The notes under the pieces are model-generated. The model was not told the DNA's origin and made no database searches. It saw only the letters and a list, made by a program, of their open reading frames with translations. The translations under genes were made by a program, and so were the position numbers. Positions 1-28,722 of a stretch of 28,722 nucleotides of DNA are shown piece after piece. This DNA comes from a virus (Duplodnaviria; Caudoviricetes): positions 1-28,722 of IMG/VR virus record IMGVR_UViG_3300044305_000997; one strand, given 5' to 3'. Every line of letters starts with the position of its first letter. The stretch's first letter is position 1.

Positions 1-126
1 GCAAAGTAAATAAAAGACTATTTAGTAAAACTGAATTAACTACTCATATAGTTTAACTAATATAATTAAAAATGAAAAAATTTGAAACTCCAAGTAGAAC
101 AAGTCCTAGAGGTAGTCGCAGAGCGT
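1..126. repeat. Terminal direct repeat, copy 1 (assembly overlap indicating a circular genome)
   Basis: 1..126 is identical to 28596..28721; the next base differs (G at 127, T at 28722). Confidence 0.95.
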
Positions 127-203
127 GTCTGTGTGAGGACAACACCTATTCAGTTAAATGCTGTAAGGGGAATATAGTAAATCAAGGCATTGGTAAAATT
201 TAA
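72..203 (+). CDS. Small Cys-rich hypothetical protein (43 aa), not in ORF track
   Basis: MKKFETPSRTSPRGSRRACLCEDNTYSVKCCKGNIVNQGIGKI; A-rich leader; fills the gap before the scaffold promoter. Confidence 0.7.
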   Translation: MKKFETPSRTSPRGSRRACLCEDNTYSVKCCKGNIVNQGIGKI

Positions 204-208
204 AAATG

Positions 209-233
209 CAAATATAAATTAATAATCGTTATA
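209..233 (+). promoter_or_regulatory. Putative late promoter CAAA-N14-CGTTATA, 5 nt before ATG 239
   Basis: Same motif and spacing at five intergenic sites. Confidence 0.75.
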
Positions 234-238
234 GTAAT

Positions 239-883
239 ATGAAATCAACCGAAATTTTAAACAAAATTAAAACTTTCTTAGGAGACGAAGCTAAAGTTGA
301 AGAAACAGTTGAAGAAACTCAATTAGAAGCTCAAGAAGAAATCCAAGAAGAAGTAAAAGTAGAGTTAGCACAAGCTAAACTTGAAAACGGCACAATCGTA
401 GAATCAGAATCATTTAAAGCAGGAGACGAAATCTTTATCGTAACAGACGATGAGAAAGTAGCAATGCCTGTTGGAGAATATGTAATGGAAGATGGCAAAC
501 TTCTAGTAGTAGAAGAAGAAGGAATCATTGCAGATTACAGAGTTGTTTCTGATGATGTACCTCAAAAAGAAGATGAAATGGCAGAAGAAAAAGAGTATGA
601 ATCAGTAGATGACGGAAAAGAAGCAGCAGTTGATGACTGGGCAGGCATGGAAAAAAGAATTAAAAATCTTGAAGATGCTATCGCTGATATTAAAAGCAAG
701 ATGGGAGAAAAAGAAGATTTTGAAAAACTTGAGAAAGAAGTTAAGCAGCAATTATCAGAAACACCTGCTGCTGAAGCAATTACTCATAATCCAGAAGTAA
801 AAAAGAGCTTTAATCTAAAGTATGCTCAAAATAGACAGCAAAATTCTTTAGATAGAGTATTAAGCAAAATGTATAATAATTAA
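239..883 (+). CDS. Probable capsid scaffolding protein
   Basis: Very acidic, coiled-coil C-terminal half, directly upstream of the major capsid gene. Confidence 0.65.
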   Translation: MKSTEILNKIKTFLGDEAKVEETVEETQLEAQEEIQEEVKVELAQAKLENGTIVESESFKAGDEIFIVTDDEKVAMPVGEYVMEDGKLLVVEEEGIIADYRVVSDDVPQKEDEMAEEKEYESVDDGKEAAVDDWAGMEKRIKNLEDAIADIKSKMGEKEDFEKLEKEVKQQLSETPAAEAITHNPEVKKSFNLKYAQNRQQNSLDRVLSKMYNN

Positions 884-896
884 AAACAATTAAAAA

Positions 897-1823
897 ATGG
901 CAAATCCAACTTATACCGCAGGAACTTACGCTGGTGAGTTTTCAGGTAAAATTTTAGGGGCAGCATTGTTAAGTGCATCAACTTTAGATGCTGGTGCGAT
1001 AACAATTATGCCTAATGTCAGGTATAAATCTGTATTACAGGTAGGTGCTTGGGCAAATGTAGTTAAAGGAGCTAGTTGTGATTTTACAGCTACTGGCGCT
1101 TTAACTTTAACAGAAAAAGTATTAACAACAAAAGAACTACAAGTAAATGCAGAACTTTGCAAGCAAGATTTAGTTCAGGAATGGCAAGCTGTAGAGATGG
1201 GATTCTCTGCTTACGCTGAAATACCAAACTCTTTTGAGGAGTATGTAATTTCAAGAGTAGCTGCCGAAGTAGCAAACGCTACAGAAACTTCTATTTGGGC
1301 TGGTGCTTCAGGAGCTGATGACTATGATGGTTTTCAAGCTCTTGCTCTTGCAGATGGAGATGTAGTAGATGTAACTGCTTCAGCAATAACTTCTGCAAAT
1401 GTAATTGCACAAATGGGTGCTGTAGTAGATGCTGCAAGTAAAGCTGCTTTAGGAACTGCTGATCTTACTCTTTATGTATCAACAAATGTAGCTAGAGCTT
1501 ATATTAGAGCTTTAGGTGGATTTGGAACAAGTGGTCTAGGTGCTGCTGGTATTGATAATAAGGGAACATCTTGGTATTCTAATGGAAATCAATTAACATT
1601 TGAAGGTATTCCAGTTTTCGTAGCTAACGGAATGGGTAACAACAAAATGATGTTAACTCCTAAATCTAATTTATTCTGGGGAACTGGCTTAGCTGACGAC
1701 AGAAATGAAGTAAGATTTATTGATATGGCTGATAAAGACGGAAGTCGCAATGTAAGAGTTATCATGCGTTGGACAGCAGGTTGTCAAATCGGAGTAGGAG
1801 CTGATTTAGTTTACTATTCATAA
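897..1823 (+). CDS. Major capsid protein
   Basis: 308 aa, Ala/Gly-rich, follows the scaffold and precedes a terminator; HK97-like segments (LTLTEKVL, GIPVFV). Confidence 0.75.
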   Translation: MANPTYTAGTYAGEFSGKILGAALLSASTLDAGAITIMPNVRYKSVLQVGAWANVVKGASCDFTATGALTLTEKVLTTKELQVNAELCKQDLVQEWQAVEMGFSAYAEIPNSFEEYVISRVAAEVANATETSIWAGASGADDYDGFQALALADGDVVDVTASAITSANVIAQMGAVVDAASKAALGTADLTLYVSTNVARAYIRALGGFGTSGLGAAGIDNKGTSWYSNGNQLTFEGIPVFVANGMGNNKMMLTPKSNLFWGTGLADDRNEVRFIDMADKDGSRNVRVIMRWTAGCQIGVGADLVYYS

Positions 1824-1828
1824 TAATT

Positions 1829-1855
1829 AAAGGGGTAGTTAACCCTACCCTTTTT
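1829..1855 (+). terminator. Intrinsic terminator
   Basis: GGGTAG-TTAACC-CTACCC stem-loop followed by TTTTT. Confidence 0.8.
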
Positions 1856-1906
1856 ATAATAAATAATTGTTAGCTGAAACGCTAACTAATTGAAAATCAA
1901 ATACTT

Positions 1907-2443
1907 ATGGCGTGTGTATTAACAAAAGGTAGAAAAGTACCCTGTAAATCAGGAGTAGGTGGCTTAAAGTCAGTTTATTTTGCAGACTTTGGAGGATTAG
2001 GAGCTATTACTATTACTGATTTTGAAATTTCAGCAATAGCAGGATCGCCTACTTTATATCAATTTGATTTAAAAGGTAATTCCTCTTTTGAAACTACCGT
2101 AACAAGCTCTCGTGAAAATGGTACTACATTTTACGAAAGTACATTAACTTTAAACTTTACATTCCAAGATAGACATACTCAAGAAGAAATAAGACTTCTT
2201 GCTATTTCAAGACCTCATATTTGGGTTGAGGCTTATAGTGGTCCAGCAGGAAGCTCTTATTATTTAATGGGTAAGGTCAATGGATGTGAGTTAACGACAG
2301 GTAATTTTTCTAATGGAGCAGCAATGGGAGACCTAAATGGTTACTCATTGACATTTACAGCACAAGAAATGGCTGCACCAGACTTTACAATTTCAACAGT
2401 TGTAACAGGAGCTAGTCAAGGTTCTCAAATAACACCTAACTAA
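1907..2443 (+). CDS. Probable major tail tube protein
   Basis: 178 aa, beta-rich Thr/Ser/Gly composition (ENGTTFYE, GDLNGYSLTF); follows the capsid gene and has its own terminator. Confidence 0.6.
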   Translation: MACVLTKGRKVPCKSGVGGLKSVYFADFGGLGAITITDFEISAIAGSPTLYQFDLKGNSSFETTVTSSRENGTTFYESTLTLNFTFQDRHTQEEIRLLAISRPHIWVEAYSGPAGSSYYLMGKVNGCELTTGNFSNGAAMGDLNGYSLTFTAQEMAAPDFTISTVVTGASQGSQITPN

Positions 2444-2471
2444 TAGGATTCTAACTTGTTTTAAAAAAATC

Positions 2472-2502
2472 AAGGGGTATGTTAATCGTATCCCTTTTTT
2501 TT
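2472..2502 (+). terminator. Intrinsic terminator
   Basis: GGGGTATG-TTAAT-CGTATCCC (with G:U pairs) followed by a T run. Confidence 0.75.
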
Positions 2503-2503
2503 A

Positions 2504-2511
2504 TATCTTTG
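2504..2511 (+). promoter_or_regulatory. Bacteroidota-type -7 promoter element TAnnTTTG
   Basis: TATCTTTG is an exact match to the established Bacteroidota primary-sigma -7 consensus. Confidence 0.55.
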
Positions 2512-2515
2512 TTAT

Positions 2516-2565
2516 AGTGTTTTCATAATTTAGTTTAAGGGGAGGTTTTAATACCTCCTTTTTTT
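2516..2565 (+). ncRNA. Candidate ~50 nt small RNA 1
   Basis: Lies between a -7 element and a terminator with no ORF; contains GTTTTCATAATTTAGTTT, the reverse complement of a start-codon region. Confidence 0.4.
2538..2565 (+). terminator. Intrinsic terminator
   Basis: GGAGGT-TTTAAT-ACCTCC followed by T7. Confidence 0.8.
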
Positions 2566-2570
2566 ATACG

Positions 2571-2595
2571 CAAAATCTAAAGTTTATTCGTTATA
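2571..2595 (+). promoter_or_regulatory. Putative late promoter CAAA-N14-CGTTATA, 5 nt before ATG 2601
   Basis: Repeated motif with identical spacing. Confidence 0.75.
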
Positions 2596-2600
2596 TTAGT

Positions 2601-2957
2601 ATGATACATTTAACGACATCAGCTTCTAGTCAAACAATGAAGATAATTCCAAGAAGTTATGCCTCTAGTGTTAGTATGATTTTAAGAGACGATTCAACTA
2701 ATACCTCCACAACCTATAGTAGCATAAGCACTTCAACAGACAAAAATTATTTAGTAATTGCAAAAGCTTTAAGCCCTGTTTTAGTTGAAGGTAGATTTTA
2801 TGATATGACAGTTAAAGAAGGTGCAAATATAATTTATAAAGATAAAATATTTTGTACTAATCAAACTGTAGATCAAGCAAATAACGATTATTACACTATG
2901 AATAGTGGAGAATACACTACAGAAGATAGTTACGATAACGATTATATTATAATATGA
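2601..2957 (+). CDS. Hypothetical virion protein
   Basis: 118 aa ORF with ATGA overlap to the portal gene. Confidence 0.6.
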   Translation: MIHLTTSASSQTMKIIPRSYASSVSMILRDDSTNTSTTYSSISTSTDKNYLVIAKALSPVLVEGRFYDMTVKEGANIIYKDKIFCTNQTVDQANNDYYTMNSGEYTTEDSYDNDYIII

Positions 2958-5266
2958 AAAATAAAACTGAATTAAGTATTGTTAATTTAAGCACTTATAC
3001 TTCTCCTGTAGTAAAAGAGGTAATGGGTAAAGAGTGGATAGCATTTGGAAAAAATAATGACTATTTCCAATATTTAATAGACCGCTATAACGGAAGTCCG
3101 ACCAATATGGCTATTATAAACGGAATCTCAGAGATGATATTTGGGAAAGGCTTAGACGCTACTGATTCTAATAGACGACCAGACCAATATGCAATGATGA
3201 TTTCTTTATTTAGAGATGAAGTTGTAAGAAGACTATCTTCTGACTTAAAATTAATGGGTCAATGTGCAATGCAAGTAATTTATTCAAAAGATAGATCAAG
3301 AATTGTAAAAGTTGAGCATATTCCTGTTGAAACATTAAGAGCTGAAAAATGTAACGAAAAAGGAGAAGTACCTGCTTACTTTTATTTTAATGATTGGTCT
3401 AAGTATAAAAAAAGTAGTGTACTAAAGCGTATTCCTGCTTTTGGTATGTCTAAGGAGGGCTTAGAAATAATGTATATTAAGCCTTATAGAGCAGGATACA
3501 AGTATTATAGTCCGCCAGATTACGAAGGTGGTACGCAATATTGTGAGTTAGAACAAGAAATATCTAACTATCATTTGAATAATATAATGAATGGTCTTGC
3601 TCCAAGTATGTTAATTAACATGAATAACGGAACACCTGACCCTGAACAAAGGGAAATAATAGAAAATAAGATATATGAAAAGTTTTCAGGTAGTTCAAAT
3701 GCAGGTAAATTCATACTTGCTTTTAATGATGACCCAGCAACTGCTGCAACAATCGACCCTATTCAGTTAAGTGAAGCTCATAATCAGTATCAATTTCTGT
3801 CTGATGAGAGTTCTAAAAAGATTATGGTTGCTCATAGGGTTGTTAGTCCTATGTTATTAGGGGTAAAAGACAACACAGGCTTTGGTAGTAACGCAGATGA
3901 GTTAAAAACAGCTTCTATTTTGATGGATAACATGGTTATTAGACCTTTTCAGACACTTTTAATCAATGCCTTTGACCAAATACTAGCTTACAACGATATA
4001 TCGCTGCATTTATACTTTAAAACGCTTCAGCCGCTTGAATTTACTGACTTATCTAATGTAACAGACGAAGAAACACGAGAAGAAGAAACAGGAGTTAAAT
4101 TAAGTAATGAAGAAGAAATCTTACTAGAATCATATAGTGATTATCCAGACGGAGTAAAGAACAACGCTAAAAAAGGCATAGAATTAAACAAGAAAGTAAA
4201 CAATAAGTGCGCTACACAAGTAGGTAAGGTGCGAGCTAAACAACTTGCGCAAGGCGAAGCAATTTCAAAAAAAACAATTAAAAGAATGTACTCTTATTTA
4301 AGTAGAGCAGAAGAATACTATGATGAAGGAAATACTAAGGCTTGTGGTACTATTTCTTATTTACTATGGGGAGGAAAAGCAGGTTTAAGATGGAGTAAAT
4401 CTAAACTAAAAGAATTAGGAGAAATAGAATTAGCTAGTATGGTTGTAAGTGATAATTTAGCTATTATAGATAATAGATTAGCATACTCAACGAAAGAGTT
4501 AGCAATTACAGCCGCAGATAATATAGGTTGTGATAAATACCACGAGCATGAGTTTGAGGGTAAAACTTGGTATATGCCTTGTAAAGATCATTCAGAAGCT
4601 ACAAGCCTATCAAAAGATTTAGAAAAATTTATAGATACGGAAGTTGCTGATAGTTTAATAGATTTAGGAGAAAATGAAGAAGATTTATTAAAAAACTTTG
4701 ATATTGTTGATGAAAGAGAGGTAAATTATGATTTTGATGGAGAATTAGACGAGGTTATAAAAGATTTAAACAAAACAGAGCTTGCAAGTACAGGAGTTGC
4801 TAGACCATATAAAGAAGATCCTCAAGATGGTAAAAGTAAACAAGAAAAATACGAAGATTATACATTTTTAGTTAGATACATGTATAACCCTGCTAGAGTT
4901 CAAGCAAGTTCAAGAGAATTTTGTCGAAAAATGGTTTCAGCTAAAAAAGTTTATCGTAAAGAAGATATAGAAGCAATGACAAGCAAGGTAGTTAATGCAG
5001 GATTCGGTAAAGGTGGGTCAAATACTTATTCAATATGGTTATGGAAAGGCGGAGCGAGATGCAAGCACAGATGGTATCGTAAAACATATATGAGAAAAGA
5101 TGGCGAAAGAAGTTTAGGAGAAAATATATCATCAACAGAAGCAAAGAGTAGAGGGTTTACTCCAAAAGGAAGAAAAAATGCTAAAAGAGTTTCTGTAGCT
5201 CCAAACGATATGCAATATAAAGGTTATACAGCGGCTTACTGGAAGAAAATGGGTTTTAAAAATTAA
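2954..5266 (+). CDS. Portal protein with extra C-terminal domains (including a MuF/gp7-like minor head domain)
   Basis: The first ~380 aa are portal-like (NGLAPS, FSGSSNAGK, IMVAHRVVSPMLLG, VIRPFQ); the C-terminus carries SREFC...KGGARCKHRW. Confidence 0.8.
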   Translation: MKNKTELSIVNLSTYTSPVVKEVMGKEWIAFGKNNDYFQYLIDRYNGSPTNMAIINGISEMIFGKGLDATDSNRRPDQYAMMISLFRDEVVRRLSSDLKLMGQCAMQVIYSKDRSRIVKVEHIPVETLRAEKCNEKGEVPAYFYFNDWSKYKKSSVLKRIPAFGMSKEGLEIMYIKPYRAGYKYYSPPDYEGGTQYCELEQEISNYHLNNIMNGLAPSMLINMNNGTPDPEQREIIENKIYEKFSGSSNAGKFILAFNDDPATAATIDPIQLSEAHNQYQFLSDESSKKIMVAHRVVSPMLLGVKDNTGFGSNADELKTASILMDNMVIRPFQTLLINAFDQILAYNDISLHLYFKTLQPLEFTDLSNVTDEETREEETGVKLSNEEEILLESYSDYPDGVKNNAKKGIELNKKVNNKCATQVGKVRAKQLAQGEAISKKTIKRMYSYLSRAEEYYDEGNTKACGTISYLLWGGKAGLRWSKSKLKELGEIELASMVVSDNLAIIDNRLAYSTKELAITAADNIGCDKYHEHEFEGKTWYMPCKDHSEATSLSKDLEKFIDTEVADSLIDLGENEEDLLKNFDIVDEREVNYDFDGELDEVIKDLNKTELASTGVARPYKEDPQDGKSKQEKYEDYTFLVRYMYNPARVQASSREFCRKMVSAKKVYRKEDIEAMTSKVVNAGFGKGGSNTYSIWLWKGGARCKHRWYRKTYMRKDGERSLGENISSTEAKSRGFTPKGRKNAKRVSVAPNDMQYKGYTAAYWKKMGFKN

Positions 5267-5268
5267 TT

Positions 5269-5772
5269 ATGGCAACAGTATTATTTATAACGAGAACGGA
5301 TTTAATAAAAAACTCTATCATTGATGGAAATGTAGATACTGATAAATTTATTCAATTTGTTAAGGTAGCTCAGCAAATAGAAATCAAAAATTATCTAGGT
5401 ACAGCGTTATACGATAAGATAAGCACAGATATTGCTTCAGTAAGTGGATTGTCAGGAAATTACTTAACATTGGTTGTCGAATATGTGCAGCCCATGCTAA
5501 TCTGGTACGCCCAGAGTGAGTTCATTCCTTATAGTGCCTATCAAATAAAGCAAGGAGGGATTTATAAACATACTAGCGAGAACGCTGAAACAGTAAGTAA
5601 AACAGAAGTAGATTTTTTAGTCCAAAAGGCTAGAAATACCGCAGAATATTATACGCAGAGGTTTATAGATTACATTAATAATAATAGTGGTTTATTTCCT
5701 GAGTATAGTCAGAATAGTGGAGGTGATGTATTTCCAGATTCAGACGCTACCTTTAATGGTTGGGTGCTGTGA
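5269..5772 (+). CDS. Probable head-tail adaptor
   Basis: 167 aa helical protein directly after the portal (AQ..EI..YLGT.LY). Confidence 0.55.
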   Translation: MATVLFITRTDLIKNSIIDGNVDTDKFIQFVKVAQQIEIKNYLGTALYDKISTDIASVSGLSGNYLTLVVEYVQPMLIWYAQSEFIPYSAYQIKQGGIYKHTSENAETVSKTEVDFLVQKARNTAEYYTQRFIDYINNNSGLFPEYSQNSGGDVFPDSDATFNGWVL

Positions 5773-5882
5773 TATATAAACCAAAAAGTAAAAATATAGT
5801 TAAACTAAAAAAGTTTTTAAATATGAATTGGGTACAAACAAATACATTAAACACAGAAATAGTTTACAAAAAAACTAAATAA
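5769..5882 (+). CDS. Small basic hypothetical protein (37 aa, GTG start)
   Basis: GTGA overlap upstream and TAATG overlap downstream; (M)IYKPKSKNIVKLKKFLNMNW... Confidence 0.5.
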   Translation: MIYKPKSKNIVKLKKFLNMNWVQTNTLNTEIVYKKTK

Positions 5883-6049
5883 TGGCATACGGAAATATAT
5901 ACGAAGATAGTTGGTGGGGGAACACTAATGAAGCGAATGGTTGGGGATCAATATATCCTTTTAATGCTGATGCTTCTAATTTTAGAGCAGATACAACTTT
6001 AATATTAGCAGATACAACCTTATATACAGCCGATCAAACAGAATATTAA
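5882..6049 (+). CDS. Small protein with AD[TQ]T heptad repeats (55 aa)
   Basis: MAYGNIYEDSWWGNTNEANGWGSIYPF...RADTTLILADTTLYTADQTEY; immediately before the fibre gene. Confidence 0.7.
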   Translation: MAYGNIYEDSWWGNTNEANGWGSIYPFNADASNFRADTTLILADTTLYTADQTEY

Positions 6050-6067
6050 AAAATAAAAAACTAAAAA

Positions 6068-8311
6068 ATGAGTAAACAAACAGTAAATATAGGATCAAGT
6101 GCAAATGATGGAACAGGCTCACCGATAAGAACCGCCTTTGAGATTTGCAATGATAACTTCACAGAATTATATTCTAGTGGAACAACAGCTCTTGCTTTCA
6201 AAATAGAAGGAACAAATTTTACAGGGTCTTTAATTGTAGGACATAGTACAACAGGTACATTATCCGCCGCTACATATAATACCGCTCTTGGTATAGGAGC
6301 AATGGATGCAATAACGCAGGGTGATTATAATGTTGCTATCGGTTATAATGCTGGTACAGCTCTAACTACTGGTAGTCATAATGTATTGTTAGGCGCTACT
6401 GCTGGTGATTCTTTAAATACAGGGGATCAAAATATAGCAATAGGCTATCAAGCCCTTCAATACGAAACTGCGCATGGTGGTAATATAGCTATAGGTCATC
6501 AATCGTTAACTACTTTGCGTGCTGGTTCAGATGCTTATAATGTAGCAATTGGGTATGATTCTGGTAAGCTAGTTTCAACAGGTATTGAAAGTGTATTTAT
6601 TGGAGGTTTAGCAGGAGATGCTATCACAACAGGATCAGGAAACGTTGCTGTAGGTTATTCAGCTCTTAGCACCGAAGATGCTCATGGTAAAAACGTAGCT
6701 ATAGGACATAATACTTTAAGAGATCAAGACGCTGGAGCAGATGCTTACAATGTTGCTGTAGGTTATCAAGCAGGTAAAGTAATTTCAACAGGTGCAGGCA
6801 ACACATTAATAGGTGGATTAGCGGGTGATGCAATAACTATAGGTGGTAGTAATACATTAATTGGTAAAGATGCTGGTGGAGCTATCACACAAGGTGATAA
6901 TAACACAGCTGTAGGTGCTAGTGCTTTAGCTAGTGAAGATACACAGGGAAGAAATGTTGCTGTAGGAAAAGAAGCATTAACCGCCTTAAATGCTGGGTCA
7001 GACGCTTATAATGTTGCTGTAGGATTTGAAGCTGGTAAAGCTGTTACAACAGGTGTAAATAATACTTTAATAGGTGCGCAATCAGGTGATGCGTTAACAT
7101 CTGGCTCACAAAATATAGCAATAGGTAGAGACGCTTTAAGTACAGAGGATACGCGTGGTTATAATATAGCCATTGGAGGTTATGCTTTACAAGATTTAAA
7201 TGCTGTTTCTGACGGGTTTAATGTAGCTATCGGATATAGTGCTGGAGCAGAAATGACTACAGGACTATATAATACTGTTCTTGGCGGACAAGCAATGAGT
7301 ACGGGTATTACTACTGGAGATTATAATGTTGCTGTTGGCTACCAAGCTGGTAACACAATGACATCGGGTACACAAAACATTATTATAGGTAGTCTAGCAG
7401 GAGATGCTTTAACTACTGCGGCAAACAATATTGCAATTGGACATGCTGCTTTATCAGCTGATGATGATGGTCATGGAACTGTAGCTATAGGAGCATTTGC
7501 TTTACAAACTCAAGACGGGGGTAACGCTTATAACACCGCTATAGGGTTTAATGCTGGAGCTGTTGTTACAACAGGTGTTAATAATACTATCGTTGGTGGA
7601 AATGCTGGTGACGCATTAACCACTGGTGCAAGAAACATTGCTATAGGAAACCACGCTTTAGGGACAGAAGATGCTCATGGAAGAAATGTAGCTGTAGGTT
7701 ATGAGGCTTTAAAAACACAAGATGCTGGAGCTGACGCTTATAATGTAGCTGTTGGTTATCAAGCTGGGCTTGATCTTACAAGTGGAATAAATTGTGTTTT
7801 AGTAGGTAGAGGTGCTGGTGAAAATGTTACTACAGGAGGTACTAACACCTGTGTTGGTGCAAAAGCTGGAGATGCTTTAACTGAGGGTTCTAATAACATA
7901 CTTATAGGATATAATGCTGCCGCTTCTGCTGTTGATGTAGATAACGAAATAACTTTAGGCGATAGTAATATTGCCTCTATAAGATGTCAAGTACAAACAA
8001 TCTCATCATTATCAGATAAAAGAGATAAAACAAATATTAACACTTTAGATAAAGGACTAGATTTTGTAGATGCTTTAAAACCAGTTAAGTTTGATTGGGA
8101 AACAAGAGACGGATCACAAAAAGGTGTTAAAGATATTGGATTTATTGCTCAAGATTTACAAGAACTAGACGATGAATATACTAATTTAGTTTATGACAAA
8201 AATCCAGAAAGACTAGAAGCTTCTTATGGCAGACTATTACCAATATTAGTAAAAGCAGTACAAGAGTTGTCTGCTGAAGTAAAACAATTAAAACAACAAT
8301 TAAATAATTAA
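6068..8311 (+). CDS. Tail fibre / receptor-binding protein with Gly-rich repeats and C-terminal peptidase S74 intramolecular chaperone
   Basis: N-terminal KQTVNIGSSANDGTG..R.AF...NDNFTELY anchor motif; many N(V/I)A(I/V)G repeats; SDKRDK...GFIAQ...LVKAVQEL. Confidence 0.85.
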   Translation: MSKQTVNIGSSANDGTGSPIRTAFEICNDNFTELYSSGTTALAFKIEGTNFTGSLIVGHSTTGTLSAATYNTALGIGAMDAITQGDYNVAIGYNAGTALTTGSHNVLLGATAGDSLNTGDQNIAIGYQALQYETAHGGNIAIGHQSLTTLRAGSDAYNVAIGYDSGKLVSTGIESVFIGGLAGDAITTGSGNVAVGYSALSTEDAHGKNVAIGHNTLRDQDAGADAYNVAVGYQAGKVISTGAGNTLIGGLAGDAITIGGSNTLIGKDAGGAITQGDNNTAVGASALASEDTQGRNVAVGKEALTALNAGSDAYNVAVGFEAGKAVTTGVNNTLIGAQSGDALTSGSQNIAIGRDALSTEDTRGYNIAIGGYALQDLNAVSDGFNVAIGYSAGAEMTTGLYNTVLGGQAMSTGITTGDYNVAVGYQAGNTMTSGTQNIIIGSLAGDALTTAANNIAIGHAALSADDDGHGTVAIGAFALQTQDGGNAYNTAIGFNAGAVVTTGVNNTIVGGNAGDALTTGARNIAIGNHALGTEDAHGRNVAVGYEALKTQDAGADAYNVAVGYQAGLDLTSGINCVLVGRGAGENVTTGGTNTCVGAKAGDALTEGSNNILIGYNAAASAVDVDNEITLGDSNIASIRCQVQTISSLSDKRDKTNINTLDKGLDFVDALKPVKFDWETRDGSQKGVKDIGFIAQDLQELDDEYTNLVYDKNPERLEASYGRLLPILVKAVQELSAEVKQLKQQLNN

Positions 8312-8315
8312 AATT

Positions 8316-8552
8316 ATGAGTGAAGAAATCGAGTACACAGCAGAAGATGCTGCAAGAGATATTCCTGCAACAATGGAATCTGTTGAAATCGTTGAAAGAG
8401 TAAGAGCTATCGCTGAGGCTGATAGAACTGAAGATCAAAAGGGTGATTTATTTAGAAACGAAGGGCATATTGTCATTAAAATGGCATTTGAAAACTTTGT
8501 ATCTGCACTATCCTCTGATCAAAAAGCAAAAATAGACGCTTTAAGTCTATAA
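8316..8552 (+). CDS. Hypothetical protein (possible fibre accessory)
   Basis: 78 aa acidic ORF, tightly packed after the fibre gene. Confidence 0.6.
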   Translation: MSEEIEYTAEDAARDIPATMESVEIVERVRAIAEADRTEDQKGDLFRNEGHIVIKMAFENFVSALSSDQKAKIDALSL

Positions 8553-8572
8553 ATTTAATTAAATAAATAAAA

Positions 8573-8803
8573 ATGTCAAAAATAACAGAAGAAGAACTAA
8601 AGACACTAACAGAACAAGAACAAAAGAAATCAGCAATCATACATGATTTAGGTTTTTTAGAAACTCAAAAACATTCTTTAAATCACTTCTTTAATCAAGT
8701 GGTAAAAGAAAATGAAGATTCTAAAAAAGAACTAGAAGAAAAATATGGTAAAATTTCAGTTGATCTAAAAGATGGGTCTTATGAGGAAGTAGAGGACGAA
8801 TAA
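8573..8803 (+). CDS. Hypothetical coiled-coil protein
   Basis: 76 aa; LEEKYGKISVDLKDG end. Confidence 0.65.
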   Translation: MSKITEEELKTLTEQEQKKSAIIHDLGFLETQKHSLNHFFNQVVKENEDSKKELEEKYGKISVDLKDGSYEEVEDE

Positions 8804-8813
8804 AAATTTTAAC

Positions 8814-8993
8814 ATGAAATATAAATTTAATACAAGAGAGGAATTAGTGGAGATGTTTAATAGCATTTCTACACCTCACTCGCATAGTATTCAATTAGAT
8901 GGAAATTATGCAGAAATAGAATGGGATGGCGAAGCTCCAGAGGGCTGGTCAAAATATAAAGAAAACAAATCTAAAAAAGATGGCAAATCTTAA
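8814..8993 (+). CDS. Hypothetical protein (59 aa), not in ORF track
   Basis: MKYKFNTREELVEMF...IEWDGEAPEGWSKY...; fills the gap, with an A-rich leader. Confidence 0.65.
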   Translation: MKYKFNTREELVEMFNSISTPHSHSIQLDGNYAEIEWDGEAPEGWSKYKENKSKKDGKS

Positions 8994-9288
8994 TCCTGAA
9001 AGTAAGTTTAGTTTATCTCTTAAAGAAGTTGTAGGGGGTATTATAGGCTTGTCTAGTTTGTTTGGTATTTATTTTACTATGCAAAGTAGTATTGCTAATG
9101 CTCAAGAATCTATTGAAGATTTAAAAATAAATTCAGTTCAAAAAGTTGAGTTTACCTTTAAAGATGAATTGATTAGAAATTCGATTGAGAAATCTCAACT
9201 CCAAATAGATAATATTAACTCTAATGTAGAGGAAATTAAAGATGCTGTCAAAAAATTAGATGAGAGGATTTATGAATTAACTAAATAA
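8980..9288 (+). CDS. Single-pass membrane protein with coiled coil
   Basis: Hydrophobic VVGGIIGLSSLFGIYFTM followed by heptads; start moved to ATG 8980 to avoid a long overlap. Confidence 0.65.
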   Translation: MANLNPESKFSLSLKEVVGGIIGLSSLFGIYFTMQSSIANAQESIEDLKINSVQKVEFTFKDELIRNSIEKSQLQIDNINSNVEEIKDAVKKLDERIYELTK

Positions 9289-9290
9289 TA

Positions 9291-9626
9291 ATGAGATGTG
9301 TAACGGTATTTGCCCTTTTTGTAGCGGCTGCGATTAATGCGCAAGTTAAAGACGATATTAGTGTAGTGCAGTTTAGTGCAGAGTTTGTTAAATCAAGCGA
9401 AATCTCATTAAACCCTTTTAAGGATTATAATATTCAAACATTATATCTATCAAAAAATCAAAAAATATTCCAAAAAGAAAAAATTACATCTTTACCAACT
9501 ATTATATTATATAATGATGGAGAAGAAGTATTAAAAATTGATGGCGGAATCTCAATGAAACTGCCTGAAGATAGTATAGAGCAAATAAACGAACATATTA
9601 ACAAAATACTAGAAACAAGATTTTAA
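9291..9626 (+). CDS. Secreted thioredoxin-fold protein lacking CXXC
   Basis: Signal peptide ending NA-Q; VVQFSAEF and ITSLPTIILYNDGEEV match the thioredoxin beta1 and cis-Pro regions. Confidence 0.65.
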   Translation: MRCVTVFALFVAAAINAQVKDDISVVQFSAEFVKSSEISLNPFKDYNIQTLYLSKNQKIFQKEKITSLPTIILYNDGEEVLKIDGGISMKLPEDSIEQINEHINKILETRF

Positions 9627-9673
9627 ATTATGGCACGAAGAAAAAAAGTTAAACAATCAAAAGCAAAACAAGT

Positions 9674-10834
9674 ATGGCAATCAATAAAAGACTATTTCAA
9701 AAATTGTTGGGATTCTGTTTGTTCTTATTGGTAATAAACACCAATGCACAAGTAAACGAATTACCAGAAGATAAAACAAAAGAGATAAAAAAAGGATTTA
9801 AAACAAAAAAATTCTTTAATAGTATCTTTAAGTACAGCACTTTCTATGGAGCTTATTCACAAACAAATGCTATTCAAAATAATCAAACATTTTATGTAGC
9901 ACAAGACAATGAGTTAATAGAAACTACACAAAGAACTCCTGCTGATTTTATGACGACTTATGGCTGGAGGAAACTCGCCAACTTTCAATATGAAGATAGA
10001 AATAGATTTTATATTGGAGACGAAAACAATGCCTCCACTAAAAGCAATATAGGTAATGTAAAAGGGCTTGAGTATTTATTTCAATATTCTACAGGCAGAC
10101 AACAAGGGGATGAATTTGAAAACCAACAAGCGTTTATAAGATACTTAGCTAAATGGTGGCTTATAAAAGGAGAATATAAAAAGAATGAACTAGTTGATCT
10201 TAATTATAAAAGTGCTGAAGCTAGAGCAAGATTTGCAATAGGTAAAAAACTATCTTTAAGTTTAGGATTTGCATATAGGACTTATGATAAAGCCTATGGT
10301 CATAATCCAGTTCAATTATATTTAGAGGATAATATGTGGTGGAATCTAGCTTATGATTATGCAGGACATACGGATAACTTATACCAAATGATTAATCCAT
10401 TTACAAGCGAATCAATGGGTTATGATTATCAATGGTTTAATCAAGACGGCGAATTAATAGCAGCTTCAGATGCAGATTATAGAAACGGGGTCTTTCAAAA
10501 TGTAGTTAATGAATATAACGAGGAACAATTATCAATGATTGGAGGCTTTGAACAAATCTCAGCTATCGCTGGGTTAGACTTCTATCATTACAGAAATAAT
10601 TTCTGGCTACATATTTACGGAAACATTTTACCTTATCACGAATTACTTTCAGGAGATGAAAGATACTCTTATGATAATTTTTATGGTAGTAATGATTACA
10701 TAGATTATTCAGCAGGAGGCGTGCTTGGAATAAGAATAACAAAAAATATAGGTCTCTATGGAGAAATAAACCTCCAGAGATATTGGGATAGGTCTATTAA
10801 AACAATTAGAGCTGGTGTAAATATTAAAATATGA
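9674..10834 (+). CDS. Secreted protein, probable outer-membrane beta-barrel
   Basis: Signal peptide ending NA-Q; Tyr/Trp-rich alternating strands (LSLSLGFAYR, IGLYGEINLQ, IRAGVNIKI-COOH). Confidence 0.55.
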   Translation: MAINKRLFQKLLGFCLFLLVINTNAQVNELPEDKTKEIKKGFKTKKFFNSIFKYSTFYGAYSQTNAIQNNQTFYVAQDNELIETTQRTPADFMTTYGWRKLANFQYEDRNRFYIGDENNASTKSNIGNVKGLEYLFQYSTGRQQGDEFENQQAFIRYLAKWWLIKGEYKKNELVDLNYKSAEARARFAIGKKLSLSLGFAYRTYDKAYGHNPVQLYLEDNMWWNLAYDYAGHTDNLYQMINPFTSESMGYDYQWFNQDGELIAASDADYRNGVFQNVVNEYNEEQLSMIGGFEQISAIAGLDFYHYRNNFWLHIYGNILPYHELLSGDERYSYDNFYGSNDYIDYSAGGVLGIRITKNIGLYGEINLQRYWDRSIKTIRAGVNIKI

Positions 10835-11289
10835 GAATAAGCAAGCATATATCTTATAAGGAAGCAGTACACTCAAACACAGCAAAAAGGCGAGGAATAG
10901 AAAACAAGCCAAATGAAGACCAATTATATAACATGGCTAAAGTAGCTCACAATATATTCGAGCCATTAAGATTATATGTAGGTGGAGCTATTAAAATTAA
11001 TTCATTTTTTAGATCAGAAGAATTAAACAAAGCTATAGGAGGCAGTAGTAAAAGCCAACATTGTCAGGGATGCGCTCTTGATATAGATGATATTTATGGT
11101 CATAAATCTAATTATCAGATGTTTGAATACATTAGAGAAAACTTAGACTTTGACCAGTTAATTTATGAATTTGGAGATGCTGATAATCCTGACTGGGTTC
11201 ATGTTTCTTATGTTAGTTCTAAAGAAAACAGAAATAGAGTATTAAGAGCTGTTAAAAATAATGGTAAAACATCTTATCAAGTATTTTAA
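10831..11289 (+). CDS. Endolysin, peptidase M15 family
   Basis: INSFFRS, SQHCQGCALD (S-x-H-x6-D) and WVHVSY zinc-ligand motifs. Confidence 0.9.
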   Translation: MRISKHISYKEAVHSNTAKRRGIENKPNEDQLYNMAKVAHNIFEPLRLYVGGAIKINSFFRSEELNKAIGGSSKSQHCQGCALDIDDIYGHKSNYQMFEYIRENLDFDQLIYEFGDADNPDWVHVSYVSSKENRNRVLRAVKNNGKTSYQVF

Positions 11290-11441
11290 TGGAGTTTTTT
11301 ATTATATCTCTTTTTCCGACATCTTGTATAGCAGGAATAAATTATTATCCTTCTAATGAAGAATATAACTATAATGAAATGAATATTTATTTATTTGTAA
11401 TACAATTAAAATTTAAGTTCTATGAGCAAGAAAAAATTTAA
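11289..11441 (+). CDS. Small hydrophobic protein (50 aa)
   Basis: TAATG coupling to the endolysin; MEFFIISLFPTSCIAGINYYP... Confidence 0.55.
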   Translation: MEFFIISLFPTSCIAGINYYPSNEEYNYNEMNIYLFVIQLKFKFYEQEKI

Positions 11442-11877
11442 GGATAGTACAGTAGGTAAAATGCTTTTGGGTGCAGCAGGGCTTATTAATCCTACCTTAG
11501 GAAGCGTATTACAAGGTATTACTTCACCCCAAGATGCAATAGCTGAAATTACTAAGGCAGACATTAGTCAAGATGATAAGATTAAATTACAACAATTAAT
11601 ATACGATCAACAGAATAAAGAACTTGAATCTATTACTTCAAGATGGCAAGCAGACTCTATGTCTGATTCTTGGCTTAGTAAGAATGTAAGACCTTTAGTT
11701 TTAGTTTGGTGTATATGTATTTTTTCTTTAGCAGGTATTTTAGATAGTATAGAAGATTTACCTTTTCAAATAAATAGTCTTTGGAACGATACTTTTGAAA
11801 AAGTTATGATGGCTGTTGTTTTAGCTTACTTTGGAGGTCGTACAACCGAAAAAGCAACAAGTTTATTTAAGAAATAA
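11422..11877 (+). CDS. Holin (GTA-type 3TM holin-like)
   Basis: RWQADSMSDSWLSKNVRP motif, hydrophobic segments and YFGGR; next to the endolysin. Confidence 0.75.
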   Translation: MSKKKFKDSTVGKMLLGAAGLINPTLGSVLQGITSPQDAIAEITKADISQDDKIKLQQLIYDQQNKELESITSRWQADSMSDSWLSKNVRPLVLVWCICIFSLAGILDSIEDLPFQINSLWNDTFEKVMMAVVLAYFGGRTTEKATSLFKK

Positions 11878-11939
11878 TGTGTCCTCATTGTATTTTATAT
11901 ATTATAATAGCTTTTATAGTGTTATATAAAAAAAAATAA
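11877..11939 (+). CDS. Possible 20 aa membrane peptide
   Basis: TAATG coupling to the holin; MCPHCILYIIIAFIVLYKKK. Confidence 0.35.
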   Translation: MCPHCILYIIIAFIVLYKKK

Positions 11940-11944
11940 ACCCC

Positions 11945-12020
11945 TATATATATATAATAATAATTATTATTTAATAATAATATATATAAATATATATAAT
12001 ATATAATAAATATATATATA
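11945..12020. other. 76 bp pure A/T tract, candidate replication origin or unwinding element
   Basis: No G or C for 76 nt, at the late/early module boundary. Confidence 0.5.
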
Positions 12021-12063
12021 CACAGCAAAAAACAAAAATTTTTTTTAACTTTACAAAAAAAAC

Positions 12064-12216
12064 ATGAATATTGAAGCTAAAGTCAAAAGACTAGATAATA
12101 CTAAAGACACTAAATACGAAGTATCTATAAAAACCTACAAAGAAAATATTACAGGTGTATTTGAAAAACCAGAATTAAGATACCTTATTCAGCAAATAGA
12201 TAATGCTATAGTATAA
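12064..12216 (+). CDS. Hypothetical protein (50 aa)
   Basis: MNIEAKVKRL...FEKPELRYLIQQIDNAIV; TAATG coupling to the NinG-like gene; TAACTTTA element at 12046-12053. Confidence 0.7.
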   Translation: MNIEAKVKRLDNTKDTKYEVSIKTYKENITGVFEKPELRYLIQQIDNAIV

Positions 12217-12590
12217 TGCCTCGTAAGATTTCCAGAAAAGGACTTATTAAAAAACTAGACAAGTTGTTTAGTATCTATATAAGAACAAGATATGCAATGG
12301 ATGGAATGGTCAGATGTGTAACTTGTAACACTATTAAACATTGGAAAGAGGTAGATGCAGGTCATTTTTGCTCGAGGCGACACTACTCTACTCGATACCA
12401 TCCTACTAATGTACAAACACAATGTAAAAAATGTAATAATTGGGGTGCTGGGGAAAATTATGTCTTTGGTAAGTACCTAGATAAAACCTATGGAATAGGA
12501 ACGGCAGACGAATTAATTAAACTATCTAGACAGATAACTAAGTTTACAGATCAAGACTTAAAAGATATGATTAAACTATACGAAATTTAA
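12216..12590 (+). CDS. ninG: NinG/Rap-like HNH-type recombination endonuclease
   Basis: LDKLFSIYIR, CVTC, DAGHF, NV..QCKKCN. Confidence 0.85.
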   Translation: MPRKISRKGLIKKLDKLFSIYIRTRYAMDGMVRCVTCNTIKHWKEVDAGHFCSRRHYSTRYHPTNVQTQCKKCNNWGAGENYVFGKYLDKTYGIGTADELIKLSRQITKFTDQDLKDMIKLYEI

Positions 12591-12610
12591 AATATTTTTG
12601 TATCTTGCTT

Positions 12611-12665
12611 ATCTGTTTTAGTGTTCTGAAAAGGGGGTTGGTTTCATATCAGCTCCTTTTTTTTT
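12611..12665 (+). ncRNA. Candidate ~55 nt small RNA 2
   Basis: TATCTTGC -7-like element at 12601-12608, a short U-rich segment, then a terminator. Confidence 0.3.
12629..12665 (+). terminator. Intrinsic terminator
   Basis: GGGGGTTGGT-TTCAT-ATCAGCTCCT (several G:U pairs) followed by a T run. Confidence 0.7.
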
Positions 12666-12698
12666 ATTAACAATAGTTAAATATTAAACATTTTTTTA

Positions 12699-12706
12699 TA
12701 TCTTTA
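12699..12706 (+). promoter_or_regulatory. Putative host-sigma -7 element (TATCTTTA), 4 nt before ATG 12711
   Basis: One mismatch to TAnnTTTG; follows a terminator; same spacing as at 13596. Confidence 0.5.
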
Positions 12707-12710
12707 GAAA

Positions 12711-12854
12711 ATGAAAACAAATTATTCACACCAAACAAAAGATTCTTTATTATTAGAATATGAATATAGAATTGAAGCATTATTAAATAAAATAAAAAAT
12801 TTACAAAAACTTATAATGAATTATGAAAAAACAAAAACTAATAGAACTATATAA
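12711..12854 (+). CDS. Small coiled-coil hypothetical protein (47 aa)
   Basis: MKTNYSHQTKDSLLLEYEYRIEALLNKI... Confidence 0.55.
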   Translation: MKTNYSHQTKDSLLLEYEYRIEALLNKIKNLQKLIMNYEKTKTNRTI

Positions 12855-13215
12855 TAAATATCAATTAACTAAAGAAGATGTATTTAATCATCAACATTAT
12901 ATAATAATTACTAGAACAGGAATAGAAAAAATTCAAGCAGTAGAAAATATTCATGTAAAATACGAAGTTATTAATTGTCAACATAATTTTGTTGTAATAA
13001 AAGCAACAGGATATATTAATACAACACCTGTAATGGAAACATTTGGGTCTGCTTTAAAAGGAAAAGAATATAAGGAAGGCAATACTAATTCTTGGTATGT
13101 AACTGAAATGGCTGAAAAAAGAGCATTAAGTAGAGTAATATTAAAGCTTACAGGATTTTATGCTTTAGGGGTATTTGGAGAAGATGAAAGCGAAGATTTT
13201 AAAATAAATAATTAA
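12823..13215 (+). CDS. Probable single-strand annealing protein (Rad52/Sak/Erf-like)
   Basis: EMAEKRALSRVILK motif; directly before the SSB gene. Confidence 0.5.
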   Translation: MKKQKLIELYNKYQLTKEDVFNHQHYIIITRTGIEKIQAVENIHVKYEVINCQHNFVVIKATGYINTTPVMETFGSALKGKEYKEGNTNSWYVTEMAEKRALSRVILKLTGFYALGVFGEDESEDFKINN

Positions 13216-13231
13216 TATAAATAAATAAACA

Positions 13232-13558
13232 ATGACATCAGTAAAAGGAACAATTAAAAAAATTACAGAAGTACAAACTAAAAATGATTTTAGATTTAGA
13301 AAATTAATATTAGATACAGGAGGAGAATATCCTCAAGTGTTAAGTATTGATTTTACACAAAACAACTGTGGCTTACTTGACGCATGGGCGGAAGGAAACG
13401 AAGTAGAAGTCTTATATAATTTAAGAGGCAGAGAATGGGAAAATCCTGAAGGGGTAATTAAATATTTTACTTCTCTTCAAGGATGGAGAATAAAAGAAGA
13501 TAAAGGAGAAGTCAGCACAAATGACCAATCTCCAGACAGAGACGAAATGCCATTTTAA
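13232..13558 (+). CDS. Single-stranded DNA-binding protein (DUF3127-like)
   Basis: YPQ...F.Q, NLRGREW, YFTSLQGWRI; acidic tail ending MPF. Confidence 0.85.
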   Translation: MTSVKGTIKKITEVQTKNDFRFRKLILDTGGEYPQVLSIDFTQNNCGLLDAWAEGNEVEVLYNLRGREWENPEGVIKYFTSLQGWRIKEDKGEVSTNDQSPDRDEMPF

Positions 13559-13562
13559 TAAT

Positions 13563-13594
13563 AAGGGGATAAAGAAATTTATCCTCTTTTTTTT
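13563..13594 (+). terminator. Intrinsic terminator
   Basis: GGGGATAAA-GAAA-TTTATCCTC followed by T8. Confidence 0.8.
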
Positions 13595-13595
13595 A

Positions 13596-13603
13596 TATAT
13601 TTA
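13596..13603 (+). promoter_or_regulatory. Putative host-sigma -7 element (TATATTTA), 4 nt before ATG 13608
   Basis: One mismatch to TAnnTTTG, immediately after the terminator. Confidence 0.45.
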
Positions 13604-13607
13604 AAGA

Positions 13608-14513
13608 ATGCTAATAAACTTTGATGAACACTCAAAAAAACTTAATGATTTTAGACAAGGCAAAGCCCCTGAAGCATTAAAGCTAGGGTATAATGAATTC
13701 GATAATGCTTTTAGGTTTGTGCGCGGACATTTATGTTTTATTCTAGGACATAATAATGTAGGAAAAACTCATTTTACTTTTTATTTAATGTTACTATATG
13801 CTATTAAACATAATTTAAGGTTTTTAATTTTCAGCAGTGAAAACGAACCTTATACAAATATTAAACGTTTAATAGAAATGAGGGAAGGGAAGCCATTAAA
13901 TAAAATAGAACAAAAAGACTATGAAGATTCTTTAAAATTTGTTTATGATCATTTCAAATTTGTTGACTGTAATCGACAATATACATATAAAGAATTATTA
14001 GCTTTAGCAAAATCTATAAAAGATGCTTGGAATTATGATTGTTTGTTAATAGATCCTATTAATTCTTTAAGAAAAGACTTAAGAAATACAAACGGGTATG
14101 AATATAATTATGAACAACTTACTGAAATAAGAATTTTTTGTAAAAAATATAATGTGGCTACATGGATTTGTTGTCACGCCGTTACAGAAGCCTTAAGAAG
14201 AAAACATCCAGCTAATCATACTTATGCGGGGCAGCCTATGCCTCCTAGCAGCGGAGATTCTGAAGGGGGAGCTGTTAATAGTAACCGCGCAGATGAAATG
14301 ATTTGTTTACACCGTTATATATATAGTCCTGATGATTGGATGTATACAAGATTTTATGTATTAAAAGTAAAAGAAATTTCTCTTGGATTTAAACCTACGA
14401 GCTATGAAAGACCTTTAATGTTTAAATCAATATTAAATAATGTAGGCTTTGAGTTAGGTGGAAAAAATTTTGTAACTTATAGAAGTAAAAAACAATCTCA
14501 ATTAAAAATTTGA
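13608..14513 (+). CDS. SF4/DnaB-like replicative helicase (motor domain only)
   Basis: Walker A GHNNVGKT, FSSEN, Walker B LLIDP, H-containing motif 3. Confidence 0.8.
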   Translation: MLINFDEHSKKLNDFRQGKAPEALKLGYNEFDNAFRFVRGHLCFILGHNNVGKTHFTFYLMLLYAIKHNLRFLIFSSENEPYTNIKRLIEMREGKPLNKIEQKDYEDSLKFVYDHFKFVDCNRQYTYKELLALAKSIKDAWNYDCLLIDPINSLRKDLRNTNGYEYNYEQLTEIRIFCKKYNVATWICCHAVTEALRRKHPANHTYAGQPMPPSSGDSEGGAVNSNRADEMICLHRYIYSPDDWMYTRFYVLKVKEISLGFKPTSYERPLMFKSILNNVGFELGGKNFVTYRSKKQSQLKI

Positions 14514-15013
14514 CAACTTTAGAAAAATTATTTGCTAAACATAAGGATTGGATATATACTGTTAGAAGTTTTGGCTGTAGGCCTGAAATAGCAGAGGATA
14601 TTGTTCAAGAAATGTATATAAGAATTAATAGATTAATTAAACAGGAAGGGCTAAATATAAATTATAATAAATCAGAAATTAATTATTTTTATATATATAA
14701 AACATTAAAAACCTTATACGGAGATTTATTAAGAAAAAATAAAAAAATTAAGAAAGTAGATATAAAAGCATTAAATAAATATATACAAGAAGAACAAGAA
14801 GAAGTAAAGGAAATAGATGTAAATAAAAAAATGAAAGAGCTTAATTCAGTTTTACAAACGACTTATTGGTATGATAGAAAAATTTTTGAAATTATATCTA
14901 ATGGGGAAACAATAGCAAATTTATCGCGGAAAACAGGAATATCTTATGCTTCTTTATATAATACATACAGAAATGTTAAAACAATAATTAAAAATAATAT
15001 AGAATGGGACTAG
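14510..15013 (+). CDS. ECF-like RNA polymerase sigma factor (TTG start)
   Basis: Region 2 AEDIVQEMYIR and C-terminal HTH (GETIANLSRKTGISYASLYN); 167 aa. Confidence 0.8.
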   Translation: MTTLEKLFAKHKDWIYTVRSFGCRPEIAEDIVQEMYIRINRLIKQEGLNINYNKSEINYFYIYKTLKTLYGDLLRKNKKIKKVDIKALNKYIQEEQEEVKEIDVNKKMKELNSVLQTTYWYDRKIFEIISNGETIANLSRKTGISYASLYNTYRNVKTIIKNNIEWD

Positions 15014-15135
15014 GGGATTTAATAGAATGGTTTACAAAAAAGACAGGAATCAAATGGCTTGTTGAAAAGATCTGGAGAAAAGACTGCGGATGCGACAAGC
15101 GAAAGGAAAAAGCAAATCAAGTAAAATTATGGTAA
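15004..15135 (+). CDS. Small protein with CGC motif (43 aa), not in ORF track
   Basis: MGLGDLIEWFTKKTGIKWLVEKIWRKDCGCDKRKEKANQVKLW. Confidence 0.7.
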   Translation: MGLGDLIEWFTKKTGIKWLVEKIWRKDCGCDKRKEKANQVKLW

Positions 15136-15341
15136 AAGAAGATTTAAAAAAGTGGAAAAAATTTCAGCAAAGAAAAAAACAAAATATAATTGAAAGAGAT
15201 GGTATTGAATTAATCTGTCGCCTCCATGCTGAAATATTTAACCATAAGTACTATGAACCCTGTACCTGTAGAAAAAAAGAATGGAAAGAGTGGATAAGTG
15301 AAATAAATAACTATATAATAAAAAAATATGCCAATACCTAA
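15129..15341 (+). CDS. Hypothetical protein with PCTC motif
   Basis: Start moved to ATG 15129, overlapping the previous stop. Confidence 0.6.
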   Translation: MVKEDLKKWKKFQQRKKQNIIERDGIELICRLHAEIFNHKYYEPCTCRKKEWKEWISEINNYIIKKYANT

Positions 15342-15468
15342 ACCAAAACAAAACGAAACACGCAGAGACTTTATTCAAAGATGTATGAATGATGTTGTTA
15401 TGATTAATGAATACAAAGACGCTAACCAAAGAGTTGCTGTATGTTCTACTCAATTTAAAAATAAATAG
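15328..15468 (+). CDS. Small hypothetical protein (46 aa), not in ORF track
   Basis: MPIPKPKQNETRRDFIQRCMNDVVMINEYKDANQRVAVCSTQFKNK. Confidence 0.7.
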   Translation: MPIPKPKQNETRRDFIQRCMNDVVMINEYKDANQRVAVCSTQFKNK

Positions 15469-15499
15469 TAAAAAGTTTTTTTATTTATTAACATTTGTT

Positions 15500-15507
15500 T
15501 ATATTTG
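15500..15507 (+). promoter_or_regulatory. Bacteroidota -7 promoter element (TATATTTG)
   Basis: Exact TAnnTTTG in the intergenic gap before a run of small genes. Confidence 0.6.
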
Positions 15508-15534
15508 TATTATATTAATACTAAAACAAACAAA

Positions 15535-15810
15535 ATGAGAAAATTAATAGTAAAAAACATGACAAGTACAAATGGAAATATAATTGCTAATCAGTTTAAA
15601 ATTAGAACACCGAAAGGAGTTTATTTTCAAAGCTATGATTATTTAATAGTATTTATAAATAATAAAGGACAAATATTTTTAGATAAATATTGCTGGGATT
15701 ATTCAACTACGACAGGTAAATATAGAAATCAATTTTTAGGTGAAGATATTAAAGAAACACGTAGAAAAATAAGAAGCAAAGAATATAAACTAAAAGACTT
15801 AAATGAATAA
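15535..15810 (+). CDS. Hypothetical early protein
   Basis: ATG 15535 preferred; ANQF, FQSY, WDYSTTTGKYRNQFL. Confidence 0.7.
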   Translation: MRKLIVKNMTSTNGNIIANQFKIRTPKGVYFQSYDYLIVFINNKGQIFLDKYCWDYSTTTGKYRNQFLGEDIKETRRKIRSKEYKLKDLNE

Positions 15811-15815
15811 AACAG

Positions 15816-15938
15816 ATGAAAATAGATAAAATATATTACTGGAATAAAGAATTAAATACTTACTTACCTTGTGTTTGGAATGAAACCTTTGAATGTTATA
15901 CTCCAGACTTACAGAAAAAATTAACTAAAACAATATGA
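15816..15938 (+). CDS. Small hypothetical protein (40 aa)
   Basis: ATGA coupling to the next ORF. Confidence 0.5.
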   Translation: MKIDKIYYWNKELNTYLPCVWNETFECYTPDLQKKLTKTI

Positions 15939-16069
15939 AAAAATTAATTAGAAAATATTTAAAAATTACTTTAGAAGATTTATTAATAGGATTATTTTTA
16001 ATAATAGTATTATTCTTTGGAACTTTATTTTTTCTAAAGTTAGAATATTTAATTGATCTAGTATTATGA
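15935..16069 (+). CDS. Small membrane protein (44 aa)
   Basis: ATGA overlaps at both ends; one hydrophobic helix. Confidence 0.55.
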   Translation: MKKLIRKYLKITLEDLLIGLFLIIVLFFGTLFFLKLEYLIDLVL

Positions 16070-16278
16070 AAAGAGAAGATCAAAAATTATTATTCCTTTG
16101 CTTATTTTTAATTATAGCAGCAATTAGTATAGTATCATACGAACTAGGAAAAAAACATACTAAAGAAAAACCTCCACAAATAATAGTTGAGTATATAGAT
16201 GACAGGTGCTTATGCGTTAAGTGTGGTAAGCGAGTAAACTTTCAGGAGGTACAATACTTAATACAGGAAATAAAATGA
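16066..16278 (+). CDS. Membrane-anchored protein with CxCxxC
   Basis: N-terminal TM segment; CLCVKCG. Confidence 0.55.
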   Translation: MKREDQKLLFLCLFLIIAAISIVSYELGKKHTKEKPPQIIVEYIDDRCLCVKCGKRVNFQEVQYLIQEIK

Positions 16279-16523
16279 GAAATCTAGGACAGCTCCAGTA
16301 CACTACAGACATGGACTTGGTTCTTAATTTAATTAAGGACAATGACAAGTATAAGGATTTAGAAACACCATTAATTAATATATTCTTTTATGTAAATCAA
16401 TTAGAGTTAGAGCGCAGGTCTTTTGATAATGTCATTGATAAATTAAGAGGAGATAAACTTAGAGCTATTAAACGAGCAAGGAGGGTAGAAGAACAATTAA
16501 ATGAAAAAAAGAAAATTAAATAG
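16275..16523 (+). CDS. Hypothetical coiled-coil protein
   Basis: ATGA overlap; DKLRAIKRAR. Confidence 0.6.
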   Translation: MRNLGQLQYTTDMDLVLNLIKDNDKYKDLETPLINIFFYVNQLELERRSFDNVIDKLRGDKLRAIKRARRVEEQLNEKKKIK

Positions 16524-16635
16524 CAAAAATCCGAAGTATTGGAAGGAGGATAAAAAACAAGAGCCAATAATAAAGGAGAGAAAATTAATAACAAGTACGC
16601 CTAAAATAAAAGCGTATGCTACATTTTTAAAATGA
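16501..16635 (+). CDS. Small basic protein (44 aa)
   Basis: MKKRKLNSKNPKYW...; ATGA coupling downstream. Confidence 0.55.
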   Translation: MKKRKLNSKNPKYWKEDKKQEPIIKERKLITSTPKIKAYATFLK

Positions 16636-16790
16636 ACTATATAGAAACTATATTAATAATTTTTTGTATTCCTCTTTCTTTTTTATTTCATTTAGTAGTT
16701 TATGCTAATTATTGGAAACAAAAAATATTAACCCGCATCATAGTAGGAATAATAATAGTTTTGTTCCCTTTTTTAATTATATTAATATGA
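16632..16790 (+). CDS. Small two-TM membrane protein (52 aa)
   Basis: ATGA overlaps at both ends; two hydrophobic stretches. Confidence 0.55.
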   Translation: MNYIETILIIFCIPLSFLFHLVVYANYWKQKILTRIIVGIIIVLFPFLIILI

Positions 16791-17071
16791 AAATAAAAAA
16801 AGAAAATATTTTACTAAAAGCTAATGAAATAATATTTGGCAGAAAAGAAGAAAAGCAAAGGCAATATGGGCCTATAGATGAATCTATTAGTAAAGCCGCT
16901 AGAATGGCTTCAGAAATGTGTAATAAAGAAATAACCACTGAAGATTTTTATAAATGCGTAATAGCACTTAAAATGAGCAGGATGGCTTATAATACTAAAA
17001 AGGACACAATGTTAGATTGTGTTGGATATATTTCTGCTTTAGATTCTTATAAAAACGGGGGGTATGAATAA
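16787..17071 (+). CDS. DUF6378-like all-alpha protein (nucleotide-metabolism associated)
   Basis: IL..A.EII.G......YG, ALKMSR, D..LD..GY pattern; start moved to ATG 16787. Confidence 0.65.
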   Translation: MKIKKENILLKANEIIFGRKEEKQRQYGPIDESISKAARMASEMCNKEITTEDFYKCVIALKMSRMAYNTKKDTMLDCVGYISALDSYKNGGYE

Positions 17072-17819
17072 ATTTGAAAAAAGATATAAAAAATTATTAT
17101 TTAATTGTTTATATTCTGGAAATTTAACAGAGAATAGAACGGCTACAAAAACTTATAAGTTATTTAATAAAACTTTTAATATAAATTTAAATAAAGGGTT
17201 TCCAATAATAACAGGGAAAAAAGTATTTTTTAATAAAGCTTTAGCAGAATTTAAATGGATATATGAAGGAAGAACAGATTTAAAATATTTACATAATTAT
17301 AATATATATTGGTGGGATCAGTTTGCAAATAATAATAAATTAGGAAAAATATATGGACATCAAATAAGAAATTTTAATAATTCAATTGACCAAATAGAAT
17401 ATGTCAAAAAAGAAATATTAAATAATTCGAGGAGAGCTATAATTACATTATGGAATCCATCTGACCTACAAGATCAATCATTGCCATGTTGTTATACTCA
17501 TCTTAATTTTGTAAGAGTTAAAAATAAATTAAATATGATTATTTTTTTTAGAAGCTCAGATTTATTTTTAGGATTACCTTATGATATAATTTTTGCAGCA
17601 CTTTTTTTAAATACAATAGCAAAAGAAATTAAATTAATTCCAAACATCCTAGGAATAAATATAGCGGATGCTCATATATATGAATCGCATAAAAACCAAG
17701 TAATTAAATATCTTAATAATTCAATATATAAATTGCCGTCTTTAGAAGGAGAATATAATAATTATAATTTAAAAAACTATATAAGTAATAACTATATAAA
17801 AGCAGATTTAGTATTATGA
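17064..17819 (+). CDS. Thymidylate synthase superfamily protein (Asn-to-Asp specificity variant)
   Basis: NRT, EFKW, LGKIYGHQIR, SRRAI, LPCC, RSSDLFLGLPYD, HIY. Confidence 0.9.
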   Translation: MNKFEKRYKKLLFNCLYSGNLTENRTATKTYKLFNKTFNINLNKGFPIITGKKVFFNKALAEFKWIYEGRTDLKYLHNYNIYWWDQFANNNKLGKIYGHQIRNFNNSIDQIEYVKKEILNNSRRAIITLWNPSDLQDQSLPCCYTHLNFVRVKNKLNMIIFFRSSDLFLGLPYDIIFAALFLNTIAKEIKLIPNILGINIADAHIYESHKNQVIKYLNNSIYKLPSLEGEYNNYNLKNYISNNYIKADLVL

Positions 17820-18112
17820 ATTATTTTAATAAAATACGAGAATGGGCAAAGCTTAAAAATATATTAGACAAAGGAAATATTAAAACTCAATATATAAAAT
17901 TACAAGAAGAATCAGGAGAACTGGCTGAAGCAATATTAACCAATAATAAAAAAGAAATAAAAGACGCTGTAGGGGATATGATAGTAGTGTTAACATCATT
18001 AAGTTATTTTGGAGGATTTTCAATTGAAGAAGCAATTGAATCAGCTTATAGTGAAATTAAAAATAGAAAAGGTAAAATAATTAATAATACATTTGTAAAA
18101 AATAAAGAATGA
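17816..18112 (+). CDS. MazG-like nucleotide pyrophosphohydrolase
   Basis: KLQEESGELAEA...KDAVGD; AYSEIKNRKG. Confidence 0.85.
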   Translation: MNYFNKIREWAKLKNILDKGNIKTQYIKLQEESGELAEAILTNNKKEIKDAVGDMIVVLTSLSYFGGFSIEEAIESAYSEIKNRKGKIINNTFVKNKE

Positions 18113-19134
18113 GAATAGTAGCTAAAAAACCATCATGGAAACATATCACTTTTAGAACACCTAAAATAAATTTTAACAACTGGGCAAAAAACGGAATAAC
18201 AATAAGAATAAAAGATAAAGAATATATTTTTAAAGATCCCAACGAAATCCATCAATTAAATGTATGTATAAATCCTTCATTCCACGGCAACGATTCTTGT
18301 TATATAACAATCCCTGAATTAAAAAGTATATATAAAAAAAGTAAAAGAAAAAATACAATACAATTATTAAATGGTAAATTATATGATAAAAAAGAATTAT
18401 TAAATAAAATGTATGATGATGGTTTTTATTATGGAGAATTAGGAAAACACGCTTTAAGTTCTTCTGCAATTAAATATTTATTAGATTCTCCTAAAAGTTA
18501 TGCAAGGAGTTTAAATTTTTCTACAGATTCATCAGCTTTTAAAATGGGTAGATTAATACACCTAGCAGCATTAGAGCCTGAAAAAATAGAATCACTATGT
18601 CATATAGTAGAGGTACAATCCGCTGTAACAAAAGCATATAAAGATAAAGTAAAAGAAGTTGGAAGTAATCAGTTTGTATTTACTAGGAAAGAATATGATA
18701 AAGCAATGTATGTAGTAGATGCTTTATTACAAAACGATATATGGCAAGAGCTTACTAGAGATGCTTCTTTTGAAATACCGGCTTTTGATATTATTAATGG
18801 TTATCCATTTAGAGCGAAAGCAGATATACTAGGGAATGATTATATGGCTGACCTGAAAACATGTTCCGATTTAAAAGCGTTCCCTTATTCAGCTCGAAAA
18901 TATAATTATGACGTACAAGTTTACTTGTATTGTTCTATATTTAAAGTACCTTATGATAAATTTTTCTTTTTTGCAATTGATAAGTCAACAGGGGATTTAG
19001 GCTATTACGATGTTAGTAAAGACTTTTATAATTCAGGAAAAGACAAAGTAGAGTATGCATTAAAAATATATGAAACATATTTTGTAAAACAAGATCAACA
19101 ATTAAACGAATATATAATTAAAGGTACATTATGA
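18109..19134 (+). CDS. RecE/exonuclease VIII-like PD-(D/E)XK nuclease with N-terminal extension
   Basis: LSSSAIK, G...H...LEP, KAD, DLKT, Y..Q...Y. Confidence 0.8.
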   Translation: MRIVAKKPSWKHITFRTPKINFNNWAKNGITIRIKDKEYIFKDPNEIHQLNVCINPSFHGNDSCYITIPELKSIYKKSKRKNTIQLLNGKLYDKKELLNKMYDDGFYYGELGKHALSSSAIKYLLDSPKSYARSLNFSTDSSAFKMGRLIHLAALEPEKIESLCHIVEVQSAVTKAYKDKVKEVGSNQFVFTRKEYDKAMYVVDALLQNDIWQELTRDASFEIPAFDIINGYPFRAKADILGNDYMADLKTCSDLKAFPYSARKYNYDVQVYLYCSIFKVPYDKFFFFAIDKSTGDLGYYDVSKDFYNSGKDKVEYALKIYETYFVKQDQQLNEYIIKGTL

Positions 19135-19526
19135 TAAAAGCAAAACAAATAGCCGAATACTTAACAGATATATCAGGGGTAAATGTTTTTGAGAATAGCA
19201 GGAAACGAGCTAACGTAGAAACAAGAAGCCTATTAACCTTTATATTAAGAAACCAATTTAGCATGGGTTATCACGATATAAAAAAATTCTATGAGTCTAA
19301 TGACAAAGATTATGACCATGCAACAGCAATATATAGTTATAAAAGTTTTGAAACGCATAGAAAATATAATCCTAAATTAAATAAGTATTTAGACTTAGTG
19401 CTTCTTAAATTAAAAGATAAATCAAAATTACAAAAAGCATTAATCAATCATATAGTTGATAATACACTTAAAGGGGATTTAAAGAAAGTATTAAAATTAG
19501 TAGATAGCCTACCTATAAATGAATAG
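19131..19526 (+). CDS. DNA-binding protein with DnaA C-terminal-like HTH
   Basis: SRKR..VE.R and DHATAIYS resemble the DnaA domain IV motif DHTTV. Confidence 0.6.
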   Translation: MIKAKQIAEYLTDISGVNVFENSRKRANVETRSLLTFILRNQFSMGYHDIKKFYESNDKDYDHATAIYSYKSFETHRKYNPKLNKYLDLVLLKLKDKSKLQKALINHIVDNTLKGDLKKVLKLVDSLPINE

Positions 19527-19540
19527 AACAACATAAGGCA

Positions 19541-19565
19541 CAAAAAAGATTATTCTAGCGTTATA
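19541..19565 (+). promoter_or_regulatory. Putative late promoter CAAA-N14-CGTTATA upstream of the terminase genes
   Basis: Repeated motif with identical spacing. Confidence 0.7.
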
Positions 19566-19567
19566 TA

Positions 19568-19581
19568 ATTGATTAATCAAT
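19568..19581. repeat. Perfect 14 bp palindrome ATTGATTAATCAAT
   Basis: Read directly from the sequence; lies between the promoter and the terS ATG. Confidence 0.85.
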
Positions 19582-19592
19582 CTTTTTCAATT

Positions 19593-19859
19593 ATGGATAA
19601 GCGTATAAACAATGGAGGAGCAAGAAACGGAGCAGGAAGAAAACCTAAAGCAGATGAGCTTAAACTAGCAGAGAAACTAGATACTTTAATAGATAGTGAT
19701 ATTGTAGTTAAGAAGCTAGGAGAGTTGTTAGCTAAAGGCGACATGCGAGCCTTACAACTATACTTCAATTATAGATATGGCAGACCAAAAGAAAAGATTG
19801 ATATTAATTCTTCTGAAGGATTAAATATAAACTTTAAAGACCTAATCAAATTTAAGTGA
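19593..19859 (+). CDS. Probable terminase small subunit
   Basis: NGGARNGAGRK, YRYGRP; GTGA coupling to terL; ATG 19593 preferred. Confidence 0.7.
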   Translation: MDKRINNGGARNGAGRKPKADELKLAEKLDTLIDSDIVVKKLGELLAKGDMRALQLYFNYRYGRPKEKIDINSSEGLNINFKDLIKFK

Positions 19860-21061
19860 TTGAATTAAATGAAAAATATTCTACACTAGGAGATGATTCA
19901 AGATATTATGTAGTTACAGGAGGTAGAGCTTCTGGTAAATCTTTCTCAGTTAACTTAATGTTAGTCCTGTTAACCTATGAGGCTAATCATACAATCTTAT
20001 TTACTCGTTATACATTAACCTCCGCTTATGTTTCTATTATACCAGAGTTTATTGAAAAGATAGAGATGTTAAATAAGTTTGATGACTTCCATATAACAAA
20101 AGATGAAATAATAAACATTAGGTCTGGAAGCAAGATAGTATTTAAAGGAATCAAGACTTCTAGTGGAGATCAAACAGCTAATCTTAAATCTATTACAGGT
20201 GTTACTACTTGGGTATTAGATGAAGCGGAGGAACTAACAGACGAGGAAACCTTTGATAAGATAGACCTAACAATAAGGGAAACTAAAAACCAGAACAGAA
20301 TAATATTAATCTTAAACCCTACAACCAAAGAGCATTGGTTATATCAAAGATTCTTTGAAGATAAAGGAATACAGGAAGGAAGCAACACACGAAAAGATAA
20401 TACTACTTATATTCACACTACCTATAAAGACAATTTAGAAAACTTATCTAAATCATTTGTAAAACAAATAGAAAGCATTAAAATACGCAGACCATTAAAA
20501 TACAAGCATGCAATAATGGGAGGTTGGTTAGATAAAGCTGAAGGCGTTATATTTAAAGATTGGTCTATTGGAGAGTTCAAAAAAACAGGAGTAAGTGTAT
20601 GGGGTCAAGATTATGGTTTTAGTAATGATCCTAGCACCCTTATAGAGACTAATATAGACACTTCTAACAAACGAATATACTTAAAAGAGTGCTTTTACTT
20701 ACCCAGCTTAACAACAAGCGAAATAACACGCTTAAATCAACAGCATACTAAAGGAGGTTTAATAATAGCAGATTCAGCAGAACCTAGACTAATAAGCGAG
20801 ATACGATCAAACGGATGTAATATAAAACCAAGCGTAAAAGGACAAGGGAGCGTAACATACGGAATATCCCTACTACAAGACTACGACTTAATAATAGATG
20901 AGAATAGTATCAATCTAATTAAAGAACTAAACAACTACGCATGGCTTGAAAGAAAATCAAATACACCTATTGATAAATTCAACCATTTAATAGATGCAAT
21001 ACGCTATGCTGTTACCTTTCAATTAAAGAATCCTAATAGAGGTAAATACATAATTCAATAG
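19856..21061 (+). CDS. terL: Terminase large subunit (PBSX/SPP1-like)
   Basis: GGRASGKS, VLDEAEE, LNP, GQDYG..NDP, ADSAEP, NHLIDAIRY. Confidence 0.95.
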   Translation: MIELNEKYSTLGDDSRYYVVTGGRASGKSFSVNLMLVLLTYEANHTILFTRYTLTSAYVSIIPEFIEKIEMLNKFDDFHITKDEIINIRSGSKIVFKGIKTSSGDQTANLKSITGVTTWVLDEAEELTDEETFDKIDLTIRETKNQNRIILILNPTTKEHWLYQRFFEDKGIQEGSNTRKDNTTYIHTTYKDNLENLSKSFVKQIESIKIRRPLKYKHAIMGGWLDKAEGVIFKDWSIGEFKKTGVSVWGQDYGFSNDPSTLIETNIDTSNKRIYLKECFYLPSLTTSEITRLNQQHTKGGLIIADSAEPRLISEIRSNGCNIKPSVKGQGSVTYGISLLQDYDLIIDENSINLIKELNNYAWLERKSNTPIDKFNHLIDAIRYAVTFQLKNPNRGKYIIQ

Positions 21062-21065
21062 TTTC

Positions 21066-21090
21066 TAAAACTTTTTATTTTTTCGTTATA
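21066..21090 (+). promoter_or_regulatory. Putative late promoter TAAA-N14-CGTTATA, 5 nt before ATG 21096
   Basis: Repeated motif with identical spacing. Confidence 0.7.
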
Positions 21091-21095
21091 TATAT

Positions 21096-21746
21096 ATGCA
21101 AGCAGAAATATTAGTGCCTGACACTTTAAGCGAAATAACATTAGAACAATATCAGAAGTTTTTAAAGATACAAGAGAACAACGAGGATGAAACATTTTTA
21201 GCTATTAAAATGATAGAGATATTTTGCGGAATAAGAGGCGATACAATAATGAAAATGAAAGCATCTAGTATTAGAGATATTACTGGAATCCTTACAGATA
21301 TGTTTAATCAGAAGCCCCCACTTGTAAGAGAATTTACTATGAAAGGAAAAGAATATGGATTTATTCCTAAACTGGAGGATATGAGCTTTGGAGAGTATGT
21401 AGATTTAGATACTTACATGGGAGATATAGAAAACATACATAAAGCTATGGCAGTTCTTTATAGACCTATAACACAAAAACATAATGATAAATATTTAATA
21501 GAAGAATACGAAGGGGAGAATGAGCAGATAATGTTAGATATGCCAATGGATGCTGTACTTAGTTCTATTATTTTTTTTTACAATTTAGGGATGGACTTAT
21601 CGAAAGCTATGCTGAACTCTTTACAACAGGAGGAGAACAAGGATTTAGTGCAACAGCTAACTTTGGAAAAAAATGGGGATGGTATCAATCAATTTTCGGA
21701 CTCGCTCAGGGAGATATTAGACGGATTGAAGATATCACTAAATTAA
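21096..21746 (+). CDS. Probable tail assembly chaperone (G-like)
   Basis: Acidic 216 aa ORF with an internal slippery T9 run and an overlapping -1 frame. Confidence 0.6.
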   Translation: MQAEILVPDTLSEITLEQYQKFLKIQENNEDETFLAIKMIEIFCGIRGDTIMKMKASSIRDITGILTDMFNQKPPLVREFTMKGKEYGFIPKLEDMSFGEYVDLDTYMGDIENIHKAMAVLYRPITQKHNDKYLIEEYEGENEQIMLDMPMDAVLSSIIFFYNLGMDLSKAMLNSLQQEENKDLVQQLTLEKNGDGINQFSDSLREILDGLKISLN

Positions 21747-21835
21747 ATATACACGAATGTTTATACGCATTAAGTTTTATGAAAGAGAAAGCAGAACTAG
21801 AATCAAAAAATATAAAAAGCAAATTTAACAAATGA
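21578..21835 (+). CDS. -1 frameshift extension (GT-like), 85 aa
   Basis: LQFRDGLIESYAELF...KKWGWYQSIFGLAQGDI...FMKEKAELESK...; the frame opens just before T TTT TTT and its stop is ATGA-coupled to the next gene. Confidence 0.75.
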   Translation, partial: LQFRDGLIESYAELFTTGGEQGFSATANFGKKWGWYQSIFGLAQGDIRRIEDITKLNIHECLYALSFMKEKAELESKNIKSKFNK

Positions 21836-22305
21836 GCAATCAGGGAGTAAGAGGATTTTACCAAATTACAGAAACATTAAAAACACAGCTACTAGCTGAT
21901 GAGAATGTTAATACTGTAACAACAGGAGATATTACTGAAATAGATTTATCTAAACAAACAATATTCCCTTTAGCTCATATTATTATTAATAGCGTTACAA
22001 TACAAGAACAAGTATTGCAATTTAATATTAGTGTTCTGGCTATGGATATTGTAGATCAAAGCAAAGAAGCGACAACCGATATATTCAGAGGTAACAATAA
22101 TGAGCAAGATATATTAAATACTCAGCTTGCAGTAGTAAACAAATTATTAGGAGTATTAAGACAAGGAACAATACATTTAAATCAATATCAATTAGTAAGT
22201 GAAGGCTCATGCGAGTTCTTTTATGATAGATTTGAAAATGAGATGGCAGGGGTAGCCTGTACCTTTGATGTATATGTAGCAAACGATATAAACTTATGCA
22301 GTTAA
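21832..22305 (+). CDS. Probable tail terminator / tail completion protein
   Basis: 157 aa acidic alpha/beta protein (FPLAHI) in the tail block. Confidence 0.5.
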   Translation: MSNQGVRGFYQITETLKTQLLADENVNTVTTGDITEIDLSKQTIFPLAHIIINSVTIQEQVLQFNISVLAMDIVDQSKEATTDIFRGNNNEQDILNTQLAVVNKLLGVLRQGTIHLNQYQLVSEGSCEFFYDRFENEMAGVACTFDVYVANDINLCS

Positions 22306-22817
22306 AAGAAGTTAGAGCACAATTAAGAAGATTTGCTAAAGAGGTTATAAAACAAGCTAGAACAAATTTAACTAGAAAAAAGAAAGTAGTTACTAGAGAA
22401 TTATATAATAGTTTGGAATATCAATTAAATGAAACGCCAGATGCTATTAATGTGGATTTTTTTATGGAGGACTATGGTCTCTTTCAAGACAAAGGAGTAA
22501 GTGGTAAAAAAGTTAAATATGGAACGCCTTATAGTTATACAACTAAGATGCCTCCTCCTAGTGCTTTAGACAAATGGATAGTAAGAAGAAATATAAAAGG
22601 GATAAGAGATAAAAAAGGGAAATTTATAAAAAGAAAAAACCTGCAATTTATGATAGCTCGATCAATATTTATGAAAGGTATAAAACCGACATTGTTTTTT
22701 ACTAAACCATTTGAAAGATATTATGATAAATTAAGAACTGATTTACCAAGACAATTTGCAGCCGATACAGAGAATAGTTGGAGATTTTTATTTAACACAC
22801 AAAAAGGAAACGAGTAA
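22296..22817 (+). CDS. Probable neck / tail completion protein
   Basis: Basic protein; YG.F.DKG, PP...L..W, IARSI..KGIKP..F. Confidence 0.55.
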   Translation: MQLKEVRAQLRRFAKEVIKQARTNLTRKKKVVTRELYNSLEYQLNETPDAINVDFFMEDYGLFQDKGVSGKKVKYGTPYSYTTKMPPPSALDKWIVRRNIKGIRDKKGKFIKRKNLQFMIARSIFMKGIKPTLFFTKPFERYYDKLRTDLPRQFAADTENSWRFLFNTQKGNE

Positions 22818-23785
22818 TGGCATATATATTTTTAAGAAGTCCGTATTTTTTAACTATTACTACAGGTTCACACTTGTCAGCGAAATTAGCATTAACTGTT
22901 GATGGTACATTGAGATATACAATAATTAAAAATGCTACCTCAAATAGAACAGTATTTGAAATAGCTTCTTTAGCAAGAGATTATTATGTTCCTGATTATG
23001 GAGGAGCAGCAGGAGCAACACTAGATACGGTTGCAATTTCAGCTACTTGGTATGCTTATGATGCAGTAGATGGAGGAGGAAGTCAATTAGCAACAGCAAC
23101 AGTAACTCATACAGGATTTGAAGGTTATTCAGATTTTTGGGATGGCGTAGCAGGAAACGATATTGATCCAGATGATTTTGAATTAACTAACACAGGAGGT
23201 AGTAGCATAATATACCTCCCTGATAATACAGCTTCTTTTGCTTATGATATGAACTCAGGAACAGCAACTAAAGCAACCATTAGCACCTCTGCTTCAAGTG
23301 TAGCTGCAACTAGTGGTAATTATACTTGGACTATTGAAAGAATATGTAGTCCTAAATATACTCCTGTAAAAATGAGATTTATAAATAAGAATGGAACACC
23401 ACAAGATCAATACTTCTTTCTAAAATCTTCTAAAACAATATCTGCAAAATCAGAAAGTTTTAAAAGAAATATATTTACTTATTCTTCTACAAGCTATGAT
23501 TCTAAAGACCATCAAAAACAAACCTTTAATAAAAATGGGAGTTATAGATATACTTTAAATACAGATTATATATCAGAGGCTTATGTAGCAGTCATGCAAG
23601 ATATTGTATTAAGCGAATATGTATGGATTTATACAAGTGGATCAACAAGTTTAACTGAAGGATATTATAGACCTGTTAATGTAGTTAGTAATTCACTCGT
23701 TTGGAAGTCATCATTAAACGATAAACTAATCCAATATACATTAGAGGTTGAAGATGCAAACGATTACATTAACAATATATTATAA
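22817..23785 (+). CDS. Tail/baseplate structural protein
   Basis: Beta-rich Thr/Ser composition; translationally coupled on both sides. Confidence 0.55.
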   Translation: MAYIFLRSPYFLTITTGSHLSAKLALTVDGTLRYTIIKNATSNRTVFEIASLARDYYVPDYGGAAGATLDTVAISATWYAYDAVDGGGSQLATATVTHTGFEGYSDFWDGVAGNDIDPDDFELTNTGGSSIIYLPDNTASFAYDMNSGTATKATISTSASSVAATSGNYTWTIERICSPKYTPVKMRFINKNGTPQDQYFFLKSSKTISAKSESFKRNIFTYSSTSYDSKDHQKQTFNKNGSYRYTLNTDYISEAYVAVMQDIVLSEYVWIYTSGSTSLTEGYYRPVNVVSNSLVWKSSLNDKLIQYTLEVEDANDYINNIL

Positions 23786-25860
23786 TGAAGCGTGAAGTAC
23801 AATTATATATATCAGATACCAGAGTAGATTTATTTAAAGATGAAACAATAAGTCTTACTGATACTATTCAAAATGTAAGAGATATATCAAAAGTATTTGC
23901 AACTTTTACTAAAACATTTACGCTTCCTGCTTCTTCTACTAATAATAAACTATTTAAGCATTATTATAATTTTAATATTCGTAATGCCTCCGATACTAGC
24001 CAGAGTGCTTTTGATGCAAGAAAAAAAGTAACAGCAAGAATCGAAATAAATCTAGTTCCTTTTAAAGATGGTAAAATAAAACTAGAAGGAGTTGATATGA
24101 AAAACAACCAACCTTATGCTTATAGAGTTACTTTCTTTGGAAATACTGTAGACATTAAAGATACTCTAGGCGAAGATAAGTTATCTGCCTTAACTGATTT
24201 AAGTAGTTTAAATAAAGACTATGATGCAGGTACTTTAAAAACCTATCTAACTACAAACCCGTCTTCTTCTGATATTATAGTACCATTAATTACTCATACT
24301 CAAAGATTATATTTTGATTCAGGAGAAACAACAGCAGATACAGGTAATCTTGCCACTACATCAAACACGCATGGAGTAAGATTTGATAATTTAAAATATG
24401 CAATCAGAGTACATAACATAATAGAAGCTATACAATCTCAATACGCAGATATTACATTTTCATCTGATTTTTTTACAGAAACAAGTAACGATCAATATTC
24501 TAAATTATTTATGTGGTGTCATAGAAAAAAAGGGAATGTTGAAAGCGGATCACAAGTTACGGACTATCCTAATTTAGCTACAGGATGGAGTGCAGGAGCT
24601 GGAACTGGAGGTAGCTCAATATTATCAAATCAAAATACTTTACGAATTACAGAAGATAATCAGACATTTGGAACTGCTTTTACTTTTTATTTAAATGAAG
24701 CATCAGGAAGTGGTACTTATGATTTGCTAATTGAAAGAAATGGATCAAGTTATTATAATCAAAACGGAATAACAGGAGATACTACAATTAATCTTTATAG
24801 TTTAAATGGAAGTCAAGTAGAACAAGGAGATTATACTGTAACAATAACAGTAACCTCAGCAGTTACTTTTACAGCTTTAGTTTGGACTGTTACATCTCAA
24901 GAGCCGTCTGAATCTGCTATTACAGATGCTTATAGTACAGGATTTACAGCAGCGGCAACATTTGAATTTAATGTACCTCAACAATTACCTGATATTAAAG
25001 TAATAGATTTTCTAGCTGGTTTATTTAAGATGTTTAATTTAACTGCTTTTGTAAACAACACTGGAACAATGGTAGTTAAAACTTTAGACAGCTATTATTC
25101 AGGAGGAGCAACATACGACATAACAGAACATGTAAATATAGAACAAAGTCAAGTTAATGTAGCTTTACCATTTAAACAAATAGACTTTGGCTATGAAGAA
25201 ACTGAAACATTTTTTGCAGCAATACACGATCAATTATTTGGTCAACAATGGGGTACTATAAAATGGAATGAGCAAGATTCTAATTTAGACGGAAGTGTAT
25301 ATAAAGTAGAACTACCATTTGAGCATCAAAAATATGAAAGGCTAATTGATATTGACGATAGCTCTAGTACGACTATTCAATGGGGATGGAGTGTTGATGA
25401 CAATCAAGATTCATATATAGGTAAACCATTATTATTTTATCCGATATATAATTCTATGAGTGCTAATAATATTAGTTACATATCTGCTATAAATGCAGAT
25501 CAGACTTTTCAAACAGAAGAAACAATTTCTGGAAGTATTAACATACCTAGTAATGCTGTGGCTTTAGCATCAGGCACAAGTACAGCTAATATTAATTTTA
25601 ATAATGAGCCAAACGAATATACAGGGGATGAAACTTTTACAGGTACTTTATTTAAAAACTATTATTCAAGTTATATTTCTACTGTATTTGATGGAAGGAA
25701 TAGATTAACAAAAGTAAAAGCAAAATTACCCATGAATATTTTACTTAACTATACATTGGCAGATAAATTTAGAATAGGGGGTTCAACATATAGAATAAAT
25801 AGTATAACAACAAACCTAACAACAGGCGAAGCAGATATAGAATTATTAAATATAACATAA
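23785..25860 (+). CDS. Large tail tip / baseplate hub protein
   Basis: 691 aa; VDLF, FTKTFTLPAS..NN; located before the tape measure gene. Confidence 0.55.
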   Translation: MKREVQLYISDTRVDLFKDETISLTDTIQNVRDISKVFATFTKTFTLPASSTNNKLFKHYYNFNIRNASDTSQSAFDARKKVTARIEINLVPFKDGKIKLEGVDMKNNQPYAYRVTFFGNTVDIKDTLGEDKLSALTDLSSLNKDYDAGTLKTYLTTNPSSSDIIVPLITHTQRLYFDSGETTADTGNLATTSNTHGVRFDNLKYAIRVHNIIEAIQSQYADITFSSDFFTETSNDQYSKLFMWCHRKKGNVESGSQVTDYPNLATGWSAGAGTGGSSILSNQNTLRITEDNQTFGTAFTFYLNEASGSGTYDLLIERNGSSYYNQNGITGDTTINLYSLNGSQVEQGDYTVTITVTSAVTFTALVWTVTSQEPSESAITDAYSTGFTAAATFEFNVPQQLPDIKVIDFLAGLFKMFNLTAFVNNTGTMVVKTLDSYYSGGATYDITEHVNIEQSQVNVALPFKQIDFGYEETETFFAAIHDQLFGQQWGTIKWNEQDSNLDGSVYKVELPFEHQKYERLIDIDDSSSTTIQWGWSVDDNQDSYIGKPLLFYPIYNSMSANNISYISAINADQTFQTEETISGSINIPSNAVALASGTSTANINFNNEPNEYTGDETFTGTLFKNYYSSYISTVFDGRNRLTKVKAKLPMNILLNYTLADKFRIGGSTYRINSITTNLTTGEADIELLNIT

Positions 25861-26003
25861 TGATAAAAAATATATTAGAGATATTACCTTTTGTACAAGG
25901 AGGAACAGAATTAATAGAGATAGCTAAAGGAAAATATAAATATCCTGAGACCTATAGAGAAACATTTAAACTAATAAGAAAAGAGTTATGGCACAAAAAT
26001 TAA
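25860..26003 (+). CDS. Small hypothetical protein (47 aa), not in ORF track
   Basis: TAATG coupling; MIKNILEILPF...IEIAKGKYKYP... Confidence 0.65.
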   Translation: MIKNILEILPFVQGGTELIEIAKGKYKYPETYRETFKLIRKELWHKN

Positions 26004-27559
26004 TAATGCAGCTTGAGGCTAGGACAGATAAGGCTGAAAAAAACATAGAGACAGTAAATAAAGAGGTTAAAACTTTAGAAAAAAATGTAGATAAAACAAC
26101 AGACGCTTTTAAAGGTGTAGAAAAAGCAACTAAAGATACAGCAAAAGGGGTTCGTAGAATAGGCACAACTCTAAAGGCTATTGGGATAGGGCTTTTGATA
26201 GCTGCTTTTGCAAAATTAAAAGAGGTATTTGAAGAAAATCAAAAAGTAACAGATGCTTTTAATACTACATTTAATTTTTTATCGGTTGCTTTTAATGACT
26301 TTTTTAATTTCTTAGATGCTAATATAGGAACTGTAGTAAGTTACTTTCAAAGTATATTTGATGACCCTTTGCAATCTATTGAAAACTTTGGTAGAGCTTT
26401 ATTTGAAAATGTAATTGAAAGAATTAAATCATCATTAGAAGCTTTAGGTTTTTTAGCAAGTGCAGTAAAAAAAGTATTTGCTAGAGACTTTACAGGGGCA
26501 TTAGAAGATGTTAAAGAGGCAGGTAAGGAAATGGTAGATGCTATTACAGGTGTAGATAATACATTTGAAAAAATAGCAGAGATTGCACCTAAAGTTGCTA
26601 AAAGTATCTCCAAATATGCTAAATCTACTTATGATTCTGCCAAAGCACAAACAGAAGCTAATAAAGCAGCAGAGATAGCAGTAGCAAGAAACAGAGTTAT
26701 ATTAGAACAAAAGGATAGGGAGGCAGAATTACTTAGACAAATAAGAGATGATGATTTAAGAACAATAGATGAAAGAATAGAAGCAAACAATAAGTTAGGC
26801 GAAGTATTAAAAGAACAAGAAAAACTTATGCTAGCTAATGCAGATGCTTTAATTCGTGCAGCACAATTACAAGTTGATAAAAATAATAATGATGCTAACC
26901 AGATTGCTCTTTTAGAAGCTAAGGCAGAAAAAGAAGCAGTACTTGCACAGATTACAGGATTTATGTCAGAGCAGTTAGCTAATCATAATTCATTGCTCAG
27001 AGAAAATTTAGATATTGAAAAAGAAGTAGCTGACGCTAAAGCTGCTATTGCTCAAGCACAAATGGACACAGCAGCAAGAGGTTTTCAATTACTTGGTAAA
27101 ATGGCAGGTAAAAATAGGGCTTTACAAGCAGCAGCAATTATAGGAGAAAACGCTTCAGGTATTGCAAAACAAATTATATCTACAAGAGCGGCTAATGCTG
27201 CAGTTACTATGAAATATGCAGCTATTCCATCTCCAGCAGGTCCTGCGTTAGCAGCAGCAGAAAAAAAACTTAATAAAATTAGTTTAGGGTTAGGTATAGC
27301 TTCTTCTATTTATGCAACAAGTCAAGCGTTGAAAGCATTAAAAGCAGGAGGCTCGCCATCTTCCCCATCTGTAGGGGCTGAAGCAACAGAAGCACAAGCT
27401 CCAGCGTTTAATATTGTAGGGCAAAGCACCTCCAACCAATTAGCTGATGTTATAGCAGGACAACAACAACAACCTATTCAAGCCTATGTAGTTTCTAATG
27501 ATGTAAGTACTGCACAAGAGTTAGATCGTAATATTATTACAGGAGCATCAATAGGATAA
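25988..27559 (+). CDS. Tape measure protein
   Basis: Ala/Glu/Lys-rich helical protein, hydrophobic IGIGLLIAAF segment, C-terminal PIQAYVV. Confidence 0.7.
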   Translation: MAQKLIMQLEARTDKAEKNIETVNKEVKTLEKNVDKTTDAFKGVEKATKDTAKGVRRIGTTLKAIGIGLLIAAFAKLKEVFEENQKVTDAFNTTFNFLSVAFNDFFNFLDANIGTVVSYFQSIFDDPLQSIENFGRALFENVIERIKSSLEALGFLASAVKKVFARDFTGALEDVKEAGKEMVDAITGVDNTFEKIAEIAPKVAKSISKYAKSTYDSAKAQTEANKAAEIAVARNRVILEQKDREAELLRQIRDDDLRTIDERIEANNKLGEVLKEQEKLMLANADALIRAAQLQVDKNNNDANQIALLEAKAEKEAVLAQITGFMSEQLANHNSLLRENLDIEKEVADAKAAIAQAQMDTAARGFQLLGKMAGKNRALQAAAIIGENASGIAKQIISTRAANAAVTMKYAAIPSPAGPALAAAEKKLNKISLGLGIASSIYATSQALKALKAGGSPSSPSVGAEATEAQAPAFNIVGQSTSNQLADVIAGQQQQPIQAYVVSNDVSTAQELDRNIITGASIG

Positions 27560-27560
27560 A

Positions 27561-27585
27561 CAAAAAAAATAATTTAATCGTTATA
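27561..27585 (+). promoter_or_regulatory. Putative late promoter CAAA-N14-CGTTATA, 5 nt before ATG 27591
   Basis: Repeated motif with identical spacing. Confidence 0.75.
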
Positions 27586-27590
27586 ATAGT

Positions 27591-28562
27591 ATGAAGATAA
27601 TAGAACTTATTTTAGGAGATGGAGTTTTTTCAGGTATAGAGGCTATTTCTTTAGTAGAATCTCCTGCAATAGAGGAGGATTTTATTGCTTTAAAGTCTCA
27701 AGAAGTTAAACTTGCTGAAGTATCTAGCGAGAAACGAATCTTAATGGGAGCTTTACTAGTACCAAACAAACCAATATACAGGCAAAACGGAGAAGAAGAT
27801 TACTACATTTACTTCTCTAAAAACACAATAGAGAAAGCATCTCAGCTTTACTTAATGAATGGCAAGCAAAACAATGCTACTTTAGAACATCAACACACTT
27901 TAAATGGATTAACTCTTGTAGAGAGTTGGTTAGTTGAGGATGAGGTACATGACAAATCCAGAAAGTATGGTTTAAATGTACCTGTAGGAACTTGGATGGG
28001 TGCTGTTAAGGTAAATTCTGAAGAAGTATGGGAGGAATTTGTTAAGACAGGAAAGGTAAAAGGATTTAGTATTGAAGGCTATTTTGCTGATAAAGCAGAA
28101 AGACCTAAAGAACCAATAAACGATTTAGAAATGGAAGCAGAACAACAACTATCTACAATTAGAACAATTATTAAAGAGGGAGAAAAAGTAGAACTAAGTT
28201 TTAAAAACGATGCAGAAAAGTTGGCTAGAAATCAGAATGGCTTTGAAAATGATTTTTTAAAAGAAAGGAAAGTTATAAATGCTAGCATTAACAGTTTCGA
28301 TCAGAAAGTTAGCTTTTTAAAAAAAGATATAAATAATGCAGAAAATCTTTGGAATAGGATAGAAAAAGAAGCTATACAAAATGAAATAATAGCAGAACAA
28401 GCATTAACTAAAATAAATAGAGCGGCAAAAGAGCTAGGGGTAGACCCTTCTAAAGTCGATGGTTATAAAAAATTATCAATGATATCTTCAAGAGTTCGTC
28501 AATTAAAAAGGCTTATGGACACAGCTAGGACAATTACAAAACAAATGGCCAAGAGGATATAA
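27591..28562 (+). CDS. Prohead serine protease (XkdF-like) with C-terminal coiled-coil extension
   Basis: EKRILMG...P, TLEH, VESW, GTWM, VW..VK.G..KGFSIEG. Confidence 0.8.
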   Translation: MKIIELILGDGVFSGIEAISLVESPAIEEDFIALKSQEVKLAEVSSEKRILMGALLVPNKPIYRQNGEEDYYIYFSKNTIEKASQLYLMNGKQNNATLEHQHTLNGLTLVESWLVEDEVHDKSRKYGLNVPVGTWMGAVKVNSEEVWEEFVKTGKVKGFSIEGYFADKAERPKEPINDLEMEAEQQLSTIRTIIKEGEKVELSFKNDAEKLARNQNGFENDFLKERKVINASINSFDQKVSFLKKDINNAENLWNRIEKEAIQNEIIAEQALTKINRAAKELGVDPSKVDGYKKLSMISSRVRQLKRLMDTARTITKQMAKRI

Positions 28563-28595
28563 GAAATAAATAAAATAATCAAATGAATACACAAG

Positions 28596-28721
28596 GCAAA
28601 GTAAATAAAAGACTATTTAGTAAAACTGAATTAACTACTCATATAGTTTAACTAATATAATTAAAAATGAAAAAATTTGAAACTCCAAGTAGAACAAGTC
28701 CTAGAGGTAGTCGCAGAGCGT
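28596..28721. repeat. Terminal direct repeat, copy 2
   Basis: Identical to 1..126. Confidence 0.95.
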
Positions 28722-28722
28722 T

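Follow-up and report, generated by a model that had tools for sequence, protein, structure and literature searches.

The locus described here raises the question which nucleotide is the substrate of a phage-encoded thymidylate synthase (TS) homologue, in which an aspartate takes the place of Asn177 of E. coli ThyA, and whether its product ends up in the DNA of the phage. The original prediction, made from the sequence alone, had assumed that the enzyme yields 5-methyl- or 5-hydroxymethyl-dCMP. Based on the analysis presented below, the gene belongs to an accessory cassette, whose ThyA-like enzyme is predicted to convert dCMP to 5-methyl-dCMP; it is probable that the phage DNA thereby receives 5-methylcytosine, which would blunt the restriction enzymes of the host.

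The phage and its locus

The window, i.e. the whole stretch of DNA that was analysed, comprises an entire virus record of 28,722 bases, which is linear and 92% complete. All genes lie on one strand and comprise head, tail and lysis genes, a short replication module (NinG, SSB, a DnaB-like helicase, a sigma-like protein and exonuclease VIII) and the terminase. The missing part falls within the head module, where relatives show gaps of about 0.2-1.4 kb. Since the nearest cultured terminases are those of the Nonlabens phages P12024L/S (56%), a host from the Flavobacteriia is likely. The stretch is present in 20 run rows from 17 studies, 9 of these rows being a possible source of the record itself, and the labels are nearly all seawater or marine. 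Contigs from four other runs tile the region, one of them covering 15917-18098 and another 17552-19588. The features of the cassette are as follows:

16787..17071, + strand: DUF6378 protein, 94 aa, four helices (PF19905, E 3.7e-14); shares 8 nt with the start of TS
17064..17819, + strand: ThyA-family enzyme, 251 aa, predicted dCMP C5-methyltransferase (PF00303, E 1e-57; residues compared with those of E. coli ThyA, Xp12 TS and T4 gp42)
17481..17495, + strand: Leu140-Pro-Cys-Cys143-Tyr144 (E. coli L143...C146, H147), with the catalytic Cys, the hydrophobic residue tied to methyl products, and the His replaced
17550..17585, + strand: RSSDLFLGLPYD, with Asp166 (E. coli D169, kept) and Asp174 (N177D), both in 120/120 best-listed homologues
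17816..18112, + strand: MazG-family NTP pyrophosphohydrolase, 98 aa, predicted dCTPase (PF03819, E 1.3e-8); ATGA overlap with the TS stop
18109..18372, + strand: N-terminal extension, about 88 aa long, of an exonuclease VIII-like protein (gene 18109-19134); probable cassette-linked domain, similar to a PD-(D/E)XK nuclease fold over the C-terminal half of that fold

DUF6378, TS, MazG and the next gene thus overlap successively at their start and stop codons, and the Pfam matches bear out the earlier assignment of the two flanking genes as DUF6378-like and MazG-like. Promoter and terminator scans gave results at chance level only, and nothing was matched by PADLOC. Outside the cassette, a 101-aa ORF at 15505-15810 is absent from contigs of two other runs, in which 296 bases are replaced by 11, and represents a second small optional gene. 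Between tail fibre and endolysin (9291-10834), a thioredoxin-like gene of 111 aa and a gene of 386 aa were observed, the latter with a signal-peptide-like start and without a Pfam family.

Residues and predicted product of the TS homologue

The residues named in the original prediction, i.e. Cys143, Tyr144 and Asp174 (GAT, 17583-17585) with the spacing of 31 residues, are all present and align with C146, H147 and N177 of E. coli ThyA. R21, E58, W80, Y94, R126, R127, C146, R166, S167, D169, H207 and Y209 of ThyA, among them the catalytic Cys and the Arg/Ser residues that bind the phosphate, are kept, and the canonical Asn177, His147 and Gln165 are replaced by Asp, Tyr and Phe. Among the 120 best-listed of 351 homologues found (57-98% identity), Asp174 and the entire GLPYD occur in 120/120, and C143, R163, S164, S165, D166 and G170-D174 are invariant. 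In the same 120, position 144 (E. coli H147) is Tyr in 95 and Phe in 25, position 162 (Q165) is always Phe, and position 140 (L143) is Leu in 116 and Ile in 4. Because Asp174 is invariant in this set and independent seawater contigs span the genes, it reflects neither chance nor a sequencing error. A wider profile-free search listed 150 representatives, in which the motif ends in Asp in 62 and in Asn in 82 and was unread in 6; these figures are approximate, since they come from a regular expression that assigned Asp wrongly at least once. Asp-type relatives of ThyA therefore appear to be common. A single-protein pattern search, which detects close relatives only, confirmed no homologue in genome contigs.

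According to PMC13326640 and PMC8670742, N177D shifts the preference of ThyA to dCMP. PMC13326640 further states that methyl products go with Leu143 and hydroxymethyl products with Asp/Glu143, 5-hydroxy-dCMP synthases being recognised by D169N. In PMC8670742, TS genes on contigs shown by experiment to be modified are told apart best by positions 177 and 147. By E. coli numbering, the window enzyme comprises L143, D169 and D177, and among the 120 best-listed homologues none carries an acidic residue at 143 and all keep Asp169. L143 and D169 thus point to a methyl rather than a hydroxymethyl or hydroxyl product, and the best reading of the enzyme is a predicted 5-methyl-dCMP synthase. Of the two products originally proposed, 5-methyl-dCMP is hence retained as the prediction, and 5-hydroxymethyl-dCMP is disfavoured.

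The closest known counterpart is the TS of Xanthomonas phage Xp12, for which the formation of 5mdC is described in a preprint (10.1101/2024.12.05.627091). The modules of Xp12 and of Pseudomonas phage PaMx74 likewise comprise a ThyA-length enzyme with RSSDLFxGLPYD, N177D, D169 and a residue other than His at 147, adjoined by an all-alpha NTP pyrophosphohydrolase. W83F, C168S, F176Y, N177D and a hydrophobic residue at Q165 are common to the window TS and the Xp12 TS, and the Xp12 motif RSSDLFVGLPYD differs from that of the window in one residue. However, the two enzymes are only 28% identical, and Xp12 encodes a dCMP deaminase, a DHFR and its own PolA and lacks DUF6378, whereas the reverse holds true for this phage. 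Moreover, complete substitution is shown for Xp12, while for this phage any substitution is a prediction. The window TS shares the sequence features of the Xp12 5-methyl-dCMP synthase, within a module that is not the full Xp12 module.

The closest annotated TS is that of the uvMED autographivirus AP013540, which is 53% identical and shares LPCCY and GLPYD. It lies in an uncharacterised, Xp12-like block of PRA-PH, dTMP kinase, PYD-type TS, dCMP deaminase, primase-helicase and PolA, of which kinase, deaminase and polymerase are absent from the window phage. With the T4 pathway (gp42, the dCTPase gp56, the kinase gp1 and the polymerase gp43), the cassette has in common an Asp177 enzyme of the TS family and a predicted dCTPase, and gp42-like enzymes fill the same slot in close relatives (88% identical terminase). 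In contrast, gp42 comprises Asp at 143 instead of the Leu140 of the window and is 19% identical, and no P-loop kinase, polymerase or glycosyltransferase was found in the window phage. The 5-hydroxy-dCMP synthases RB69 gp48 and DLP3 gp80 are also N177D homologues of TS acting on dCMP, but require D169N and L143E, whereas the window enzyme has D169 and L143.

Two other readings of the enzyme have to be weighed against these data. Its product from dCMP could be 5-hydroxymethyl-dCMP or another C5 derivative, since the residue rules are correlations, Xp12 itself shows Asn at 143 in the alignment where the window has Leu, and the Tyr/Phe at position 147 of the window family matches neither Xp12 (Pro) nor T4 (Thr). 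Leu/Ile143 and Asp169 in 120/120 of the best-listed homologues nevertheless oppose the signatures of hydroxymethylases (D/E143) and hydroxylases (N169), and the full ThyA length with kept folate-site residues is unlike the shorter hydroxymethylase-type enzymes of the slot, so that this reading is considered improbable. Still a little less credit is given to a canonical thymidylate synthase that uses dUMP and whose pocket has drifted, with MazG as a dUTPase feeding it. The pairing of a TS with a dUTP-hydrolysing enzyme is common in phages, the best sequence matches in the PDB are canonical TS (E 2e-37), and the TIGR03284 thym_sym cut-off is passed. Against it stand the dCMP preference conferred by N177D, the replacement of the pyrimidine-facing H147 and Q165 in 120/120 as well, and the match of the motif to Xp12.

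Partner genes and the swappable slot

For the comparison of genomes, 18 cassette-less relatives were set against 20 carriers of a TS, of which 13 are PYD-type, this genome among them, and 7 hydroxymethylase-type; one carrier was covered over 39 of 44 kb. The comparison leaves aside cassette-less records of 20-21 kb (five) and 53 kb (one), DUF6378 records with a completeness of 20-66% (four) and a single record that has no TS. None of the 18 cassette-less genomes contains TS, DUF6378, MazG or KYG, as we call a further small helical protein, which carries an EExxD motif. The order DUF6378-TS-MazG was found in 48 of 52 IMG/VR loci, while two of the others carry KYG in the place of DUF6378 and two are cut by contig ends. 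Among 25 long records chosen by terminase or capsid, only one contains any PF00303 gene, and in this record and other relatives with 71-88% identical terminase the same slot is occupied by other Asp177 enzymes. In one form this is a short T4-gp42-like enzyme with D143 and D177, in the other a different TS, also with Asp177, and after it a gene resembling asparagine synthetase. The cassette is thus an accessory block. A search with DUF6378 resulted in 80 loci, 74 with a complete TS nearby and the other 6 ending near the DUF6378 gene. Since Asp177 is present in 74/74 of these TS (55 methylase-like, 19 hydroxymethylase-like), this DUF6378 subfamily serves, together with MazG, as a frame for enzymes of the cytosine type. 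A gp42-like enzyme without DUF6378 was observed in twenty larger phages (60-96 kb), and in the 5 examined KYG lies beside MazG. A literature search, mostly outside subscription journals, revealed no paper on this cassette.

Several further arrangements were observed in related loci. The KYG protein ('KYG...QEELMD', without a Pfam family; L227:6416-6700, L098:5377-5580, L034/L035) adjoins TS/MazG wherever DUF6378 is missing, and in some loci stands alongside it. In the same slot, L072:3551-5573 comprises a divergent Asp177 TS (VRVPCT...RSCDIVRHFKND, Arg at 143) and then a 441-aa asparagine-synthetase/glutamine-amidotransferase gene, a pair which is a candidate for an undescribed amino-type cytosine modification. 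At L229:2309-5001, three genes (315, about 300 and about 297 aa) are inserted between DUF6378 and TS, and the same insert is found in L251, L254, L256, L259, L261, L262, L269 and L283, the hosts of the insert being hydroxymethylase-type phages of about 30 kb. One of the genes matches a PHROG annotated as threonine dehydratase (PLP fold) and the other two belong to no named family; the insert is a candidate for the hypermodification of hydroxymethylcytosine. In larger phages (L356-L370), DUF6378, dUTPase and dCMP deaminase lie upstream of a TS in which Asp177 is combined with the unusual motif YDTPCND.

The original prediction had described both neighbours as pyrophosphohydrolase-like proteins that supply dCMP or deplete dCTP; of the two, only MazG shows an intact pyrophosphatase motif. 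In MazG, the acidic metal-binding helices EExxE ... DxxxD are present, and E31, E32, E35, D50 and D54 are kept in 137-138 of 138 distinct relatives; its specificity for dCTP is predicted from the context. The protein also matches PRA-PH. In the MetaGPA table of PMC8670742, PRA-PH is enriched in modified contigs, while PF03819 MazG is not (5 vs. 226, corrected p 1), the latter counting against the 5-methylcytosine reading.

DUF6378 is more strongly conserved than TS. Its homologues are 53-86% identical, near-identical copies aside, and share K23, R25, Y27, G28, K62, R65, K71, D73, D77 and Y81, with D73 and D77 as the only invariant acids; the ExxE motif of MazG is absent. The model (pLDDT 87) comprises four helices, and six of the top seven rows in VIA are MazG/HisE-type or related (Z 5.1-6.0), with an rmsd of 3.3-5.1 over 61-73 residues, which lies in the range of common helical arrangements. 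The fold is therefore only weakly MazG/HisE-like. Foldseek found nothing in the PDB at E<=0.001, DUF6378 and unnamed proteins in BFVD, and DUF6378 clusters only in the Atlas; a homodimer prediction scored 0.27 against a mark of 0.42. Some other DUF6378 genes are located away from any TS. The protein likely acts in nucleotide handling, where a kinase and a second phosphohydrolase cannot be distinguished. A relation to T7 gp1.7/DUF3310 found no support, as hhalign gave probabilities of 0.6% and 0.1% with shallow profiles. Nor was a mutual exclusion supported, in which DUF6378 substitutes for a P-loop kinase: five large hydroxymethylase-type phages without DUF6378 also show no P-loop kinase, and Microbacterium phage Albright has a DUF6378 gene together with a thymidylate kinase.

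As stated in the original prediction, no phage polymerase or kinase is visible; none was found among 26 ORFs of the window (21 scanned with Pfam, 5 further long ones with PHROGs). The same scans of this 92% complete record gave no match for DHFR, and among ORFs of up to 330 aa only the helicase shows a Walker A motif in its N-terminal part. A Walker A scan revealed no P-loop kinase in the 20 carriers or 5 large phages, and Pfam scans covering 27 ORFs in a complete carrier and 44 in a large phage likewise yielded none; among the 27 of 42 ORFs scanned in the complete carrier G027, deaminase, DHFR and polymerase were not found either. In PMC13326640, a TS homologue expressed in E. coli without a phage kinase led to no more than trace incorporation, which counts against the 5-methylcytosine reading. 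In the preprint (10.1101/2024.12.05.627091), five of seven Asp-type TS formed 5mdC and two gave none, a further point against it; T4 gp1 was co-expressed in every 5mdC test, and 5hmdCTP was incorporated by the E. coli polymerase.

The cassette probably reaches into the first 88 or so codons of the next gene as a fourth part. The extension of the exonuclease occurs in 4 carriers and in 0/18 cassette-less genomes. Of 185 loci that contain both TS and MazG, redundant fetches counted, 166 have a nuclease-fold element. It takes three forms, which never occur together in one locus, nor at all in any of the 18 cassette-less genomes. In 118 loci, a domain of about 80 aa lies within a longer MazG, usually behind an N-terminal region that is GIY-YIG-like by eye and by PF13455 (E 0.0035); in 27, MazG is directly followed by a protein of 140 aa that shows PD-(D/E)XK-like motifs; in 21, including the window, the exonuclease is extended; and 19 show none of these forms. 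The 140-aa protein and the MazG-fusion domain are linked with E 3e-5 (probability 73%). For the window extension the corresponding profile link (E 0.0026) was rejected, because a control, one of four, reached E 0.0022; extension and domain do align by motif. The model of the extension, from an alignment mixed with the MazG-fusion domain, has a pLDDT of 85, and its likeness to the C-terminal half of known nucleases has weak scores (VIA Z 5.2 for PvuII and 4.5 for NhoI, Foldseek E 0.019 for Hjc). As the catalytic half is missing here, steering the exonuclease is the most that the extension could do.

Genome-level signs of a probable DNA modification

C5 methyltransferases (PF00145) were found in 7/18 cassette-less genomes but in 0/20 carriers, and N6/N4 methyltransferases (PF01555, over the cut-off) in 7/18 compared to 1/20. 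Either type occurs in 13/18 compared to 1/20 (Fisher p 2e-5, which overstates independence due to the kinship of the genomes), and in records at least 89% complete in 9/11 compared to 1/13. One carrier has a Dam-type gene outside both families. Just before the small terminase, the complete cassette-less sister genome G006 (L379:9418-10403) encodes a C5 methyltransferase together with a protein of 120 aa that resembles, by eye, a dATP/dGTP diphosphohydrolase (DUF5664).

C/G palindromes are less avoided in the carriers, with observed/expected ratios of 0.56 compared to 0.12 in cassette-less genomes for CGCG (p 4e-5, to be read with the same kinship), 0.39 compared to 0.11 for GGCC and 0.41 compared to 0.14 for CCGG, three sites that were picked after inspection of the data. 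Among 16 palindromic 4-mers, CGCG and GGCC passed the Bonferroni threshold; CCGG, ACGT and CATG showed the same direction, and palindromes of A/T only did not differ. Taken together, the 12 palindromic 4-mers that contain C also showed no difference (p 0.39), which counts against the 5-methylcytosine reading. Relative to non-palindromic control words, the three sites amount to 0.04 in non-carriers, a median of 0.23 in PYD carriers (0.20 in this genome), 0.44 in small and 0.67 in large hydroxymethylase-type phages. In a terminase tree of 34 rows the carrier label changes at least 7 times, and in three of four neighbourhoods the pooled counts follow the trend (carriers 8 and 10 vs. 0-2; 27 and 21 vs. 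1-2; 40 vs. 1-2), while the fourth is opposite (5 and 1 vs. 12). Altogether, the avoidance of C/G sites is partly relaxed in the carriers, as would be expected of a role against restriction that is either incomplete or of recent origin. The predicted specificity for cytosine is supported by the invariance of Asp174, the motif nearly identical to Xp12, the exclusion of methyltransferases and the weaker avoidance of C/G palindromes.

In terms of composition, the cassette had been described as especially AT-rich. Its GC content of 23.4% is indeed lower than the 30.6% of the genome, with only 6 of 274 same-size segments lower, but this is partly regional, as the surrounding module (12.0-19.6 kb) itself has 25.8%. 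The TS gene is richer in AT than its own genome in 13/13 PYD-type carriers. A generally lower GC content of carriers was rejected (p 0.10 with all 20), which again counts against the 5-methylcytosine reading; a p of 0.006 resulted only when four distant carriers were omitted and the TS-less G049 was counted as a carrier. CpG depletion did not differ between carriers and cassette-less genomes. The terminase is shuffled in this group: G018, G019, G026 and G034 have 78-86% capsid identity to the window, with a terminase identity of only 28-29%.

As a further explanation, 5-methyl-dCMP could be a detour to thymidylate, a host deaminase converting it or its triphosphate to dTMP/dTTP and leaving the phage DNA largely unmodified. 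Xp12 obtains T by deaminating 5mdCTP, as described in the preprint (10.1101/2024.12.05.627091), the genome is 69% AT, and a kinase for the modified nucleotide is not visible. However, this genome has no PF00383 deaminase and only 1/20 carriers has one, the slot also houses hydroxymethylase-type enzymes, which are unable to yield T, and the exclusion of methyltransferases and the weaker site avoidance would be left unexplained. The detour is therefore regarded as rather doubtful.

For the preferred reading, the incorporation of 5-methylcytosine, the following course is proposed. MazG would hydrolyse dCTP to dCMP, as suggested by its intact motif and by T4 gp56, and would thereby provide the substrate and thin the competing pool. 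The TS homologue would methylate C5 with methylene-THF, in line with L143, D169, N177D and the match to Xp12, and the folate would be recycled by the DHFR of the host. A host kinase or DUF6378 may phosphorylate 5-methyl-dCMP, and the host DNA polymerase would incorporate the modified nucleotide, for which the use of 5hmdCTP in E. coli is a precedent. Cytosine substitution may be partial, and the linked nuclease-fold part may, speculatively, act on unmodified DNA.

T4 endonuclease II is a GIY-YIG enzyme that cuts cytosine-containing DNA. A more far-reaching version, to which we assign a small probability, would be a four-part, polymerase-independent module to mark self and cut non-self, for which small marine phages exchange DNA methyltransferases and vice versa: TS would modify dCMP at C5, MazG remove dCTP, DUF6378 act on the modified nucleotide as an undescribed, activating non-P-loop kinase, and the GIY-YIG/PD-(D/E)XK part destroy cytosine-containing DNA of the host or of rival phages.

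The principle of modifying cytosine at the precursor level against restriction is already published. If the incorporation of 5-methylcytosine is true, precursor-level synthesis of this base would extend to widespread marine phages of about 30 kb that rely on the host polymerase, and their near-sister genomes would represent a natural either/or of site-specific methyltransferases and global base modification. The phosphorylation of a modified nucleotide without a recognisable kinase is the concrete question that would be raised, and the cassette gives testable handles on DUF6378 and on the nuclease-fold element.
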